NCBI GenBank assembly: GCA_050250895.1
Contig: JBFWNU010000010.1
Span: forward strand, 133,696 to 197,695
Length of the DNA: 64,000 bases
Direction of reading: 5' to 3'
DNA from: Vulcanimicrobiota bacterium
GTDB lineage: Bacteria > Vulcanimicrobiota > Xenobia > Xenobiales > JADMJV01
Under the pieces are notes generated by a model. The model had not been told where the DNA came from and searched no databases. It worked only from the letters and a program-made list of their open reading frames with translations. This document shows, piece after piece, positions 1 through 64,000 of this stretch (positions are counted from its first letter, which is position 1; every line of letters begins with the position of its first letter). The translations under genes and the position numbers were made by a program.

Positions 1-459
1 ACTTTGCTCGGTGAGTTTGTCAAAGATGCGGCGCACCTCTCCGGTGGGGATCTCGGCGTGGACGCCGATCAGGACCAGGCCGGCCAGTTCGACCCGTCCA
101 CGCATGGCCAGAACCAGAGCGGCGATGCCGCCGTCCGAGTGGCCAATCACCAGGGGCCTATCCAGGCTGGTGGCCTGGATGACCTCTTCGGCGTCTGCCG
201 CCAACCTCGAGTAGGTGAGTGGCTCGTCCCCCAAAGTCGAGGCTCCGTGGCCTCGGGTGTCGAGGCCCACCATCGGGTGTGCGCCCAAATGGGGCAGCAG
301 GGGCCCAAAGTCCTCCAGGCTGCCCAGGCCGCCGTGCAGGAGCAGCAAGGGACGTCCGCAGTCGGGACCTCTCCGCTCCAGATGAAGGTCGGCGCCGTAA
401 ACTGGGATAACTCGCCCCGCGGTGTGGGCCCACGGTGGGGTGGTGGCGATGGTCTTCAT
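1..459 (-). CDS. Alpha/beta hydrolase, 3' end runs off the window
   Basis: Manual translation from ATG 459: MKTIATT...LLLLHGGLGS...GLDTRGHGAS...VIGHSDGG. Shows the HG oxyanion motif, the DxRGHG motif and a GxSxG nucleophile elbow. Not in the ORF track. Confidence 0.85.
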   Translation of the reverse strand, partial: MKTIATTPPWAHTAGRVIPVYGADLHLERRGPDCGRPLLLLHGGLGSLEDFGPLLPHLGAHPMVGLDTRGHGASTLGDEPLTYSRLAADAEEVIQATSLDRPLVIGHSDGGIAALVLAMRGRVELAGLVLIGVHAEIPTGEVRRIFDKLTEQS

Positions 460-521
460 GAGGCCAGTCTGGCCCAAGGGCGCGGTAGCGGCTACCCGCT
501 CTGGGATAAAGGGGCGGTATT

Positions 522-926
522 CTAAATCCAGCCCTGGCTGCCGAGCCAACCCTCGGCGGCTTCGACCACGTTCTCGGCGGTGTTGAGGGCTTCTTCGGCC
601 ATGGCCTGGGTGAAAACGGCGGCGGCGTCATAGGTTGCTCGCTGGCGCTGAGCTTGCAGCACGGCCAGATGGTTGCCCACTTCTGGCGCGAGCAACCCGG
701 GACGGATAAAGAGCAGGCTCAAGCGGGTCAGAAGGCCAGAATGGGTGCGGGGCTCTTCTTCCTGGGAGAGCAGCAGGGCTCGAGCCGAGTGAAATCCACA
801 GTAGTAGGCGTGGCCGACGGCCCCCGAGTAGCTGCCGGCGGCCAGCAAGGTGCGGCCATCGGCTAATTCCTGGCGGGCCTTTTCGAGGGCCAGGGCCAGG
901 TTGCGTCGGCGATTGGCCTCGGTCAT
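522..926 (-). CDS. HEPN domain protein (HEPN-MNT toxin-antitoxin component)
   Basis: AYYCGFHSARALL, PRTHSGLL and RQRATY (Rx4Y); overlaps the upstream MNT gene by 4 nt. Confidence 0.85.
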   Translation of the reverse strand: MTEANRRRNLALALEKARQELADGRTLLAAGSYSGAVGHAYYCGFHSARALLLSQEEEPRTHSGLLTRLSLLFIRPGLLAPEVGNHLAVLQAQRQRATYDAAAVFTQAMAEEALNTAENVVEAAEGWLGSQGWI

Positions 927-1249
927 ATCGGCACGCCTTCGGTCTCGAGATCGCGGGCCAGTCGCACTTCGCGGTCTTTGAGGTCGCCGTAGTGCTCGAC
1001 ATCCATCACCAGCGGGCAGAGGGCGAAGGGCAGTTCCATCTCGAGCAGCAGGGCGCTGGCCTCGCCGACCACGGGCGCCAGCCAGGCCGCTTCGTCAGAG
1101 TCGACCAGCACGAAGACATCGAGGTCTGACTCGGCGTGGGCATCACCACGCACTCGCGAACCGAAAAGGCGCAGCTCGACCAGGTGCTCGCCGAGCAGCG
1201 CTTCCAGCCGCTGACGGAACCGTCGGCCCACCTGAAGAGCCAAGCTCAT
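923..1249 (-). CDS. Minimal nucleotidyltransferase (MNT)
   Basis: LFGSRVRGDAHAESDLDVFV (GS...DxD); probable ATG at 1249. Confidence 0.85.
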   Translation of the reverse strand: MSLALQVGRRFRQRLEALLGEHLVELRLFGSRVRGDAHAESDLDVFVLVDSDEAAWLAPVVGEASALLLEMELPFALCPLVMDVEHYGDLKDREVRLARDLETEGVPI

Positions 1250-1308
1250 AGGAGAATCTTCGACGAGGGCAGGTGGTCGGCCCTCTAGGGGCAATTATCG
1301 CAGCGGGA

Positions 1309-2379
1309 CTAACGGCTTTCGAACAGGGCAGGATGGATGAGAATGTACTCGACCGCCCGGTACGAGGTTGGCTTTCCGCCATTTGGACGTCCATAGACTG
1401 CCCGTGCATAGACAGCCAGGGCAAGACGCTTGTAATACAGGCGCATGGCACTTTTTAATTCTTCTCCGCCATCGGCCTGTCCTAGAGCCTCGGTGAGCGA
1501 ATCCAACTTGGCCTGGAAACCAAATTCCGTCCCTCCGACCTGGAGGCTCTCGCCTTTGACGGCGAACACCCGCCCCTCGTCGTCATAAGCAACCACGATG
1601 GTTTCATAATCAAAGGCTTCGAGGTTGTGAGGCCCAACCGTGATCTTACTCCGTGAGTAGGGAACGCCCAGGCGTTCTTCAACCGACTTGCGCGACTGGC
1701 CAATTTTGACGCCCGAGATGCTGAGTCCAGGGGCAGGCTTCGCTTTCGAACCCTTGGTCGAGGGACGGACCGGCTTTGTTTTGGCCAGATGTGCCTCGGT
1801 GGTGGCGCGAGTGAGCTTGAATAGTCGCCGGTCCACCAGGATGTATTCAGCGCTAAAATAGTGTAGCGTGTCATGGCCAATCAATACGGTCAGTCCTAGA
1901 CGCGAATAGACCATGGTATTCGCGCCGATGAGATCGTCGGTCGCATCGGGCCGGCCGAGGTTCTGCACCAGAGTGTCAAGACTCTCGCCCCGTCGCAAGC
2001 GTTTATCTCCGTAGGCGAGGATTTCGCCTCTGACGGCGATGACCCGCCCCTCTTCATCGAAGGCGACCACGCTTCTCCCGTAGCCATAGGCGTCACGTTT
2101 CTTGTCGCCGACCAGCATTTGGGTTCGACCGTTGTGTTTGCCATAGCGGGCTTCGACCGAGGTCTTGCTATCACCGATGGAAATGTTGTCGACAGCGAGA
2201 GTTTGGGTCTTTGCGTCGGTCGGCCTGACGATGACGATTGAAACCAAGAGAGCGAGGATAAAGGTCAGACTTCTCACCAGGGCTGATTTCGCTACCGGAT
2301 CGTTTCCTCTCCTTCTCCCAGTCGAGGCAACCAGTCCTAAGGCCGGGGCCGAGTGGCTCTTCGACGGCGGGTCGTTCAT
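1309..2379 (-). CDS. Exported protein with two tandem copies of a ~125-aa domain (SmpA/BLIP-like fold suspected)
   Basis: Hydrophobic segment LTFILALLVSIVIV; repeats ISIGDSKTSVEARYG...AFDEEGRVIAVRGE and VKIGQSRKSVEERLG...AYDDEGRVFAVKGE. Start uncertain (ATG 2379 or GTG 2277). Confidence 0.65.
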   Translation of the reverse strand: MNDPPSKSHSAPALGLVASTGRRRGNDPVAKSALVRSLTFILALLVSIVIVRPTDAKTQTLAVDNISIGDSKTSVEARYGKHNGRTQMLVGDKKRDAYGYGRSVVAFDEEGRVIAVRGEILAYGDKRLRRGESLDTLVQNLGRPDATDDLIGANTMVYSRLGLTVLIGHDTLHYFSAEYILVDRRLFKLTRATTEAHLAKTKPVRPSTKGSKAKPAPGLSISGVKIGQSRKSVEERLGVPYSRSKITVGPHNLEAFDYETIVVAYDDEGRVFAVKGESLQVGGTEFGFQAKLDSLTEALGQADGGEELKSAMRLYYKRLALAVYARAVYGRPNGGKPTSYRAVEYILIHPALFESR

Positions 2380-2476
2380 CGATTCCAAACCTCCAGGAGG
2401 GAGGCCTCGGGCTGGGTCTCGAATGGTTGGGATCCGGTCGCGCCGCGACCCATATCCTGTCAGAAAAGGGGGGCCG

Positions 2477-3805
2477 ATGAAGCCTACGCCCGAGCAAATC
2501 CAAGCCAATTTCGCCGATATCAAACCACCCCTGTCGGACGATCACGCCGTCATCGAGGCCAACCGCTGCCTCTATTGCTATGACGCCCCGTGCGCCCAGG
2601 CGTGTCCCACGCATATCGACATTCCCGAGTTCATCCGGCGCATCGGCTCGGGCAACCTGGTGGGTTCGGCTCAGACGATCCTCGAGGCCAACATTCTGGG
2701 GGCCAGTTGTGCTCGCGTCTGCCCCACCGAAGTGCTTTGCGAAGGGGCGTGCGTCTATCACGACCTCAAGATGCCGGCCATCGACATCGGTCGACTGCAA
2801 CGCTACGCCACCGATCACGTGATGGAAAACGACATCCAGGTCTTTGCCGCACCCCCCATCAAGACTGGCTCGGTGGCTCTGGTCGGGGGCGGCCCGGCCA
2901 GTCTCGCCTGCGCCGCCGAACTGGGGCTGCTGGGAATCAAGGCCGTGGTGTATGACGACAAGCCCGAGCCCGGCGGGCTCAATCGCTACGGCATCGCTCC
3001 CTATAAGCTGACCAATGAAGAAGCCCTCGACGAGGTGTCTTACCTGCAGAAAATGTGCGGCTTCGAGATCAAGAGCGGGGTCCGTGTCGGCCGCGACATC
3101 AGCTTTGCCGAGCTCGAGCAAGAGCATGACGCCATCTTTCTGGGGGTCGGGCTCTCCAGCAGCCGGCCCATGGGCGTGCCCGGCGAAGACATGCAGGGCG
3201 TGGTGGGAGCCACCGAATTCATCGAAGAACTGCGCTCCAAGCCGATGCACGAGACCAGGGTCGGACCCAAGGTGGTGGTGGTCGGGGCCGGCAACACCGC
3301 CATCGACGCCGCTACGGAAGCCTCTCGCCTGGGGGCCGAAGAGGTGACCATCGTCTACCGCCGCGGCAAGGACGAGATGCCAGCCTATGAGTTCGAGTAT
3401 CATCTCGCTCTGCAAGACAAGGTGCGTTTCTGCTGGTTCACCCAGCCGGTCGAAGTGGTCGGCAATGGCAAAGTGACGGGTCTCAAATGCCAGCAGATGC
3501 AGGCCGGCGAGCCCGACGCCTCGGGTCGTCCGCGCCCGGTGCCGGTGCCCGGGTCAGACTTCGTGATCGAGGCCGACACCGTCATCAAGGCGACCGGTCA
3601 GGTTACCCACGACCTGCTCGCCACCATCGACGGCCTGGAACTCAAGTGGGGACTGGTGGTCGTCAACGACGACTATCAAACGACCAATCCTCGCTACTAT
3701 GCCGGTGGCGACTGCATCAACGGCGGTAAAGAGGTGGTCAACGCCGTAGCTCACGGCAAGAAGGCCGCTGCCGCTATCGCTCGCAAAATCAAAGGAGGTG
3801 CCTAA
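2477..3805 (+). CDS. preT: NAD-dependent dihydropyrimidine dehydrogenase, GltD-like subunit
   Basis: EANRCLYCYDAPCAQACP, RVCPTEVLCEGAC, two Rossmann motifs and GGDCING; coupled to preA. ATG 2477 follows a G-rich RBS. Confidence 0.9.
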   Translation: MKPTPEQIQANFADIKPPLSDDHAVIEANRCLYCYDAPCAQACPTHIDIPEFIRRIGSGNLVGSAQTILEANILGASCARVCPTEVLCEGACVYHDLKMPAIDIGRLQRYATDHVMENDIQVFAAPPIKTGSVALVGGGPASLACAAELGLLGIKAVVYDDKPEPGGLNRYGIAPYKLTNEEALDEVSYLQKMCGFEIKSGVRVGRDISFAELEQEHDAIFLGVGLSSSRPMGVPGEDMQGVVGATEFIEELRSKPMHETRVGPKVVVVGAGNTAIDAATEASRLGAEEVTIVYRRGKDEMPAYEFEYHLALQDKVRFCWFTQPVEVVGNGKVTGLKCQQMQAGEPDASGRPRPVPVPGSDFVIEADTVIKATGQVTHDLLATIDGLELKWGLVVVNDDYQTTNPRYYAGGDCINGGKEVVNAVAHGKKAAAAIARKIKGGA

Positions 3806-5079
3806 TGGCCGATCTGTCCATCAACTTCGCAGGAATCAAATCGCCCAACCCGTTTTGGCTGGCCTCGGCCCCTCCCACCAACTCGGCCTACCAGATCCAC
3901 CGGGCCTTCGAGGCTGGCTGGGGCGGGGCCGTCTGGAAGACCATCGGGGCCCCCATCGTCAACGTCAATTCTCGCTATGGGGCTCTTTCTTATCGCGGCC
4001 ACAAGGTGATGGGCTTCAATAACATCGAACTCATCACCGACCGGCCGGTCGAAGACAATCTGCGCGAGATCAAAGAGGTCAAAGAGCGCTGGCCCGACCG
4101 GGCCGTGATCGCTTCGCTGATGGTCGAATCCAACCGCGAGGCCTGGCACGACATTGTCAACAAGGTTCACGACACCGGAGCCGACGGCATCGAACTGAAC
4201 TTTGGCTGCCCTCACGGCATGTCCGAGCGCGGCATGGGGTCGGCCGTCGGCCAGGTGCCCGAGTATTGCTGCCAGATCACCGAGTGGGTGATGGAAGCGG
4301 CCAAGATCCCGGTGATTGTGAAGCTGACCCCCAACGTCGGCAACATCTTGCCTCCGGGGATGGCCGCCCAGAAAGGCGGAGCTGACGCCGTTTCGCTGAT
4401 CAACACCATCAACTCGGTGACCGGGGTCGACCTCGACACTCTCATTCCCAATCCCAATGTCCACGGCAAGTCGGCCCACGGCGGCTATTGCGGCCCCGCG
4501 GTGCGACCCATCGCTCTCAACATGGTCGGCACCCTGGCCCACGACCCCGGTTTCAACCTGCCCATCTCGGGCATCGGCGGCATCGAGACCTGGCGGGATG
4601 CCGCCGAGTTCATCTTGATGGGAGCCAGCAGCGTCCAGGTCTGCACGGCCGTCATGAAGCACGGCTTTCGCATCGTCTCCGACATGGTCACCGGGCTCTC
4701 GCGCTGGATGGACGAGAAGGGCTTCAAGACCATCAACGACTTCGCCGGCCTGTCGTCAGGACGGCTGTCGGATTGGGGCGACCTCGACCTCAACTATCGC
4801 ATCATCGCCAACATCAATCCCGACAAGTGTATCGGTTGCCAGGTCTGCTATATCGCCTGCGAAGACGGAGCCCACCAGGCCATCCTGCTCTCGGGCAACG
4901 GCACCCGGGTGCCCAAGATCAACGAAGAGGCCTGCGTGGGTTGCAACCTGTGCAGTCTCGTCTGTCCGGTCGAGGGTTGCATCACCATGGTGCGCCAGGA
5001 GCAGGGCCTGCCGGTCAAATCCCACAACGACTTCGTGCACGCCGGCGAGACGCCCCAGGGTAACTATCCCAAACACTGA
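3805..5079 (+). CDS. preA: Dihydropyrimidine dehydrogenase subunit PreA
   Basis: NPFWLASAPP, NNIELITDR, ELNFGCPHGMSERGMG and a C-terminal 2x[4Fe-4S] domain. Confidence 0.95.
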   Translation: MADLSINFAGIKSPNPFWLASAPPTNSAYQIHRAFEAGWGGAVWKTIGAPIVNVNSRYGALSYRGHKVMGFNNIELITDRPVEDNLREIKEVKERWPDRAVIASLMVESNREAWHDIVNKVHDTGADGIELNFGCPHGMSERGMGSAVGQVPEYCCQITEWVMEAAKIPVIVKLTPNVGNILPPGMAAQKGGADAVSLINTINSVTGVDLDTLIPNPNVHGKSAHGGYCGPAVRPIALNMVGTLAHDPGFNLPISGIGGIETWRDAAEFILMGASSVQVCTAVMKHGFRIVSDMVTGLSRWMDEKGFKTINDFAGLSSGRLSDWGDLDLNYRIIANINPDKCIGCQVCYIACEDGAHQAILLSGNGTRVPKINEEACVGCNLCSLVCPVEGCITMVRQEQGLPVKSHNDFVHAGETPQGNYPKH

Positions 5080-5085
5080 GGGGAG

Positions 5086-5269
5086 CAGCGACTGCGTCGC
5101 TGAGAATAGGAGCGAGCCTTCGGCCCGGGATTTCGCCCTTCGGGCGACGAGGAGCGGCTGGCGCCGAGAGCTTTGCTCGAGATGAGCGACAGCTCATCTC
5201 GCTCCGTTCTCGTGCCGTAGGCACGCTCCCGCTCTCCGGCGAAGCCGGCTCCTTGGCCGCGAAGCGGCC
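5086..5269. repeat. Multi-hairpin intergenic element (REP/MITE-like)
   Basis: At least six hairpins, e.g. cagcgac-tgc-gtcgctg, tcgccc-ttc-gggcga, cgagatgagc-gaca-gctcatctcg, ggccgc-gaa-gcggcc, between convergent genes. Confidence 0.6.
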
Positions 5270-5270
5270 T

Positions 5271-6014
5271 CTACGGAAGGGCCCCGCCGTCCACGCTCAG
5301 GATGTGGCCGGTGACATAGGACGATTCGTCCGAGGCCAGCCAGAGATAGGCGTTGGCGATCTCTTCGGGTTTGCCCATGCGGCCCAGGGGCACGCGGGCT
5401 TTGAGCTGGTCCATCACCTTGTCGGGAATGCCTTCGGTCATGCGGGTCTCGATGAAGCCGGGCGCGACGGCGTTGACGCGGATGCCTTTGCGGCCAAGTT
5501 CGCGGGCCCAGGTGCGGGTCATGCCGATGACGCCTGATTTGGTGGCCACGTAGTTGGTCTGACCGAAGTTGCCATAGATACCGACCACCGAAGAGGCGTT
5601 GAGCACCACTCCTTTGCCTTGTTCGACCATCGTGGGCACGATGGCCTGGGTGCAGTTGAACACGCCCTTGAGATTGACATCGACCACGAAGTCGAAGTCC
5701 TCTGGCGACATCTTGAGCAGCTGGGCGTCGCGAATGACGCCGGCGTTGTTGACCAGGATGTCGATGCGCTTGAGTTTCTCCAGCGTATGTTCGACCATGG
5801 CCTGGACCGACTCGCGGTCGGTGACATTGACCTGCACGGCCATGGCGGCCGGGCCGATGGCCTGAGTGGTCTCGCGGGCCACCTCGATTTCCATGTCGGC
5901 CACGACCACTTTCGCCCCCTCGCGCGCGAACAGTTCGGCGGTAGCCCGCCCGATACCCCGCCCGCCCCCGGTGATGATGGCTACTCTATCTTTCAGTCTC
6001 ATCATGAACTCCAT
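5271..6014 (-). CDS. fabG: SDR family oxidoreductase (3-oxoacyl-ACP/acetoacetyl-CoA reductase-like)
   Basis: TGGGRGIG, NNAG, GNFGQTNYVATK (YxxxK) and VAPGFIET. Confidence 0.85.
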   Translation of the reverse strand: MEFMMRLKDRVAIITGGGRGIGRATAELFAREGAKVVVADMEIEVARETTQAIGPAAMAVQVNVTDRESVQAMVEHTLEKLKRIDILVNNAGVIRDAQLLKMSPEDFDFVVDVNLKGVFNCTQAIVPTMVEQGKGVVLNASSVVGIYGNFGQTNYVATKSGVIGMTRTWARELGRKGIRVNAVAPGFIETRMTEGIPDKVMDQLKARVPLGRMGKPEEIANAYLWLASDESSYVTGHILSVDGGALP

Positions 6015-6129
6015 TCCATCCCCCCGGGACAATTTCTTTCAAGATCGTTGCAGTGTGGTTACACGGGGTGCGTCTTTAGCGAATGTGCGTTGCCTTGTTG
6101 GGGCGGCCAGGCTGTGTTATGAACAGACG

Positions 6130-7581
6130 ATGGCGCGCAAGAAAACTCGATTCATCTGTCAGGAATGTGGAGCCCAGTCGGCCAAGTGGCAGGGTCGCTG
6201 CTTGGATTGCGGGGGCTGGAACACCCTGGAAGAGGAAGAGATTTTGCCCGAGGGCCGCGGCCACGGGATGGCTTTGCACCTCGATGGGCAGGCCCAGGTG
6301 GTGGCCATTGAAGAGGTCGACACCGAGCAAGAGAACCGTTTCACCACCGGGATCGATGAGTTGGATCGGGTGCTGGGCGGCGGGGTGGTGCCGGGCTCGC
6401 TGCTGTTATTGGGAGGGCCGCCAGGGGTCGGTAAGTCGACCCTGCTGTTGCAGATGGCTCGCACTCTCGCCGGCACCCGTCCGCCGGTATTGTACGTCAG
6501 CGGCGAAGAGAGCCCGCGCCAGATCCGCATGCGAGCCGACCGGTTGGGGGCTGCCACCAAAGGCATTCTGTTGTTGGGAGAGACCCGGCTCGAGGCGATC
6601 GAGAGTCACCTTCGCGAGATCAAGCCGGGACTGGTGCTGGTCGACTCGATCCAGACGCTTTTTCGCAGCGACCTGGCGCCCGCTCCGGGCAGCGTCACCC
6701 AGGTGCGCGAGTGCGCCGCCAACCTGATGCGCATGGCCAAGGCGACCTCCACGCCCGTGGTGCTGGTGGGGCACTTCACCAAGGACGGTCAACTGGCCGG
6801 GCCGCGGGTGCTCGAGCATCTGGTCGACACCGTGCTCAGTTTCGAGGGCGAAGGCCTGCAGCATGTGCGGGCTCTGCGAGCGACCAAGAACCGCTTCGGG
6901 CCCAGTCACGAGGTGGGGCTGTTCGAGATGGGGCCCGAGGGCCTGACGGCGATCCCCGATGCCAGCGCCTTCTTCTTGTCGCAGCGGGCCAGGGGCACTT
7001 CCGGCTCGGTGGTTTTTCCGTCGCTGGAAGGCAGCCGGCCGATGTTGGTCGAGATTCAAGCCCTGGTTAGTTCTAGCAAAGCGGCCGAGAACGGAGGGAT
7101 GGCGGCGCGTCGCTCGGTGGGTCTTGACCCCAACCGGTTGAGCCTGTTGCTAGCCGTGTTGCACAAGCGGTGCCCGGGCTTCGAGATCTGGAAACACAAT
7201 GTCTATGCCAATGTGGCCGGCGGTCTGCGGCTGGCCGAGCCAGGCCTGGACCTGCCTCTGGTGTTGGCGGTGGCCTCGAGTTGCAAAGAAACGTGCCTTG
7301 ACCCTAACCTGGCCGCGATGGGCGAGATCGGTTTGGGTGGCGAGGTCCGCCCCGTTTCTAACCTTGAGCCCCGTCTCAAAGAGCTGGCCAAGATGGGTTT
7401 CACCACCTGTCTCTTGCCGAGCAAATCGCTGGATGGCCTGAACCTGAAGGCCTTCAAGCCGCTCCAAGTCAAGGGCGTGTCCACCATCAAAGAGGCGCTG
7501 AGCGAGGCTGGCATCCCGATTCCCAGACCACGGGAGGACGAGCCGGCCCGAGAACAGCCGCGCGAGCCCGTTCCGTTCTAA
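6130..7581 (+). CDS. radA: DNA repair protein RadA/Sms
   Basis: CQECG...CLDC zinc finger, GPPGVGKST, KNRFG and a Lon-like C-terminus. Confidence 0.97.
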   Translation: MARKKTRFICQECGAQSAKWQGRCLDCGGWNTLEEEEILPEGRGHGMALHLDGQAQVVAIEEVDTEQENRFTTGIDELDRVLGGGVVPGSLLLLGGPPGVGKSTLLLQMARTLAGTRPPVLYVSGEESPRQIRMRADRLGAATKGILLLGETRLEAIESHLREIKPGLVLVDSIQTLFRSDLAPAPGSVTQVRECAANLMRMAKATSTPVVLVGHFTKDGQLAGPRVLEHLVDTVLSFEGEGLQHVRALRATKNRFGPSHEVGLFEMGPEGLTAIPDASAFFLSQRARGTSGSVVFPSLEGSRPMLVEIQALVSSSKAAENGGMAARRSVGLDPNRLSLLLAVLHKRCPGFEIWKHNVYANVAGGLRLAEPGLDLPLVLAVASSCKETCLDPNLAAMGEIGLGGEVRPVSNLEPRLKELAKMGFTTCLLPSKSLDGLNLKAFKPLQVKGVSTIKEALSEAGIPIPRPREDEPAREQPREPVPF

Positions 7582-7638
7582 CGACCAACGAAGTCTGGAG
7601 GTTTTTTCCGACTAGGGGTTAATCTCTTTAGAGAAGAC

Positions 7639-8823
7639 GTGGCTAAGATCGTCAGGGGAATGTTCTACTTCGTATTCACAGTCTTTGGGGGACTGTGTGG
7701 GTATAGCATTGCCCGCCACAGCCAGAGCTTCTACACCTCGCTTTCCGAGGCCGGGCGTATCACCAACTTCGCCGCCTTCATCCTGCTCGGCATCTTGATG
7801 GGCATCACCCTGGCTCCGGTCTTTTCCAATCTGGTCATGCGCACCGTCGATTCGGTGGCGGTGGCCCTGCAGAAACTAAGTTTGCAAGAGGTTTTGATGG
7901 GCTCGGCCGGATTGTTGTTCGGCCTCATCGTCGCCTTTTTCACCAATGTCGCCCTGCAACAGATCGACTTCTCTAGCATTCCCGCTATCGGCACCTATGT
8001 GGGCCCCTTCCTGATCGTGCTTTCGACCATCTTTCTCGGTTGTTTGGGAGCGTTTTTCGGCAGCCGGCTGATGTTTATTCACAGCTTCCGCGACATCCTC
8101 GATTCCGGGGGAGCCCGCAGCTGGGGGGGCAAGATCTTTCTGCTCGACACCAGCGTCATCATCGACGGCAGGGTGGCCGACGTGGTGGCGGCCGGCTTTC
8201 TGGAAGGCACCATGGTGGTGCCCCGTTTCGTGCTGGGCGAGCTGCAGATGAAGGCCGACTCGCATCGCGAGCTGGACCGTCAGCGGGGCCGGCGTGGGTT
8301 GGATGTGCTCGACAAGTTGCGCGACATCGCCGGCATCCAGATCGAAGACAAAGATTATCCAGAGTTGCGGGGGGTCGATCCCAAGCTGGTGCAGATGGCG
8401 CTGGACTTTCGAGCCGACCTGGTCACCAATGATTACAATCTGCAGAAGGTGGCCGCCTTGCAGAACGTCAGGGTGCTGAATATGAATGCCCTGGCGGCTT
8501 CGCTCAAGACGGTCTATCTGCCGGGCGAAGAGATCATGGTGCACCTGCTGCGCGAGGGCAAGGAGTCCAATCAGGGTGTCGGCTTCCTCGATGACGGTAC
8601 GATGATCGTGGTGGAAAAAGGGCGAGCCTATATCGGGGACATGGTGGTGGCCGAGGTGACCTCGGTGGTGCAGACCTCGGCCGGTAAGATGATTTTCGCT
8701 CGCTTTCGAGAGAAGGCAGAGTCGGTGACCATCCGCGAAGAGCAGGTGCCCGAGGTGTCGGGTCCTCAGACGGAGCCTCGCAAGTCTTCGCGAAAGAAAG
8801 CGCGGGCTTCTTCCGAGAACTGA
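7639..8823 (+). CDS. Membrane PIN/TRAM domain protein (YacL family)
   Basis: Four TM helices, LLDTSVIIDGR, TNDYNL and GVGFLDDGTMIVVE; sits between radA and ispD. Confidence 0.92.
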   Translation: MAKIVRGMFYFVFTVFGGLCGYSIARHSQSFYTSLSEAGRITNFAAFILLGILMGITLAPVFSNLVMRTVDSVAVALQKLSLQEVLMGSAGLLFGLIVAFFTNVALQQIDFSSIPAIGTYVGPFLIVLSTIFLGCLGAFFGSRLMFIHSFRDILDSGGARSWGGKIFLLDTSVIIDGRVADVVAAGFLEGTMVVPRFVLGELQMKADSHRELDRQRGRRGLDVLDKLRDIAGIQIEDKDYPELRGVDPKLVQMALDFRADLVTNDYNLQKVAALQNVRVLNMNALAASLKTVYLPGEEIMVHLLREGKESNQGVGFLDDGTMIVVEKGRAYIGDMVVAEVTSVVQTSAGKMIFARFREKAESVTIREEQVPEVSGPQTEPRKSSRKKARASSEN

Positions 8824-9515
8824 TGGCCAACTACGCCCTGGTGACGGCCGCCGGCCGCAGCCGCCGGATGGGCGGCGCCAACAAGCTTTTGCTCGAGTTC
8901 GAGGGCATGCCCGTGTTGGTCCACACCCTCCGTCGCTTCGAGCAGAGCCCGCTGATCGAGGCCATCGCGCTCTCGGCCCCGCCGGACCAGGTCGAGCTGT
9001 ACCGCCGGCTTTGCCGCGACCACGGCCTGCTGAAGGTTCGCTGGGTGGTGGCCGGAGGCAGTGAACGCCAGTATTCCATCACCAACGCGCTCGAAGAGAT
9101 GCAGATCGAGGCCGACGATCTGGTCATGATCCACGACGGAGCTCGCCCCCTGATCGACGAGTCGCTGTTGGCCAGGCTGGTGGCGGGCCTGGCGGGGGCC
9201 CAGGGGGTGCTGCCCATGCTGCCCCTCAAGGACACCATCAAGCGGGTTCACCAGGGGGTCATCGATTGCACTCTGGACCGGTCGATCCTCTTCGCCGCCC
9301 AGACCCCTCAGGTCTTTCCCTTCGGGGCGATCCGGCAGGCCCATCGGCGGGCCCGCCAGGAAGAGTTTCTGGGCACCGACGATGCCTCGCTCATCGAATG
9401 GATGGGTGGCAAAGTCGTCATGGTCGAGGGCAAGCCCACCAACATCAAGATCACGACTCCCGATGACCTGGTCTTGATGCGCGTCTATCTGGAGGCCGAG
9501 TCGGTTGGACGCTGA
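8823..9515 (+). CDS. ispD: 2-C-methyl-D-erythritol 4-phosphate cytidylyltransferase
   Basis: AAGRSRRMG, GGSERQYS, IHDGARP, AQTPQVF, TDDASL and NIKITTPDD. Confidence 0.95.
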   Translation: MANYALVTAAGRSRRMGGANKLLLEFEGMPVLVHTLRRFEQSPLIEAIALSAPPDQVELYRRLCRDHGLLKVRWVVAGGSERQYSITNALEEMQIEADDLVMIHDGARPLIDESLLARLVAGLAGAQGVLPMLPLKDTIKRVHQGVIDCTLDRSILFAAQTPQVFPFGAIRQAHRRARQEEFLGTDDASLIEWMGGKVVMVEGKPTNIKITTPDDLVLMRVYLEAESVGR

Positions 9516-9918
9516 GACCAAGCAAGCATGGGAGTATTTGCTCGAGGTGCTGGCGGCTTACGAAGAATACGTCTCCAACATTGGCAACCTGGGCCTCTCG
9601 GCCCCCAATCTGCTCTATTACAGAGACGAGGTCCAAGAGTTTCTAGACATGTTCAAGACCAACAAAGAGGTCGATTTTCGGGGTGCCTGGGAGAAGACCA
9701 AAGTTCTCGACGAGGTCGTCAAGAAGAAGGCCCAGGAGTTAGTCGACGAGATCGGCCACGCCAACTTTCGCCAGTATTACATTATGAACGACCCGCCCAA
9801 GGCCCACTGGTGGTGGTATCTCAACCGGGTTACCTCAGCCCCACCACCGCCCGCCAAAGTGTGGGAGTTCTGGAAGTGGTCGGCCCAGAATGTCGAGAGC
9901 GAGGGCGAGGCCGAGTAG
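9505..9918 (+). CDS. Hypothetical protein with Trp-rich C-terminus
   Basis: TTG start with GGAGG at 9491; overlaps ispD; motif PPKAHWWWYL. Confidence 0.75.
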   Translation: MDAETKQAWEYLLEVLAAYEEYVSNIGNLGLSAPNLLYYRDEVQEFLDMFKTNKEVDFRGAWEKTKVLDEVVKKKAQELVDEIGHANFRQYYIMNDPPKAHWWWYLNRVTSAPPPPAKVWEFWKWSAQNVESEGEAE

Positions 9919-9920
9919 TC

Positions 9921-12900
9921 TCACTTCCAGGCGCCCAGGATGACGAAGGGCGCCCAGTAGAAGGGCGAAGCGGTCTTGGGGTTTTGCAACAGCTTCAGCT
10001 GCGCCGTCTGCAGGGCGGCGCTCTTGTTGGCCCCGTTTTTGAGCTGGCTGTAGAACTCGACCATCAGATCGCGGGTCGAGTCGTCGGCGACCTTCCACAG
10101 ACTGGCCACCACGGTGGGAGGTCCGGCCGCCCAGAAGGCCTCGGCCAGACTGGTGATGGAGGATTGCGGATCGGCCTCGCCCAGGCCTGTCTCACAGGCC
10201 GATAGCGTCACCATGCTTGCCTGGTCGAGTTGCAACTCGAAGATCTCGGACGGCGTCAACTCGCTGTGGTTGCCCATCACCAGATAGCTCTGATTGGGGT
10301 CCCGCGGCGAGAGTCGGCCGTGGGTGGCCAGGTGAAGATAGGCCGCTCCGGGAGCGCTGGCCACGAGATGCTCTTTGGTAGCCTCGCCGCCGATGTAGGC
10401 TTGTCCATCGGGAAATAGCTTCTGCAGGGCTTTGACCTCTTCGCCCGCGGCCGGCAGCGTGCCGTCGGGGTTGCCGAAACCAGCGAATTTGCCGGTCCTG
10501 GGGTGGGACGAGGCCAGGTTGGTCAGGTCGCTGGCTTTGGAGAGCACCACCAGTTGATGCTTTTCGACCAAGTAGTGTCCGTCGGGCGCCTGCAACGCCG
10601 CAAAGGGTAGATAGTGCAGCCGCAGGGTGGGCACGATGGCCAGTACCTTCTTGCCAGCGAGATCGGCCTCGACCGGAGCGATCAGCTGGGCGTAGAGAGA
10701 CTTGAGGGCGGCTGGCGGCAGAGACCGTGGGTCCACCAGCCCGCGCCGCACGGTCTGGATGCTCTCGTCGAGTTCGGCCTTGCCCACCTTGAGCGAGCGC
10801 AGGCGAAATGCCTCTGAGGTGACCACGAAGAAGTAGAGGGTGTCCTCGGTGGGAAAATACTGGACCACGGCCGCCTCGGGCGGGATGGAGTGCTGGAGGC
10901 GTCCGAACTCGATCGGTTTGAGGCTGAGGGTGGCGTCGAAGACCCGGGGATTGGCGCTGCGCAACTCGCGAGTGGTCTGCAGGAAGGTGGCCTTGCTATC
11001 GGCGAGCAAGGCTTCGACTTTCTTCAACTGGTCGGGGTTGCGTTGGGCGGCCGGCAAGGATTTGAGGGTCTGGGCCTCGAGTTGCAGGGCCTGGGTCTGT
11101 TGCTGTTGCGAGCGATAGGCGGCGAGAGCCTTCTGGGTGGTCTGGTCCTGGCTTTGAACCTGGGCTCCCAGGGTGGTTACCGATTGGAACTGTCGCTCCT
11201 TGGTGAGGGTCTCGAGAGCCTTCTCGGTCTGGCCAGCCTGGATCTGCAACTCGCCCACCAGAGAGTAGGCCAGCCGCGCCTGGTCGCGCAGGGCGTCGGC
11301 ACCGGCCTGGCCGCCGCCGAGTTGGTCTAGCTCTTGCTCGAGCAAGTCGATGGCCCGCTGAGCGTCGTTGCGGGCGGGGTCGGCCTGGTTTTGGGCTTTG
11401 CGAATGCGGGCTCGCTCGATGAGCGCGTTCACCTCGCCCGAGCGGTAGCCGATGCTCTGGCAGCGCTCGATGGCCGAGTCGAGCGTCTTGAGAGCGAGCT
11501 CGGTCTGGCCGGTGGCAAAAAGCGCTCGACCCAGTCGAGGAGCGACGCCTAGCGAGAGCGTTTCGTCCCCGCCGCGACCATAAAGGTCATTGGCTTTGAC
11601 CAGCTGGTCGAGAACTTCGGCCGCAGGCGCGCCGGATTTTTCGAGCTGGTGAGCGCTCTCTTCGTAGTAACGACCGCGAACGCGCTGCACCAGGCCACCC
11701 TCGGTAAAGCTTTCAGAGCGGTCCCGGCTTGCAAGTTCGCTATCGATCACGGCCAGGATGGCTTCGTTGCGCTCGATCTCGGGCAGTACCTCCTGGAGCA
11801 CCTGGCGGCTCGAGTTCGCATCCGAAGCAGCGGCCAGGTCCAGATAAATCTCGGGCAGCCCCAGGGCGTAGCTGAGGTTGGCCTCGGCGATGCGCAGGTC
11901 GAAGAACTGAACCGCTTCGGCTGCGTTACTTCCCTCGGGCGGGCGAAAGTCCAGAGCCCGCTGTTGGGGCGTAACCTGACCGGCGATGAAGGCCAGGTCC
12001 CCCTCTAACAGTTGGCGGCAGCGCTGGGCCCGAGTCGGGTCGGCCTGATACTTCTGGCCCAGCTCCGCCAGGTGCCTTACCCAGAAGCGCAGTCCGTCGT
12101 TGCCATAACTCGAATCGAGATGGTGGGCGGCCAGCTGGGCCCAGATCTGCTTGTGCGCCTCTAGTTGTGGTTCTAGCCCGAGGCCCGGCTCGCGCTCGAG
12201 TTGCTGCTCGAAAAGCAGGCTGTCGACAAAGTGCTTGACGTCGGGATGGTCGGTTTGGCGGCTCTTGAGCAACCATTCGCGGGCGAGATTGGGGCGGCCC
12301 GAGCGGCGGGCTGCCTGGGCCACCGAGAGGGCAGTCAGGATTCTGAGGTCGGCGGTGGGGAGTTCTGGCAGGCTGATCAGCTCGAGGGCGTCGTAAAGCT
12401 CGGGACCACGCTCGAGCACGGTAGTATTGAGGCCCATCCGTTCGAGGGCAGCCAGGTCGAGGGCTCCGAACAGCCGACGGTAGGGGCGCAGGCCCTGGAG
12501 TTCGGGCAGGTTCTTGAACGCTTCGACCTCGAGCATCAGTTCAAGATCGTCGAGGGCCGCCAACATGATCCCGCAGATGCGGTGGACCATCTGGTAGTTG
12601 CCCAGGTCCAGGGCCAACTTGGCCAGATTGCCTTCTAACTCGATGGTGTTGCCAATCTTGATGACGCGCTCGAACAGTTGGGGGGTGACCAGGCGCACTC
12701 CGGGCGGCGTGGCCGTGGCCGAGACCGCAGCCAGGGGGGTTGAGCGCCAGGTGGATTCGTCTTCGAGCATCTGCTTGGCCCGCAGGTCCTCAGTAAAGTC
12801 GGCAACCCCCAGCTGAGTGTGGAAGACGCGCGCCAGCAGGTTGAGCAGGCGACCCGCGACCGGCTGAAGTTCGGGGTCGTCTTTTTGCATCATCAGTCCG

Positions 12901-13079
12901 CAATACATTACCGACGATATCTGCGGATTGTCGGTCACCAACTTGACCAGGCCCTCGTAGTCGTCAGACTTGGTCAGCTCGACCAGTTGTTGACCGTAGG
13001 CCTCGGGGGTCAGCTCGGCTCGAGCCGGAGAGAACAATAATAAAAGAAGGCAGCACCAGAGACTCGTTCGTTTTAGCAC
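9921..13079 (-). CDS. Secreted TPR + CHAT (caspase HetF-associated) protease
   Basis: Signal peptide, helical repeats, and a CHAT domain with HLATHG and LSACETG catalytic motifs, ending PFYWAPF. Confidence 0.9.
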   Translation of the reverse strand: MLKRTSLWCCLLLLLFSPARAELTPEAYGQQLVELTKSDDYEGLVKLVTDNPQISSVMYCGLMMQKDDPELQPVAGRLLNLLARVFHTQLGVADFTEDLRAKQMLEDESTWRSTPLAAVSATATPPGVRLVTPQLFERVIKIGNTIELEGNLAKLALDLGNYQMVHRICGIMLAALDDLELMLEVEAFKNLPELQGLRPYRRLFGALDLAALERMGLNTTVLERGPELYDALELISLPELPTADLRILTALSVAQAARRSGRPNLAREWLLKSRQTDHPDVKHFVDSLLFEQQLEREPGLGLEPQLEAHKQIWAQLAAHHLDSSYGNDGLRFWVRHLAELGQKYQADPTRAQRCRQLLEGDLAFIAGQVTPQQRALDFRPPEGSNAAEAVQFFDLRIAEANLSYALGLPEIYLDLAAASDANSSRQVLQEVLPEIERNEAILAVIDSELASRDRSESFTEGGLVQRVRGRYYEESAHQLEKSGAPAAEVLDQLVKANDLYGRGGDETLSLGVAPRLGRALFATGQTELALKTLDSAIERCQSIGYRSGEVNALIERARIRKAQNQADPARNDAQRAIDLLEQELDQLGGGQAGADALRDQARLAYSLVGELQIQAGQTEKALETLTKERQFQSVTTLGAQVQSQDQTTQKALAAYRSQQQQTQALQLEAQTLKSLPAAQRNPDQLKKVEALLADSKATFLQTTRELRSANPRVFDATLSLKPIEFGRLQHSIPPEAAVVQYFPTEDTLYFFVVTSEAFRLRSLKVGKAELDESIQTVRRGLVDPRSLPPAALKSLYAQLIAPVEADLAGKKVLAIVPTLRLHYLPFAALQAPDGHYLVEKHQLVVLSKASDLTNLASSHPRTGKFAGFGNPDGTLPAAGEEVKALQKLFPDGQAYIGGEATKEHLVASAPGAAYLHLATHGRLSPRDPNQSYLVMGNHSELTPSEIFELQLDQASMVTLSACETGLGEADPQSSITSLAEAFWAAGPPTVVASLWKVADDSTRDLMVEFYSQLKNGANKSAALQTAQLKLLQNPKTASPFYWAPFVILGAWK

Positions 13080-13120
13080 GGCGGTTGGTTCGGGGCCGGG
13101 CCGGTGGCAACCTATCGGAA

Positions 13121-14245
13121 CTACAACTGACCTTCTGGGCGATGGCCGGAGCGGATGTCTTCGGCCTGGTTGGGAGTGTAGGGAGTCCTGGTCAGGGCCG
13201 GGTCGAGGTGGTGGGCTCGAAAGACGTTGAGGATGAACCGCATGCGGTCGTCAAGGTCGGCATAGTTGCGGGCGGCACTCCCCTCGGTGGTGTCGCCGAC
13301 ACCGAAGCGCTGATGGATGGCCAGCAGCTCGGGGTTCTCGATGGTGCTCAGGGTGGAGGGGAACATCTGGCCGTTGAGGCCCTGCACATCTTCTCCCAGC
13401 TTGATGATCTTGTCCTCGAGGGGTAGCGAGAGGTGGAACCAGGTGATCAGGTGACGTAGACCCGGGGGCATGGCCTGTTTGATTTCGTCCTGAGCGGTGA
13501 TCTGCTCGTCCCACACGATCTGCGCGTTGCCTAGCAGCACCAGTTCTTGCTTCTTCTTGGGGTCGGTCTCGAACTTGGCTCGGTAGTAGCTAGTGAAGCC
13601 GTCGATCAACAGGTCGTCTTTGCCCTTCTCGGCGGGGCCGGGGGTGAATCCGTGCAGAAAGGCCTTGAATTTGGCGGGGTCGGGAGCCTCGACCCCCTCG
13701 AAGGTCTCGATAAAGCGGGCGAAGTGAGGCGTGGTCCGCTTGAAGATGGCGTCGTTGCCGGCCGACATGGCCAGGCTGCTGCGGCTGGTGAGCATTCTGG
13801 CCACGGCCAGCACGCCTGCGCCGAGGCCGGCTCCAACCCAGCCGCCGACCAGCGCCAAACCGGCCATCAGGCTGCCCTGGGCGAGCTTGGAGAAGTCCTC
13901 CTGGCGCACCGTCACGCCCACGTGGCGCGAAGCCCAGCCGGCCCAGTCAAGCCAGCTGAGTCCGCCCTCCTGGCCGACCACCTGGCGCATCTTGCCGGCC
14001 AGGTCGCTGTAATGTTGGGTGATCTGGAGGTTGCGCATGATGCGCGAAGGTTGTCCCATCACCTCGGCGGTGCGGGTCACGGCCACCAGCGGGCGGGCAT
14101 AGGCCCGGCGCGCCAGTTGCGGGTCGCCCAGCGAAGGGCTGAAACTGTCTTCGATCTGGCCCTTCAGGGCAGGACCGATCGGCTCGCGCTTGATGCAAAC
14201 CTGCTGAGCTGCCCGCGTGGGCTGAAATGACCAGAGCTTTATCAC
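13121..14245 (-). CDS. Hypothetical protein (DUF2515-like motifs, one hydrophobic Gly-rich segment)
   Basis: RNLQITQHY, WAGWASRHVG, GNDAIF and GNAQIVWDEQ; GGAGG RBS. Confidence 0.7.
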   Translation of the reverse strand: MIKLWSFQPTRAAQQVCIKREPIGPALKGQIEDSFSPSLGDPQLARRAYARPLVAVTRTAEVMGQPSRIMRNLQITQHYSDLAGKMRQVVGQEGGLSWLDWAGWASRHVGVTVRQEDFSKLAQGSLMAGLALVGGWVGAGLGAGVLAVARMLTSRSSLAMSAGNDAIFKRTTPHFARFIETFEGVEAPDPAKFKAFLHGFTPGPAEKGKDDLLIDGFTSYYRAKFETDPKKKQELVLLGNAQIVWDEQITAQDEIKQAMPPGLRHLITWFHLSLPLEDKIIKLGEDVQGLNGQMFPSTLSTIENPELLAIHQRFGVGDTTEGSAARNYADLDDRMRFILNVFRAHHLDPALTRTPYTPNQAEDIRSGHRPEGQL

Positions 14246-14294
14246 CCGACCTCCACCTCGGAGTCTAGCTCAGGCCTCTGAAAAATTCCTGGAC

Positions 14295-15194
14295 CTAGCG
14301 CCTCGAGAGGGTCTTACCGGTCAGGCGCCAGCCTACCGATTGGCTCGATTGAAAGCGGCCGATGTTGTGGTGAAGGTTGCGGCGCTGACGGCGCGAGAGG
14401 CAACCGAGCAGCTCGCCGCGGTTGGGCAGGGCCAGTCCGTCGAGTCCGACCCGTGAGGCCACCTGGTGGTCATACTCGAGGTCGGTGCCTACGGTGTTCA
14501 AGAAATCGACCGTCTGATTCCACATGCAGCCCAGACCCACCGGCCGGCCGGCGTTGTGAAACTCGCTGGCCAGCCGGCACAGCGACTCGGCTGCCTCACC
14601 GAAGCTGCCCACATAATAGGCCAGTTGGTCGGCGAAGCGCAGCAACAGGGCCTCGACCATGACCTGGGCCCGGCGGTCGGGGGCGAGTTCTTCCAGCAAG
14701 AGGCGATAGGTCGCCACCGGGTCTAGCTCGTCAAAACGGGTGCCAAACGAGCGCCTGACCTCGGGAAAGAAAGGAAAATCGGTACGGGCGACCAGCGCCA
14801 TCGCTTCTTTGACGTGCTGGTGGGTCCAGCCGAACTTGCGCTCGAGCAAGTCGAGATTGTCTTCCATCCAAGCCAGCGTTACGGGCACCCGGGCCGGTGT
14901 TCCGCGCTGGACCGTGCCACACTCGAGGCGGCGGGGATCGGCGTCGTGGATCAGGGCCACCTCGACCAGGAACTGCCTTCTCTCTTCGCCGATGCCCCAG
15001 CCCTGGGCCATCTGATCGAGCAGCTCGGCTACCATCACGGGGTGACGTGTGTCGTGATAAAGGCCACTGTTGAGGTCTTCGAACTCGTCAACACCAAAGT
15101 AGCCGGTCGCACACGTGCGCCGACTCTGGTGTCTCTGTCTGCGGTAGACCCACAGGCCGCTCAGGGCGAGCCCGCAGGCAATAAGATAGGCCAC
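14295..15194 (-). CDS. Membrane-anchored HD-superfamily (PDEase-like) protein
   Basis: N-terminal TM; YHDTRH, ALIHDAD and LRFAD motifs. Confidence 0.6.
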   Translation of the reverse strand: MAYLIACGLALSGLWVYRRQRHQSRRTCATGYFGVDEFEDLNSGLYHDTRHPVMVAELLDQMAQGWGIGEERRQFLVEVALIHDADPRRLECGTVQRGTPARVPVTLAWMEDNLDLLERKFGWTHQHVKEAMALVARTDFPFFPEVRRSFGTRFDELDPVATYRLLLEELAPDRRAQVMVEALLLRFADQLAYYVGSFGEAAESLCRLASEFHNAGRPVGLGCMWNQTVDFLNTVGTDLEYDHQVASRVGLDGLALPNRGELLGCLSRRQRRNLHHNIGRFQSSQSVGWRLTGKTLSRR

Positions 15195-15241
15195 GTTACC
15201 AGGCTAGCCTTGTGAGCCAGTTCATTCAGTGATCTCGATCA

Positions 15242-16282
15242 CTATTTCGGTTTGACCAGCCCTCTCAGCACCTTGTGATTGGACCTCAGGTCGGCTTCGG
15301 GATAGTCTTTGACCAGCTTCTCGTTGTAGCTGATGGCCTCTTCCAGCAGTCCGTACTGCATCAGGGTCGCCAGCACCTCCAGGCGCTGGTCTCTGGTTCT
15401 AGCCGATTTCTTCAGCCGGGCCAGTCGCTCGGCGGTGGCTTTGTCGAGGATAGTAAATTCGAGTTTTCCACGAGCCACGCCACTTTGCACGCTCAAAGTG
15501 TAGTTGCCGGGCTCGAGGGCCTGGCCGGGACGAAGGCTGGGACCCTTGTAGTAGATCTTCTCGCCTTTCGAGATGACCACCGTATAGGGTCCGGCGATGG
15601 CGGGATGGGCCATCACGAACTCACCCCTCGAGAAGACCGTGGACTCGCCGAGGGCCAGCGGTCGCGGTTTAGGCCTGGCGGGCTTTGGGAGAGGAGGGGC
15701 CGAGCCGGCGACGCCTTTGGTGTTATAGACGGCGGTCCGTCGAGGGGGAGCGCTACCGCCTGGAACTGATCCATCCTCATCGGCCGGCTTCTTGTCGTCG
15801 GGGATTTCGGTTTCCACAGCAGGTCTGGCCACCGGCTTGGACTCGTAGGCCACCGCTTGAGGCATCAGGTGGGCCTGCAGCTTGCCGCCAGCACGTTGAA
15901 TCCGGGCATCACCGGGGGTCATCAGTTCGATGCCAGCCCCGGCCTCGCGGTCGACCGAGCCCTTGCCCTCGAGCTTGCGGGCCCCGCCTTCTTCGAGCAA
16001 CACCTTGCTAGGACCCATGATGGTCTCTTTCTGACGGGTCTGAAGGTAACTCAGGCGCAGCTTGCCGCCGGCCGCCACCGACACCTCGGCCCCGGCCGGA
16101 AGAATCTGCAAGGCCTGGGCCGGGTAGCTCTGGCCGGAAGCCCGAACCGTGACCCCGCCGTTAGACTCGAGCACCATGGCCAGGCGCTGCTCACCGGCGC
16201 TGGCCGAGAGGCCTATCCAAAGGGCCAGCAGCAGGCCCACAGCATACTTCATCTTCATGGCTGGTTGTGTCGTCATGCTCAC
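15242..16282 (-). CDS. Exported hypothetical protein, FecR-like N-terminal beta domain
   Basis: Signal peptide; beta-rich GGVTVRA...LPAGAEVSVAAGGKLRLSY; Pro-rich linker; helical C-terminus. Confidence 0.65.
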   Translation of the reverse strand: MSMTTQPAMKMKYAVGLLLALWIGLSASAGEQRLAMVLESNGGVTVRASGQSYPAQALQILPAGAEVSVAAGGKLRLSYLQTRQKETIMGPSKVLLEEGGARKLEGKGSVDREAGAGIELMTPGDARIQRAGGKLQAHLMPQAVAYESKPVARPAVETEIPDDKKPADEDGSVPGGSAPPRRTAVYNTKGVAGSAPPLPKPARPKPRPLALGESTVFSRGEFVMAHPAIAGPYTVVISKGEKIYYKGPSLRPGQALEPGNYTLSVQSGVARGKLEFTILDKATAERLARLKKSARTRDQRLEVLATLMQYGLLEEAISYNEKLVKDYPEADLRSNHKVLRGLVKPK

Positions 16283-16352
16283 GAAGATCTTCCTTTCGGC
16301 TCATGTGAGCTGGATCCTATACCGGGGTCTCGCTCAAGCGTATACTCAAAAA

Positions 16353-16721
16353 ATGTCACACATAACCAGAATCGCCACCCGCATGCTCGAGCGCGAGCTG
16401 CTCGAGGTCGCGGCCCGCCAGCTGGGCCTGGGCATCACGGATGGACCCACCACCGTGACCGACTACGAGGGGCGCACCCAGCCGGTCGATTTCAAGCTCG
16501 ACAGCCGCCCCTACGCCCTGGGTTTCGTGCGGACCGAGTCCGGTTTCGAGGCGGTGGGCGATCTCATGGGTGGAACGGCCGAGACCTTGCGGTGTCTGCA
16601 GCAGCAATATGCCCGGGCTGCCACCCTGCGTCAGCTAGAGGAGCAGGGATTTTCGGTGGTGGAAGAGACCGCCGCCGACGGTAGCATCCGCCTGACCCTG
16701 GAGCGACTGGTCTATGCATAG
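16353..16721 (+). CDS. DUF1257 (Ycf35-like) protein
   Basis: MSHITRIAT, VTDYEG, LGF, QQQYA and QGFSVVEETAADGSIRLTL. Confidence 0.85.
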   Translation: MSHITRIATRMLERELLEVAARQLGLGITDGPTTVTDYEGRTQPVDFKLDSRPYALGFVRTESGFEAVGDLMGGTAETLRCLQQQYARAATLRQLEEQGFSVVEETAADGSIRLTLERLVYA

Positions 16722-16914
16722 TCAGCGAATTCAGGTCCACATTGATCGTGAGGGCAAGGTCAAGCTGGAGGTCGAGGGAATGCAAGGCCAGGGCTGCCTG
16801 GAGTTGACAGCTGCCCTCGAGGCCCTGCTCGGCGGCCAGATCAAGGATCGCGAGATGAAGCCCGAATACTACGAGCGGGCCGAAGCCTTCGACCACGACA
16901 ACCTGTGGAGCTGA
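16714..16914 (+). CDS. DUF2997 small protein
   Basis: IDREGKVKLEVEGMQGQGCLELTAALEALLG...KPEYY. Confidence 0.85.
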   Translation: MHSQRIQVHIDREGKVKLEVEGMQGQGCLELTAALEALLGGQIKDREMKPEYYERAEAFDHDNLWS

Positions 16915-17453
16915 GAATCGCTGACATGGTTTTCTCCAGTCGGGCCAACGGGCCGGGACTGCGAGCGGTGGTCTGGGTCCAGGGCTGCAGTCTCGGTTGC
17001 GCCGGATGCTTCAATCCTCACACCCACAGTTTCCGGGCTGGCAGGGTGATCCAGGTGCCTGACCTGATCGATCGACTGCGGGACCTTCCGGTCCAGGGTT
17101 TGACCCTCAGTGGGGGCGAGCCGCTACAGCAGCCCCGGGGTGTGCTGGCCCTGATCGCCGGGCTCAAAGCCGTGACCGATTTCTCGATGTTGCTCTTCAC
17201 CGGCTTTGAGTGGGGAGAAATTCAGGCTTCACCGGCTCGCCGGGCCGTGGTCGAAATGTGCGACCTGGTGGTGGCCGGACGGTTCGAGGCCGGCCAGCAC
17301 CAGGGCCGAAATCTGCTGGGGTCATCCAACCAGACGGTCCACTTCGTGACCCCCCGCTATCGTCCATCTCATCTAGAGCAGGTTCCCCCCGCCGAGGTCC
17401 TCATCGGCCCCAACGGCGACATCGTGCTGACAGGAGTCAACCCCCCGTTATGA
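16905..17453 (+). CDS. Radical SAM protein, NrdG/activase-like
   Basis: NGPGLRAVVWVQGCSLGCAGCFN (CxxxCxxC), TLSGGEP and GSSNQ. Confidence 0.9.
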   Translation: MELRIADMVFSSRANGPGLRAVVWVQGCSLGCAGCFNPHTHSFRAGRVIQVPDLIDRLRDLPVQGLTLSGGEPLQQPRGVLALIAGLKAVTDFSMLLFTGFEWGEIQASPARRAVVEMCDLVVAGRFEAGQHQGRNLLGSSNQTVHFVTPRYRPSHLEQVPPAEVLIGPNGDIVLTGVNPPL

Positions 17454-18973
17454 GCCTGGCTGGCGAACTGACTTTGCGGGTGCGAGCCCGGTCTTGCCTG
17501 ATCGTGGTGGTCAGCCGCGAGGAAGAGAGGGTGGCCAACCTGCTGGCCGAGGCCTGTCTGGAGATGAATGCGGGCCTGGTGCAATGGGACGTGGCCGGCG
17601 GTTTCCAGACCAGGATGGGCCCGGCACTCGAGGCCAACGCCGCCGACCCCCGCAAGGCGCTCGAGGCCATCAAGGCCAGTCGCCAAGTCAAGCGAGCCGT
17701 GCTGTTGCCCGATTTCCACGATCTCTGGACCAACCCTCAGCTCAAGCGCATGCTCAAGGCCTTGACTCACGACCTGCGGCAGGGGCAGACGACCCTGGTG
17801 GTCACGCTGCCGTCCCGGACCATCCCCGAAGAACTGGTGGACGAAGCGGTGGTGCTCGAGTTGCCTCCTCCCGACCGAGACGAGCTGGACAGGTTGCTGA
17901 CCACCCTCACCAGTGGCTGTCGGGTCGAATTGACCAGCCTTGGTCGTGACAAGCTGCTGACGGCGGCGCTGGGCTTGACCATGGCCCAGGCCCGCCGGGT
18001 CTTCGCCAAGGCCATCGTCAACGACGGCGTGCTCGACGACCGAGACATCGAGCTGGTCCAGCAAGAGAAGCGACAAATCATTCGCGAGAGCGGCGCCCTC
18101 GAGTTTTTGCCGCCCCTGGCCGACGCCGCCTGGGTGGGCGGCCTGGACGTGCTCAAAGACTGGCTGCGTCTGCGCGAGCGGGCCTTTACGGCCGAAGCCA
18201 GGGAATATGGCCTGCCCGCCCCCAAGGGCGTGGCCCTGGTGGGCATCCCGGGCACCGGCAAGAGCCTGACCGCCAAGATGGTGGCCGCTCTCTGGAAGGT
18301 GCCCCTGTTGCGGCTTGACGTGGGGGCGCTGTTCGGCGGGCTGATGGGTCAGTCTGAAGAGCGCACCCGACAGGCCCTGGCTCTGGCTGAAACGGTGGCT
18401 CCCTGCGTGCTCTGGATCGACGAGATCGAGAAGGCCACCCAGGCCAACGAGATGGGCACCGGCACCACTCAGCGCGTCATCGGCACCATTTTGACCTGGA
18501 TGCAAGAGAAGACAGCCCCCTGCTTCGTGGTGGCCACGGCCAACGACGTGGCGAAGATCCCCGCCGAGCTGATGCGGCGCGGGCGCTTCGACGAGATTTT
18601 CTTTCTCGACCTACCCACTCACGACGAGCGCCGTCAGATCTTCTCGGTGCACCTGCAACAGCGCCACCGTCTGAGCGCCAACTACGACCTCGAAAGGCTG
18701 GCCGGCGCCAGCCAGGGCCTGGTGGGAGCCGAACTCGAGCAAGCCATCGTCGAGGCCATGTATACAGCCTTCAATCACGACCGCGAGTTCACCAGCGACG
18801 ACATCGTGAGCGCGCTCGAACGCCTGGTGCCGCTGTCGGTGTCGTGTCGCGAGACGGTCGAATACTTGCGCGGCTGGCTGCAAGAAGGCCGGGCCCAGTC
18901 GGCTTCGTTTCGCGAGAATCGCGAGGCCAGCGTCAACTTCGTGCCCCTGCCGAGCCCGTTCTCGAGCAACTAG
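17450..18973 (+). CDS. Ycf46-like AAA+ ATPase
   Basis: Degenerate N-terminal [30 protein letters not shown] and [14 protein letters not shown]; ATGA overlap with the radical SAM gene. Confidence 0.92.
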
Positions 18974-19131
18974 GGCCTGTCAGGGATTAAGAGTAGCATT
19001 CCGGGCGCTGAGGCGCCCCTGTGGCAAGGCGCGTCTGACCGCGCATATCGGCAATATGTAAGGGAAGCGCAACGCAGCCACAGGGGATGGATCGGAGCCC
19101 CGAATGCACGAGTTATGTCCTGACAGGCCCT
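18972..19131. mobile_element. MITE-like non-autonomous element, ~160 bp
   Basis: 13-bp terminal inverted repeats agggcctgtcagg / cctgacaggccct and nested internal IRs (gcattc/gaatgc, cccctgtggc/gccacagggg); no transposase. Confidence 0.75.
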
Positions 19132-20585
19132 TAGAGCAGTTCGAAGTCTTCGATGGCGATGTCGGAGGGCCCGGCCTCGACGATGGGGGCCGATTGCGTG
19201 GCCAGTTCTACCTCGAAGCGACCCTGAAAGGCGATGACCTCGGCCACGAAGTGCCAGTTGCGCTCCCAGCCGTGCTCACAGAGTCCTTCTCCGATCCAGT
19301 CATAGAGCAGGTCGTAGACCCCCAGCGAACAGGGCGAGGCCAGATCCCGCACGGCATGCAGCGACACCTCGCGGCCGCGGGCGATGGCCACCAGTTCGTG
19401 GTGCGGACACAACTGGGCGCAAGTCACCCGTCGGCGCTCGTCGCCATGAAGTTCGCCCAGCATGCTGGCCTTCTTCTGCCGGCCCGAGGCGATCGTTTCG
19501 GCCTGGAGCTGACTGGTGCGCACCTCCCAGCGGCGCTGGTCGATGCAGAGGTAGCCATCCTCGAAATAGACCTGGTTGCCTCCGGGTAGCTCGAACTGGC
19601 TCCAGTGGCTCCACTGGGCCGCCAGCACCAGGACTCGGGTCGGGCCCACGACGGCCACCGCTCCCCGCGAGCCCTCGCCACCCACCACTTTGAGGATGGG
19701 CTCACCCAGACTGATACGCTGGTCGGGTTTGCCGACCCAGAAGTTCTCTCCCTCTGCGATGACCAGATCGTGGTCGTTGGCCACCGCGTAGAGGGCGTTC
19801 GAGGCGCACTTGCCGAGCAGCTCTGGCCTGGCGAAGGTCCGCCAACGATAGACCTGGCCGTTGGCCAGGCGCACGGCCAGGGTGCGACCGTCGTGGTTGA
19901 AGCGAAGCCCGGCCACCCGTCGGGGGAACCCATGCTGATTGCGCACGATAGGGTAGGGCAGATAGCGGCCGTCGGCTTGAGGGCAAAGTTCGGTCAGGCG
20001 GTGGAAAAAGTCCCGGTCGGCCGGGCCGGCCGGCTCGAACTCGCGCTCGACCAGATGCTTGACGATGAGGGCGGCGGCGGCTGGTGAAGCCTGTCTGAGC
20101 AGCCGGTAGGCGCTGTGGTCGTCGACCATCTCCAGGCGGGTGCGCACTTCATCGAGGCCGAGGTCGTTCGAGAGACCTTCGCTGCGACTATCATCGAGGG
20201 CGGCCAGCAACTCGGGGCGACCGAGCTTGCGCAACTGACTGAGCACTTGCCGGCGCACCTCCAGGGGGGCCTGCCGATAGGCCTGTCCCAGCAGCTTGCC
20301 GCCTTCGAAGTCGAGCCGGTCGTAAGCCTTTTCGCGCCCGAGCAGAAAGAGCACCAGAGCGGTGCGGTGGGGCGGCAGCTGGCCGGCGGCCAGAGTGCCC
20401 TCGAGTTCGCGGCAGTCCATGGCCTTTTTCGGCCAGAAGCCTCGTTTGGAAGCCTCTGGCTTGACGCGCCAATCGGGAGGAGACGGACTGGCCGTCAGGA
20501 CAGGGGGGGCGTTTTTGGTTACAGCGGCCGTGGGTTCGCGAGGGCGGTCTAGAGAGGTGAACCAGTTGGCTATCGCCTTGAACAT
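19131..20585 (-). CDS. Helical N-domain plus degenerate WD40/beta-propeller-like protein
   Basis: LFLLGREKAYDRLDFEG; WD-like VAGLRFNHDGRTLAV...VYRW; acidic tail GPSDIAIED. Confidence 0.65.
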   Translation of the reverse strand: MFKAIANWFTSLDRPREPTAAVTKNAPPVLTASPSPPDWRVKPEASKRGFWPKKAMDCRELEGTLAAGQLPPHRTALVLFLLGREKAYDRLDFEGGKLLGQAYRQAPLEVRRQVLSQLRKLGRPELLAALDDSRSEGLSNDLGLDEVRTRLEMVDDHSAYRLLRQASPAAAALIVKHLVEREFEPAGPADRDFFHRLTELCPQADGRYLPYPIVRNQHGFPRRVAGLRFNHDGRTLAVRLANGQVYRWRTFARPELLGKCASNALYAVANDHDLVIAEGENFWVGKPDQRISLGEPILKVVGGEGSRGAVAVVGPTRVLVLAAQWSHWSQFELPGGNQVYFEDGYLCIDQRRWEVRTSQLQAETIASGRQKKASMLGELHGDERRRVTCAQLCPHHELVAIARGREVSLHAVRDLASPCSLGVYDLLYDWIGEGLCEHGWERNWHFVAEVIAFQGRFEVELATQSAPIVEAGPSDIAIEDFELL

Positions 20586-20624
20586 GCCATAAGCATAGCC
20601 GGGGGGGGCACGTGATGTCTGTGA

Positions 20625-22151
20625 TCAGGCTAACTTTACCACCGGGTAGCGATCCAGCACCCAGAGGTTGGTGACCAGGTCCAGCGCGCTGACCACCAGG
20701 CGCTTGCGCTCGTCGATGGCAAATTCGACCTGGAAACGGCGCTGGCCGTAGGCAGCCGGCGGGTCGGCCAGCAAGAAGGTGGGAGCCTCTTCGTTCATCC
20801 AGAAGCGACTTCGCCGCTCGGCCTCGCCGGCCTCGACCTGACGGAGTCGGGCCCCGCCGTTGCCGTCAAAGACCAGCTCGGTGGCCTGGCGCGGCCGGGC
20901 CCGCGACATCTCGAAGATAGCCAGGCCGAGCTGACGCTGACCCTCATAGTTGGCCTTGACCACCATACGGGCCACCGGCCCCTCGGTTGGATAGGTGGTG
21001 CCGGGCTTGACCAGGGTCTGAAAATGCTCCTTCTCGCTGGCCGGATCGACCCAGCGAATAGCATACTCGTGCTGGATATGGTCGAACAGCTCGCCGCCGC
21101 CCAGCCAGGTAGCCGCCCCCAGGGCCACCGCCTGCATGGGGTTGTCGAGGCGCACCCGCGAGGCGCCGAAGATGCGCTTGACCTGACTTTGCACGGCCGG
21201 GATCAGGCTCGAGCCGCCGACCATGAAGACGGCCATCACCTGGTCTTCGTCATAGCCCCGCTCGCGCGAGGCGGCCAGGGCCCGACGAATGGTGCGGTCG
21301 ATGGCGGCAAAGCCATCCCTTTCCTCAACCAGGCGCTCGAAACCGGCTCGGTCGAGTGAAAAGCCCAAGGCTTTGCCGGTGGCCGGGTCGACCAGGCTCA
21401 GCTCGCTTCGCTCCACTTTGGACAATCGTTCCTTGAGTCCCTCGCATTCGGCCAGCAGGGCCGCGCTCAGCGAGACCACGGTGGGGTGGTCGGGAGTGAG
21501 ATGGTGATGGGCCAGCACCGCCTCATAGAGCCAGCCGTCGAGGGTGGCCCCGCCCAACTCTTCGCCGGCCTTACCCAGCACGCGGCAACCGTTCTCTTCT
21601 ACCCGCACTACCGACACGTCGAGGGTGCCGCCGCCGAAGTCAAAGACCAGGTAGACATGGCCCCGCTGGGCATTGACCTGATAGCCCAGGGCGGCGGCGC
21701 TGGCTTCGTCGAGCAGACGCAGACGCGGGCAGTCGGCCCGTTCGGCCACTTCGGCCAGCCAGTTCTCGTAGAACTCGAACGATTCCACCGGCACCGTGAA
21801 GGCGACCTCGCCGCCTTCGCTGCCCAGTTCGCTCAGGCCGCTGCGCAACACCGTCTCGAGAAAATCGCCAGCGGCCTGGGCCACGCTGATGGTGCGGTCG
21901 GCGATGCGTCGCTTGATGGGGCTGCGGTGGAGCAGATAGCGCTTGAGCCAGCGAAAAGTGTGAGGATGGTGCAGCAGATTGCGGCTTCTGACTTGCTGAC
22001 CCAGCCAGCGGCGCCCCTCGGCTTGATAGTGCAGCAGCGAGGGCACCACCCCGTCGAGGCTGTAGTCGGGCAGTTGCAGGACCTGAGTCTGGTCGCGGTG
22101 CCAGTGGGCCAGCACCGTGTTCGAGGTGCCAAAGTCGACAGCCAGGCTCAA
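20625..22151 (-). CDS. Atypical Hsp70-family protein (no C-terminal lid)
   Basis: AVDFGTSNT, LDEASAAALGY, VFDFGGGTLDVS and VGGSSLIPAV; TTG start overlaps the GrpE-like stop; ~508 aa. Confidence 0.9.
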   Translation of the reverse strand: MSLAVDFGTSNTVLAHWHRDQTQVLQLPDYSLDGVVPSLLHYQAEGRRWLGQQVRSRNLLHHPHTFRWLKRYLLHRSPIKRRIADRTISVAQAAGDFLETVLRSGLSELGSEGGEVAFTVPVESFEFYENWLAEVAERADCPRLRLLDEASAAALGYQVNAQRGHVYLVFDFGGGTLDVSVVRVEENGCRVLGKAGEELGGATLDGWLYEAVLAHHHLTPDHPTVVSLSAALLAECEGLKERLSKVERSELSLVDPATGKALGFSLDRAGFERLVEERDGFAAIDRTIRRALAASRERGYDEDQVMAVFMVGGSSLIPAVQSQVKRIFGASRVRLDNPMQAVALGAATWLGGGELFDHIQHEYAIRWVDPASEKEHFQTLVKPGTTYPTEGPVARMVVKANYEGQRQLGLAIFEMSRARPRQATELVFDGNGGARLRQVEAGEAERRSRFWMNEEAPTFLLADPPAAYGQRRFQVEFAIDERKRLVVSALDLVTNLWVLDRYPVVKLA

Positions 22152-22627
22152 ATCGGCTCGACCCCCGCCGCCACCAGCACCTCTTCGCCAAAGGCCAGGC
22201 CGGGCACCCGCACTCGAACCGGCGACCCGGTGGCCAGCTCGAGAGCAGCCAGGGGCCGGTGGCGATTGAGGTCGAAGGCGACTTCTTGCCCCACCTCGCC
22301 GACCCACACCAGGCCCTGGGCCTCCAGCGTCGAGAAGATCCGTCTGACCACCGTCAGCACATCGGCGGCCGTGAACTGGCCACCCTCGACCAGGGCCGAT
22401 TGCAGAGCCAGCTGGCAAAGGGCCGGACCCATGGCCTGCAGCAGCTCGCGCCGGGCGGATTCGGCCTGGCGAGGCCCCGCCTGGGCCAGCCGCCCCACCT
22501 CGGCCTCGAGGCCCGAGACCTTAGCGGCCAAATCCTGGGTTTCTAGACGCAGCTCACCCAGCTGGCGGGTGGCCTCGAGGTAATCCTGGCGGGGAACGGC
22601 GCCCAGTAGGCGGTGGAGCCACTGCAT
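22148..22627 (-). CDS. GrpE-like protein
   Basis: Coiled coil followed by GEVGQEVAFDLNRHRP...VRVRVPG beta head; coupled to the Hsp70 gene. Confidence 0.8.
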   Translation of the reverse strand: MQWLHRLLGAVPRQDYLEATRQLGELRLETQDLAAKVSGLEAEVGRLAQAGPRQAESARRELLQAMGPALCQLALQSALVEGGQFTAADVLTVVRRIFSTLEAQGLVWVGEVGQEVAFDLNRHRPLAALELATGSPVRVRVPGLAFGEEVLVAAGVEPI

Positions 22628-22646
22628 GCCCGCTCTTTCGCCCATG

Positions 22647-22676
22647 AAAAAAGCCCGGCCTGCCGGCCGGGCTTTT
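22647..22676 (-). terminator. Rho-independent terminator (possibly bidirectional)
   Basis: aaaaaa-gcccggcc-tgcc-ggccgggc-tttt just after the 22689 stop. Confidence 0.8.
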
Positions 22677-22688
22677 GGCAAGAGGCGC

Positions 22689-23990
22689 CTACTGAGTGAT
22701 GCGCCAGTTGTCGGTGGCCACGCCCAGGAAATCGAACTGGGTGTTGCTCTCGAAGTCGATGCGCACCGTCTGGCCAGCGAAGGCCGAGATGTCGGCGGTG
22801 AACTGGGTCATCGGCGTCACCTGGGTGGGGGCGCCAGGGTCGGTGGTGAACAAAGTGGCCAGCACGGCATCGGTACCGGTGTTGCGCACGGTGACCCGCA
22901 GATACTCGTTGGCGGCGTCGAACGGAAAATTGGTTCCCAGTTGATACTCCATTTGCCAGCGCAGCGTGGTGGCGTTGGCGGGAATGGCCACATCCTGGAA
23001 CATGCGGGCCGTCGAGGCTTGATTCTCGCAGACGAACTGCAAGTCGGTGCCGTGAGTCGAGGTGAAGGTATGGGGGAAGAAGTTGGCCTGGAAGGTGTTG
23101 GCCTCGTTGGCCATGTTGAAGAAGTCGACCACCGCGTCACCGTTCATGATGGGAAGGCCGTTGGTGGTGATGCCCTGGGTTTTGCCGGCGACGGTGCCGG
23201 TCTGCTGCAGGGTCCAGCCGGTATAGTCGCCGGTCTCGAAGCTGCCGTTGGCCAGCACGTCGGTGACGTTGAACGGGTTGCTGGCGCCGTTGCCGCCGGT
23301 GACCGCGGCCACCAGCACGTAGCCGTTGCCGGCGTTGGAGATGCGCAGATTGTTGAAGGTGGCCACACCGTTGACGGTGGTGGCGGTGGTGGTGCCCTCG
23401 AGGGTCGCCCCGCCGGGGTTGGCGCCGAAAACGATGGTGACGGTGGCAGCGGTGTCGATCAGGTTGCCGAAGGCGTCGCGCACTTCGACCACCACGGCCG
23501 GGTTGATAGCAAAGCCCGACAGCGTGTTGGTGGGCTGGGTGGTAAAGGTCACCTGGGTGCCGCCGGCCGGGGTGATGGTGAAGGGATTGCTCACCGCCGA
23601 CAGCAGGCCGGGAGAAGTGGCCGTGAAGGTGTAGGTGCCAGCCAGGTTCACCGAAAGATTGTTGAAGGTGGCCACGCCGTTGACGGCGTTGACGGTGGTG
23701 GTACCCGCCAAAGTGGCTCCGTTGGGGGTGGTCAGGGCAAGGGTGATGGGATTGGTCGCCGTGGTCACTACCTGGCCGTCAAAGTCGAGCACGGCCACTT
23801 GAATCGGGCTAAAGGTGGTGCCAGCCACGCGGGCCACAGCCGTTTGAAAGGCCAGCCGCACGGGTGCGTCGTTGTTTTGGAAAGTGGTGGGCGGAAATTC
23901 ATTGCCGTCACCGGTGCTGCCGGCGTCGCAGCCGGCCATGAAAAGTGCCAGGGCGACGGCCACCAGCACACCTAGAGTCTTCTTGAACAT
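22689..23990 (-). CDS. Lipoprotein with two Ig-like repeats and a C-terminal beta-sandwich/CBM-like domain (copy 2)
   Basis: Lipobox FMAG-C; NGVATFNNL occurs twice; LANGSFETGD. Confidence 0.85.
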   Translation of the reverse strand: MFKKTLGVLVAVALALFMAGCDAGSTGDGNEFPPTTFQNNDAPVRLAFQTAVARVAGTTFSPIQVAVLDFDGQVVTTATNPITLALTTPNGATLAGTTTVNAVNGVATFNNLSVNLAGTYTFTATSPGLLSAVSNPFTITPAGGTQVTFTTQPTNTLSGFAINPAVVVEVRDAFGNLIDTAATVTIVFGANPGGATLEGTTTATTVNGVATFNNLRISNAGNGYVLVAAVTGGNGASNPFNVTDVLANGSFETGDYTGWTLQQTGTVAGKTQGITTNGLPIMNGDAVVDFFNMANEANTFQANFFPHTFTSTHGTDLQFVCENQASTARMFQDVAIPANATTLRWQMEYQLGTNFPFDAANEYLRVTVRNTGTDAVLATLFTTDPGAPTQVTPMTQFTADISAFAGQTVRIDFESNTQFDFLGVATDNWRITQ

Positions 23991-24077
23991 TTCTACCCCC
24001 TCGGGAATGATGAAGCGCGCCCTTCGCGGCTATCAGGTGTCAGGCCTGCCTCGGCTCTTTGTGACAGCTTGAGGCAA

Positions 24078-24115
24078 AATAAAACAGCCCGGTTCGCAAA
24101 CCGGACTGTTTTATT
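24078..24115. terminator. Bidirectional rho-independent terminator
   Basis: aataaaacag-cccggtt-cgca-aaccgg-actgttttatt. Confidence 0.8.
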
Positions 24116-24130
24116 AGGCTGGCGAATCGA

Positions 24131-25435
24131 CTATTGGGTGATGCGCCAGTTGTCGGTGGCCACACTCAGGAAGTCGTTCTGGGTGTTGCTTTCGAAGTCG
24201 ATGCGCACGGTCTGGCCGGCAAAGGCCGAGATGTCGGCGGTGAACTGGGTCATCGGCGTCACCTGGGTGGGGGCGCCGGGGTCGGTGGTGAACAGGGTGG
24301 CCAGCACGGCATCGGTGCCGGGGTTGCGCACGGTCACCCGCAGATACTCGGTGGCGGCGTCGAACGGAAAATTGGTCCCCAACTGATATTCCATTTGCCA
24401 GCGCAGGTTGGCGGCGTTGGCGGGAATGGCCACATCCTGGAACATGCGGGCGGTCGAGGGATCGCCTTCGCACACGAACTGAAGATTGGTGCCATGGGTC
24501 GAGGCGAAGGCGTGAGGGAAGAAGTTCGGCTGCAAGGTGCTGGCGGCTTCGTTGGCCATGTTGAAGAAGTCGAACACTGCGTCACCGAGGTTGACGGTGG
24601 TGCCGTTGGTGGTGATGGCCTGGGTCTTGCGGGCGACGGTGCCGGTCTGCTGCAGGGTCCAGCCGGTGTAGTCGCCGGTCTCGAAGCTGCCGTTGGCCAG
24701 CACGTCGGTGACGTTGAACGGGTTGCTCGCGCCGTTGCCACCGGTGACCGCGGCCACCAGCACGTAGCCGTTGCCGGCGTTGGAAATGCGCAGGTTGTTG
24801 AAGGTGGCCACTCCGTTGACGGTGGTGGCGGTGTTGGTGCCCTCGAGGGTGGCCCCGCCGGGGTTGGCGCCGAACACGATGGTGACGGTGGCGGCGGTGT
24901 CGATCAGGTTGCCGAAGGCGTCGCGCACTTCGACCACCACGGCCGGGTTGATAGCAAAGCCCGACAGTGTGTTGGTGGGCTGGGTGGTAAAGGTCACCTG
25001 GGTGCCGCCGGCCGGGGTGATGGTGAAGGGGTTGCTTACCGCCGACAGCAGGCCGGGAGAAGTGGCGGTGAAGGTGTAGGTGCCGGCCAGGTTCACCGAA
25101 AGATTGTTGAAGGTGGCCACGCCGTTGACGGCGTTGACCGTGGTCGTGCCCGCCAAAGTGGCCCCGTTGGGGGTGGTCAGGGCAAGGGTGATGGGGTTGG
25201 TAGCCGTGGTGACCACCTGGCCGTCAAAGTCGAGCACGGCCACTTGGATCGGGCTAAAGGTGGTGCCAGCCACGCGGGCCACAGCCGTTTGAAAGGCCAG
25301 CCGCACGGGTGCGTCGTTGTTTTGGAAACTGGTGGGCGGAAATTCATTGCCGTCACCAGTGCTGCCGGCGTCGCAGCCGGCCATGAAGAGCGCCAGCACA
25401 CATAGGGCTAGCGTCAGAATACTTCGTTTCAACAT
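24131..25435 (-). CDS. Lipoprotein with two Ig-like repeats and a C-terminal beta-sandwich/CBM-like domain (copy 1)
   Basis: Near-identical paralog of 22689..23990; GGAGGG RBS. Confidence 0.85.
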   Translation of the reverse strand: MLKRSILTLALCVLALFMAGCDAGSTGDGNEFPPTSFQNNDAPVRLAFQTAVARVAGTTFSPIQVAVLDFDGQVVTTATNPITLALTTPNGATLAGTTTVNAVNGVATFNNLSVNLAGTYTFTATSPGLLSAVSNPFTITPAGGTQVTFTTQPTNTLSGFAINPAVVVEVRDAFGNLIDTAATVTIVFGANPGGATLEGTNTATTVNGVATFNNLRISNAGNGYVLVAAVTGGNGASNPFNVTDVLANGSFETGDYTGWTLQQTGTVARKTQAITTNGTTVNLGDAVFDFFNMANEAASTLQPNFFPHAFASTHGTNLQFVCEGDPSTARMFQDVAIPANAANLRWQMEYQLGTNFPFDAATEYLRVTVRNPGTDAVLATLFTTDPGAPTQVTPMTQFTADISAFAGQTVRIDFESNTQNDFLSVATDNWRITQ

Positions 25436-25550
25436 TTTCGGATCCCCTCCGTGGAACTAATCGCGGGCGATTAGACATGGCCTGAGCTCTCTCCTGCCGA
25501 ACTGACACAGCACCCAGGAATCGTAACAACCTTTTGATAAAATACCCTTT

Positions 25551-25967
25551 ATGGCACGCTGGGCAAAGCAAGGCGCCACCCTGGCCGAGGTGATGATCGG
25601 GTTGCTGGTCTTCGCGATTTTCACTTTGGCCATTACGGCCACCCTGATTCAGGCCGCCCGTCTCGAGCAAAAGGAAGAAGAGAACACCCACGTCACCTTT
25701 GTGGCTCAGCGCCTGGTCGAACAGAGAGTCGATCAGGCCCGTAGCCTGGCCGGCTACGCCAATTTGGCCGACGTGCCTTTGTCGCCCGCTCCCGAGAACG
25801 GCTTTCTCTACCAGCAAGAGGTAGTCGAGTTGACGCCGGGGTTAAAGAAGATCACGGTGTCCCTGTTTTTTGCCGACCGCGAGAATCCGGCCGTGGTCGA
25901 TGCCGGCCGTCCCCGCGGTGGAGAGGCACTCACCCTGGGCGTGACGGTAGGCGAGCCCCACCCGTGA
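25551..25967 (+). CDS. Type IV minor pilin (PilV-like)
   Basis: Class III signal KQG^ATLAEVMIG. Confidence 0.8.
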   Translation: MARWAKQGATLAEVMIGLLVFAIFTLAITATLIQAARLEQKEEENTHVTFVAQRLVEQRVDQARSLAGYANLADVPLSPAPENGFLYQQEVVELTPGLKKITVSLFFADRENPAVVDAGRPRGGEALTLGVTVGEPHP

Positions 25968-26599
25968 AGCGCGGTTTTTCCATCGTCGAAGTGATGGTGG
26001 CCGCTGGCCTTTTTCTGATTCTCATGACCCTGGCCTGGGGCGGCTTCAGCGTGCTCAATCGGGGCGGCGAGGGCTTGCGGGCCAGCAGTGAGCCGCGCCA
26101 ACAGTTGCGGGTCCTGCTGGCCAATCTGCAAAACGATCTCCGCATGGCCTCCTATATCTACCCGGCCGATACCTACACCATTTTAGGGCAGAGCCTCACG
26201 ACGCCGGCCACCGGGGGCACGGCCCGGGCCCTGGTCTTTGCCGTGCCCGAGAACAGCACCCCGCCGCTCACTTACAAGGTGTGTACCGTCTTCGCCCGGC
26301 CCCGCCAACCGGCCGACCCCAATAACCCAAACGCTCACGAGGTGGTCTACTACACCGTCGAGGGAGTGGACCCGCCGACTTCGGACTTTCCCAGTGAGAT
26401 CGACCCAAATCTGTTGCCGCCCAACGGCAGTTTGCGGCTCTTCGATGCTTATTTGGACGGACCGAACGCCTTGCAACTCACCTTGTCAGATGAGGGCAAT
26501 GGCGTGATTTTTCAGGTAGACTTTAGAAGGCAGCCTGTTCGGGGGGAAGAGCAAAAGGACAGCCTCGAGACGGCCATCACGATGAGGAACAATCGATGA
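25964..26599 (+). CDS. Type IV minor pilin (PilW-like)
   Basis: KRG^FSIVEVMV. Confidence 0.8.
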   Translation: MKRGFSIVEVMVAAGLFLILMTLAWGGFSVLNRGGEGLRASSEPRQQLRVLLANLQNDLRMASYIYPADTYTILGQSLTTPATGGTARALVFAVPENSTPPLTYKVCTVFARPRQPADPNNPNAHEVVYYTVEGVDPPTSDFPSEIDPNLLPPNGSLRLFDAYLDGPNALQLTLSDEGNGVIFQVDFRRQPVRGEEQKDSLETAITMRNNR

Positions 26600-28500
26600 A
26601 ATCACCACGAAGAGCCTTCGTGCTGGGCACGGCCCTGGCGCTGATCCCGATCGGAGTGCTGTTGATCTTTTCGGTGGTGCGCTCGGTCACGGCCGGGTCG
26701 GGTTTCGGCATGCAGGCTCAGCACAAAGCCCGGGCCTTTTATCTGGCCCAATCGGGCCTGGAAATCGGCTTTCATTGCTTTCAGGCCGAGAACTTCTCGG
26801 GCACCACCCACGAGCCTGACGGCTCGGCTACCAACTCGGCCAGCCCCACCCTCCTGCAGGCCGCCGCCTTTCCCGGTCTGACCCGAGACGGAGCGGGCTG
26901 GTACACCTGGCGCTGGGATCCGGGCGACCCGGTGGCTGACTCTTACACTCGCAGCGGATTGCCGGAGCGCTTCCGCTTTCAAGTCCTTTACCCGACCCCG
27001 GGCTTCTTTCGCATCGTCTGTGAAGCCTCGGTGGGCTCGCGCACCAACACCCAACAGGTCGAGGGGACTCTCGAGTCGGGCTTTAACTATGTGGTCTTCG
27101 ACAATGGCGACCTGGCCGACTTCACCCACTCCAACAGCGAGACCATCACCGGCAAGATTCACGCCAACGGCAACCTCTACATGCGTCCCTATAAGACCGA
27201 GGGTCTGGTGGCCTTGCTGAGGACGGTGTTTGACGACACCGACCCCGAGTTGAACATCTTTACCGACTCGATGACCGCCGGCGGCAATGTGGTACGCCAC
27301 ATCGACCCCTGGGATCAGGCCGACGATGGCGGAACCGTCCGGCTGACCAACTCGTCGACCTCGAAGTCCAATCTCTTCGAGGGCCACGCCCAGGGACAAT
27401 CGGGACAGGGGAATGCCTATGATTCCTACCACCCCGACTGGTCCGACCCCGGCACCAGCGGCGCGCTGTCGCGCTGGGACTCGGCGGTGGCTGACAAGAC
27501 TCTCGGGGCGAAGACTCGCTCGGCCCCTTCCCGCAAGGCGTTCCTGCCCGGCGGCTACTACGAGCAGAAGGCCGAACTGAAGATCGACTCGGGCAGCGCC
27601 GCCCCCTGGATCCACGAGACGACCTTTTACAACGAGGCTGAAGAGCGTTCGGTCACGGTCAAGGAGATCGACGTCAAGGCCATGGCCGCCGCGGGAGCCT
27701 GGCCCAGCAACGGCTTGATGCACTCTTCGGTGCCCATTCGCCTGATTAACGGCGAGAAGTTGTCGGGTCCGCTGACGGTGACCTCGGCCTCGACCATCTA
27801 TGTCAAAGGAGACTTCAATAAGCAGTTTCCCGACCCGGCTTCCAGGGCCGCCGGAGTGGCTCAGATGCAGCCGGCGGCGCTCATGACTACCGATCGCATC
27901 TACAAGCTCACGGGGGACTATGTCGACCACACCACTCCGACCTATCCCACTGTGGTCGACCTCGCCCTGGGCGCCGGCTTTCCTGAAGCCACCGATGGTG
28001 AGACCTATCCCGGCGACGAGATCGACACGCTCGAGATCAACGGGGCCCTGGTCGACGGCAGCCCCACCACCGACGGCCGGGCCTGGGTCGACGACCCCGC
28101 CAACCCGTACTGGATCGCCGGCACCGGGATCGACAATCCTTTTACCGGGCACCTCGACCGCAAAGTGAAACAGTTGCCTTCTTCGCCGATGGAGGTCAGG
28201 GTCGTCTATCCCCAGTCCGACGATTACCTCGAGAACCTGCAGAAGGTTCGCGTGCGCACCATCGGCGCGGTGATGCATCTGCGGGTTGCCGATATGGCCA
28301 GCTTCGATAACTCCGACGCGGACCAACTGATCACGCCCTGGATCGAGAAATCCTATTACATTCCGCCCGATGACGACATCGGGGGCGAGCCGGGAGTGGT
28401 CTTCTCACACGACCCGGCCATGGCCACTCCGGCCGGGGCCATGAGTAGCGTGCCGTTCGCGCCCGTGGTGGCCCGCCGCACCCGCTGGTCAAGTCGCTAG
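26596..28500 (+). CDS. Large PilX-like pilin/tip protein
   Basis: RRA^FVLGTAL (no E5), ARAFYLAQSG, ITGKIHANGNLY and IYVKGDFN. Confidence 0.75.
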   Translation: MKSPRRAFVLGTALALIPIGVLLIFSVVRSVTAGSGFGMQAQHKARAFYLAQSGLEIGFHCFQAENFSGTTHEPDGSATNSASPTLLQAAAFPGLTRDGAGWYTWRWDPGDPVADSYTRSGLPERFRFQVLYPTPGFFRIVCEASVGSRTNTQQVEGTLESGFNYVVFDNGDLADFTHSNSETITGKIHANGNLYMRPYKTEGLVALLRTVFDDTDPELNIFTDSMTAGGNVVRHIDPWDQADDGGTVRLTNSSTSKSNLFEGHAQGQSGQGNAYDSYHPDWSDPGTSGALSRWDSAVADKTLGAKTRSAPSRKAFLPGGYYEQKAELKIDSGSAAPWIHETTFYNEAEERSVTVKEIDVKAMAAAGAWPSNGLMHSSVPIRLINGEKLSGPLTVTSASTIYVKGDFNKQFPDPASRAAGVAQMQPAALMTTDRIYKLTGDYVDHTTPTYPTVVDLALGAGFPEATDGETYPGDEIDTLEINGALVDGSPTTDGRAWVDDPANPYWIAGTGIDNPFTGHLDRKVKQLPSSPMEVRVVYPQSDDYLENLQKVRVRTIGAVMHLRVADMASFDNSDADQLITPWIEKSYYIPPDDDIGGEPGVVFSHDPAMATPAGAMSSVPFAPVVARRTRWSSR

Positions 28501-30233
28501 CTGGCGGGCAGATAGCAAGTCAACATCTCCTCGAGCATGGGCCGTCGTAGAGGCTTGGGCAGATAGCCGTTCATGCCCGAATCCCAGCATTTATGCTGCT
28601 CTTGCTCGGGTGAACTGGCGCTCACCGCCACGATGGGGCGCTCAAACCCCCGTGCCCTCAGAATGCGAGTGGCTTCGTGGCCGTCCATCACCGGCATATG
28701 GCAGTCCATGAGGATCATCTTCAGGTCGGGGTGGGCGGCCACCTGGTCGATGGCTTCCTGGCCGTCGCGGGCCAGGCTGACCTGCAGACCCAACTTCTTG
28801 AGCAAGCCGGCCGCTACCCGCTGGTTCATGACGTTATCGTCCACCACCAACACGTGGCCTCGGAACTGGCGTTCCGCCGGCTCGCTGGTGACCGAGGCCT
28901 CGAGCGGAAGGTCGAAATAGAAAGTGGCGCCCTGGTTCTTTTGGCTCGAGACCGCGAGTTCCCCGCCCATCAACTCCACCAGCTCGCGAGCCAGGGCCAG
29001 TCCCAGCCCAACGCCTTGATGACGTCGCGTCGAAGAGTCATCCAGTTGGACGAATGGCTCGAAGATTCGCGACACGTCGGCCAGGGCGATGCCCGGCCCT
29101 TCATCCTTGACCGAGAATCTAATACTGTTGGATCGCTCCTCGAGGCGCACGAATACAGGCGCTCCGGGGGCGAATTTGAGGGCGTTGCTGACCAGATGGC
29201 CGAGAACTTGCTTGACCATCGCTGGATCGCCCTTGACCCGGTCGGGCACGTTATCGCTGATCTCCAGACACAATTTGACCGATTGCTGGCTGGCTTCCTC
29301 GTGATAGGTTCCCAGCACGTCACGGAGGCAGGCCTCCAGGCTAAAGTCTTCCTGGCACATCTGAACCTTGCCCTCGCGCACGAAGTTGAGGCTCATACTC
29401 CCGCAGATCAGCCGCTGCAGATCGTCTGCGCACGCCAGCAGATCCCGGATTTTCAGGGTCTGCTCTTCGTCGAGGTGGGTGTCGAGCAGGTCCGAACCCA
29501 TCCCCAGAATGCCGTTGAGGGGAGTCAGCATCTCGTGGCTGAAATTGCTCAAGACCCGACTCTTGGCTTGAGAGGTTGCTTCAGTCTCTTTGAGGGCCGC
29601 CTCGAGCAAGAGCTGACGATGGAAGTGGTCCCGCAGGCACGAATCGATCCGCGCGATGGCCGGGCCAAACACCCACCGCCACTCTGCGTAGAGCACCAAC
29701 AACATGCCCGCAAACAACCACCATTGCAGCGCTTTGAGGCGAGAGACCCGGCTCGAGGCATCGGCCGTCAGCTGCTGGACTAACTGTTCCTGGGCGCTGA
29801 CATAGCGCGGTAGATGTCTTCGCATCACCTCGACCTGACCCGCCTCGGCGGCCGAGCGGATGATGACCTGCTCGGCGCCAGCCAGGATCAGGAACTCTCG
29901 GGCCGACTCCGAATAGTCGGGAGCCGGCAGACCGAGCTCGGAACTGCCGTTCTCGAGAGCCAGCCGACCCTGGCGCCATTGGGCCAGCGATTGCTCAAGG
30001 TTGAGTTCGTCCGAATCGGCCGGATCGAGGGTCTGGCGAACCACGCGCTCACCCAGGGCACGTTGCCTGCTGGCCAACCGGATCACGGCCGAGTCGTGGC
30101 GCGAGCCTTCGAGCACCCGTTGCTCGACGATCAGGCCAACCAATCCGGCCAGAAACAACAGGGCCAGACCGCCCAGGCAGACTCGGCGCAGCCTTCTCTC
30201 GATGTCGGTGGTGTCTTGGACCGGCAAGCTCAT
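28497..30233 (-). CDS. Membrane hybrid sensor histidine kinase/response regulator (PilJ/NarX-like sensor)
   Basis: Two TM; IRLASRQRAL; SHEMLTPLNG; SNALKF; GVGLGL; REC ILMDCHMP. Confidence 0.88.
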   Translation of the reverse strand: MSLPVQDTTDIERRLRRVCLGGLALLFLAGLVGLIVEQRVLEGSRHDSAVIRLASRQRALGERVVRQTLDPADSDELNLEQSLAQWRQGRLALENGSSELGLPAPDYSESAREFLILAGAEQVIIRSAAEAGQVEVMRRHLPRYVSAQEQLVQQLTADASSRVSRLKALQWWLFAGMLLVLYAEWRWVFGPAIARIDSCLRDHFHRQLLLEAALKETEATSQAKSRVLSNFSHEMLTPLNGILGMGSDLLDTHLDEEQTLKIRDLLACADDLQRLICGSMSLNFVREGKVQMCQEDFSLEACLRDVLGTYHEEASQQSVKLCLEISDNVPDRVKGDPAMVKQVLGHLVSNALKFAPGAPVFVRLEERSNSIRFSVKDEGPGIALADVSRIFEPFVQLDDSSTRRHQGVGLGLALARELVELMGGELAVSSQKNQGATFYFDLPLEASVTSEPAERQFRGHVLVVDDNVMNQRVAAGLLKKLGLQVSLARDGQEAIDQVAAHPDLKMILMDCHMPVMDGHEATRILRARGFERPIVAVSASSPEQEQHKCWDSGMNGYLPKPLRRPMLEEMLTCYLPAS

Positions 30234-30242
30234 CGAAAAGAG

Positions 30243-30269
30243 CTATCGGCCAAAGTGTGGACGAATTAA
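30243..30269 (-). promoter_or_regulatory. Putative sigma-28-like promoter of the hybrid kinase
   Basis: Minus strand reads TTAA-N15-GCCGATAG, ending 9 nt before the ATG. Confidence 0.5.
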
Positions 30270-30334
30270 TTACGCTCCTGACAAATTTACGCATTGTTCA
30301 TCTTACCGGGCCCCTGGCAAGAGAGACTGGAGTT

Positions 30335-31306
30335 GTGATCATTACCGCATCCAACTTTTCGCCTGTCAGCGGGCGACCGCACCCGGCCTGCGGCTGCAGT
30401 CCGGCGCCGGTGGACGAGTTCGTGCCCTCCGAACCGTCCCTCGCATGGGGCTACAACGGTCATCGCTTGACTAACGTCGAGGCCCATCGGGCCCTACCTG
30501 ACGAGCTACCCGACTTCTTTCGCCAGGGGGACGAACGGCTGGCCGGGCTGGCCTCGGCGCCAGACCGATGGAAGATGCGTGAGCTTCCCCACCTCAAGGA
30601 CACCACCAAAGTCGACCACTACCTTAGCCTCGAGCAACTCGAGGGCCATCAGTTGCCCGACAACCGCTTCGACTTCTTGCGCATGGTCGAGCATGACGGG
30701 CTCGACGGTGGTCGAGACCCCCAGTACGTCGGGATGCTGCCTTACCGCGTGGCCGAACTCTACGAGAACCTGACCCTCGATTTCGCCCTCTGGCGCCAGA
30801 GTTCGCGACTGTTCGGGCCCGAACACCCCACTACTCTCGGTTATCAAGAGGACGCCTTGCACGATGCCGGCTTGCTCGGACACTATGTGGGGGATGCAGC
30901 TCAGCCCCTTCATGCCACCGTCCACCATGACGGTTGGGACACCAGCAAAGCCGCCAATCCCGAGGGCTTTCGCACCCGACGGGGCCTGCACTCCGAGTTC
31001 GAGACGGCGCTGGTCAACCGGGTGGCTAATCCGAGCGAGATCCGGGCCCACATCGCCGACCCCCACGCCTACCGAGGCAATCCCCTGGACTGGGCTCGTG
31101 ACTTTGTGGCCGAGTCCAACAGCCAGGTAGTGCCGCTTTATCGCCTCGAGGCCCGCGGGCAGCTCGACCCGGACCATCCCGGCCAGGAGGGCGTTGCTTT
31201 CGTCAACCAGCGACTGGCCAAAGGAGCCCAAAACCTGCGCGACCTGTGGTATAGCGCCTGGCTCGAGAGTGCGTCGCTAGAACGAAGCTTGCGCGAGCCG
31301 AGCTAG
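30335..31306 (+). CDS. S1/P1 nuclease / Zn phospholipase C-like protein
   Basis: WGYNGH, PDRWK, HYL, GHYVGDAAQPLHAT and LHSEFE; GTG start after GGAG. Confidence 0.8.
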   Translation: MIITASNFSPVSGRPHPACGCSPAPVDEFVPSEPSLAWGYNGHRLTNVEAHRALPDELPDFFRQGDERLAGLASAPDRWKMRELPHLKDTTKVDHYLSLEQLEGHQLPDNRFDFLRMVEHDGLDGGRDPQYVGMLPYRVAELYENLTLDFALWRQSSRLFGPEHPTTLGYQEDALHDAGLLGHYVGDAAQPLHATVHHDGWDTSKAANPEGFRTRRGLHSEFETALVNRVANPSEIRAHIADPHAYRGNPLDWARDFVAESNSQVVPLYRLEARGQLDPDHPGQEGVAFVNQRLAKGAQNLRDLWYSAWLESASLERSLREPS

Positions 31307-31343
31307 CTGCAAGAATCGGAGCCCCCACGGCGAACAGCTGAGC

Positions 31344-31640
31344 ATGCGCAAACTACTTGTTCTAGTGGCTCTGGCCTGGTTGAGCGTGCCAGCCCTGGCC
31401 GACAAACCCGATGTCTCGAAGATTTATGGAAAGATTCAGATCGTCGAGTCCTTTCCCGACTATAAGGTAGAGGTGGTCGACAGCTTCCCTGACCTGAAAG
31501 TCCAGAAGGTCGAATCGTTCGCGGACGGTCCGGGAGAGTGGCAGATGGTCGACAGCTTTCCCGACTTCAAGATCCAGATCGTCGAGTCGTTCGGCGACTT
31601 CAAGATTCAGTGGGTGGAGAGTTTTCCTGGGGTGCCGTAG
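31344..31640 (+). CDS. Small secreted protein with six V-[ED]-S-F-x-[DG] repeats
   Basis: Signal peptide, then KIQIVESFPD-type ~11-aa repeats. Confidence 0.85.
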   Translation: MRKLLVLVALAWLSVPALADKPDVSKIYGKIQIVESFPDYKVEVVDSFPDLKVQKVESFADGPGEWQMVDSFPDFKIQIVESFGDFKIQWVESFPGVP

Positions 31641-32493
31641 GCCGGCGCCGGTACCCCCAGTTGACCAGGGCTACCAACAGCAGCGGGACGGTCACCATGA
31701 TGGGCAGGGTGAGCAGGAACGGCAAGGCCTGTGAGGCGATGCCGATAAAGACCCAGTTGGCCAGGCTGCGATCGAGATGGGTGCGACAGAGCACATGCGA
31801 GATTTCCTCCACCGTCATCAGCCCGTCGCCGTCGGTGCGGGCGTCCTCGCGGGCCAGTTCCTGGCAGCTTTGATAGATCACGTCCCCACTGGTGCCTGAA
31901 CTAGCATAGGCCAGCACGTCGAGGCCGTGCTCGACCCCCCAGCTGACCAGACCGCGCAGGGCCGGGTTCTCGAGCGGGATGTAGTCGTCCATTTGCTCGG
32001 TCGAGAGCTGGGCGAAGCGTCGCGACGATGCGTTCTGTAGATAGACGATCTCGATCTTCTGGTCACCCGAGGCCAGGGCTCGGGCATAGGCCACCCGCTC
32101 GTTGTGCGAGAGCGTGCTGTTCTGGTCCGAGGCGAGCACGGCCGACACCAGGCCTTTGAAGGCGGCCTCGCCGGCCAGTTGGCCCAGGTGCTCATGGCGG
32201 ATGACGTGGCGGGTGGCTCCGGCGGCGCCCACGATGATGCCCGCGATGCATCCCACCAGCGGTAGGGCGATGGCCCACACAACCAGTAGAATGGGCCTGC
32301 CGTAGGTGTCGAAGCGCGGCCCGACATCGAGGTAGCCGCGCCTTCTGAAGGCCAGAAAGATTAGAAAGCAGAAGAGTCCCAAGAGAAATCCCAGGCAGGT
32401 GTAGCCCGACAGGCTCAAGATGACCGCGGGGGTGTTGCGCCAGATCAGGCTGGCCAGGCCGGATACTATATTCGCAACGCCTTCCCAGGACAT
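31600..32493 (-). CDS. Hypothetical membrane protein
   Basis: Several TM segments; ATG 32493 preceded by TACAAT. Confidence 0.7.
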   Translation of the reverse strand: MSWEGVANIVSGLASLIWRNTPAVILSLSGYTCLGFLLGLFCFLIFLAFRRRGYLDVGPRFDTYGRPILLVVWAIALPLVGCIAGIIVGAAGATRHVIRHEHLGQLAGEAAFKGLVSAVLASDQNSTLSHNERVAYARALASGDQKIEIVYLQNASSRRFAQLSTEQMDDYIPLENPALRGLVSWGVEHGLDVLAYASSGTSGDVIYQSCQELAREDARTDGDGLMTVEEISHVLCRTHLDRSLANWVFIGIASQALPFLLTLPIMVTVPLLLVALVNWGYRRRPTAPQENSPPTES

Positions 32494-32547
32494 GTTTCGT
32501 ATTGTATCAGATGGGGAGCAGATCGGAAAGCGCAAAGGAGGCAATCG

Positions 32548-33582
32548 ATGAGACAACTCGACGATGCCAGGCTGGCCGCAGTCTACCGCACCGGTCTGTT
32601 GAATACTCCCGCCGAAGGGCGGTTCGACCGGATCACCCGGGTGGCGCGACGCCTTCTCTCGGTTCCCATCGCGACCGTCACCCTGGTGGCTGACGACTAT
32701 CAGTTTCACAAATCGGCCATGGGCCTGGTGGGGGACCCATGCTCACCCATCGAGTCGTCATTTTGCGCGCGCGCTATCGTCGAAGATGACGTGATGGTGA
32801 TACCCAATGCCAGCCTCGATGCCCGCTTCAAAGACAATCCGCTGGTGACCGGCGCCCCGTTCATCTGCTTTTATGCGGGCAAGCCGATCTCGTTCGAGGG
32901 GCAACGGGTTGGCACGCTGTGCATCGTAGACCGTGAGCCGCGCCAGATCTCTCCCGCCGAGGTCCAGGACCTTTGCGACCTGGCCCAGTGGGCCGAAAGC
33001 GAGATCCACTCCCAAGAGCGTGATGCCGCCCAGTTCGACCTGATGACCGAGGTCGACCGACTGCGCGAGATGGCCATGGTCGACAACCTGACGCGCACCT
33101 GGAACCGCAACGGGCTGACCGAGGTCTTCAATCGAGAGTTGGCCCTGGCCGAACGCGAGCAGACGCCGCTGTCCTTGATCATGTGCGACATCGACCATTT
33201 CAAGAGCGTCAACGACACCCTGGGCCATGACGTGGGAGATCTGGTGTTAAAGCGAGTGGCCGACCGCATCCGCCTGAGCGTGCGCCCCTATGACGCCATC
33301 GGTCGCACTGGTGGCGAAGAGTTCGTGGTGTTGCTGCCACGCACTCACGGACCCATGGCTCAGGTGGTGGCCGAGCGGATTCGCCAGGCGGTTGAAGCTG
33401 TGCCAATCGACATCGACAACGGCCAGACGCGACCCGTGACCTTGAGCCTGGGGGTGGTCGATAGTCGCTGCCGGTCCGGCCAGGTGCCAGGCCTGTCGCA
33501 GTTGACCAAAGCCGCCGACTTAGCCCTCTATCAAGCCAAACGTGAGGGGCGCAACCGGGTGGTCGCGCATCCCACCATCTAG
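32548..33582 (+). CDS. GAF-GGDEF diguanylate cyclase
   Basis: FDRITR, SFCARAI and NPLV (GAF); DIDHFKSVND; RPYD I-site; GGEEF. Confidence 0.93.
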   Translation: MRQLDDARLAAVYRTGLLNTPAEGRFDRITRVARRLLSVPIATVTLVADDYQFHKSAMGLVGDPCSPIESSFCARAIVEDDVMVIPNASLDARFKDNPLVTGAPFICFYAGKPISFEGQRVGTLCIVDREPRQISPAEVQDLCDLAQWAESEIHSQERDAAQFDLMTEVDRLREMAMVDNLTRTWNRNGLTEVFNRELALAEREQTPLSLIMCDIDHFKSVNDTLGHDVGDLVLKRVADRIRLSVRPYDAIGRTGGEEFVVLLPRTHGPMAQVVAERIRQAVEAVPIDIDNGQTRPVTLSLGVVDSRCRSGQVPGLSQLTKAADLALYQAKREGRNRVVAHPTI

Positions 33583-33770
33583 AGCAGCAATCCGACCTTT
33601 TCCAGAGGGCGGCGCAAGGCGCCGGGGGCGACTCCGAGTGCCTCCTCGAACAAGGCAACGGCTCGCTCGTAGTGTTCGATAGCCTCGGCTGAGCGCCCCT
33701 GGCCCGCTAGCGATTCCAAGAGCAGGGCGTGGGCCTCTTCGCGCAGGTCGTCGAGGCCCCCCACCTGACG
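33579..33770 (-). pseudogene. 3' remnant of a BTAD-domain (SARP-like) gene
   Basis: LDDLREEAHALLLESLAGQGRSAEAIEHYE...ALGVAP resembles a BTAD C-terminus; no HTH or plausible 5' part upstream. Confidence 0.55.
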
Positions 33771-34100
33771 GCTCGCGGCATCGACCCGTCCCAGGCGTCC
33801 AAGACCTATCCTTACGGTACCAACATCACGGCGGTTGCACTCGGTCGGACTATTTTGGCCAGTGTGAAGAGACCACCGGAACCTCATCGTGGCCAGGCCG
33901 GTCGAGTGCAACTATCAGGACCAGAAGACGGAGTTTGCGGGGGTCACCGGCTGGTGCCCGACGAGTGGGGGGCGGCACCGGTCCAGACCGACGCCGCCGG
34001 CCATACCCTCTACCTCAACCCGGCCCACATCATTACCATTTTGCCCCGCTAAAGACCGCGGGCAGGGGGCGATCCTTCGGCGCGGAATCAAGCGTTCACT

Positions 34101-35063
34101 GTGCGCCGATTCTTTTGTCCCAATTGCGGGAACGAACTCTTCTTCAATAGCTTCGACTGTGTAGCTTGCGGCCTGGCCGTAGGCTTTCAGCCTTCGACCT
34201 GCTCTTTTCGCCCGCTCGAGCTTGCCTGCCAGAACCGCTTGCCCCACGGCGTTTGCAACTGGCAGGTCGAGAACGGCAATGGCTTGTGCCAGGCCTGCAG
34301 CCTTAACCAGGTAATTCCAGACCTTTCGCTACCGGGCAACATCCGCAAGTGGGCTCGCCTGGAAGTCGCCAAGCGCAGAATGCTCTATAGCTGCCTGAGG
34401 TTTGGCCTGGAACTCGACGGCCTTTCGTTTCGCTTTGTGGCCCGCACGCCTGACGAGCCGGCCATCACCGGCCACGAGCGAGGCGTCATCACCATCAACA
34501 TCAGCGAAGCCGATACCGCTCAGCGCGAAGCCCAGCGTGAGCGGATGCACGAGCGCTATCGCACTCTGGTCGGTCACTTTCGCCACGAGGTCGGGCATTT
34601 CTATTGGTCTCGGGTCGAGCACAACGCCTCGCTGCTCCACGAGTTTCGCGAACTGTTCGGCGACGAGCGCCAGGATTACCAGAGCAGTCTCGATCAGCAC
34701 TATGCCAGCCAGACGCGCGACCAATCAGACGACCACATCAGCGTCTACGCCGGAGCCCACCCCTGGGAGGATTGGGCCGAGACTTTTGCCCACTACCTGC
34801 ACTTGTGCGATGTGCTCGAGACCTCGGGCGAGTTTGGCCTGGCTCAACACCGTTTGACCTATCCACCCGATTTCGAGGCTGCTCTGCTGGCCTGGACCGG
34901 CCTGTCGGTGGCCCTCAACGAGGTCAACCGCTCCATGGGCTTGCAAGACCTTTATCCTTTCGTGCTCTCGCCCGCCGTCAATCAGAAGTTGGCCTTCGTG
35001 CACCGGGTAGTCAATCACGATCCCAGCCTGGTCCAGTTGCAGTTGGACTTTAATCCCAGCTGA
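34101..35063 (+). CDS. Zinc-ribbon plus putative Zn metallopeptidase (DUF2248-like)
   Basis: CPNC...CVAC, YRTLVGHFRHEVGHFYW and HPWEDWAETFAHYLH. Confidence 0.88.
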   Translation: MRRFFCPNCGNELFFNSFDCVACGLAVGFQPSTCSFRPLELACQNRLPHGVCNWQVENGNGLCQACSLNQVIPDLSLPGNIRKWARLEVAKRRMLYSCLRFGLELDGLSFRFVARTPDEPAITGHERGVITINISEADTAQREAQRERMHERYRTLVGHFRHEVGHFYWSRVEHNASLLHEFRELFGDERQDYQSSLDQHYASQTRDQSDDHISVYAGAHPWEDWAETFAHYLHLCDVLETSGEFGLAQHRLTYPPDFEAALLAWTGLSVALNEVNRSMGLQDLYPFVLSPAVNQKLAFVHRVVNHDPSLVQLQLDFNPS

Positions 35064-36216
35064 GCGGATAGGTCTCGGCGAGTCTGCGCCGCAACTCGCC
35101 CACCATGGCCTCGGTGGGTCGCCCGTTTTGGACCGGTCGATAGAAGTCTTTGTACTGAGTCAGGGTCGAGTAGGCCGCCCCCACCTGGCTTCGGCACCAG
35201 TCGAGTCGGCGGGCGAAGGTCTCGTCTTCGATCACCCTCAGGCCGCTGGGGCAGGGCTGACAGTCGGCCCGCGGCAACAGCCCTCGAAAGCCGGGAACCA
35301 GGTCGACGGGATGTTCTTCGCCCACGACTCCCGAGTCGACGAAGCGTAAGCCCGCCCTCCGGCTCAGGCCGGCCGCGAAGGCGGCCGCCGCCGCGAACGG
35401 TCCTCGCGGAGCCTCGACCGGTTGGCCTCCGGCATCGACAAACTCGCGCACGAAAGCGATTCCGCCCTGGCGCCGGCTAAACAGGGCGCGCAGGCCGCCG
35501 GGTTGCCAAAAATACAATCCCGGGCCGTGGGCGGCGAAGTCGCCCAGTTCGACCGCCATGCTCAGCCCCTGGTCGGCCACCACGTAGCGCTCTAGCAGGG
35601 CAAAGGGTTGCGAGAGGGTCCGTGACCAGTGGTCGGTTTCAACTTTGGCTGCATCGACCCAATAGGGGGGGACCGTCTGGTTGTCTACGGCCAGCCGCGA
35701 CCAACCCCCGTGGCGGCAACGCTCCTTGAGTTCGTAGCCGGAATAGAGCAAAAAGGTGTCTACCGAGAGCTTGTAGCGTTTCATGTTGACGGTCAGGCGC
35801 GAGCGCATGTCGCTAGTCCGCTTGCTGCCGGCCGCGTCGGGGGCGAGTTGGGCCCGGCCCGTCTCGAACACCAGGCGCTGGCAGAGGTCGGGGCCGGTGA
35901 GCTCCCAGTCGAGGCTCTCGACCCGCTCGTCGCCAGCCAGCAGCACGAAACCGGTGGCCAGTTCGCGCACCGGTCCTCGGGGCTGACCCAGGGGGTCGGC
36001 CAGGGCCTCGAGCAGGGGCCCCACCCGGCTCAGGGGCGAGTCGGCAGCCAGCCGGCACTCGAGGATCAGGGACTTCGACTTGATGCTGACCCTGAGTTCG
36101 TCGGCCCCGGCTGCGCCAAAACCCTGGGCGAGCTTGAGCACGCCACCGACCTGGCTGTCTTCATGCAGTTCCTCGCGGAGTGCTTCGAGTGGGCCGGTGC
36201 CTGCTTGCATGCTCAA
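35050..36216 (-). CDS. Hypothetical protein (possible degenerate GHKL-like N-terminus)
   Basis: 388-aa ORF coupled to the upstream gene; VLKLAQGFGAAGADELRVSI. Confidence 0.6.
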   Translation of the reverse strand: MSMQAGTGPLEALREELHEDSQVGGVLKLAQGFGAAGADELRVSIKSKSLILECRLAADSPLSRVGPLLEALADPLGQPRGPVRELATGFVLLAGDERVESLDWELTGPDLCQRLVFETGRAQLAPDAAGSKRTSDMRSRLTVNMKRYKLSVDTFLLYSGYELKERCRHGGWSRLAVDNQTVPPYWVDAAKVETDHWSRTLSQPFALLERYVVADQGLSMAVELGDFAAHGPGLYFWQPGGLRALFSRRQGGIAFVREFVDAGGQPVEAPRGPFAAAAAFAAGLSRRAGLRFVDSGVVGEEHPVDLVPGFRGLLPRADCQPCPSGLRVIEDETFARRLDWCRSQVGAAYSTLTQYKDFYRPVQNGRPTEAMVGELRRRLAETYPLSWD

Positions 36217-36220
36217 CGTT

Positions 36221-36637
36221 TCAAGCTGGTTTGGAGAGAGCCTGCCTCGAGCGACGCAGGGTGTAGCGGGCTGCCTGGTCCGAGATGAAGTGGACTTCGA
36301 GCCCGAGGCCCGGGTAGTTCCAGGTCAGCTCGAGAGGTGGCTCGTCTTGAGTCGGGTGGCTTAGCATTCGGGCCACCGCCCGGGTCGGGCTGCCGAGGCG
36401 GGCCTCGAGTTCGGCCAGCATCAGCGGCCCCCCCGTGACGGCGCTGACTCGATGCTCCGCGAATTCGATATAGAGCGCGGCTGGTCCGTGCCCAAAAACG
36501 GTGTAGCCCATGTGTTCGTGAAAGGGGCCTTTGAGCAGTTGCTCGACCCGGGCTCGGGTCATGCCCGGCCGAATTCGCCCGATCGAGAGATCGAACGGGG
36601 GAATGGGCAGAGTTTCGATGGTCTGGCTGGTTGTCAT
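36221..36637 (-). CDS. Hypothetical protein, single copy of the domain repeated in 1309..2379
   Basis: LSIGRIRPGMTRARVEQLL...RVSAVTG...YPGLGLEV. Confidence 0.6.
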   Translation of the reverse strand: MTTSQTIETLPIPPFDLSIGRIRPGMTRARVEQLLKGPFHEHMGYTVFGHGPAALYIEFAEHRVSAVTGGPLMLAELEARLGSPTRAVARMLSHPTQDEPPLELTWNYPGLGLEVHFISDQAARYTLRRSRQALSKPA

Positions 36638-36732
36638 AACCCCGGAACCATAACAGAGGGCAGGCTCCGGGTTCGGTGACGACCGTCACCATTCTCTAAA
36701 GGCGAATCCCGCCCGAGGTCGAAATACCTATT

Positions 36733-37548
36733 ATGGATTACCGTGACCCGCCAAATTTCATCAACACCCTGATCGGCTCGCTTTATTCGTTTAAAGACTA
36801 CCCTCGCTTCGCCCAGCGCTCGGGGGGCAGTTTCTTCCTGCACTATGTGGTGCTGTTGACGCTGGTCTGCAGCCTCTACGCAGGCATTGCCACCTACGGC
36901 ATCCACACCCATGTCGTGCCTTATATCGACAAAGCCATCGACGAGGTTCCCCAGGTGACGGTCACCGACGGCAAAGCCAGCGTCGAAGTGGAACAGCCCT
37001 ATGAGCTCAAGATCGAAGGGGAAACGATCCTGGTGATCGACACCGAGAGCGACCCTCAGACCTACCTCGAGGGCGATAAGCCCGTCATGGTGCTGAGCCA
37101 GAAGCAGTTTTCTATCAAAGAGCAAAACGGCCAGACTCGCAGTTATCCCTTTAAAGGCGACTTTCAGCTCGACAAGGAGATGCTGCACGGCTGGGTGCAG
37201 GTCGGCAAGAGTTGGACCCTGCCGGTCCTGTTCATCTGCGTTGCCCTCTGGCAGTTCCTGTGGAAGGCCGTCCAGGTCCTCATCGTAGCTGGCCTGGTCA
37301 CGGCCATGAACAAGAGCGAGCCTCCCTTCGGCGACAACTTGAAGCTGGCCGTGTGCGCTCTGGGTCCGGCTCTGGGCTGGGGGTTGCTGGTGTTCGTGCT
37401 GGGCTGGACCGTTTTCCACATCCCCGGCGCCGGAATGATCTGGTGGGCTATCATGGTGCTGCTGACCTTGCAAGCATCCAACCAGATGAAGGATAGGCTC
37501 GGCGACAACACCGGTTTCACGCGCCCTGACCCGACCGAGCCATCTTAA
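36733..37548 (+). CDS. DUF1189-like membrane protein
   Basis: One N-terminal TM, a soluble loop (VPQVTVTDGKA...VIDT) and three C-terminal TMs. Confidence 0.75.
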   Translation: MDYRDPPNFINTLIGSLYSFKDYPRFAQRSGGSFFLHYVVLLTLVCSLYAGIATYGIHTHVVPYIDKAIDEVPQVTVTDGKASVEVEQPYELKIEGETILVIDTESDPQTYLEGDKPVMVLSQKQFSIKEQNGQTRSYPFKGDFQLDKEMLHGWVQVGKSWTLPVLFICVALWQFLWKAVQVLIVAGLVTAMNKSEPPFGDNLKLAVCALGPALGWGLLVFVLGWTVFHIPGAGMIWWAIMVLLTLQASNQMKDRLGDNTGFTRPDPTEPS

Positions 37549-37604
37549 GCATTTCTTAAGGAAACTCTCAGGCGGGCCTAAGCTTGGTGACGTAAACTGG
37601 AGTC

Positions 37605-37970
37605 ATGTTTGGATATGACGCCAATCACCCCATGTTGGTCCTGTTGGATTCCAACCGCCAAACCCGCGCTTTGTTGCGGGCCCTGATCGAAAGAGGCCAC
37701 ATTACCGCCCGCCAATTTCGTCTCTACCTGGGGGAAGAGGGGGCCAGCCAGCTGGCCAGCCTCAACGGCGGCTTCTGGCCGCCGCGAGTCCTGGGCCGCG
37801 ATTCTCCTGAGACGGGCGTGGCCCACGGTCGCATCGGTCTGGCCCTTCGGCCAGCCGGCCGGGCTGCCCGCCACGGCGTTCTCTCGACTCTATGCGAGTT
37901 TGGCCTGTGCGACGATCACCCGGGCGGACTGGCCGTTAATCCGAGAACAGGAACGAACGTCTGTTCGTAG
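37605..37970 (+). CDS. Hypothetical protein
   Basis: ATG preceded by TAAACT-N6 and GGAG; no recognised motif. Confidence 0.5.
   Translation: MFGYDANHPMLVLLDSNRQTRALLRALIERGHITARQFRLYLGEEGASQLASLNGGFWPPRVLGRDSPETGVAHGRIGLALRPAGRAARHGVLSTLCEFGLCDDHPGGLAVNPRTGTNVCS
37954..37967. promoter_or_regulatory. Putative LexA (Cheo-type) SOS box
   Basis: Palindrome CGAAC-gtct-GTTCG, 13 nt upstream of the GTG at 37981. Confidence 0.45.
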
Positions 37971-37980
37971 AAGCTTGTAG

Positions 37981-38637
37981 GTGAATCCGTTTCAAGATCG
38001 GAGCACCGCAATGCTGGAAGTTCGCCGGGCGCGACGCCGTGAATGTCGCAAGAATATTGCTTGTGAGCTGTCGGGCAAAGTCTTCGTGGCCTGCCTGCGA
38101 GACATTTCCTGGCTAGGAGCCCGCCTTTCAGGTCAGGACCTTCCCGAGGTGGGCACCTTGCTGCGCCTGGCCCCCGTGGTCGAAAGCCTGACCCGTAGCT
38201 GGGTCTTTGCTCAGGTGTGCTGGGTGCGGCGCGGCGACACCGACGAGGCCGGCCTGCGCTTTCTCGAGCCCCCCTTCCGGCTGGCCCACTCCTGGGTGGC
38301 CCAGCTGGCTCCGTCGGATGACCCCGCCGAGCGTCGTAAAGCCATTCGCGTGCCCACCGAGATTCATGTCGAGGTCAAGGTCGACGGTCTGCGCTCGCCG
38401 CTCGAGGCTACCAGCCTGGATCTCAGCCGGGACGGCGCCCGTCTGCGCATGCCTCGGGTGTTGCAAAGGGGCAGCACCGCCGAACTCTATCTGTGTCTAC
38501 CGTGGTGCTTGTTGGAGGTTCCCGCCCAGGTGGTTCGCCAGTCTGGCCACGACCGCCTCAGCCACTCGCTCAAGTTCGGTCGACTCTCGCCCTACGACCA
38601 GGACGCTCTGGCCGGATTTCTCCAGGAGAGTCTCTAG
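37981..38637 (+). CDS. Tandem PilZ domain protein
   Basis: RRARRR...DISWLGA and ERRKAIR...DLSRDGA. Confidence 0.85.
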   Translation: MNPFQDRSTAMLEVRRARRRECRKNIACELSGKVFVACLRDISWLGARLSGQDLPEVGTLLRLAPVVESLTRSWVFAQVCWVRRGDTDEAGLRFLEPPFRLAHSWVAQLAPSDDPAERRKAIRVPTEIHVEVKVDGLRSPLEATSLDLSRDGARLRMPRVLQRGSTAELYLCLPWCLLEVPAQVVRQSGHDRLSHSLKFGRLSPYDQDALAGFLQESL

Positions 38638-39830
38638 CTCTTCAGCATTTTGCGGGCCTCTTGTCGCACCTCTTCGGCCAGGCTGGCCGGGGTCAGGACC
38701 CGGGCGTGGCTGCCGTAGCTGAGGACCCACTGCAACAGCTCGGCCGTGCTTCCGACCTTCATTTCTAACACCAAAGAGCCGTCGGGCCCGGGCTCGAGCC
38801 GCTGGGTCGAGTGCCAACGCTTCTCGGCTACCCAGCGTGCGCGTTCGGCCGAAAACCAGATCTTGACCGTGACCGCCTTCTGCTGCGAGAGGATGCCCAG
38901 CGCGTTCTGAAAATACTCCTCGGCCGAAAAGTTGGGGTGGGCGGCTACGCTCCCTCGCTCTTTTCTCAGCGCATGCACCCGGCTGACCGCAAAGGTGCGA
39001 AAGTCGCGGCGCAGGCGGCAGTAGGCCACCAGATACCAGTCGCCCAGGTGATAGCGGAGATGGAGCGGCTCGACGATGCGCTCGCTCATTTCGTCACGGT
39101 GGGCCGCGTAATAGCGAATCCAGAGGGGCCGCTTTTTGAGGGCCGCCTGAATGGCCTGAAAGTGAGCCGCGTCCAGGCGCCGGTCGGGCCCACCGGGAAA
39201 GTCGAGGTGGCTGGCCAGTTCGGCCAGCGAGACCTTGACCGCGTCGGGCAGGCTGGCGGCGAGCTTCGAGATGGCCGATTCGAGGTGGACGGCGAACGAG
39301 GCCGACAGGGCGTCGCGCATGACCGTTCCCGACAGGTAGGTGGCCAGGAGTTCGCCCTCGGTCATCATGATCTCGGGTAAGAACCAGGTCTCGTCAGAGT
39401 AGTAGTAGCCTCGGCGCGGGTCGTTTTCGAGCGGCGCCCCCAGCCGGTCGCGCAGAAAGTCGAGGTCGCGCGAGATGGTGCGGACGCTGACTTCGCAGCG
39501 CGCAGCCAGGTCCTCGCGACTGGGATAGGTGTGGTCGCGAATGACAGGATGGATCATCAGGATGCGCTCGAGACGGGCAGCGTTCTCTATCGGCTTGGGC
39601 ATATCGGTTTCTCCCGGCAGACTCAATCGGTAGCCACGGTCGCTGTAGCGGTAACCGCCGCTATCGGCCTCATAGACCAGAGGGGCCTTCAGGTTCTTCC
39701 TCAGCCAGCTTATGTCCCGCATGACGGTACGGTAGGATACTCCCAGCTGGTCGGCCAATCGACTCGTGCTCGGAGCCACCGGCCCTCGCAAGGCCTCATC
39801 GATAGCCAGGATACGCTCGATTCGATTCAT
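38634..39830 (-). CDS. WYL-domain transcriptional regulator with two N-terminal HTH domains
   Basis: LGVSYRTVMRDI and CEVSVRTISRDL; WYLVAYC...FRTFAVSR; WCX-like C-terminus. Confidence 0.9.
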   Translation of the reverse strand: MNRIERILAIDEALRGPVAPSTSRLADQLGVSYRTVMRDISWLRKNLKAPLVYEADSGGYRYSDRGYRLSLPGETDMPKPIENAARLERILMIHPVIRDHTYPSREDLAARCEVSVRTISRDLDFLRDRLGAPLENDPRRGYYYSDETWFLPEIMMTEGELLATYLSGTVMRDALSASFAVHLESAISKLAASLPDAVKVSLAELASHLDFPGGPDRRLDAAHFQAIQAALKKRPLWIRYYAAHRDEMSERIVEPLHLRYHLGDWYLVAYCRLRRDFRTFAVSRVHALRKERGSVAAHPNFSAEEYFQNALGILSQQKAVTVKIWFSAERARWVAEKRWHSTQRLEPGPDGSLVLEMKVGSTAELLQWVLSYGSHARVLTPASLAEEVRQEARKMLKS

Positions 39831-39865
39831 ACCCCCAGCCTAGCGGCCGGGGCTGCCACAACCTG

Positions 39866-40996
39866 TCAGGGCCCGGCCTCAGCCGGCAGGCAGACGGTGA
39901 AGGTGGTGCCTTCGCCCAGGCGGGTGTTGACCTCGATTTTGCCGCCGTGACCTTCCACGATGCGTTTGACGATGGCCAGCCCCAGGCCCGTGCTTCTCTC
40001 GCCCGCGGTGGCCTGAACGCTGGTCTTCGCAAAGGGCTCGAAGAGTCGATCGATTTCGTCGGCCGGAATACCCGGGCCCTGATCGGCCACCTCGACCAGC
40101 AACTGGTCGGCCTGCGAGCGCATGCGGGCCGTAACGGTGGTATGCCTTTGCGAGAATTTGACTGCGTTGGAAAGCAAGTTCTCGAACACCTGCTGAATCT
40201 TGCCGGGGTCGACCTGAATACTCTCTGGGACCGGTTCGACGATCTGATCGATCAGTTCGATCTGCTTGGCGATGGCACGATAGCAGTTGAGCTTGACGCT
40301 CTCTTGAAAGAGCGCCCGGGGGTCGACCTCACGGATGGACAGTTGTAGATGGCCCGACTCGATCTGAGAGATATCCAGTAAATCATTGAGCAGATCGAGC
40401 ATGCGCGAACCGGCGCTGTAGACCAGGTCGGCGACTTCGGTCTGCTGTTGGGTCAAGGGCCCCAGCATGCCTTTGCCTAGAATCTTGGCATAGCCGGTGA
40501 TCACCCCCAAAGGATTGCGCAGGTCGTGGGCGGCCATGCCCAGCAAGTGATTCTTCTGGTCGTTGAGTTTGACCAGCTCCTGATTGCGCCAGACGAGGTC
40601 CCGGCGCAGCTGGCATAAGGTCAGCTGGGTCTTGACTCGGGCCAACACCTCCTCAGCCTGAAAGGGCTTGCTGACATAGTCGACCCCTCCGGCCTCGAAG
40701 CCCCGCACCTTGTCCTGAGTCTCGTTGAGGGCCGACAGGAAAATGATGGCCGCCTCGGCCGTCTTGGGACTGGCTTTTAGCCGCCGGCAGGTCTCGAAAC
40801 CGTCGATACCCGGCATCAAAACATCGAGCAAGACTACGCTCGGGCCAGTTCGCTCGGCCACTTCGAGTGCATCCAGCCCAGACTTGGCCACCACCAATTT
40901 GCACGGGAGTTGCTTGAGGGTAGAGTAGAGAACCTTCAGATTGTTCTCGTTATCGTCAACCAGCAAGACGACAGGCGTTTCTGACGACTCTGTCAT
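39866..40996 (-). CDS. REC-HisKA-HATPase hybrid kinase
   Basis: LLVDD, LLDVLMP, AHDLRNPL, SNAVKF and TGLGL. Confidence 0.92.
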   Translation of the reverse strand: MTESSETPVVLLVDDNENNLKVLYSTLKQLPCKLVVAKSGLDALEVAERTGPSVVLLDVLMPGIDGFETCRRLKASPKTAEAAIIFLSALNETQDKVRGFEAGGVDYVSKPFQAEEVLARVKTQLTLCQLRRDLVWRNQELVKLNDQKNHLLGMAAHDLRNPLGVITGYAKILGKGMLGPLTQQQTEVADLVYSAGSRMLDLLNDLLDISQIESGHLQLSIREVDPRALFQESVKLNCYRAIAKQIELIDQIVEPVPESIQVDPGKIQQVFENLLSNAVKFSQRHTTVTARMRSQADQLLVEVADQGPGIPADEIDRLFEPFAKTSVQATAGERSTGLGLAIVKRIVEGHGGKIEVNTRLGEGTTFTVCLPAEAGP

Positions 40997-41031
40997 GACC
41001 GGCGACTTCGACGATGGCTCACAGTAGCCTC

Positions 41032-43146
41032 TCACAGTAGAGCTAGCAGGCTAGTATAGTCGAAGTCGTCGAGCATCGCCGACAGGCGGGCGCCCAGTTC
41101 GACGTGTTGGGCTTCGACCTGGCTGGCCAGTTCCAGCAACCGGGCGTGGTCGCCATCGCGGGCTGCCTCTTGCAGTTGCTCCTTGAGTTCGGGTGATAGG
41201 CTGCCGAGTTGGGGTTCATCGACTCGGGCCTCGCCCGCCTCGGCGTAGCGATAGTCCAGGCCCAGAGCCTGCCCCAGCAGCTCGAGCAGTTGGCCCGCCA
41301 CCACCGGCTTGTAAAGAGTGGCGTCGAGAACGTCAGGCTCGAGTTCGCGGCCGCCAAAAACGTCGGCCGTGATCAAGATGGTTACTAGCTCAGGGAATCG
41401 AGCTCGCAGCCGCGCGGCCGTCTGGTAACCGTCAAGCCCCCTCATCCCGTATTCGAGCAGCACTGCGGCCGGTTGCCACCCCTCGACCAGCGACAGCATC
41501 TTGGAACCGTCGTCGACGGCTCGCACCTCGAAGCCCACCGAGGTGAGCAACTCGACCAGCACGTCGCGACCGGCCTCGTCGTCGTCGGCAACCGCAATAC
41601 GAGCCGGCAGGGTGCCGGGCGCGAGCCCCAGGATTCGCCGCAGTTCAGGCCGCCGACCCGGTGCCGAGGCACGGGCTAAAGGCGCCTCCAGCACGAAAGT
41701 GGTGCCCTGGCCGGGACGGCTGGTGAAGCTCAGAGTGCCGCCGAGCAATTCGGCGTAGCGCTTGGACAGAGCCATCCCCAGGCCGGTACCCCCGCCGCTT
41801 TTGAGGCCGCTCGAGGTTTGCTCGAAGACCTGAAAGACCAGCTCGTGTTCTTCGGGAGCGATGCCTACACCGGTGTCGGCCACCGTGACCGTGAGAGTGC
41901 CGTCGCTGTAGTGGGCCTGCAGGTCGACGCGACCGACCTCGGTAAACTTGACCGCGTTACCTAAGAGATTCATCAGGATCTGTCGCAATTTGCCGGGGTC
42001 GCCCTGAACCCAGGACGGCAGGGTAGCCTCAAACTGGCGGAGGATCTTCAGACCTTTGTGGGTCGCTCGCCCCTGAAACAGTAAAGCGACATCTTCGAGC
42101 AGGGTCGGTAACTCGAAGACCTCACTCACGGTAGCCAGATGGCCGGCTTCCAGTTTGGCCATCTCGAGCACATCGTTGAGTAAGCCCAGCAGGTGGCTGC
42201 CGCTGCGACTGATGATCTCCAGGCCTTTGCGTTGTTCAGGGTCGAGTTCTTCGCCTCGTAGCAAGAGTTCTGAAAAGCCGAGAATGGCGTTGAGGGGGGT
42301 GCGGATCTCGTGGGACATGTTGGCCAGAAACGAATCCTTGGCCCGCAGGCGCGCCAGTTGGCGCTGTTGCTCCCAGGCCAGTTGCTCGCCCACCAGCAGG
42401 TGGGTCTGGCCCCCGAGACGTCGGGTCAACCCCTCGACGGTCACCTCGGTCTGCGCTTCGGGCTCGGCTAGGTGCAGGCTGGTGTAACGCCGCAAGAGCC
42501 AGATGGTGCGTTCGAAGAGGGTGGTCACATAGAACAGCGTGGGTCGGTCCTCAGGGGTAATACTGGCGTCGAGATAGGCGTTGCGCAGCCGCTCCATCAG
42601 GTCGCTACGGTCGCCGAGGATCTCGAGCGCCAGTTGCAGTTCGGCCTTGCTCGGGTCGGCGAAGGCTTCCAGACTCGACAGCAGCACGGCGTCGAGCCCC
42701 TCGACGAGATTGCGCAGCAGTTGTTCGATCTGGTGCGAGGGATTGGAAGTGCAAAGACCAGACACCATGTCGTGAAGATTGGCCTCGCAGGCCATCACCA
42801 GCGAGTGGGCCGTGATCAAAGGCAACAATCGGGCCGGGTTGCCGCCGCGTTGGATGAGGCCGGCCAGACCTTGCTGAATGCGCTCGCCCTCGTCCACTAA
42901 CGCCTCATGCAAGGCTGAGCCGGTGTCGCGACGGCGGGCCAGCTCCATGAACTCGGGAAACCGCTGTAGGATACCGTCGAGTCGCATCTGAAGGCTCTCG
43001 AGGTCGAGGGGAGATTCGCTGGCCTCGGCCTGGCTGGTGGCGCGGGCCAGACTCTCGAGCACCTGGCCCGGGCTGGCGCCGCTGGCCTGGCCCTGCCGTT
43101 CGAGCCAGCTGTAGGTGGCCGCGTCGAGGGTGATTTCTAGCTGCAT
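41032..43146 (-). CDS. Soluble hybrid histidine kinase with RHH-like and PhoU-like input region and degenerate REC
   Basis: SHEIRTPLN, GNAVKFT and GTGLG; REC VLLEYGM; ATG 43146. Confidence 0.85.
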   Translation of the reverse strand: MQLEITLDAATYSWLERQGQASGASPGQVLESLARATSQAEASESPLDLESLQMRLDGILQRFPEFMELARRRDTGSALHEALVDEGERIQQGLAGLIQRGGNPARLLPLITAHSLVMACEANLHDMVSGLCTSNPSHQIEQLLRNLVEGLDAVLLSSLEAFADPSKAELQLALEILGDRSDLMERLRNAYLDASITPEDRPTLFYVTTLFERTIWLLRRYTSLHLAEPEAQTEVTVEGLTRRLGGQTHLLVGEQLAWEQQRQLARLRAKDSFLANMSHEIRTPLNAILGFSELLLRGEELDPEQRKGLEIISRSGSHLLGLLNDVLEMAKLEAGHLATVSEVFELPTLLEDVALLFQGRATHKGLKILRQFEATLPSWVQGDPGKLRQILMNLLGNAVKFTEVGRVDLQAHYSDGTLTVTVADTGVGIAPEEHELVFQVFEQTSSGLKSGGGTGLGMALSKRYAELLGGTLSFTSRPGQGTTFVLEAPLARASAPGRRPELRRILGLAPGTLPARIAVADDDEAGRDVLVELLTSVGFEVRAVDDGSKMLSLVEGWQPAAVLLEYGMRGLDGYQTAARLRARFPELVTILITADVFGGRELEPDVLDATLYKPVVAGQLLELLGQALGLDYRYAEAGEARVDEPQLGSLSPELKEQLQEAARDGDHARLLELASQVEAQHVELGARLSAMLDDFDYTSLLALL

Positions 43147-43215
43147 GCGAGCTGCTTCGCCCCGATTTGGCCCCGGACCCCCAACGAAGGATTCCGCCGC
43201 CAGGCCCGGGAACGC

Positions 43216-44451
43216 GTGGCCATGCGCGTGATGTTGACGGTGGTCGCAGTCGTCCTCTTGACGCTGGTTGGCTGCTCTGAAAAGCCACCGATCCGCGTGG
43301 GCGTTCTTCACTCCCTGAGTGGCAACATGGCCATCAGCGAGAGTTCGGTGGCCGACGCCACCATCATGGCCATCGACGAACTCAACTCCGGAGGGGGATT
43401 GCTCGGCCGCCGCATCGAGGCAGTCAAGGTCGACGGCAAGTCGGACGGCGAGGTTTTTGCAGCCGAGGCCGAGCGGCTGATCACCGAGCAGAAGGTCGAT
43501 GTCATTTTCGGGTGTTGGACCTCGGCTTCGCGCAAGACCGTCTTGCCGGTGCTCGAGAAGCACCAGCACCTGCTCTTTTATCCCGTCCAGTATGAAGGCC
43601 TCGAGCAATCACCCTACGTGGTCTATACGGGTGCGGCTCCGAATCAGCAGCTGATTCCGGCCGTCAAGTGGTGCTCGGACCATCTGGGTAAGCGTTTTTT
43701 CCTGGTCGGCTCGGATTATGTCTACCCCCGCACCGCCAACGCCATCGCCACAGCCCAGATCACGGCTCTCGGGGGCGAGGTGGTCGGCGAACACTATCTG
43801 TTGCTTGGCTCGCAAGAGGTGAAGAGCGTGATCGACGAGGTGCTGGCCACCCATCCCGACGTCATGCTCAACACCATCAATGGCGACACCAACGTGGCCT
43901 TCTTTAAAGCCTTGCGCACGGCCGGGATCACGCCTGCAGAGATCCCGACCATGTCGTTTAGTCTGGCCGAGAACGAGCTGCGCGGCTTTGACTCGAAGAT
44001 GGTGGCGGGAGACTACGCGGCCTGGAACTACTTCCAGAGTCTCGACAACCAGCGCAACCGCGACTTCGTAGCCCGCTTCAAGGCCCGCTACGGTCCCGAT
44101 CGCGTCACCGACGACCCGATCGAGGCCGCCTATTTCGGCGTGTACCTCTGGGCCGAGGCCGTGCGCGAGGCGGGCTCATCCCAGGTCCACCGGGTGCGCC
44201 AGGCGGTCGGAGGGCAAAGCTATCCCGCCCCCGAGGGAACGGTCTATATCGACCCCACCACCCAGCACACCTGGAAGTCGGTCCGCATCGGACGCATCGT
44301 CGAAGGCGGTCAGTTCGCCATCGAGTGGAGTAGTGACAAGCCCGTGCGGCCGGTCCCTTATCCCTTCTACCGCACCCGCTCCGATTGGGACAGCTATCTG
44401 AGTTCGATGTATCAGGACTGGGGGGGACGATGGTCGAACCCGGGCAAGTAA
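43216..44451 (+). CDS. urtA: Urea/amide-binding lipoprotein (UrtA/AmiC family)
   Basis: LVG-C lipobox, VGVLHSLSGNMAISE, FGCWTSASRK and YPVQYEGLE. Confidence 0.88.
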   Translation: MAMRVMLTVVAVVLLTLVGCSEKPPIRVGVLHSLSGNMAISESSVADATIMAIDELNSGGGLLGRRIEAVKVDGKSDGEVFAAEAERLITEQKVDVIFGCWTSASRKTVLPVLEKHQHLLFYPVQYEGLEQSPYVVYTGAAPNQQLIPAVKWCSDHLGKRFFLVGSDYVYPRTANAIATAQITALGGEVVGEHYLLLGSQEVKSVIDEVLATHPDVMLNTINGDTNVAFFKALRTAGITPAEIPTMSFSLAENELRGFDSKMVAGDYAAWNYFQSLDNQRNRDFVARFKARYGPDRVTDDPIEAAYFGVYLWAEAVREAGSSQVHRVRQAVGGQSYPAPEGTVYIDPTTQHTWKSVRIGRIVEGGQFAIEWSSDKPVRPVPYPFYRTRSDWDSYLSSMYQDWGGRWSNPGK

Positions 44452-46754
44452 GAAACGGCAAGCTTTCCCACCAGCTGCTGTTCTGGTTCGTCTTGATCGC
44501 GTTGATTCCGCTGGGCATCGTCACCTTGCTGGTCTATCAGCACTCGGTGCGCACCATCGAGGAACTGGTGACCTATAACCTGAACGCCGTGGGCAAGCGT
44601 CAGGCTCTGCGCGTGCAGACCTATCTTGAAGAGCGCGAGCGGGACGTGACCAATCTGGCCCGCAATCCGGTCGTGCTGGTGGCCGCCAGCGCGGGCCCGG
44701 GTCGCGCTTTGGAAGACTTTCTCGACTACTTTCGCGAGTCGGCCGGCTACCGCGACCTGATTCTGGCCGACCGGACCGGGCGCATCCTCTATTCGTCCCA
44801 GCATCGGCTCAAAGCCGTCAGTCTCACCGCCGGCCCCCCCAGCATCGCCAGTCGCGCCTTCAATCAGTCCACCAGTCTGCTGACCACCGAGAGTTCGACC
44901 TTCGGCCCCCATCCCGACACGGGCGAGCCCACCCTCTTTCTGGCCGCCCCCTTGCTCACCGACCAGGGTCTCGAGGGGGCCGTTCTGCTCGAGATGGCGC
45001 CCGAGCCGATCTATCAGACGGTCAACGACTTCACCGGCCTGGGTGACACCGGCGAGACCATGCTGATCACCCGCGTGGAGGGACAGCTACGCTATCTCAC
45101 CCCCACCCGCCACGCTCCCGAGGCGGCTGGCCGGGCGGTTGAAGGCGATCCCCGGTCGCTGGCCTTTCTAGAAAGCGGGGTCGAGGGCGCTCGCGCCCAG
45201 GCCGCCACCAGCGACTATCGGGGCCGCCAGGTGCTGGCCGTGTTGCGCTATCTGCCCCAACTCGAAGCAGCCGTGGTTACCAAGATCGACGAGCAAGAAG
45301 CGCTCCGCCCGGTGGCCAGTCTGCGGACCCTGGCCTGGATAGCTCTGGCCGCCACCCTGGTGCTGGTGGTGCTGGCCGCCGGCACCTCTGCCCGGGCCAT
45401 CACCGAGCCCATCGACAAACTGATCGCCGGCACCGAGACGGTGGCGCGAGTGGACCTGGGTCACCGCATCGAGGTCAGAGCCGACAATGAGGTCGGTCGC
45501 CTGGCCGACGCGTTCAACGAGATGACCGGCCGCCTGCGCGAGTCCATCGAACAGCTCAAAGAAACCACCGAGACCAAGGAACGCATCGAAAGCGAGCTTC
45601 AGATCGCCCATGACATCCAGCTGTCGATCCTGCCCAAGATCTTTCCGGCCTTCATGCACAAGGCCGAGTTCGACGCTTTCGCCACCGTAGTCCCGGCTAA
45701 GGAGGTCGGGGGGGACCTCTACGATTTCTTTCTCATCGACGACGACCGGTTGCTCTTTCTCATCGGCGATGTGTCCGGCAAAGGAGTCCCTGCCGCGCTT
45801 TTCATGGCCGTCACCAAAACCCTCTTCAAAGCAACCGCCCTGGGCGGCGCCCCCCTGGGCCAGTTGATGGTCAAGGTCAATCAAGAACTTTGCCTCGACA
45901 ACGATTCGGGAATGTTCGTGACCATCTTCTGCGCCATCCTCAACTACCAGACCGGCCGACTCGAGTATGCCAACGCCGGCCACAATCCGCCCTATCTGTT
46001 GGGGCAACAGGGCCTGACCGCACTGCCCCGGGTGAGCGGGATGGGTATGGGAGTCTTCGAGGAGGCCGACTATCAGGTCGGCAGTCTGGATTTGGTCGAG
46101 GGTGACACCCTGTTTCTCTACACTGACGGCCTGACCGAGGCAGAGAACGTGGCCCAACAGTTCTATGGAGACGATCGTCTCAAGCAGTTTCTGGTGGGTC
46201 AGGTCTCGGGGTCACCGCGAACCGTTGTCAACCAGGCCCTCGAGGAAGTGCGCAATTTCAGCCAGGGGGCCGCCCAATCCGACGACATCACCATGCTGGT
46301 GGTCAGCTACTACGGCACCAAAGGGGGCGGTGGCGGAAAATCCAACGAATTGTCGGTCACGCTGCGCAGCGATCTCGAAGAACTCACTCGCCTGGCCGAG
46401 GCTATCGAAGCTTTCGGAGAGTACAACTCGATGCCATCGAAGCTGCTCTATCAGCTCAATCTTGCTCTCGAAGAGCTGGTCTCGAACGTGATCAACTACC
46501 AGTCCTGTCGTCTGATTCAGGTCGACGTGAGCTTCGAAGGCGGCAACTTGAGGGTCCGCTTACAAGACGACGGAGAAGAGTTCAATCCTTTCGAAGAAGC
46601 CCCCGTCCCTGACCTTGACCTCGACCTCGAGGAGCGTGAGATCGGAGGCCTTGGGGTCCACCTGGTCAAGACCATGTTTGCCGAACACGACTATCGGCGT
46701 CGCGGTGGGCGGAACTTCATCACGCTGATGCGCAATGACCCAAATGGGGAATAG
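44430..46754 (+). CDS. Cache-HAMP-SpoIIE phosphatase fused to an RsbW-like HATPase
   Basis: Two TM, HAMP, VGGDLYD, GDVSGKG, YTDGLTE and SDDIT; then LALEELVSN...GGLGVHL. Confidence 0.9.
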   Translation: MVEPGQVRNGKLSHQLLFWFVLIALIPLGIVTLLVYQHSVRTIEELVTYNLNAVGKRQALRVQTYLEERERDVTNLARNPVVLVAASAGPGRALEDFLDYFRESAGYRDLILADRTGRILYSSQHRLKAVSLTAGPPSIASRAFNQSTSLLTTESSTFGPHPDTGEPTLFLAAPLLTDQGLEGAVLLEMAPEPIYQTVNDFTGLGDTGETMLITRVEGQLRYLTPTRHAPEAAGRAVEGDPRSLAFLESGVEGARAQAATSDYRGRQVLAVLRYLPQLEAAVVTKIDEQEALRPVASLRTLAWIALAATLVLVVLAAGTSARAITEPIDKLIAGTETVARVDLGHRIEVRADNEVGRLADAFNEMTGRLRESIEQLKETTETKERIESELQIAHDIQLSILPKIFPAFMHKAEFDAFATVVPAKEVGGDLYDFFLIDDDRLLFLIGDVSGKGVPAALFMAVTKTLFKATALGGAPLGQLMVKVNQELCLDNDSGMFVTIFCAILNYQTGRLEYANAGHNPPYLLGQQGLTALPRVSGMGMGVFEEADYQVGSLDLVEGDTLFLYTDGLTEAENVAQQFYGDDRLKQFLVGQVSGSPRTVVNQALEEVRNFSQGAAQSDDITMLVVSYYGTKGGGGGKSNELSVTLRSDLEELTRLAEAIEAFGEYNSMPSKLLYQLNLALEELVSNVINYQSCRLIQVDVSFEGGNLRVRLQDDGEEFNPFEEAPVPDLDLDLEEREIGGLGVHLVKTMFAEHDYRRRGGRNFITLMRNDPNGE

Positions 46755-46785
46755 GAGTTTCACCGCCAGCGCCAAAGGAGCAGCC

Positions 46786-47124
46786 ATGGAAATCGTCGAG
46801 CGCACTGAGGAAGGGGTTCGATGCGTCGCTTTGAGCGGTCGCCTCGACAGCAACACCTCGCGCGAGCTTGAACAGAAGCTTCTGCCGATGGTGGATGAGG
46901 AGGGGTCCAGGCTGCTGGTCGACCTCACCGACCTCAACTATATCTCCAGCGCGGGACTGCGCGTTTTCTTGCTGGCTGCCAAACGGTCCAAGAAACAGCA
47001 GTCCAAGATCGTGCTGGCCGCGCTCAACGAGAACGTCCGAGAGGTCTTTGACATCTCGGGTTTCTCGACCTTGTTTACCATTGCTACCAGCCCCAAAGAA
47101 GGCGCGACGGCCTGTAAGGAGTGA
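46786..47124 (+). CDS. STAS anti-sigma-factor antagonist
   Basis: GRLDS, YISSAGLR and VFDISGF; AGGAG RBS. Confidence 0.92.
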   Translation: MEIVERTEEGVRCVALSGRLDSNTSRELEQKLLPMVDEEGSRLLVDLTDLNYISSAGLRVFLLAAKRSKKQQSKIVLAALNENVREVFDISGFSTLFTIATSPKEGATACKE

Positions 47125-47125
47125 C

Positions 47126-47518
47126 GTGAGTTCTGAAGTTTATCGCAATGAAGAGGTTCTGCAAAAGATTCTGAGGGCTTTAGCCTGGTCGGACGGCGAG
47201 CTCGATACCACCGAAGAGAAAGCCCTCGACGCTTGCTATGAGAAGCTGAAGCTGAAATACAACGTGGACGACTCTGAACTCGATGAAGAAACTCTGGCCG
47301 CGCTGCCCGCAGCTCTGCCCGCTCTGGCGGCTCGGCGTGCCTTTATCGCCGATTTGATGGAAGTTGCTTTCGCTGATCACATCTTGACCCACGATGAATT
47401 CACCGTGGTTCAGCGCGTGGCCGAACGCCTCGAGATCCCCGCGCAGGAACTCGAGGAACTTCGAGCGGCCACCCTCAAAGGGGTCGACCCCGACGCCTGG
47501 GCCCGCCTCTACTCGTAA
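47126..47518 (+). CDS. TerB-like protein
   Basis: LAWSDGELDTTE and VAFADHILTHDE; GTG at 47126. Confidence 0.75.
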   Translation: MSSEVYRNEEVLQKILRALAWSDGELDTTEEKALDACYEKLKLKYNVDDSELDEETLAALPAALPALAARRAFIADLMEVAFADHILTHDEFTVVQRVAERLEIPAQELEELRAATLKGVDPDAWARLYS

Positions 47519-47524
47519 CGCTGC

Positions 47525-48100
47525 CTACTTGTTGGCAGCGTGATGCTGGGCGGCTCCCACGACGCCACCCAGAGCCACGGCTCCGACTCCGATGGCACTG
47601 AGCCAACCATCGCCGATCAGCGGCGCGGCGGCCAGCGGCGCGGCGGTCAGCATGGTGGCCACGACAGCTTTGCCGAGACCGCGCGAGAGTTTGGCTTTCT
47701 CGGCCAGGGAAGCGCCTTCCTGAGTGGCCATCTGCATGGCCCGAGGCGCGATTTTGGCGCCGACATAGCCTCCGAGCGCCAGACCGGCCGTGCCGAGCAG
47801 GCCGAAAGTGACCAGGGCGGCGGTAGTGGCTTCTTTGGGAAGGGCGTTGATGATGGGAGCGGCCACCTGCATCCCGGCATAGCCACCCGCGGCGGCGCCG
47901 TAGGCGATACCGGTCATCGTCGCCATGGATTCGGCCATCTGAGCCATCCCGCGTCCGATGAAATCCATCCGGCTTTGGGGGCCGTTCTCGACTCGGATGT
48001 CGACGGTGTCACCGGGCTCTACGGATACCCTCGTGACCGGGCTTTCGGCGTTGCGAACGGGCGATTTGGGGGCTTGGACCAGGTTGTTCAGGATTCTCAT
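47525..48100 (-). CDS. Hypothetical Gly/Ala-rich hydrophobic (glycine-zipper-like) protein
   Basis: AAGGAG RBS; polar leader followed by GxxxG-rich helices. Confidence 0.75.
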   Translation of the reverse strand: MRILNNLVQAPKSPVRNAESPVTRVSVEPGDTVDIRVENGPQSRMDFIGRGMAQMAESMATMTGIAYGAAAGGYAGMQVAAPIINALPKEATTAALVTFGLLGTAGLALGGYVGAKIAPRAMQMATQEGASLAEKAKLSRGLGKAVVATMLTAAPLAAAPLIGDGWLSAIGVGAVALGGVVGAAQHHAANK

Positions 48101-48174
48101 TGGCGTGCTCCTTAACTTAAGGTAAACATACCAACAGGCACTGAAAAAAACTTGACAGCCAGGGCGAATCCTTT

Positions 48175-49563
48175 TTACAAAGCCTTGGTGGCGCGCAGGA
48201 TCTCTTCGTCGTAGCCGGCTTTTTGGTAGAAGTGGCGGGCCCGCTGGTTGTTGGCGAAGACATGCAGGCTCATCGAGACGGCTCCCTGGTCGCGGGCCCA
48301 ATTCTCGGCGGCTTCCATCAGGGCCCGGCCGGCCCCCTTGCCTTCACTGGCGGCGGCCACCGCTAGCAGTTCGAGATGAGCGCTGGGTTTCTGGCTGAGC
48401 AGTTCGGGGCGCAGGCGAGCCGCACAGCAGCCCACCACCGCTGCCGATTCGTCGAGGGCCAACCAGCAAGCGCACTGAGGTTCGTAGCCGCGGGCCCAGG
48501 CTCGCAGCATGTCAGCGTCGCCGCGCCAGAGTTCCTGGGGTTGGCGACGCGTCGGCAGCTCGAAGTCGGCCAGCCGGGGCAGTAATTCCAGCATCTGATC
48601 GAGTTCGTCGGGCTGCGCCGGTCGCACCGACACTCGCACCGCCTGCGTGGGCTCCAGGCGAAAGGCTCGTTTGAGGCGCGGCGTAGCCGGGTCGACCCCC
48701 CAGCCAACCACCTGGCCCCGCCCATTGAGGCCGGTAGCTACCCTGAGGTCGAGGCTGCTCTGGTCGGCTTGTAGCGGAGACAGTCCTCCGCCGGACCAGT
48801 GAAAGGCTTTGACCCGGGCCGAGGCCATCACCGCCCAGGGAGCCAATCGGTCAAAACCCATCGGGGGGCGGTCGAAGGTAAAGCCGACCACCCGCCCACC
48901 ATCGTTGACGGCCAGGGCTACTCCGCCGCGTCCGGGCTCGAGTAACTCGGCTCTGAACTCGCCCTTGCGGCGGGTCCACAGGCAAGGTTGCCACTGCAAC
49001 TGGCGGCGGCAAGCTCCGGCCACCAGTTGGCCGTTGGGGCTCAGTCCGTAGGCGGCCGCTTCTTCGAAGTCGGCCGGCGGCTCGAGAGCCGTAGTCCGCT
49101 GGTCTAGAAAAACGGCCGGACCGCCCAGCCCGAGGCCAACGGCCTCACCCTGGTCGTTGATGGCGAAAAGACACAGCGATTCAGGCACGACCTGTAGTTG
49201 GTCGTCGCGCCAGACAAAGCCCAGATTGGTTCGCTTGTCGATGGGCACGCGACCAACCGCCTCGCCCCGGGAATTGACCCCCAGGCCTCGGCTGGCCTCG
49301 CCCATCGGCAAGAGCCGGGCGCTGTCGAGTTCGACCAGAACCGCCTTCCAATCAGAGACCTGCTTGCTCTCGCCAGCGGCCATTTTGCCGTCGCTGCTGA
49401 TCGAGTGCAGCTGCAGAAAGCCCTCGGGCCACTTCTTCGGAGGCGGGTCGGCAAAGCTTCCCAGCGAGGTGTAGCCGACCGTTCGCCCCGGTTCGGAGAT
49501 GGCCCGGGCCACGCTGGAGCCGTCGGGAGCGTAGCCGGCCAGATCGAATAACTTGTAGGCCAT
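48175..49563 (-). CDS. HAF-repeat beta-propeller fused to a GNAT acetyltransferase
   Basis: Repeats GVNSRGEAVG, AINDQGEAVG and AVNDGGRVVG; C-terminal EGKGAGRALM...NQRARHFY. Confidence 0.8.
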   Translation of the reverse strand: MAYKLFDLAGYAPDGSSVARAISEPGRTVGYTSLGSFADPPPKKWPEGFLQLHSISSDGKMAAGESKQVSDWKAVLVELDSARLLPMGEASRGLGVNSRGEAVGRVPIDKRTNLGFVWRDDQLQVVPESLCLFAINDQGEAVGLGLGGPAVFLDQRTTALEPPADFEEAAAYGLSPNGQLVAGACRRQLQWQPCLWTRRKGEFRAELLEPGRGGVALAVNDGGRVVGFTFDRPPMGFDRLAPWAVMASARVKAFHWSGGGLSPLQADQSSLDLRVATGLNGRGQVVGWGVDPATPRLKRAFRLEPTQAVRVSVRPAQPDELDQMLELLPRLADFELPTRRQPQELWRGDADMLRAWARGYEPQCACWLALDESAAVVGCCAARLRPELLSQKPSAHLELLAVAAASEGKGAGRALMEAAENWARDQGAVSMSLHVFANNQRARHFYQKAGYDEEILRATKAL

Positions 49564-49619
49564 AGGGGTTCCATTTTCGAGTCACACCGATTCCCCTCCG
49601 GGCGGGAGTCCACCGACTG

Positions 49620-50678
49620 GTGGCGGAAGGAAGCCAAATGCGGGTATCGGGGCCGCAAAGAGTCCAGTTCTTTCGGAGCCTGGCCACCCTCTTCCACTCG
49701 GGGGTAGGTCTGCATCGAGCTGTCCAGCTGTTGGGAGAACAGCAAGACGATCCCTATCTCGGCGAGGTCTACAACGGAGTGGCCCAGATGCTGGCGGCCG
49801 GGCATACCCTCTCGCGGGCGGCCTCGAACTATCCCGCCATGTTCGCGCGTCTCAACGTTCGCCTGTTGGCCGTGGGCGAGAAGACAGGCGCCCTGGCCAC
49901 CATTCTCGAGCGCATTGCCGACTATGAAGAGCGCCAGAGCGAGCTGCGCCTGAAAGTGCGCAAGGCGGTCACCATGCCGGCCATCCTGGTGGTCCTGTGC
50001 ATGGTGGTCATCGTCGTCTTTCCGCCCTTTGTCCTGCGGGGTATTCTCGAGATGTTGATCGACTCGAGGGTCGAGCTACCTTTGATGACCCGCATTCTCA
50101 TCCTGGTTTCGTCGCTACTGCGCAACCCGCTGGTGGTGCTGGGTTCACTGGCCGCCGTGGCGGCTCTGGGATGGTGGCTTGGCAGCCAGTGGCGAGACCC
50201 GGCCGGCTTGCGCCGCCTGTCGGCCCTGGGTCTGGCCCTGCCGGGGCTTGGCCCGACGCTGCGCCAACTGGCCGTGGCCCGCTTCGCCCGCGCCTACGAG
50301 CTTCTGCTCGAGGCTGGGGTGTTGGCCTCCCAAGCCATGCGACTGGCCGGCGAGGCATCGGGCAACGCCGTCCTGGCCGAGCGGATCAAAGCTTCGGCTA
50401 GCCTGCTCGAGTCCGGTGCCGAATTGCATGAGAGCCTGGCGGCAGCCGAGTTTTTCCCTGAATCGTTTCTGCAAACGCTGGAAGTGGGCCAGGAGAGCGG
50501 TCGCCTGTCGAGCCTGGTGGCGGATGTGGCCAATCTTTTCGAGGCCGAACTCGAGCATCGCTTCGAGCTGCTGGCCGCCACCGTCGAGCCGTTCGCGCTG
50601 GCCTTTATTGGAGGGGTGGTGGCCTTTGTGCTGGTGGCCGTGATGCTGCCCATGATGGAAATGATGAAGGCGATGTGA
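49620..50678 (+). CDS. Type II secretion F / PilC platform protein
   Basis: FFRSLATLFHSGV, VGEKTGAL, VGQESGRL and VEP. Confidence 0.9.
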   Translation: MAEGSQMRVSGPQRVQFFRSLATLFHSGVGLHRAVQLLGEQQDDPYLGEVYNGVAQMLAAGHTLSRAASNYPAMFARLNVRLLAVGEKTGALATILERIADYEERQSELRLKVRKAVTMPAILVVLCMVVIVVFPPFVLRGILEMLIDSRVELPLMTRILILVSSLLRNPLVVLGSLAAVAALGWWLGSQWRDPAGLRRLSALGLALPGLGPTLRQLAVARFARAYELLLEAGVLASQAMRLAGEASGNAVLAERIKASASLLESGAELHESLAAAEFFPESFLQTLEVGQESGRLSSLVADVANLFEAELEHRFELLAATVEPFALAFIGGVVAFVLVAVMLPMMEMMKAM

Positions 50679-51094
50679 GGGCATTGGCCAGGCGGCGCAG
50701 AAGAACCGTCAGTGTGAGACGGCGTGGATTCACTTTGGTCGAATCGGTGGTGGCGGCTACCGTGCTAGGATTGACGGCCATTTTCTTATTGACCCTCTTG
50801 CCATCCGGGCTGTTGAGCTTGCGGCGAGCCAACCAGAGGACCCAGGCGGCGGCCGTGGCCGATTCGCTACTGGCCGAGTATCGCCTCAAGGACCTGGCTT
50901 CACTACCCTTAGGGGCTCAGGGCGCTCTCGCCCCGCTGCCCATCGAGGGGGTCGAATACCGCCGCGCCCTCACCCTCGAGACGGTGGCCGGCTTGCCGCA
51001 GGCCCGCCTGCTGCGGGCCGAGGTCCGATTCACCAATGCCGATCGAGAGAGGACGGTGACCCGCCAGGTCGTCGTCAGCCTGATGCCGCGGTGA
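50675..51094 (+). CDS. Minor pilin (PilV-like)
   Basis: RRG^FTLVES; alternative start GTG 50714. Confidence 0.8.
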   Translation: MRALARRRRRTVSVRRRGFTLVESVVAATVLGLTAIFLLTLLPSGLLSLRRANQRTQAAAVADSLLAEYRLKDLASLPLGAQGALAPLPIEGVEYRRALTLETVAGLPQARLLRAEVRFTNADRERTVTRQVVVSLMPR

Positions 51095-51729
51095 AGGGGC
51101 GACGCGGACTTGGTTTGGCCGAACTGCTGGTGGCGATGGCTCTGGGCGCCATCGTGTTGGCCATCGCCACCAGTCTCATCTGGCAGGCGGTTCGGACCAC
51201 CGCTCGGGGCACGGTCTCGGGAGAACTCTATCAATCGGGGGTGACCGCCCTGACCTGGCTGGTGGAAGACCTCCAGTCTACCGGGGCGGCGGGCATCGGC
51301 ATCCTCAATTCGAGCGGTCCGGCCACGCCCACCGTGTTGACCGTCCACCCCCTGGCCGATGTCTCCAACCAGCTCGTTCGCTTTTATGACGACCACCTCG
51401 TGGTCTATGTCTGGGACCCGGGCACGGGCACGCTGACCCGTTCGACCTGGCCCCCCGGCCCACCGCCGCTGGGGGTCACCCTCGAACCGGCCAATCCCTG
51501 GCGCCCCGACGATACCCAGTTGCTTGCCCTGACGGCCAACAACGGAACCCGTCGGCAGTTGGCCACCCAGGTGACCGCCTTCGAGTTCGAGAACCCGGCC
51601 GGAGTCGACTTTCCCAACATCGGCCAGCCGCTCAAACTCAAATTGAGCCTCGCTCGCCAGGCCGCCGCTGGCTATCAGCCCGAGAAGTTTGAAGTGGAAC
51701 GCCTGATCACGCTGCGCAACGGTCTATGA
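51091..51729 (+). CDS. Minor pilin (PilW-like)
   Basis: RRG^LGLAELL. Confidence 0.8.
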   Translation: MKGRRGLGLAELLVAMALGAIVLAIATSLIWQAVRTTARGTVSGELYQSGVTALTWLVEDLQSTGAAGIGILNSSGPATPTVLTVHPLADVSNQLVRFYDDHLVVYVWDPGTGTLTRSTWPPGPPPLGVTLEPANPWRPDDTQLLALTANNGTRRQLATQVTAFEFENPAGVDFPNIGQPLKLKLSLARQAAAGYQPEKFEVERLITLRNGL

Positions 51730-53051
51730 GAAAGCTCCTACTGTTCTTGCTGTTGACCGTGCCCGGGCTGGCCGAGGACGCTCACTTCTGGGTGACCTTC
51801 TACACCGAGCCGCCCAGCCAGATTCGGCTCGAGCGACTGCGGGCCGATGTGTCCGTGTGGTCGGGCCAGCGGGTGGCCCTTTCGTGGGACGAAGAGCAGT
51901 TGGCTAAGCCGGTCCAGATGGACTTGACGGTCAGGGCGCCGTTCACGGGGCAAGAGTTTCATTTTGAAGAAGTGGTCATACCCAGCAAGCTCAAAGCTGA
52001 TGGCCGTTGGCCCCCGGCCGAGGTCCATCGCTTTGCTCTTTCGAGTCGGGTGAGACTACTCTTCTGGCTGCACGACTATGGCATCGGCCTGCTTGCCCTG
52101 CCGGTGTTGGCAACTCTGGGCTGGTGGGCGGTCATCCGTCCTCGCCGGTTGCGGTTGGCCCAACAATTGGCCCGCGCCCAGCGCCTCGAAGAGCTGCAGC
52201 CGGTGGGCGACGAGGACCCTCTCCTGGGCCAGCGGTTGGGGAAGTACCGCTTGACCAACGAGCTGGGTCGGGGAGGGATGGCCACCGTCTATCGAGGCCT
52301 GCCGGACGAGACTCTCGACGACCAGGACGCGGTGGCCGTCAAAGTCCTCTCGAACCTTCGCGACGACACCTTCAAAGCGCGCTTTCGCCGCGAGATTCGG
52401 GTCATGGCCGAGATGCATCATCCCAACATCGTCAAGGTGCTCGACTTCGGCGAGCAAGACGGTAGGCTCTATCTAGCCATGGAACTGGTGAGAGGCCAGA
52501 CCCTGCGGGATTGGGCCCACCCCCGCCGCCTGACTCCGCCTCAGGTTGCCGACCTTCTTGGGCCTGTCTCGTCGGCGCTTGAGTATGCCCACCGCAAGGG
52601 CGTTATCCATCGCGATCTCAAGCCTGAGAATGTCATGCTCACCGACGAGCAACGAGTGCTGGTGATGGACTTTGGCCTGGCTCGCCGCTCGAGCTTCGAC
52701 ACGGTCACGCAAACCGGCAATATCCTGGGCACCCCGCTCTACATGGCGCCGGAACAGTTCGAAGGCGAGATCGACGCCGCCAGCGACCAGTATGCCCTGG
52801 GCATCATGGCTTTCGAACTTTTGACGGGGGAACTCCCCTTCTTTCACACCGAGGCGATCCAGCTGATCATGGCCCACCTCCAAGAAGAGGCGCCCCTCGT
52901 TTCCAGTCGCGATCCCGCCCTGGCCCCCTTGGATGCCGTCGTGGCTCGCATGCTGGCCAAGAGCAAAAACGACCGCTATCCTACCATCGCGGCGGCTGGC
53001 GAGGCGCTGTGCCAGGCGGCTAGTCGAGCCGCTTCCAGAGCAGAATCTTAG
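51726..53051 (+). CDS. Membrane Hanks-type Ser/Thr kinase with N-terminal extracytoplasmic domain
   Basis: Signal peptide, TM, LGRGGMATVY, VAVK, HRDLKPEN, DFG and GTPLYMAPE. Confidence 0.93.
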   Translation: MRKLLLFLLLTVPGLAEDAHFWVTFYTEPPSQIRLERLRADVSVWSGQRVALSWDEEQLAKPVQMDLTVRAPFTGQEFHFEEVVIPSKLKADGRWPPAEVHRFALSSRVRLLFWLHDYGIGLLALPVLATLGWWAVIRPRRLRLAQQLARAQRLEELQPVGDEDPLLGQRLGKYRLTNELGRGGMATVYRGLPDETLDDQDAVAVKVLSNLRDDTFKARFRREIRVMAEMHHPNIVKVLDFGEQDGRLYLAMELVRGQTLRDWAHPRRLTPPQVADLLGPVSSALEYAHRKGVIHRDLKPENVMLTDEQRVLVMDFGLARRSSFDTVTQTGNILGTPLYMAPEQFEGEIDAASDQYALGIMAFELLTGELPFFHTEAIQLIMAHLQEEAPLVSSRDPALAPLDAVVARMLAKSKNDRYPTIAAAGEALCQAASRAASRAES

Positions 53052-54630
53052 ATTTCTTGACCGGGGTCAGCACCCGGTTGAGGGTAAGATCCAGCACATA
53101 CTCCGACTCGCCTCGACCCATGAGTCCGTCGAGGTAGGGGCCCACGGTGGTGGTCGCTTGCTCGGTCATGGTGTCGCTGTCGTCTTGACCGGCAAACGAG
53201 ATGAGGGCCGTGGTGACCTGTTCCTCGGTCAGGTCGGTCAGATGGATCTCTTCACTCCAGTCGGAACTGGCCGGGTCGGGACCCGCCCCGGGGCCAAACG
53301 AGTAGTAGGCCGTCAGGCTGAAGCGGTCTTCACCGCTACTGGTGGGGACCCGGTCGATCCAGTACATCAGCGAGTCGTCGCTGTCTTCATAGTAGAACGG
53401 AATGCCGATGCCGACCTGAACCGAAACGTCGGTCTGGAGCAGGTTGACGTTGGTCAATTTCAATCCCAACTGGTCGGTGGGTCCATTGGAAACGACCGTG
53501 CCCAGCAGGGTCAGGTCGCGGACATCGATCTGTTGCTCGGAATAGAGCAGGCCGTTGAAAAAGTAGCTGTTCTTGCCGCCCCCGGCCAGGCGCACATCGC
53601 CTTTGCAGGCCACGGCAAGGTTGTCGAGCCCCTCGAGGTCACCGGCCCCATCGATGCGAATGCCGCCATCGGCCAGGATGGCACCGTGGCCAGAGACGCT
53701 GCCCGTCACGCGGAGATTTCCCCGCACCACCAGCACTCCGCCGTCGAGGTGCAGGTCGCCATTGATGGTCAGAGGCCCGTTGCCGGTCCGGAACCAGTCG
53801 ACGTTCTGGGGCCCGACATTGCCGGCCAGCGTGGCCGCGCCGACGAACCCCTCGACTTTCGAGATGAGGGCCTCGACATCGAGCGCGGGTGGCTCTTGAG
53901 GCACCCCGTTGGGGCGCACTTCGCCTCGAACCACCGCCGAAGGGGCGATGGTGACGCCTCCAACGGCCCCGACGTCACCGTAGATGTTCGAACCCACCCC
54001 CAGATTGATCGCGGTGGCAGCGTTGCTGTTGGAGAAAATGTGAGCCGGCTTGCGGGCTTCGGCCGGGAGCGAGCCCACCGTGCCGGTGAAGCTCGAAGCC
54101 TCGGCCAGACCCAATAGGGTCAGGCCGTCAGCGGTGATGGCTCCATTGGAGGCCAGTCCGCGCGGAAAGGGAGGCCGGTAAAACAGGCACTCTACCTCGT
54201 AATGTTCCTCGCCGCAGACGCCTCGGCCCACCAGGTGGACGGTATTGCCCGGAACGCTGCGGCCGTCGCCGGTGGCCGGGGTCGTCTGGTGGAGGTTGTT
54301 GGTGGAGTAGTGCACTCTGGACCCGTGGGCCACAGTCTGGTTGAACGAAAGCACTCCGCTGGAGCCGGCGGGGTAACCGGCGGTGGGGACCGTCAGCGTC
54401 TCGGTAGCCGCCTGGGCGACCCCGAAGTTCTCGTCTTCGATCAGCTTGGCGATGCCCATATGCACGGCCGATTCGGCCAGGTTGCGCGCTTGCTCTTTGT
54501 CGCCGGCCGCGCCCTCGAGGCGCAGATTGAAGATGCCTAACGCCCCGATGATGAAAATGAAGGCCGAGCAGGCGGCCAGCAGAGCCAGCACTGCTCCCAG
54601 ACTGAGACCTCTTTTGAACCTGGAGGGCAT
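53020..54630 (-). CDS. PilX-like pilin with beta-helix-like repeats
   Basis: KRG^LSLGAVL, ARNLAESA and INGDLHLDGGVLVVRGNL. Confidence 0.75.
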   Translation of the reverse strand: MPSRFKRGLSLGAVLALLAACSAFIFIIGALGIFNLRLEGAAGDKEQARNLAESAVHMGIAKLIEDENFGVAQAATETLTVPTAGYPAGSSGVLSFNQTVAHGSRVHYSTNNLHQTTPATGDGRSVPGNTVHLVGRGVCGEEHYEVECLFYRPPFPRGLASNGAITADGLTLLGLAEASSFTGTVGSLPAEARKPAHIFSNSNAATAINLGVGSNIYGDVGAVGGVTIAPSAVVRGEVRPNGVPQEPPALDVEALISKVEGFVGAATLAGNVGPQNVDWFRTGNGPLTINGDLHLDGGVLVVRGNLRVTGSVSGHGAILADGGIRIDGAGDLEGLDNLAVACKGDVRLAGGGKNSYFFNGLLYSEQQIDVRDLTLLGTVVSNGPTDQLGLKLTNVNLLQTDVSVQVGIGIPFYYEDSDDSLMYWIDRVPTSSGEDRFSLTAYYSFGPGAGPDPASSDWSEEIHLTDLTEEQVTTALISFAGQDDSDTMTEQATTTVGPYLDGLMGRGESEYVLDLTLNRVLTPVKKSKILLWKRLD

Positions 54631-54657
54631 GCCAAGAGTATAGCAAACAGAACGGCC

Positions 54658-55584
54658 ATGAGTTCCATCCATCAGCGAATCGTCGAGAATCTCGGTCTGG
54701 TCATCAAAGGCAAGGAGGAGGTCCTGCGCCTCTTTGGCGTGGTGCTCTTAGCTGGCGGCAACGTGTTGATGGAGGACGTTCCCGGGGTGGGCAAGACGAC
54801 CCTGGCCAAGACCCTGGCCTGCACCATCGAGGCCGACTTCAAACGGGTCCAGTTCACCCCCGACCTTTTACCTGCCGACATTCTGGGGGCGTCCATCTAC
54901 AACCCCAAAGAAGGAAGCTTCCATTTCGAAGCCGGACCCATCTTCACCAATATCTTGCTGGCCGACGAGATCAACCGCGCCAGCCCCCGCACCCAGTCGG
55001 CTCTGCTCGAGGCCATGTCTGAAGGGCAGGTGACCATCGAAGGCACCCGCCACCAGTTGCCCCAGCCCTTCATGGTGTTGGCCACCCAGAACCCGGTCGA
55101 GTTCCACGGCACCTATCCCTTGCCCGAGGCTCAGCTGGATCGCTTTACCATGCTGCTCAACATGGGCTATCCCCCGCGCGACAACGAGAAAGAAGTGTTG
55201 CTGGCCCAGCAGCGACGGCACCCGCTGGAAGACCTCAAGGCCGCCGTCGACCTCGACGAGATTCGCCAGGCCCACGACGAGGTTCGCCAGGTCCGAGTCG
55301 AGGAGGCCAGCGTCGACTACATCATGAACCTGATCGAAGAGACCCGTCGCGATGGAAGGCTCAAGCTCGGCTCGAGTCCCCGCGGCAGTCTGGCCCTCTT
55401 TCGCTCGGCTCAGGCCATGGCTTATTCCGAGGGTCGCGACTACGTCCGTCCCGATGACATCAAAGCCCTGGCCGTGCCCGTGTTGGCCCACCGCCTGGTG
55501 CTCGATACCAAAGCGCGCTATGCGGGCATCAGCAAAGCCGAGATCGTGCGCGAGATCCTGACCAAAGCGGTGGTGCCCACCTGA
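54658..55584 (+). CDS. MoxR-family AAA+ ATPase
   Basis: DVPGVGKT, QFTPDLLP, DEINRA, ATQNP and EAQLDRF. Confidence 0.95.
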   Translation: MSSIHQRIVENLGLVIKGKEEVLRLFGVVLLAGGNVLMEDVPGVGKTTLAKTLACTIEADFKRVQFTPDLLPADILGASIYNPKEGSFHFEAGPIFTNILLADEINRASPRTQSALLEAMSEGQVTIEGTRHQLPQPFMVLATQNPVEFHGTYPLPEAQLDRFTMLLNMGYPPRDNEKEVLLAQQRRHPLEDLKAAVDLDEIRQAHDEVRQVRVEEASVDYIMNLIEETRRDGRLKLGSSPRGSLALFRSAQAMAYSEGRDYVRPDDIKALAVPVLAHRLVLDTKARYAGISKAEIVREILTKAVVPT

Positions 55585-55585
55585 G

Positions 55586-56806
55586 GTGAAGAACTTCTTC
55601 CTCATCCGCTGGGGGCGAGGTTTCTATCTTGACCGCCTCACCGACAGCGGACGCTCGTTTTTTTGGATCGGGGTGGTGGCCACCACCGTGGCCATGACCA
55701 CCTTCGTCATCAAGAGCTACTTCGTCTGGTGCGCTCTGGCCGCGCTCCTGCTGGTCTCGATTCCCCTGGCCCGACTGGCGCGCGTGCCCCTCGAGGTCGA
55801 CTACTTACTGCCTGTGAGGGCCACCGCCGGCACCACCCTCGAGGTGCCCGTCACGGCCCGCAACACCCGGCGGCGCACCGCCACCGATCTGGCCTTGCGC
55901 CTGCAATCCGAGCAACTTCGTCCGGCCCCCACCTACCTACCCGCCTTACCCGCGGGGCAGACGCACGAGACCCACCTCAAGGTCGACATCCCTCGGCGTG
56001 GCCACTACCTGTTCACCGGCGTCCGCCAGGAGTGCCTTTTCCCCTTCGGAGTCTGGCGCGACCTGCTCATGCACTCTCGCGAACAAGCCCTGTTGGTGCA
56101 TCCCTGGTTCACTCCCCTCATCGATCTGGACGTGCCGGTGGGGCGCCGCTACCAACCCGGCGGAGTGGCGCTGAGCTCGAATGTGGGCGACTCCACCGAG
56201 TTTCTGGGCACCCGCGAGTATCGCTTCGGCGACAGCGTCCGCGACATCCACTGGCGCTCCTGGGCGCGGCTGGCCAAACCGGTGGTCAAAGAGTTCCAGG
56301 AAGAGTACTTCTGCCGTATCGCTCTGATTCTCGATACGTTCTTACCCCCCGATTCGGGCGAGACCTATCGAGACGACTTCGAGGCCAACCTCTCCATGGC
56401 GGCGGCTGTGGCCGACAGCCTCTCCGAGGGCGAATACGTCATCGATCTGTTCGCGGCCGGACCGGAACTCTATTCCATGCAGGCCGGCCGCAATCTGGCC
56501 CACCTCGAGAACGTGCTTGACGTGGTAGCATGCCTTGAGCCGTGCCGCGAGCCCCCCTTCGAGAAGATCGCTCCCGTCTTGCTCGAGAACATGGTCCACA
56601 CCACCACGGCCGTGATCATCTTGCTCGACTGGGACGAAGCGCGCGAGCGGATGGTGCGGGTCTTGCGGGACCACGGCCCGGCCATCAAGACGATCCTGGT
56701 ACGCCAGACCCCACCCACCCTCGACCCCTCGGCTGCCGAAGAACTGCTGGGGCCGGTGGTGCGCCTGACCCCGGCCGATGTCTGGAACGGGGTGGACCAA
56801 TGCTAA
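55586..56806 (+). CDS. DUF58 protein
   Basis: EFLGTREYRFGDSVRDIHWRSWAR...VKEF. Confidence 0.92.
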   Translation: MKNFFLIRWGRGFYLDRLTDSGRSFFWIGVVATTVAMTTFVIKSYFVWCALAALLLVSIPLARLARVPLEVDYLLPVRATAGTTLEVPVTARNTRRRTATDLALRLQSEQLRPAPTYLPALPAGQTHETHLKVDIPRRGHYLFTGVRQECLFPFGVWRDLLMHSREQALLVHPWFTPLIDLDVPVGRRYQPGGVALSSNVGDSTEFLGTREYRFGDSVRDIHWRSWARLAKPVVKEFQEEYFCRIALILDTFLPPDSGETYRDDFEANLSMAAAVADSLSEGEYVIDLFAAGPELYSMQAGRNLAHLENVLDVVACLEPCREPPFEKIAPVLLENMVHTTTAVIILLDWDEARERMVRVLRDHGPAIKTILVRQTPPTLDPSAAEELLGPVVRLTPADVWNGVDQC

Positions 56807-58644
56807 CCGCGGCCGCCCTGGTGGCCCTGGCCGCCTTCGCTCACACCTCGGCCTTCGCGCCCCCGGCTTTGCTTCTCCTGGCTGCGGGTCTGGCGGCAAT
56901 CTGGTTGGGAGACCGCTTCGACCTCGACCTACCCCGCACCGGGGCGGTGGTGGTGGGTGCCCTCGTGGTCATCTTCATGGTCGGTCCCGAGGCCCCCGAA
57001 GGGCACCACTTCTTCGAACCCGCCATGGGACCGGCCTTTCGTGGAGGCCTGGCAGCCGCCGCCACCCTCGTGTTGCTGCTGTTTCGTCGCTGCCCCGGCA
57101 ACCAGATCTACCTGCGAATAGCCGTGGCTCTGGGCTTGATGATGGCCGCCGGAGTGGTGCGTGAGGCGATTCCCTACGCCTTCTTCGTGGCCGCCGAGGT
57201 GGTCTTTCTCCTGCTCTTTCTGCGGGCCGGCCACCAGGCCGCCGCCCTGACCCCCGGTTCTCTCCTGGCCGCCCTTCTGGTGGCCGGCCTGGCCAGTGCC
57301 ATGGCCATCTCCCTGGCCTGGAGCGAGACCCAGATGTCGATGGCCATCGAACTCTTCACGGGCAGTTCTGGCTCCTCCATCTTTTCGCCCAACACCGACC
57401 TGACCTGGGCCAATCGCCGCCAGGGCTCGACCAGAATGGTGGCTCAGGTATGGGCCGACAAGCCCCCGGTCTATATGACCGGCATTCGCTACCAGACCTA
57501 CAATCAGGGACGCTGGCTGGCCAACGACCACCGCGTGCAACTCGAGCGTCAGCAGGGCGCCCCCTATTTTCGCGGTTACAACTACCTGTGCGGCTCGACC
57601 CCTGAGCAACCCGCCAAGCTGCGAGTCCAGCTGTCCTCTTTGCCGGCGATCAGCCTGCTTCACCCGGTCGGCACCCGGGTGGTGGGCATCGAGGTGCCCA
57701 CCTTGCGACGCGACCCTCTGGGCACGCTCTATCTGACTCCCCAGGTGCCCTTTGACGGAGGCTACGAGCTGGCCTATGGCGCCCCCCTCGGCGACGATGA
57801 CCCCGCCCTGCTGCAAGCCTGCCTGCAGTTGCCCGAGGACACCCCGCCCGAGGTCTATGAACTGGCCCACCAGTTCATCGAAGGCGCGCCCACCGCCGAG
57901 GCAGCCGTGCTTGGCCTGCAGTCCTACTTTCAAGAGAATTTCGAATACGGCTTTGGCCGCAAGCCTCGCAAAGGCGAGAACATCGTCGAGGTCTTCCTGC
58001 GCGAGAAACCGCCCGCCCACTGCGAGATCTTCGCCACCTCGATGGCCATGATCTTGCGGGCCGGCCACATCCCCACCCGCTACGTGAACGGCTTTCTGGT
58101 GGCCGAGCGCAGCCGCTTCGGCAACTACTGGGTCACCCGTGACCGCGACGCCCACGCCTGGGTCGAGGCCTACCTGCCTGGCCACGGCTGGGTCACTGCC
58201 GATCCCACGCCCCCCAGCGCCCTGGCCAGCCCCCCGGTGCCGGCCTGGCGCGAGACGGTCGAGTGGCTCACGACGGGCGTCAAGCGCCTGTTCAATCAGA
58301 TGCGCCAGAGCCCCACGAGTTTGCTCAAGTCCTGGCCCTTCGCTCTGGTGGTATTCTATCTGCTGTTTCGCCTTGGCCGCCGCCTCCGCTTTCGCTTACC
58401 TTCACGCCCATCCCGACCGGTGGCCCCTGAGCTCTCCCGCCTGCAAGCGTTGCTGGCTCGGTGCGAGAAGGCCCAGGCCGCCGAGGGTCGCCTGCGTGAC
58501 CCGAGTCTGACCGTGCTCGAGTGGGCCGAGTCCCTTCCCGATCAGCAGATCCGCGAGTTTTTGGCCAACTATTCGGCCCTTCGCTACGCCCGGGCAGTCC
58601 CCAGCGCGGCTCAGGTCGACGACCTCGAGAAGCTGCTACCGTAG
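56800..58644 (+). CDS. Membrane transglutaminase-like protein (TgpA-like)
   Basis: Multiple TM; triad motifs HCEIFA, HAWVE and DPT. Confidence 0.9.
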   Translation: MLTAAALVALAAFAHTSAFAPPALLLLAAGLAAIWLGDRFDLDLPRTGAVVVGALVVIFMVGPEAPEGHHFFEPAMGPAFRGGLAAAATLVLLLFRRCPGNQIYLRIAVALGLMMAAGVVREAIPYAFFVAAEVVFLLLFLRAGHQAAALTPGSLLAALLVAGLASAMAISLAWSETQMSMAIELFTGSSGSSIFSPNTDLTWANRRQGSTRMVAQVWADKPPVYMTGIRYQTYNQGRWLANDHRVQLERQQGAPYFRGYNYLCGSTPEQPAKLRVQLSSLPAISLLHPVGTRVVGIEVPTLRRDPLGTLYLTPQVPFDGGYELAYGAPLGDDDPALLQACLQLPEDTPPEVYELAHQFIEGAPTAEAAVLGLQSYFQENFEYGFGRKPRKGENIVEVFLREKPPAHCEIFATSMAMILRAGHIPTRYVNGFLVAERSRFGNYWVTRDRDAHAWVEAYLPGHGWVTADPTPPSALASPPVPAWRETVEWLTTGVKRLFNQMRQSPTSLLKSWPFALVVFYLLFRLGRRLRFRLPSRPSRPVAPELSRLQALLARCEKAQAAEGRLRDPSLTVLEWAESLPDQQIREFLANYSALRYARAVPSAAQVDDLEKLLP

Positions 58645-58763
58645 TGCATGTTTACAACTCGATCACATGCTGGCAAACCAGCTTCTCTAGGCTGATCGCG
58701 TCCAACCACTCATCAGGCCTCTCGCGTGTTCGCGGCCAGGCCTACATTTGGTTAGGAGAGATA

Positions 58764-59417
58764 ATGATGATTACCGCCACTAAACTTCCCGCCGGAAGTC
58801 TCTATAAGACCCAGCAAACCCCGCCTCAGCAGCCGCCGACTCAGCCCGAGCCGCCGGCCGCCGACCCGGTGGCTGACGCCTACACCCGCAACACCGCCTA
58901 TCTGGGCGAACTCAAAGGCCGCGCCGAAGCGGGCGAGCAGAACCTGGGTGACACCCTGCGCGCCGAGTCGGCCGCCACCAAGCAAGCCTTCAAGACCTCG
59001 CTGGGCGAGTGTAAACTGCCCACCAGCGCCGAAGAGGCCCGCAACCTGACCCTGGCTGCCATGCAGGCCGGCATGATGGCCGGTGCCCTCGACGGCGCCG
59101 TGCTGATGGCCGTCAACGAGAGCCTGACCGCCGAACAACCCAGCGGCATTCCCAGCTTCGACGAGATGATGGAAGAACTTGGCAAGATTTGGGAGCAGGC
59201 CAAGGCCGCCCTCAAAGAGCTGGGCGTCGGCGCCCTCGAGCAGATGTCGGCCGGTGGCCGCTCGGTCTCGGCCCAAGCCTATGACAACGCCGAGATGTTC
59301 GTAGGTCGCGAAGACGTTCCCGTGCAGGCCTTCCAGGCTTACCTGAGCGGCGCTTTCGCTGCCGGCTACGCCACTTCGGCCATCGACGGCGTGTTGCTGT
59401 TTAAAGCCGGCCAGTAG
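58764..59417 (+). CDS. Hypothetical helical protein with Pro/Gln-rich leader and internal duplication
   Basis: AGGAGA RBS; AGMMAGALDGAVLM and AAGYATSAIDGVLL. Confidence 0.75.
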   Translation: MMITATKLPAGSLYKTQQTPPQQPPTQPEPPAADPVADAYTRNTAYLGELKGRAEAGEQNLGDTLRAESAATKQAFKTSLGECKLPTSAEEARNLTLAAMQAGMMAGALDGAVLMAVNESLTAEQPSGIPSFDEMMEELGKIWEQAKAALKELGVGALEQMSAGGRSVSAQAYDNAEMFVGREDVPVQAFQAYLSGAFAAGYATSAIDGVLLFKAGQ

Positions 59418-59433
59418 AGTCGGCGTGAGCCTT

Positions 59434-59479
59434 AGGGGACTTGCCAGGCTAAGAAGCCTTCGCAGGTCCCCTTTGTTTT
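59434..59479 (+). terminator. Rho-independent terminator
   Basis: aggggacttgc...gcaggtcccct followed by ttgtttt. Confidence 0.65.
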
Positions 59480-59489
59480 GGCGGGACGG

Positions 59490-60143
59490 TTAGGCCGAAA
59501 CCTGAAACCGTTGCCTGAGGCCGTCGGCGTCGGTCCATGTCGCGCCGGGCAGGCTCGAGACCGAACCGCCTGGGTCCGGCGGTCCCGGGCCCCTGGCCAG
59601 GATGCTTTGCACTTGCTCGATTTGCCTGGCCACCTCGGGATCCCCGGGATCGAGTTGAAATTGGCGTTGGAGGATGGCCAGGCACTCATGGAGCCGGTCG
59701 GCCTGATAGAGCGCGCCCGCCAGGTGAAAGAAGACTTCTAGATGGTCTTCTGGCTGGTCCTCGATCAGCTCGAGAGCCTGGCGAAAGTAGTCGATGGCGG
59801 TGCCCAGTTGACCCAGGTTGCGGTAGCAGACGCCGGTTAGATGCACCGCCCAGGGGCGCATCTCGCTGTTGCGTGAGACCCGAAAAAATTGCCCGATGGC
59901 GGCTCGATAGCGAGCCGACTTGAAGTAGAGAAAGCCCAGACCAAAGTAGAGCGCGGGCTCTGGTTGCCGAGCCACCCGGTGCAACAGCTCTCTGGCGAAC
60001 GCCCGGCGTTGGTCGGCCGGGCAGACCTCGACCGTGATATCGGGCCGGCCCTGCTCGAGCGCCAGCCAGGCCACGGGCAAGGCGTGAGAACCGTCTTGCT
60101 GCCAGAGGGCGTAGAGCGAGTCCAATTGCTCTGTCGGAGTCAC
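59490..60143 (-). CDS. TPR protein
   Basis: YFGLGFLY, LTGVCYRNLGQ...AIDYFRQALE and FHLAGALY. Confidence 0.8.
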   Translation of the reverse strand: MTPTEQLDSLYALWQQDGSHALPVAWLALEQGRPDITVEVCPADQRRAFARELLHRVARQPEPALYFGLGFLYFKSARYRAAIGQFFRVSRNSEMRPWAVHLTGVCYRNLGQLGTAIDYFRQALELIEDQPEDHLEVFFHLAGALYQADRLHECLAILQRQFQLDPGDPEVARQIEQVQSILARGPGPPDPGGSVSSLPGATWTDADGLRQRFQVSA

Positions 60144-60259
60144 TCCGCTATCTTAACACGCTGCGGCGAGCACACGCGAGCCGAATCGGGCGCGGCGGCC
60201 TCGAGCCGATGTCGGCCCGGGCAAGCCTTCCCGGCTTACCTGAGCGGCCGGCCTTGCCC

Positions 60260-60805
60260 TTACTTGGCGTCTTCGAGGAGGCGTTCGACCAGACGCCAGT
60301 CACCCAGGCGATAGTGTTGGGCCAGTTGCATCGCCGTCTGCTTTCGCTCGTTCTCGAGAGCTGGCTTGGCCCCGCCCAGAAGCAACTCCTTGACCGTTTC
60401 CTCGTTGCCTGCACGGGCGGCGAGATGTAGGGGCGTGTTACCTGCTTTTTCGGGCAAGTTGGGGTTGGCACCCTGTTCCAGCAGATACCGACAAGCCGGC
60501 GTATGGCGATTGCTGGCGGCCAAATGCAGGGCGCTCAATCCATGGTGGTCGACGGCATCCCGATCGGCGCCGGCCTCGACGAGCAACTGGAGCATCTTCA
60601 GGTTGCCCGTGGTGGCGGCCAGGAGCAAGGCCGTGCGACCTTCATTGTTGCGGGCCTCCAGGTTGGAATCGGCTAGCACTGCTTGGGCCGCCTCCACGTC
60701 ACCGGCGATGGCGGCTCGTTGAAGTGGCGTTGAAGCGACGCGTTCGTTGGTCCAACCGGGTGCGACCAGAACCAGGACGAAGAGAGTGAGAAAGATAGAT
60801 TTCAT
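60260..60805 (-). CDS. Exported ankyrin-repeat protein
   Basis: Signal peptide; TPLQRAA, GRTALLLAA, SALHLAA and GNTPLHLAA. Confidence 0.9.
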   Translation of the reverse strand: MKSIFLTLFVLVLVAPGWTNERVASTPLQRAAIAGDVEAAQAVLADSNLEARNNEGRTALLLAATTGNLKMLQLLVEAGADRDAVDHHGLSALHLAASNRHTPACRYLLEQGANPNLPEKAGNTPLHLAARAGNEETVKELLLGGAKPALENERKQTAMQLAQHYRLGDWRLVERLLEDAK

Positions 60806-61074
60806 GGGGGCAGAGCAGTCCTTTCAGAACTCGAGGACCAAGCTCGAAGAGACTTCTGCGAAAGCGCGAGCCGGGCGGTAGAGGGTGCGGCGCGGCCGGA
60901 CCGGCGCGCGGGGTCCCCGGAGACGGGGAGAGGACTAGCGGTCACACCAGCCTCTCCCTGGTTTCGAGCCGGGCGACAATCGACCTTCTACTCGATGAGC
61001 AGCCGGTCCCCGATGATCGTGTTCCTTAGGGGAGCGCGAGCCGGGTGTTTCACCCGGCCCGCGAAACGAGCCGC

Positions 61075-62106
61075 TCAGACGGCTTCCAGCACCTTGGCGC
61101 GCGGTAGCACTCCGTTGAGCTTCACTGCTTGCTCCGAGAGCACGCTGGCGAAGATCAGTGGGACTACGATGGTGGCATCGGATTCGATCATGAAGCGGGG
61201 GGTGTCGTGGCCTAGCTTCTCCCAGGTGATCTTCTCGTTAGGAGTGGCCCCCGAGTAAGAGCCGTAGCTGGTGGTCGAGTCCGACACCTGGCAGAAGTAG
61301 CCCCACAGGGGCACTTCTTCCTCGATGTCCTGGCGCAACATCGGGACCACGCAGATGGGAAAATCGCCGGCGATGCCACCGCCGATTTGAAAGAAGCCGA
61401 TCCGGCCGTCACGGCTTTCGCGTTGGTACCAGCCGGCTAGCTCCATCATATACTCGATGCCGCTCTTGACCAGCGAGGGGCTCTTGATGTCGCCGCGCAG
61501 GCAGTGGCCGGCAAAGATGTTGCCGGTGGTCGAGTCCTCCCAGCCCGGCACGAAGATGGGCAGGTTGCGCTCGCAAGCGGCCACCAGCCAACTGTCGTCG
61601 GTGTCGATCTGGTAGAAGTGCTCGAGTTTGCCCGAGCGGATGATGCGATAGAGAAATTCGTGGGGAAAGAGGCGCTCGCCGGCCGCCTGGGCGGCCAGCC
61701 ACTCTTCGAGCAACACGCCCTCTACCCGGCGAATGGCCTCGGCTTCGGGAATGCAAGTGTCGGTCACGCGATTGAGATTGCGTTCGAGGAGAGCGGCTTC
61801 ATCCTGCGGGGTCAAGTTGCGCCAACCAGGAATCCGTTCATAGTGGTCGTGGGCTACCAGATTGAAGAGGTCTTCCTCCAGATTGGCCCCCGTACAACTG
61901 ATGGCGTGGACTTTGTCCATCCTGATCATCTCGGCTAGCGACAGTCCTAGCTCGGCGGTACTCATGGCTCCCGCCATGGCGACCAGCATCTTACCGTCAG
62001 CCTCGATCAGAGCTCGGTAACCCTCCGCCGCGTCAACTAGCGCGGCTGCGTTGAAGTGCCGAAAGTGGTGGCGCAAGAAGGCCCTCACCTCTCCGCAATG
62101 TTTCAT
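61075..62106 (-). CDS. Deoxyhypusine synthase-like protein (probable homospermidine synthesis)
   Basis: FRHFNAA, AGAMSTAELG, CTGANLEED, IGGGIAGDF and GSYSGATPNEKITW. Confidence 0.9.
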   Translation of the reverse strand: MKHCGEVRAFLRHHFRHFNAAALVDAAEGYRALIEADGKMLVAMAGAMSTAELGLSLAEMIRMDKVHAISCTGANLEEDLFNLVAHDHYERIPGWRNLTPQDEAALLERNLNRVTDTCIPEAEAIRRVEGVLLEEWLAAQAAGERLFPHEFLYRIIRSGKLEHFYQIDTDDSWLVAACERNLPIFVPGWEDSTTGNIFAGHCLRGDIKSPSLVKSGIEYMMELAGWYQRESRDGRIGFFQIGGGIAGDFPICVVPMLRQDIEEEVPLWGYFCQVSDSTTSYGSYSGATPNEKITWEKLGHDTPRFMIESDATIVVPLIFASVLSEQAVKLNGVLPRAKVLEAV

Positions 62107-63014
62107 CTTTCACGCTCCCTTTCAGGTGGATTGCTTGCTTTCACAAGATTGATCAGCCGATAGACCAGTTTGGCCACGGCAAACTCTGCGTAATGTAGTC
62201 CGGGTTGGGGGGCAAGTTCCACGCAATCAAACCCGACTACGTGGGGGGCCGCCAGCCGGAAGATCTCCTCGGTCTGCAGCCAGGTAAGACCGAACGGCTC
62301 GGGCGTACCGGTGGCCGGCACGATGGAGGGGTCGAGGCCGTCGACATCCAGGCTAAAGAAGACCCGGCGGCCCTTCAGGCGAGCCCGGAATTCGTCTTGC
62401 CAGCCGCCCTGGTGAATCTCTTCAGTGGACCAGACTCGATAGCGGTCGGGACTCGAGCGGGCGAAGGCCACCTCTTCGGGGCACACCGAGCGAACACCCA
62501 GGTGAAGAATCTGCTCGACACCAGGCTCTTCGGCCAGGCGCCGCGCCACCGAGGCGTGGCTCAGGCGATCGCCCTCATACTGGTCGCGGTAATCGGCGTG
62601 GGCGTCGATGATGACCACCGTCAGGGGACCACCCAAACCGCGCAAAAGGCCGCGGCCGGTGCCCAGGCTGATGGTGTGTTCGCCTCCCAGAACGCCCACT
62701 AGTTTGCCCTGGCGGGCAAACTCGGCCACGCGAGTGGCCAGACGCTCGAGCGAATCGATGACGCTTCCGCCTACATTGATTGGGTCGGCGGTATGAATCC
62801 CATAATCCAAAGCCATCTCGCGCTCGAACTCGCGATCATAGAGTTCGACCTGACAGGAGGCTTCAAGGATTGCCTGTGGGCCGCTTGCGGTTCCGCTTCC
62901 ATAAGAGACCGAGGCTTCGAGTGGACATGCGATCAGCACGACCTCGGAGGTGTTTGGCAGGGAAGCAGAAGAAGGGAGCCCCAGGAAGGGCACCCCTACA
63001 GCTGGCTGTTTCAA
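62103..63014 (-). CDS. speB: Agmatinase (ureohydrolase)
   Basis: GGEHTIS, DAHAD, SHAS, DVDGLDP and PATGTPEP; TTG start with no clear SD. Confidence 0.9.
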   Translation of the reverse strand: MKQPAVGVPFLGLPSSASLPNTSEVVLIACPLEASVSYGSGTASGPQAILEASCQVELYDREFEREMALDYGIHTADPINVGGSVIDSLERLATRVAEFARQGKLVGVLGGEHTISLGTGRGLLRGLGGPLTVVIIDAHADYRDQYEGDRLSHASVARRLAEEPGVEQILHLGVRSVCPEEVAFARSSPDRYRVWSTEEIHQGGWQDEFRARLKGRRVFFSLDVDGLDPSIVPATGTPEPFGLTWLQTEEIFRLAAPHVVGFDCVELAPQPGLHYAEFAVAKLVYRLINLVKASNPPERERER

Positions 63015-63021
63015 TGTGCAG

Positions 63022-63084
63022 CTAGCTCGGGATGCCGGATTCGTTATTGACGGAATATACGAGTCTAGTGACTACGGTAAACAT
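63022..63084 (-). CDS. Putative leader peptide MFTVVTRLVYSVNNESGIPS (20 aa)
   Basis: GGAGA 8 nt before ATG 63084; TAG ends 7 nt before the speB TTG. Confidence 0.6.
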   Translation of the reverse strand: MFTVVTRLVYSVNNESGIPS

Positions 63085-63178
63085 TCTAAAGGTCTCCAAT
63101 ACCAACGCCGAAACGTTGAAAATCGGGCGTTTCCTTAGAGACCACTCAGAATGGTCCGCCGTAACCTTCCCAGAATAA

Positions 63179-63207
63179 AAGATAGGGCCCCGACCCCCCT
63201 TTGTCAA
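63179..63207 (-). promoter_or_regulatory. Sigma-70 promoter of the leader-speB-DHS operon
   Basis: Minus strand reads TTGACA-N17-TATCTT. Confidence 0.7.
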
Positions 63208-63268
63208 TAGGTGGGGGCACCCAATTTCGGACCGAAGGTTTCCGGCTGGCCGCCTGAGAATACGGGGA

Positions 63269-63643
63269 TTGGTGAAAGCATACATCCTGATAGTCGACGA
63301 TGAGCCGGGCTACACCGACATGGTGAGCATGATTCTCAAGCAAGCCGGCTACGAGACTGTCTCGGCTCACAACGGCGACGAGGCTTTGCGTCGACACGAT
63401 GAACGCCCCGCCGACCTGTGGCTGCTCGACATTTTTATGCCTGACAAGGATGGCTTCGAGGCGCTGCGCGAATTGCGGAGTCGGGGCGAACAGGTGCCGG
63501 TGATCTGCGTCTCGTCTTCGTCGGTCAAGGAGTATCTCGAGATCGCCGAGCGGATGGGGGCCGTCGGCACCTTGCGCAAACCCTTCGACCCCGAGGACCT
63601 GGTCCATCTCGTCGACCGGGCCCTGGCCACCGCTCGCCACTAG
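63269..63643 (+). CDS. Single-domain response regulator
   Basis: ILIVDDE, LLDIFMPDKDG and KPF. Confidence 0.9.
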   Translation: MVKAYILIVDDEPGYTDMVSMILKQAGYETVSAHNGDEALRRHDERPADLWLLDIFMPDKDGFEALRELRSRGEQVPVICVSSSSVKEYLEIAERMGAVGTLRKPFDPEDLVHLVDRALATARH

Positions 63644-63659
63644 TCCGAAAGGCCCACCG

Positions 63660-64000
63660 CCGCGGACAGGCGACTTCCGCGCGGAAGAAGCTGCGCCCCA
63701 AGTGGCCTGGGTCGGCCAGCCGCGAGACACCTGGTCGACTTCCGCACGGAAGAAGGTGCGCCCCCAAGTGGCCTGGGCCGGCCTGCCGCGAGCCACCTCG
63801 GCAACTTCCATCTGGGTAGGCGACTTCCGCACGGAAGAAAAGCACCGACCAGGCTGCGAGACCCTGGTCGACGTCCGCGCGGAAGAAGGCACCGCCGTGC
63901 GGATAGGCCTGGGTCGGCCAGCCGCGAGACACCTGGTCGACTTCCGCGCGGAAGAAAGCGCCGTGCGGACAGGCGACTTCCGCGCGGAAGAAAAGCGCCG
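63660..64000. repeat. Mosaic palindromic repeat cluster (REP/BIME-like), runs off the window
   Basis: Core CGACTTCCGCRCGGAAGAA at 63671, 63736, 63821, 63869 (one mismatch), 63938 and 63974. Confidence 0.8.

Follow-up and report, generated by a model that had tools for sequence, protein, structure and literature searches.

A seven-gene cluster linking Ycf35- and Ycf46-family proteins to a lidless Hsp70 in Vulcanimicrobiota and other phyla

Cyanobacteria and algal plastids conserve the open reading frames Ycf35 (DUF1257) and Ycf46, whose mechanism has, to our knowledge, gone unexplained for decades. In a Vulcanimicrobiota genome, members of both families lie in a run of four plus-strand genes that meets a run of three minus-strand genes encoding a GrpE-like protein, an Hsp70, and a propeller-like protein. 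The locus is part of a stretch of 64,000 nucleotides from contig JBFWNU010000010.1 (the window). Do the two arms work together, and if so, at what? The sequence-only reading had made them one dedicated machine for protein remodelling or modification, possibly serving stress response or anti-phage conflict, and had known of no functional description of the combination. None was found in the openly accessible main texts that were searched.

Gene layout and linkage of the two arms

All seven open reading frames are present between positions 16353 and 22627 of the window (Table 1), four on one strand facing three on the other. Overlaps between neighboring plus-arm genes, calculated from the coordinates, are 8 nt (DUF1257/DUF2997), 10 nt (DUF2997/radical SAM), and 4 nt (radical SAM/AAA), which fits the translational coupling that had been proposed for them. 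The ATG of the AAA gene overlaps the stop codon of the radical SAM gene as ATGA; on the minus strand, the TTG start of the Hsp70 gene overlaps the stop codon of the GrpE-like gene as TTGA. A promoter and terminator scan of positions 15900-23000 returned counts at the same level as shuffles.

Table 1. Genes of the cluster, with positions in the window.
Feature	Position	Strand	Length	Match
DUF1257 (Ycf35-family) protein	16353..16721	+	122 aa	Pfam PF06868, E 2.2e-13
DUF2997 protein, predicted DUF1257 partner	16714..16914	+	66 aa	Pfam PF11211, E 2.1e-17
NrdG-like radical SAM enzyme	16905..17453	+	182 aa	Fer4_12, E 8.5e-31; Radical_SAM, E 3.9e-7
Ycf46-family AAA+ ATPase, N-domain plus one AAA module	17450..18973	+	507 aa	PF00004, E 9.8e-30
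HEAT-WD40 receptor family, short divergent member	19131..20585	-	484 aa	hhalign to family
Lidless Hsp70	20625..22151	-	508 aa	PF00012, E 2.6e-32
GrpE-like nucleotide exchange factor	22148..22627	-	159 aa	family-level GrpE matches

The arms lie on opposite strands of the window with a 157-bp gap between them. In one genus (g6) they are found on different contigs, and parts of the set are also unlinked in two other genomes. These observations would suit two unrelated operons that converge by chance in this genome, an explanation that we regard as extremely improbable because the counts from other genomes contradict it. Relatives of the short Hsp70 in other genomes gave 80 loci for comparison, of which 41 had full flanks. 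Among these 41 loci, DUF1257 and DUF2997 were each found in 37, a HEAT-WD40 protein in 38, the AAA ATPase in 26, and the GrpE-like protein and the NrdG-like radical SAM enzyme each in 25; the numbers for all 80 loci were 59 (DUF1257), 56 (DUF2997), 59 (HEAT-WD40), 38 (AAA), 54 (GrpE-like), and 40 (radical SAM). All seven families occurred together in 13 of the 80. In most of the other loci, the genes of the module share a single strand and are often contiguous, and three (L058, L078, and L091) have the gene order of the window on one strand. The arms are physically linked in ten or more phylum-level groups.

When the search was instead started from the radical SAM enzyme, it yielded 25 metagenome loci of at least 11 kb; 21 contained DUF1257, 22 DUF2997, 14 the Hsp70, 17 the AAA ATPase, and 17 a WD40 protein. 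In 301 genomes of the phylum to which the window belongs, DUF1257 was present in 15 of the 16 genomes with the Hsp70 clade, whereas only 3 of the 285 genomes without this clade contained it (the two genome lists were compared by eye). This whole-genome co-occurrence persists where the arms are physically unlinked. An orthologue of the AAA ATPase was present in all five genomes checked and was unlinked in two of them. Together, the recurrence counts place the gene order far beyond chance. The sequence-only reading had made its case depend on the arms being linked in other genomes, and this linkage was found. We take the seven genes to be a single conserved functional module; its families stay together across phyla and occur jointly within genomes.

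The module is accessory. Neither DUF1257 nor the Hsp70 clade was found in a genome of the same genus (G088, 98% complete), and among 15 genomes of the same family DUF1257 was found in one and the Hsp70 clade in none.

Properties of the encoded proteins

The ATPase motifs of the Hsp70 (DxG, K70, E149, and DxGGGT, as expected of an actin-like nucleotide-binding domain) are invariant in 24 of 24 members of its clade; relatives of about 530 aa, at about 50% identity, are found across phyla. The alignment of the protein to DnaK (2v7y) takes in the nucleotide-binding domain and, as far as chain residue 463, the beta substrate-binding domain. The protein stops 13 residues further on; it is a truncated form from which the helical lid is absent, as had been noticed from the sequence. 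HscA models were its best NCBIfam matches (E 1.3e-40, compared to 7.4e-32 for DnaK), with scores far below their cut-offs (139.5 versus 620). The same genome encodes three further, ordinary DnaK-like genes. The earlier observation that no J-protein is encoded also stood: Pfam detected no J domain in the seven genes, and none was found in representative proteins of the conserved partners. In the clade alignment the interdomain linker is unlike that of DnaK. Given this linker and the missing J-domain partner, canonical Hsp70 cycling is not assured.

The assignment of the adjoining gene as GrpE-like rests on its family and not on the copy in the window, which by itself had no Pfam or NCBIfam match. 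Among the 34 members of the family, 27 are matched by Pfam GrpE (PF01025), the strongest at E 4.8e-12, and the family profile found the solved GrpE 4ani with an E of 1.9e-7 over positions 14-172 of 175.

The nearest solved relatives of the AAA ATPase are VAT, p97, and Cdc48. The Walker A and Walker B motifs are intact; they and the arginine finger are conserved in 33 family members. Pore loop 1 reads LMGQSE in the window and LVGESE in the family; the usual aromatic residue is absent, which argues against processive unfolding by this ATPase. In a search of a predicted-model atlas, the N-domain (residues 1-245) matched clusters automatically named 'ycf46 family' with a TM of 0.92, the aligned part corresponding to PF30482; we treat this match as a lead. 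The identification as Ycf46 was correct at the level of the family and needs to be narrowed beyond it: AAA proteins from the clusters are 57-60% identical to the one in the window, whereas other paralogues in the same genomes are only 42-44% identical, which suggests that the cluster proteins form a clade separate from the other Ycf46-like paralogues. In phage records, relatives of the AAA ATPase matched over residues 166-493 only, and none of the 132 records covered 80% of the query.

The DUF1257 family alignment shows conservation of M-S-H at the N terminus and of a QRYAY-type motif; in that of DUF2997, G14, G22, G25, and C28 are invariant. Binding between the two proteins is predicted: modelling them as a complex gave a score of 0.68, compared to 0.00 for the best of three controls, at least 76% of the contacts agreed between runs, and the pLDDT of the partner was at least 54. 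Of 157 solved complexes, 116 score at or above the mark used for such predictions, as do 2 of 215 mismatched pairs; these counts hold only roughly for this pair because custom alignments were used. The AF2 model of DUF1257 has a pLDDT of 88.9. A Foldseek search of this model against the PDB found nothing at E <= 0.001 (the best match had an E of 0.08). The best match of the wide VIA search, to KA1-type platform domains, had a Z of 7.0, which lies in the common range of the tool, and no fold was assigned. A search for fused forms of DUF1257 gave three longer proteins, none with an informative extra domain.

The trio of DUF1257, DUF2997, and AAA ATPase also stands alone in phages and cyanobacteria; no Fe-S protein is annotated next to the trio in phages. 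A scan of viral contigs with the DUF1257 alignment gave seven pattern matches, none of which was confirmed.

The radical SAM enzyme carries both the CxxxCxxC cluster motif and the GGE-type SAM motif of its superfamily, and C28, C32, C35, and SGGEP are shared by all 20 aligned members. It resembles NrdG, the activase of the class III ribonucleotide reductase NrdD, in size and in the CxxxCxxC and SAM-binding motifs, and NrdG is its best family match (also phrog_626). However, its score of 105.1 bits against TIGR02491 is below the NrdG cut-off of 126.1, and its own genome (99.64% complete) contains no match to PF13597 or PF01228, the models for NrdD and the glycyl-radical domain, which found matches in 6 and 3 of 14 control genomes, respectively. 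The association of the gene is with DUF2997 and DUF1257: a [4Fe-4S] radical SAM enzyme directly follows DUF2997 in most non-cyanobacterial loci. In 15 Hsp70 clusters from cyanobacteria or Obscuribacterales it was never found, and no conserved gene was seen after DUF2997. The DUF1257 and DUF2997 alignments that were read contained no RVxG-type motif, which we take to be the glycyl-radical motif; another radical site would still be compatible with these alignments.

The gene at 19131-20585 had been described as propeller-like. Its product has no WD40 Pfam match, but hhalign places it with the HEAT-WD40 proteins of the other loci at a probability of 98.8% (E 1.1e-16, residues 61-323), a homology that covers the helical domain and the first blades only. 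One relative, from a word-based search, is 78% identical; all other matches are remote, to proteins of 600-800 aa over residues 58-280. The structural model (pLDDT 67) consists of a confident helical domain followed by a beta-rich region of low confidence, and the PDB matches listed for it are WD40 proteins. The HEAT-WD40 proteins share an almost invariant tail, RFDIE...GEFDIEI-COOH, with RFEVEL...EDFELL as the variant in the window. The tail motif occurs in 60 of the 7,066 open reading frames of the loci, and 58 of these 60 belong to the HEAT-WD40 cluster. The number of copies per locus ranges from 0 to 7. In some lineages, this is the family that diverges fastest: between loci L041 and L043, identity is 55%, compared to 97-98% for the Hsp70 and the AAA ATPase.

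A remodelling machine and its alternatives

We infer that the conserved module is a receptor-guided, two-motor, ATP-driven protein-remodelling machine with a stress-linked housekeeping role rather than one in immunity, and we give this reading roughly even odds (about 0.5). The HEAT-WD40 proteins would be its variable receptors or scaffolds, one to seven per cluster and the fastest-evolving part, and might dock through their near-invariant C-terminal tail. The lidless Hsp70, recycled by its own GrpE, would hold or prime the bound target. Mechanical work would fall to the Ycf46-type AAA ring, with the DUF1257:DUF2997 pair as its putative adaptor or regulator. Outside oxygenic lineages, the NrdG-like enzyme may add a radical step that is sensitive to oxygen or redox state, with a partner other than ribonucleotide reductase. 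A published observation concerns stress in cyanobacteria: in the available text of PMC13683863, the ycf46 operon of S. elongatus is induced by severe oxidative stress in a manner that needs ppGpp. According to the corresponding part of PMC4284462, cyanobacteria keep DUF2997, DUF1257, and fed7 together, and Fed7 binds a DnaJ-like protein.

The accessory distribution, the phage trio, the fast-evolving receptors, and a copy of the module carried by a plasmid of 226 kb, with toxin-antitoxin genes and a transposase as its neighbors, would fit a conflict system as well. The WD40 proteins would then sense an invader, the Hsp70 and AAA ATPase would set a threshold or execute the response, and the radical SAM enzyme or the AAA ATPase would be the effector. 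The variable receptor number agrees with this, as do the similarity of the AAA domain to the anti-phage ATPases IetA/IteA, a CHAT-TPR protein encoded 3 kb upstream in the window, and the many hosts that are Chloroflexota or filamentous or colonial cyanobacteria; chaperone-based conflict systems are reported from multicellular prokaryotes in the accessible part of Kaur et al. 2020 (PMC7159879). Nevertheless, we consider a conflict system unlikely. No effector domain is recognizable, and PADLOC-DB 2.0 found no defined system among the seven proteins: five had no match at all, and the matches obtained were to generic AAA proteins (IetA, TRIP13) and, weakly, to PDC-M61B (E 7.3e-5). The CHAT gene clustered with no open reading frame of the 80 other loci. 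The flanks examined in other genomes contain housekeeping genes, flank synteny is stable among the Thermanaerothrix relatives, and the Hsp70 and AAA proteins remain 50-60% identical across phyla. Moreover, the Hsp70 systems in the part of Kaur et al. cited here (PMC7159879) are coupled to GTPases and tubulin, a different gene set. The anti-phage role raised in the sequence-only reading thus gained no support.

Another alternative centers on iron-sulfur proteins. The module would mature, repair, or regulate small [4Fe-4S] proteins, the DUF1257:DUF2997 pair partnering the NrdG-like enzyme here and Fed7 in cyanobacteria, with an HscA-like role for the Hsp70. The HscA matches and the radical SAM gene that follows DUF2997 in most non-cyanobacterial loci speak for it, as does the fed7 neighborhood with its link to a DnaJ-like protein (PMC4284462, as far as its available text goes). 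A rhodanese gene is located next to the cluster in 9 of the 80 loci, in two different arrangements. Against this stand the low HscA scores, the cyanobacterial and Obscuribacterales clusters that lack both the radical SAM enzyme and a conserved gene in its place, and the phage trio without an annotated Fe-S neighbor. This alternative also leaves the WD40 receptors and the AAA ATPase unexplained, and we judge it to be rather improbable.

A further reading would make the module a machine of a kind not described before, which joins chaperone motors and radical chemistry on the same protein target. Interchangeable WD40 receptors would hand the target to a J-independent lidless Hsp70 and the Ycf46-type AAA ring, and the orphan NrdG-like activase would place a radical or a radical-derived modification on DUF1257, DUF2997, or the target. 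We hold this reading to be rather improbable; if true, it would make Ycf35 and Ycf46 of cyanobacteria and algal plastids a reduced, oxygen-tolerant remnant of the system.

Comparison with known systems

DnaK and GrpE act with ClpB as a bi-chaperone disaggregase that combines an Hsp70 with an AAA+ ATPase. The module likewise encodes an Hsp70, a GrpE-like putative exchange factor, and an AAA+ ATPase for joint use, and the motifs of both ATPases are intact. However, its AAA protein is a single-module, classic-clade Ycf46 type and not a ClpB, its Hsp70 differs in lid and linker and has no J protein in the cluster, and its WD40 receptors, DUF1257, DUF2997, and radical SAM enzyme have no equivalent beside DnaK and ClpB. 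As in the HscA-HscB system, in which an Hsp70 transfers Fe-S clusters, a specialized extra Hsp70 exists alongside ordinary DnaK genes, and HscA models match it best; in contrast to that system, the scores are far below the cut-offs, the lid is missing, and neither HscB nor IscU is encoded in the cluster.

Cyanobacterial and plastid Ycf46 and the Ycf35-DUF2997-fed7 cluster share with the module the DUF1257 and DUF2997 families, the type of AAA N-domain, and an Fe-S protein beside DUF2997. The module differs in the probable separate clade of its AAA protein, and in its Hsp70, GrpE-like, and HEAT-WD40 genes, which the described cyanobacterial clusters lack. The published association with a J protein and with stress, in the available portions of PMC4284462 and PMC13683863, belongs to the likenesses. 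The GTPase-centered conflict systems, as presented in the accessible part of Kaur et al. 2020 (PMC7159879), also combine an Hsp70 and a GrpE with an NTPase in systems of several genes, with enrichment in multicellular bacteria; however, they are built around GTPases with FNIII, DnaJ, or TPR proteins, and the same part of the paper does not mention DUF1257, DUF2997, a Ycf46-type AAA protein, or an NrdG-like enzyme.

The cluster gives Ycf35 and Ycf46 defined partners: a private Hsp70 with its exchange factor, WD40 receptors with a common tail, and an orphan radical SAM enzyme. With this partner set, the role of Ycf35 and Ycf46 becomes a matter of concrete questions about binding and activity. 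The cluster would further exemplify an Hsp70 that has no cluster-encoded J protein and an NrdG-type enzyme whose genome has no detected glycyl-radical enzyme. Copies are present in three cultured strains, Pseudanabaena galeata CCNP1313 (on plasmid pPg_01), Thermanaerothrix daxensis GNS-1, and Anaerolinea thermolimosa IMO-1.

Gene content and layout

All seven ORFs proposed by the sequence-only reading were present, exactly where it had placed them. The four plus-strand genes overlap successively by 8, 10, and 4 nt, and on the minus strand the TGA stop of the GrpE-like gene overlaps the start codon of the Hsp70 gene. Features of the module and its neighborhood are summarized in the following table.

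Features of the seven-gene module and neighboring genes in the window
Feature	Position	Strand	Remarks
TPR + CHAT (caspase-like) protein, 1052 aa, then ORFs of 374, 299, and 346 aa	9921-16282	-	
DUF1257	16353-16721	+	Pfam E 2.2e-13
DUF2997	16714-16914	+	Pfam E 2.1e-17
Small radical SAM protein	16905-17453	+	Pfam Fer4_12 E 8.5e-31, Radical_SAM E 3.9e-7
AAA ATPase	17450-18973	+	Pfam E 9.8e-30
HEAT-WD40-family protein, 484 aa	19131-20585	-	39-nt gap after Hsp70
Lidless Hsp70, 508 aa	20625-22151	-	TTG start
GrpE-like gene, 159 aa	22148-22627	-	
Hairpin	22647-22676	-	perfect 8 bp, G+C; GCCCGGCC, loop GGCA, GGCCGGGC, then TTTTTT
Tandem paralogue, 433 aa	22689-23990	-	weak, sub-threshold Glyco_hydro2_C5 match
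Tandem paralogue, 434 aa	24131-25435	-	identical weak, sub-threshold match

Aligned to DnaK, the window's Hsp70 spans the nucleotide-binding domain and the beta substrate-binding domain, after which the protein ends; the earlier description as lidless was therefore correct. In NCBIfam it was nearest to HscA and DnaK, with scores far under their cut-offs. The clade of this short Hsp70 is large and well conserved; its members have about 530 aa, are about 50% identical to the window copy, and are labelled in the sources merely "Hsp70 family protein" or DnaK. The window's GrpE-like copy alone had no family match. Pfam GrpE was matched by 27 of 34 members of its family, and the family profile matched the solved GrpE 4ani (E 1.9e-7) over almost its full length.

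In the AAA protein the Walker motifs are intact and the pore loop is non-aromatic; among solved structures, VAT, p97, and Cdc48 are closest to it. The predicted structure of its N-terminal 245 residues matched clusters auto-named "ycf46 family" (TM 0.92). A related AAA is found in Corndog-type Mycobacterium phages.

The radical SAM protein was closest to NrdG in NCBIfam (105.1 bits versus a cut-off of 126.1), and the CxxxCxxC and SGGEP motifs were kept in 20/20 members of its family. Searches of the window's own genome (99.64% complete) found neither NrdD nor a glycyl-radical domain, while controls did yield matches; an identity as ribonucleotide-reductase activase is thus ruled out here. Both motors and the radical SAM protein of the module are intact, and the Hsp70 is lidless.

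The CHAT-TPR gene and the three ORFs following it clustered with no ORF of the 80 Hsp70 loci described below and therefore look like a separate unit. None of the three ORFs had a Pfam match; the last begins with a signal-peptide-like segment. The first tandem paralogue has a hydrophobic N-terminus. The hairpin, read by eye and not listed by the terminator scan, lies directly past the stop of this gene and ahead of the GrpE-like gene.

Linkage of the two arms in other genomes

The Hsp70-clade alignment was scanned over one genome per species, which gave 227 confirmed relatives. The best 80 loci of the 227 were retained; tallied by eye from record titles, these came from 43 Chloroflexota, 12 cyanobacteria, 3 Obscuribacterales, 6 Verrucomicrobiota, 3 Armatimonadota, 3 Moduliflexus/UASB14, 2 Planctomycetota, 2 Eremiobacterota, 2 Burkholderiales, 1 Desulfobacterales, 1 Thermaerobacter, and 2 unlabelled records. 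All 7,066 ORFs of these loci were clustered, and family profiles were made from the clusters. Full-flank loci (41 of the 80) have at least 7 kb upstream and at least 3.5 kb downstream. For the reverse test, the radical SAM alignment was scanned over metagenome contigs, yielding 80 loci, 25 of them at least 11 kb long.

Module families in Hsp70 loci and in metagenome radical SAM loci
Family	Full-flank Hsp70 loci, cluster profiles	All Hsp70 loci, cluster profiles	All Hsp70 loci, tblastn with window proteins	Radical SAM loci of at least 11 kb
DUF1257	37/41	59/80	58/80	21/25
DUF2997	37/41	56/80	51/80	22/25
HEAT-WD40 (~740 aa; tblastn with the 484-aa protein)	38/41	59/80	27/80	17/25
AAA	26/41	38/80	40/80	17/25
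GrpE-like	25/41	54/80	0/80	8/25
Radical SAM	25/41	40/80	40/80	
Hsp70				14/25

The complete set of seven families was found in 13/80 Hsp70 loci, and Hsp70, AAA, WD40, DUF1257, and DUF2997 occurred jointly in 34/80. The usual order, on one strand, is AAA, at least one protein of about 740 aa, GrpE-like, Hsp70, DUF1257, DUF2997, and radical SAM; three loci (L058, L078, and L091) match the window in gene order but lack its inversion. The radical SAM gene was present in 0/15 cyanobacterial and Obscuribacterales loci versus 40/65 of the remaining loci. At least one of Hsp70, AAA, and WD40 accompanied the radical SAM gene in 22 of the 25 longer metagenome loci, and all three were missing from the other 3. 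One of these 3 (L165) had the radical SAM gene with no partner despite 10 kb on either side. On a Verrucomicrobia contig without DUF1257 (L087:9-9734), an ORF of 3241 aa immediately precedes the short Hsp70; a Pfam scan of 2244 aa of this ORF gave no match.

Of 301 genomes sampled from the window's phylum, 18 carried DUF1257 and 16 the Hsp70 clade. The Hsp70 clade was called at E <= 1e-90, a threshold chosen because the ordinary DnaK genes of the window's own genome score no higher than 76 bits with the clade model. Fifteen genomes have both (lists compared by eye). One genome, G106 (65% complete), has the Hsp70 clade without DUF1257, and three (G005, G090, and G094) have DUF1257 without the Hsp70 clade, the matches in G090 and G094 being short and partial. 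The Hsp70 carriers are confined to six genera, so these co-occurrences are not independent events. In genus g6, the DUF1257-DUF2997-radical SAM-AAA arm is on one contig (L193, L194) and the Hsp70 (about 900 bits) on a different one; in genera g8 and g9 (L189, L197), the order is DUF1257, DUF2997, Hsp70, WD40, AAA, radical SAM. An AAA orthologue (57-60% identity) was present in 5/5 other genomes checked and unlinked in 2/5.

The sequence-only reading had taken the two arms for parts of one machine, an idea that a lack of linkage in other genomes would have refuted. The counts from the Hsp70 loci, the reverse metagenome search, and the phylum sample do not show such a lack: the arms are linked or co-inherited. 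The seven genes form one conserved module.

The HEAT-WD40 family and the DUF1257-DUF2997 pair

Proteins of the ~740-aa family carry HEAT repeats at the N-terminus, followed by a conserved helical domain in the middle and by a WD40 propeller. The 484-aa protein in the window belongs to this family as a short and divergent version (hhalign probability 98.8%, E 1.1e-16, residues 61-323). An exhaustive profile-free search with this protein returned only remote relatives, matching residues 58-280. In its predicted structure (pLDDT 67) the helical domain is confident and the beta region badly resolved; the model had 247 matches in the PDB at E <= 0.001, those listed being WD40 proteins. Comparable forms of 476-482 aa come after Hsp70 in Obscuribacterales.

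Full-flank loci contain between 0 and 7 HEAT-WD40 copies. In some lineages no part of the module evolves faster than these proteins: between loci L041 and L043 the HEAT-WD40 proteins are 55% identical, whereas Hsp70 and AAA are 97-98% identical. Among Thermanaerothrix relatives, HEAT-WD40 divergence matches that of Hsp70 (77-89% identity). Across the C-termini in the 80 Hsp70 loci (L016-L095), an acidic-hydrophobic two-part tail is the most conserved feature of this otherwise fast-evolving family. The extreme C-terminus is almost invariant, RWRxRFDIE[IV], about ten residues, and GEFDIE[IL]; the window copy has the variant RFEVEL...EDFELL. The two-part motif occurs in 60 of the 7,066 locus ORFs, 58 of which belong to the HEAT-WD40 family. 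These putative receptors are variable yet share a common tail.

The DUF1257 model is a predicted sheet-and-helix platform (pLDDT 88.9), and structure comparisons of the model gave no fold assignment. Complex prediction for DUF1257 with DUF2997 scored 0.68, and the best of three controls 0.00. This mark was reached by 116/157 solved complexes and 2/215 mismatched pairs, counts that are only approximate because our own alignments served as input. At least 76% of contacts were common to the prediction runs, with partner pLDDT of at least 54. In the predicted interface, a DUF2997 strand (residues 5-10) would join the last DUF1257 strand (112-117). The prediction supports binding of DUF1257 to DUF2997. 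A second, longer DUF1257 paralogue, adjoining AAA or WD40 genes, occurs at L034:2511-2918 and L048:5729-6142, in addition to the DUF1257 located after Hsp70.

Distribution and possible role

The module is accessory in the window's own lineage. A genome of the same genus (G088, 98% complete) yielded neither DUF1257 nor the Hsp70 clade; of 15 genomes from the same family, a single one yielded DUF1257 and none the Hsp70 clade. In genera g26 and g21 of the phylum, the AAA-DUF1257-DUF2997 trio occurs with no Hsp70 arm. One cyanobacterium has extra paralogous trio sets: it carries five DUF1257 genes, and its three Ycf46-like AAAs show 58, 43, and 42% identity.

PHROGs phage families cover AAA (full-length match, E 1.1e-140), DUF1257, and DUF2997. 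By annotation, Rhizobium phage RHph_I4 (L188, 60899-64221; a lytic-size genome of 108 kb) encodes an ATPase, a hypothetical protein, DUF1257, and DUF2997 consecutively. Pseudanabaena galeata CCNP1313 has a complete cluster beside a transposase on its 226-kb plasmid pPg_01 (L199, 121374-140945). Here, RelE/ParE and PIN toxin-antitoxin genes interrupt the cluster ahead of the GrpE gene, and an "ATP-binding protein" and a hypothetical gene separate DUF1257 from DUF2997; RefSeq gives the cluster genes only generic names. These plasmid and phage copies, the accessory distribution, and the variable receptors would fit an immunity or conflict system, a reading that we consider unlikely for the reasons given below. 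In the conflict systems with Hsp70 described by Kaur et al. 2020 (PMC7159879), GTPases and tubulin are at the center instead.

The flanks examined in other genomes hold housekeeping genes, among them those for LpxB, an ABC exporter, a SpoU methylase, an MFS transporter, a rhodanese, a YbaK-type editing protein, an AIR-synthase-related protein, and a methyltransferase. A 2026 study (PMC13683863) describes a three-gene ycf46 operon in S. elongatus that is ppGpp-dependent, is induced in severe oxidative stress and light-dark transitions, and codes for a KaiC-interacting AAA. A review (PMC4284462) reports a conserved cyanobacterial cluster DUF2997-DUF1257 (ycf35)-fed7, binding of the [4Fe-4S] ferredoxin Fed7 to a DnaJ-like protein, and DnaJ-Fed7 fusions in photosynthetic eukaryotes. 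A role in Fe-S protein maturation appears even less probable than one in immunity. Given how strongly the module is conserved, the housekeeping genes around it, and the stress data from cyanobacteria, we favor stress-linked housekeeping over both, with a probability of about 0.5.

In a stress-linked housekeeping module, HEAT-WD40 proteins would be interchangeable receptors docking via the C-terminal tail. On a receptor-held target, the Hsp70, served by its own GrpE, might work in series with the Ycf46-type AAA, for which DUF1257:DUF2997 would be a putative adaptor; the radical SAM protein could contribute a step sensitive to oxygen or redox state where oxygen permits. Since no J protein was detected among the seven gene products or representatives of the conserved neighboring families, and the AAA lacks an aromatic pore loop, neither motor need act canonically. 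The sequence-only reading knew of no functional description of this combination; likewise, our searches with combinations of family names, in literature outside subscription journals and supplements, found no published description of the seven-gene cluster.

At nine loci (L030, L047, L051, L067, L077, L080, L081, L084, and L095) a gene with a rhodanese domain lies next to the cluster, in one of two arrangements, and 12 loci share an MFS transporter. These recurrences may reflect a link to sulfur or merely common ancestry.

Follow-up and report, generated by a model that had tools for sequence, protein, structure and literature searches.

What does a 20-codon reading frame do in front of an apparent polyamine operon, when it holds the ribosome-binding site that the first enzyme gene lacks? 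The question is raised by the minus strand of the window, the whole 64,000-nucleotide stretch of DNA that was analysed, where a promoter is followed by a leader of ~158 nt, an SD sequence, a small upstream frame (uORF), an arginase-family gene and a DHS-family gene. The elements of this arrangement are the following.

63179..63207, minus strand: sigma-70-type promoter (-35 TTGACA at 63207-63202, 17-nt G-rich spacer, -10 TATCTT at 63184-63179)
63091..63099, minus strand: uORF ribosome-binding region, UUGGAGACC, with the SD GGAGA at 63097-63093
63022..63084, minus strand: uORF of 20 codons, MFTVVTRLVYSVNNESGIPS*, with ATG at 63084 and TAG at 63024-63022
62103..63014, minus strand: speB-like gene (arginase-family ureohydrolase), TTG start at 63014, without an SD
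61075..62106, minus strand: DHS-family gene (SpeY-like), Pfam DS E 6.5e-38, with GGGAG upstream

Much of this had been described in an earlier note on the same DNA and was confirmed: the TTGACA-N17-TATCTT promoter (63207-63179), the AT-richer leader of ~160 nt (G+C 0.48 vs 0.633 for the window), the SD that serves the uORF and not speB, and the speB TTG 7 nt after the uORF stop, with no SD (no GGAG, GAGG or AGGA stands ahead of it) and with the DHS-like gene next. An in-frame GTG occurs at speB codon 8. In the window the ATG of the DHS-like gene overlaps the speB stop (ATGA). Promoter-like sites in 60000-64000 number three, compared with 0.5 expected from shuffles. A divergent response-regulator gene adjoins the promoter.

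The speB-like protein matches Pfam Arginase with an E of 3.6e-58 and passes the NCBIfam agmatinase model TIGR01230 (185.7 bits, cut-off 174.3). The route from agmatine to homospermidine by way of SpeY and a G44G ureohydrolase has been generalised only recently, and it shares with the present operon a DHS homologue adjacent to an agmatinase homologue (PMC13625781, in excerpt). That resemblance makes the polyamine link a reasonable one. The DHS-like protein itself differs from characterised SpeY in scoring far below the NCBIfam equivalog cut-offs for characterised homospermidine and G44G synthases (105.7 bits vs 450 for NF001980, and 90.7 bits vs 500 for NF002699), so that its function can be assigned only tentatively. 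From its gene content, the operon probably makes homospermidine from agmatine, and the speB-like product is possibly a bis(guanidino)homospermidine ureohydrolase. A literature search found no description of how the agmatine/SpeY route is regulated; the accessible text of PMC13625781 makes no mention of speY regulation, the words 'riboswitch' and 'leader' each occurring 0 times in it.

For comparison, 14 related loci were assembled from three genera (g1, g2, g3) of one family (f1), eight of them speB-linked. These loci are kin, and represent perhaps only a handful of independent lineages. At the predicted start of the transcript all 14 carry a two-box RNA motif of the form UGGGAAGGUU(A/G)C - variable hairpin - AAAC(G/A)CCC, with 18 columns invariant across both boxes. 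An SD and a uORF of 10-26 codons follow directly after it in 14/14 loci, and TTGAC lies 34-36 nt upstream of it in 13 of them; these two regularities place the anatomy of the locus beyond chance. In the window the leader is built from the following parts.

63161..63172, minus strand: 5' box, UGGGAAGGUUAC, 6-7 nt downstream of the -10; GGGAAGGTT and C invariant in 14/14 loci
63140..63156, minus strand: P2 hairpin between the boxes, here GACCAU-UCUGA-GUGGUC, varying in sequence and length
63124..63132, minus strand: 3' box, AAACGCCCG; AAAC and CCC invariant in 14/14 loci
63103..63118, minus strand: P3 hairpin, CAACGU-UUCG-GCGUUG, variable in relatives

In relatives, 9 to about 95 nt separate the two boxes, and this insert has an invariant C and G as its closing bases; at the second P2 pair g2 has C-G, g3 either U-A or U.G. 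RNAalifold pairs the boxes with each other via GGG:CCC and GUU:AAC. Neither element ever varies in the 14 loci, hence the core pairs show zero covariation and the core fold of the motif stays a prediction. A ~96.5%-identical relative was available as contigs from two RNA libraries (the sequencing runs shared 0.05-0.18 of words). All 11 of its differences fall outside the SD, the start codons and the covered parts of the motif, which comprise the 3' box and, of the 5' box, only its final base. One of them, U>C at 63113, turns a U.G pair of P3 into C-G, a natural change that makes this hairpin stronger; two others are in the P3 loop. The earlier note missed the invariant 5' motif, as it did a second hairpin considered below. 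Its gaccat/gtggtc hairpin (63156-63140) is the P2 element; its aacgcc/ggcgtt pairing is an uncertain alternative that would compete with the local hairpin at 63118-63103. The motif does not correspond to a known family in Rfam: the sole match in 62800-63400 of the window was sbrA, with an E of 1.6 and 16.3 bits vs a gathering score of 45, and the 13 related loci (40,166 bases) gave 0 matches at E <= 1, the SAM families included.

The motif is tied to one operon. When 40 genomes of the order were scanned, model R1 matched 14, each of them once and each a member of family f1, and every instance lies upstream of the DHS-like operon. Of 41 genomes searched for a full-length DHS-like gene, the 14 that bear the motif yielded one and the others did not. 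The speB-like gene neighbours the DHS-like gene in the window and in 7/7 g3 loci; in g2 there is no speB, and motif and uORF stand directly upstream of the DHS-like gene. No genome without the DHS-like gene was found to carry the motif among the 40 of the order or 151 of the phylum, and its absence elsewhere in the phylum is weakly supported since the R2 scan of those 151 genomes picked up no more than 8 of the 14 sites already known. It gave two matches outside f1, at E about 0.01, which proved not to be the motif. In family f13 of the same phylum, a DHS-like gene of 65% identity has neither motif nor uORF. A pattern scan of genome contigs returned at least 119 stretches, and among the matches listed five adjoin speB or DHS; a sixth true one, L136, is the leader of L002 truncated by the end of the locus. 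The remaining matches listed look like chance, a few hundred chance hits being expected by rough arithmetic; for example, L073, a match from Clostridia, falls where a coding frame ends. Three Paenibacillus loci are also among the matches listed. A scan of metagenomes added almost no diversity, with nine stretches of which three are true (nearly identical to L004 or L007) and six unrelated.

At the other end of the uORF, the distance from its stop to the speB start is 2, 2, 2, 2, 2, 4, 5 and 7 nt in the eight speB-linked loci. The two codons are enclosed in the window by a predicted stem.

62989..63036, minus strand: stop-start hairpin, -25 kcal/mol, z -3.49, 1/200 shuffles as good

Its 5' arm consists of the last uORF codons and the UAG, its 3' arm of speB codons 3-9, and the speB UUG is carried in an apical loop of 10 nt, CACAUUGAAA. 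Single-sequence folds predict, in 8/8 speB-linked loci, a hairpin around the uORF stop and the speB start, which has no SD, with z from -1.1 to -4.8 (-2.3 or lower in six of the eight). Between L005 and L006 three of its pairs are altered on both sides. RNAalifold returned 0 pairs for the stop-start region, the hairpins being in different registers in the MAFFT alignment.

In termination-reinitiation coupling, known from classic operons and leader ORFs, RNA structure hides a start codon for as long as the cistron upstream goes untranslated. The present locus shares with such systems a stop and start 2-7 nt apart, an SD-less start within a hairpin, and a 5' arm that is the end of the upstream frame. 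It differs in that the upstream cistron has only 10-26 codons, is not conserved in sequence and has its ribosome-binding site right behind an invariant RNA motif, and in that genus g2 retains the uORF without the coupling. With the stop 2-7 nt before the speB start and inside a hairpin in 8/8 loci, translation of the uORF very probably acts as a gate on speB and on the DHS-like gene after it. The gating proposed in the earlier note is thereby retained, without the sensing through Pro-Ser-stop that had been attached to it. If ribosomes are indeed relayed in this manner, the locus would illustrate cleanly, and in a natural setting, how a uORF can free a start codon from a hairpin loop whatever its own sequence. 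Another explanation of the same region was discarded. A frameshift fusion of uORF and speB does not fit the frames, speB being at +1 in the window and at +1 or +2 offsets with clear ATG starts in relatives. The RNA contigs of the ~96.5% relative break off downstream at 62847-62852; the DNA contigs break there too, so this is an assembly break and not a transcript end.

On balance, we lean towards a new cis-regulatory leader RNA that gates the uORF, with the uORF relaying ribosomes to speB by termination and reinitiation. The transcript would begin at the two-box motif, whose boxes would pair to give a 5' hairpin of irregular shape, its internal loops rich in purines. The motif would bind some pathway-linked factor or small molecule, and its occupancy would set the accessibility of the uORF ribosome-binding site, which in every version is predicted to be buried in local or long-range helices. 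The peptide sequence would be irrelevant and translation itself would count: a ribosome on the uORF would melt the hairpin that covers the uORF's stop codon and the start of speB, terminate, and re-initiate 2-7 nt downstream at speB, which would in turn be coupled to the DHS-like gene (by the ATGA overlap in the window). What the loci themselves show is the anatomy, its conservation and the exclusive link to the DHS-like gene; that the motif senses, what it senses, which way it switches and that ribosomes reinitiate is what we infer here.

The predicted folds of the leader are consistent with a buried ribosome-binding site. The minimum free energy of the window's leader is -42.4 kcal/mol (z -4.81, with 0/200 shuffles folding as well), and in that fold the uORF ribosome-binding region is paired with GGUCUCUAA at 63142-63134. 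In 6/6 g2 leaders, the SD and AUG lie within a bipartite hairpin. Folds constrained to contain the box helix free or weaken the helices over the ribosome-binding site. Stability as such is unremarkable in most loci, with z from +0.8 to -1.8 in 11 of the 13 folded. A specific anti-SD function of the 3' box was considered and is not supported, though that pairing is drawn in several minimum free energy folds; its duplex energies with the ribosome-binding site fall at the 0.05-0.74 quantiles of random windows from the same loci, no better than random. Pairing of the 5' box with the uORF start was rejected (0.11-0.90 quantile). Because the complementarity of the boxes to these sites does not exceed that of random windows, any particular switch geometry would be conjecture.

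The leader RNA is possibly a riboswitch. A more specific version, which we put forward tentatively and as somewhat doubtful, is that the two-box motif represents a new class of riboswitch, responding to homospermidine, bis(guanidino)homospermidine or agmatine and acting through the relay uORF. In the literature one natural class of polyamine riboswitch was found, the spermidine riboswitch, a SAM-I variant that terminates transcription and has a four-way junction as its aptamer (PMC10853860, in excerpt). Both are cis-acting leader RNAs before polyamine biosynthesis genes; in contrast to that class as described in the accessible text, the element here is a putative two-box hairpin of ~45 nt, placed before an SD and uORF and without an Rfam match. 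If the riboswitch reading is true, the polyamine pathway would have a second natural riboswitch, with no relation to the one already on record, and speY its first described regulatory element. An RNA so compact and invariant across three genera permits metabolite tests in vitro, for which the organisms need not be cultured.

The same motif could be a protein-binding operator, at which an RNA-binding regulator or one of the operon's own enzymes represses or activates initiation at the uORF. Its single copy per genome at a single operon, its narrow distribution in one family, and invariant bases in an irregular helix that shows no covariation are all compatible with this, as are GGA-containing purine tracts, of which the 5' box and the SD each have one. 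Set against these points, there is no candidate protein, and computationally such an operator is indistinguishable from a riboswitch. We regard it as unlikely.

Genus g2 bears on another alternative, in which the uORF acts mainly at the level of transcription, through Rho-dependent or intrinsic termination in the leader as in tnaC or speFL, with the stop-start hairpin secondary. In this genus, the uORF stop lies 43-127 nt before the start of the DHS-like gene, which has its own strong SD; a relay of the stop-start type cannot operate over that distance and with that SD, and coupling therefore cannot explain the uORF there. The spacers are C-rich and G-poor in 6/6 g2 loci (C 0.33-0.42, G 0.13-0.23), a likeness to SpeFL and TnaC for which g1 and g3 have no space, and at L167 a hairpin and U-rich tract can be seen by eye just after the uORF stop. 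Against a transcriptional role, however, the g2 spacer sequences are not conserved, the gap between stop and start in g1 and g3 is too small for a rut site, and the only terminator-like site in the window's leader is one within the promoter spacer. The arrest peptides SpeFL and TnaC likewise are encoded by short leader ORFs before polyamine or catabolic genes; they are conserved in sequence, whereas the uORF peptides here are not (10.1101/604074; PMC8450073, both in excerpt). Transcriptional control as the main function of the uORF is judged decidedly unlikely.

The proposal of the earlier note was that the peptide itself is the sensor, with polyamine-dependent stalling or slow termination at Pro-Ser-stop, related to EF-P, setting the output of speB and the DHS-like gene. 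Real precedents exist in eukaryotic uORFs (PMC10855120) and in SpeFL (10.1101/604074), as far as the accessible texts describe them. In eukaryotes, the uORFs of the polyamine genes HOL1 and AdoMetDC end in Pro-Ser-stop and MAGDIS*, and termination at Pro-Ser-stop of the HOL1 type is linked to eIF5A (PMC10855120, in excerpt). The window's uORF resembles these in preceding a polyamine gene and in ending PS*. The conserved NNExxIPS* ending that the earlier note had offered as its check does not hold up. The endings in the 14 loci are IPS* (2), IPG* (1), RSS*, AAT* (2), IKK*, TRE*, FLL*, LRL*, VFV*, FPF*, LRI* and FWS*. Thus PS* occurs in only two (GIPS* in the window and L005), L006 has GIPG*, and the other 11 are unrelated. 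The peptides cannot be aligned across genera, their lengths range over 10-26 codons, and the uORF of L002 contains no proline at all. Pooled pN/pS over 10 pairs is 0.61 in frame vs 0.84 and 0.66 in the shifted frames, which gives no frame-specific purifying selection. A weak hint in favour comes from the ~96.5% relative, in which both uORF substitutions (63049 and 63052) are third-position and synonymous (2/2, roughly p = 0.06-0.1). The nucleotides GGCAUYCC, which encode the shared G-I-P, form the 5' arm of the stop-start hairpin, and from L005 to L006 both arms change in concert. Moreover, a ribosome held at the uORF stop would be expected to cover, not expose, a start 2-7 nt away. The eukaryotic uORFs repress the main ORF when termination stalls, as described in the accessible text of PMC10855120, in contrast to the positive coupling that the anatomy here implies. 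The likeness to them is probably coincidental, and a peptide sensor is very improbable. Two related candidates were rejected: polyproline/EF-P feedback, with PPVP only in L172 besides the proline-free uORF of L002, and an Arg-codon attenuator, tandem Arg being inconsistent (3/14 uORFs, all in g2).

Least credible of all is that uORF and hairpin are incidental, with speB initiating by itself at the TTG or the codon-8 GTG and the motif serving mRNA stability or as a promoter-proximal DNA site, for while a 20-codon open frame is expected after any ATG at 63% G+C (our own arithmetic), SD use looks low in the genome and leader z-scores are mostly unremarkable, the SD and start are kept in 14/14 loci, the stop is 2-7 nt from the speB start in 8/8 with the hairpin kept despite changed sequences, and a box separation of 9 to about 95 nt would be intolerable for a DNA-binding dimer. 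In the window, SD-like 4-mers precede 13 of 54 crude long ORFs, compared with 0.17 for random 17-mers, so that an SD-less start such as that of speB is not unusual per se.

All the elements that the earlier note placed at the head of this operon are present on the minus strand. The promoter is followed by an AT-richer leader (G+C 0.48 vs 0.633 for the window), a ribosome-binding sequence (SD) serving a short upstream frame (uORF), and a speB-like gene without an SD of its own.

63207-63179, minus strand: promoter TTGACA-17-TATCTT (promoter scan)
63097-63093, minus strand: SD GGAGA ahead of the uORF (sequence)
63084 (ATG) to 63024-63022 (TAG), minus strand: uORF of 20 codons, MFTVVTRLVYSVNNESGIPS (sequence)
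63036-62989, minus strand: predicted stop-start hairpin enclosing the uORF stop and the speB start (-25 kcal/mol, z -3.5), with UUG in a 10-nt apical loop
63014, minus strand: TTG start of the speB-like gene, 7 nt past the uORF TAG, with no SD-like tetramer ahead (sequence)

The 303-aa speB-like product matches Pfam Arginase (E 3.6e-58) and lies above the NCBIfam agmatinase cut-off (185.7 vs 174.3 bits). Its TGA overlaps the ATG of the DHS-like gene, whose 343-aa product matches Pfam DS (E 6.5e-38). According to a 2026 paper (PMC13625781), bacterial DHS homologues (SpeY) join two agmatines to form N1,N9-bis(guanidino)homospermidine, which associated agmatinase homologues hydrolyse to homospermidine. 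The gene pair probably fits this agmatine/SpeY pathway. The DHS-like protein scores far under the NCBIfam cut-offs of characterised enzymes (105.7 vs 450; 90.7 vs 500), so the pathway is one that we infer. Divergent from the operon promoter is a single-domain response-regulator receiver gene (63269-63643, plus strand; Pfam Response_reg, E 1.6e-27). Downstream of it, at 63662-63992 and running past the window end, are at least six copies of a 28-nt element that contains the perfect palindrome CTTCCGCGCGGAAG; these lie within four copies of a unit of about 56 nt spaced 66-69 nt apart. The cluster resembles an intergenic repeat array of the REP type.

Among 41 related genomes searched at the protein level, seven from a sister genus (g3) have speB orthologues (48-54% identity), each directly followed by a DHS-like gene (70-74%). 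The window layout is repeated in all seven upstream regions: promoter, a 5' box (U/C)GGGAAGGUUAC, a hairpin variable in sequence and length, the 3' box AAAC(G/A)CCC, in some leaders a second variable hairpin, and then GGAGG and a uORF of 18-26 codons whose stop is 2-5 nt ahead of the speB ATG or GTG. A covariance model trained on these seven loci and the window (n=8) matches 14 of 40 genomes of the order, once per genome and all in one family. The matches beyond the training set are six genomes of a third genus (g2), where motif and uORF (10-25 codons) immediately precede the DHS-like gene and no speB intervenes. Full-length DHS-like copies occur in precisely the 14 motif-bearing genomes among the 41 searched. 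One g3 genome has neither gene nor motif by protein and covariance-model searches. The window's only congener (L187; G001:C420:169-393) carries no motif, and its DHS-like gene is represented by a 75-residue piece, interrupted by a TGA, on a contig of 1.9 kb; the operon may be in decay there or not assembled.

Across the aligned cores of all 14 loci, 18 columns never change: GGGAAGGTT, C, G, AAAC and CCC. Because anything from 9 to about 95 nt separates the boxes, the motif is not a DNA site of fixed spacing; this argues for boxes brought together by an RNA hairpin. RNAalifold pairs GGG:CCC and GUU:AAC, with AAG facing a single purine. These pairs are invariant in all loci, so that covariation speaks neither for nor against them. 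In the intervening hairpin the second pair is U-A or U.G in g3 and C-G in g2. Since the motif starts 6-7 nt past the -10 element, with TTGAC 34-36 nt upstream in 13 of the 14 loci, it should form the 5' end of the mRNA. A relative about 96.5% identical is represented in RNA libraries (two runs of one study) by contigs spanning 62847-63159 and 62852-63151; these end 13-21 nt before the predicted 5' end, where DNA contigs continue. With DNA carry-over possible, these ends are a weak hint at most. The 17-nt promoter spacer (window 63185-63201) contains a G-run and then GGNCC, e.g., aaggggggtcggggccc, kept in the window, two g3 loci (L161, L162) and all six g2 loci (L167-L172). A transcription factor that controls the operon promoter could use it as an operator.

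The earlier note had taken the Pro-Ser-stop ending of the uORF as the sensor, with NNExxIPS* expected in relatives. IPS* ends only the uORFs of the window and g3 locus L005; the other endings among the 14 are IPG*, RSS*, AAT* (twice), IKK*, TRE*, FLL*, LRL*, VFV*, FPF*, LRI* and FWS*. Lengths vary from 10 to 26 codons, and proline is absent from one peptide. Beyond a Met-Cys start (8 of 14), the peptides do not align between genera. Pooled pN/pS over ten pairs is 0.61 in frame vs 0.84 and 0.66 for the same nucleotides in the two shifted frames, and thus indicates, at low power, no frame-specific constraint. The sole hint pointing to peptide constraint comes from contigs of the 96.5%-identical relative, where both uORF changes are third-position and synonymous. 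The G-I-P codons common to the window, L005 and L006 are conserved because they form the 5' arm of the stop-start hairpin. The Pro-Ser-stop sensor thus finds no support in the comparison.

Gating of the operon by the uORF itself, the other part of that proposal, is supported by comparison of the 14 related genomes. In single-sequence folding, a 60-nt stretch around the uORF stop forms a hairpin in all eight speB-linked loci (z -1.1 to -4.8 vs dinucleotide shuffles; -2.3 or lower in six). The 5' arm is the uORF end, with the stop included or abutting; the opening codons of speB make up the 3' arm, and the speB start is in the loop or upper stem. Hairpin sequences are unlike between loci; L005 and L006, for example, differ on both sides of three pairs (CCGAGCU/AGCUCGG vs CCAGGU/ACCUGG). 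An alignment-based fold of the region gave no hairpin, because the registers differ. As modelled, the arrangement is that of translational coupling: on ending uORF translation, a ribosome would melt the hairpin and could reinitiate 2-7 nt on, at the SD-less speB start. The g3 ureohydrolases (L002-L008) are extended at the N terminus relative to the window's protein: their first 25 or so codons include a conserved G-C-x-P-(D/N)...G-G segment that it lacks, and part of this stretch encodes the 3' arm.

The likeliest sensor is the previously undescribed 5' RNA motif, which would respond to a ligand or partner. In the window, the 3' half of the inter-box hairpin is predicted to sequester the uORF SD and AUG in a long helix (MFE -42.4 kcal/mol, z -4.81). 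In long g3 leaders AAAACGCCCG pairs with CCGGAGGUUUU in the MFE structure, and in g2 the predicted fold places SD and AUG inside a bipartite hairpin beginning directly past the 3' box. Constraining the box helix frees or weakens the structures at the ribosome-binding site in each leader type, which suggests, as conjecture, that it is the 'on' state. The action of the motif stays conjectural because the boxes pair with the ribosome-binding site or uORF start at duplex energies no better than those for random windows, z-scores are unremarkable in 11 of 13 leaders folded, and the g2 DHS-like gene has a strong SD of its own, 43-127 nt past the uORF stop. The g2 uORF must therefore act otherwise, perhaps through Rho, or may be a remnant; the spacer following it is C-rich, G-poor and unconserved.

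Neither the window leader nor the 13 related loci match Rfam 15. The only natural polyamine riboswitch found in the literature, the SAM-I-variant spermidine class (PMC10853860), is unrelated in sequence, and the SpeY paper (PMC13625781) mentions no leader or riboswitch. In species-representative genomes, a pattern scan gave at least 119 stretches, and among the matches listed only the g3 loci are genuine. A metagenome scan gave nine, three of them genuine and all near-copies of known loci. In 137 further genomes of the phylum the core model, which recovered 8 of the 14 known sites, gave no convincing match. Another family in the phylum (L198-L201) has a DHS-like gene 65% identical. Its leader, about 120 nt ahead of the gene, is a different one, AT-rich and conserved, and lacks a uORF; it holds the hairpin ACAGCA-GT-TGCTGT, and an SD directly precedes the ATG. 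Three Paenibacillus species (L094 3540-3574, L112 670-704, L124 6882-6916) contain both boxes around a 2-bp hairpin, close to the short g3 form and without an Rfam match. About 118 nt further on is the gene for a small protein rich in His, Gly and Tyr, with a membrane helix at its C terminus. This element may have arisen by chance, or may be distantly related to the motif and associated with another gene.
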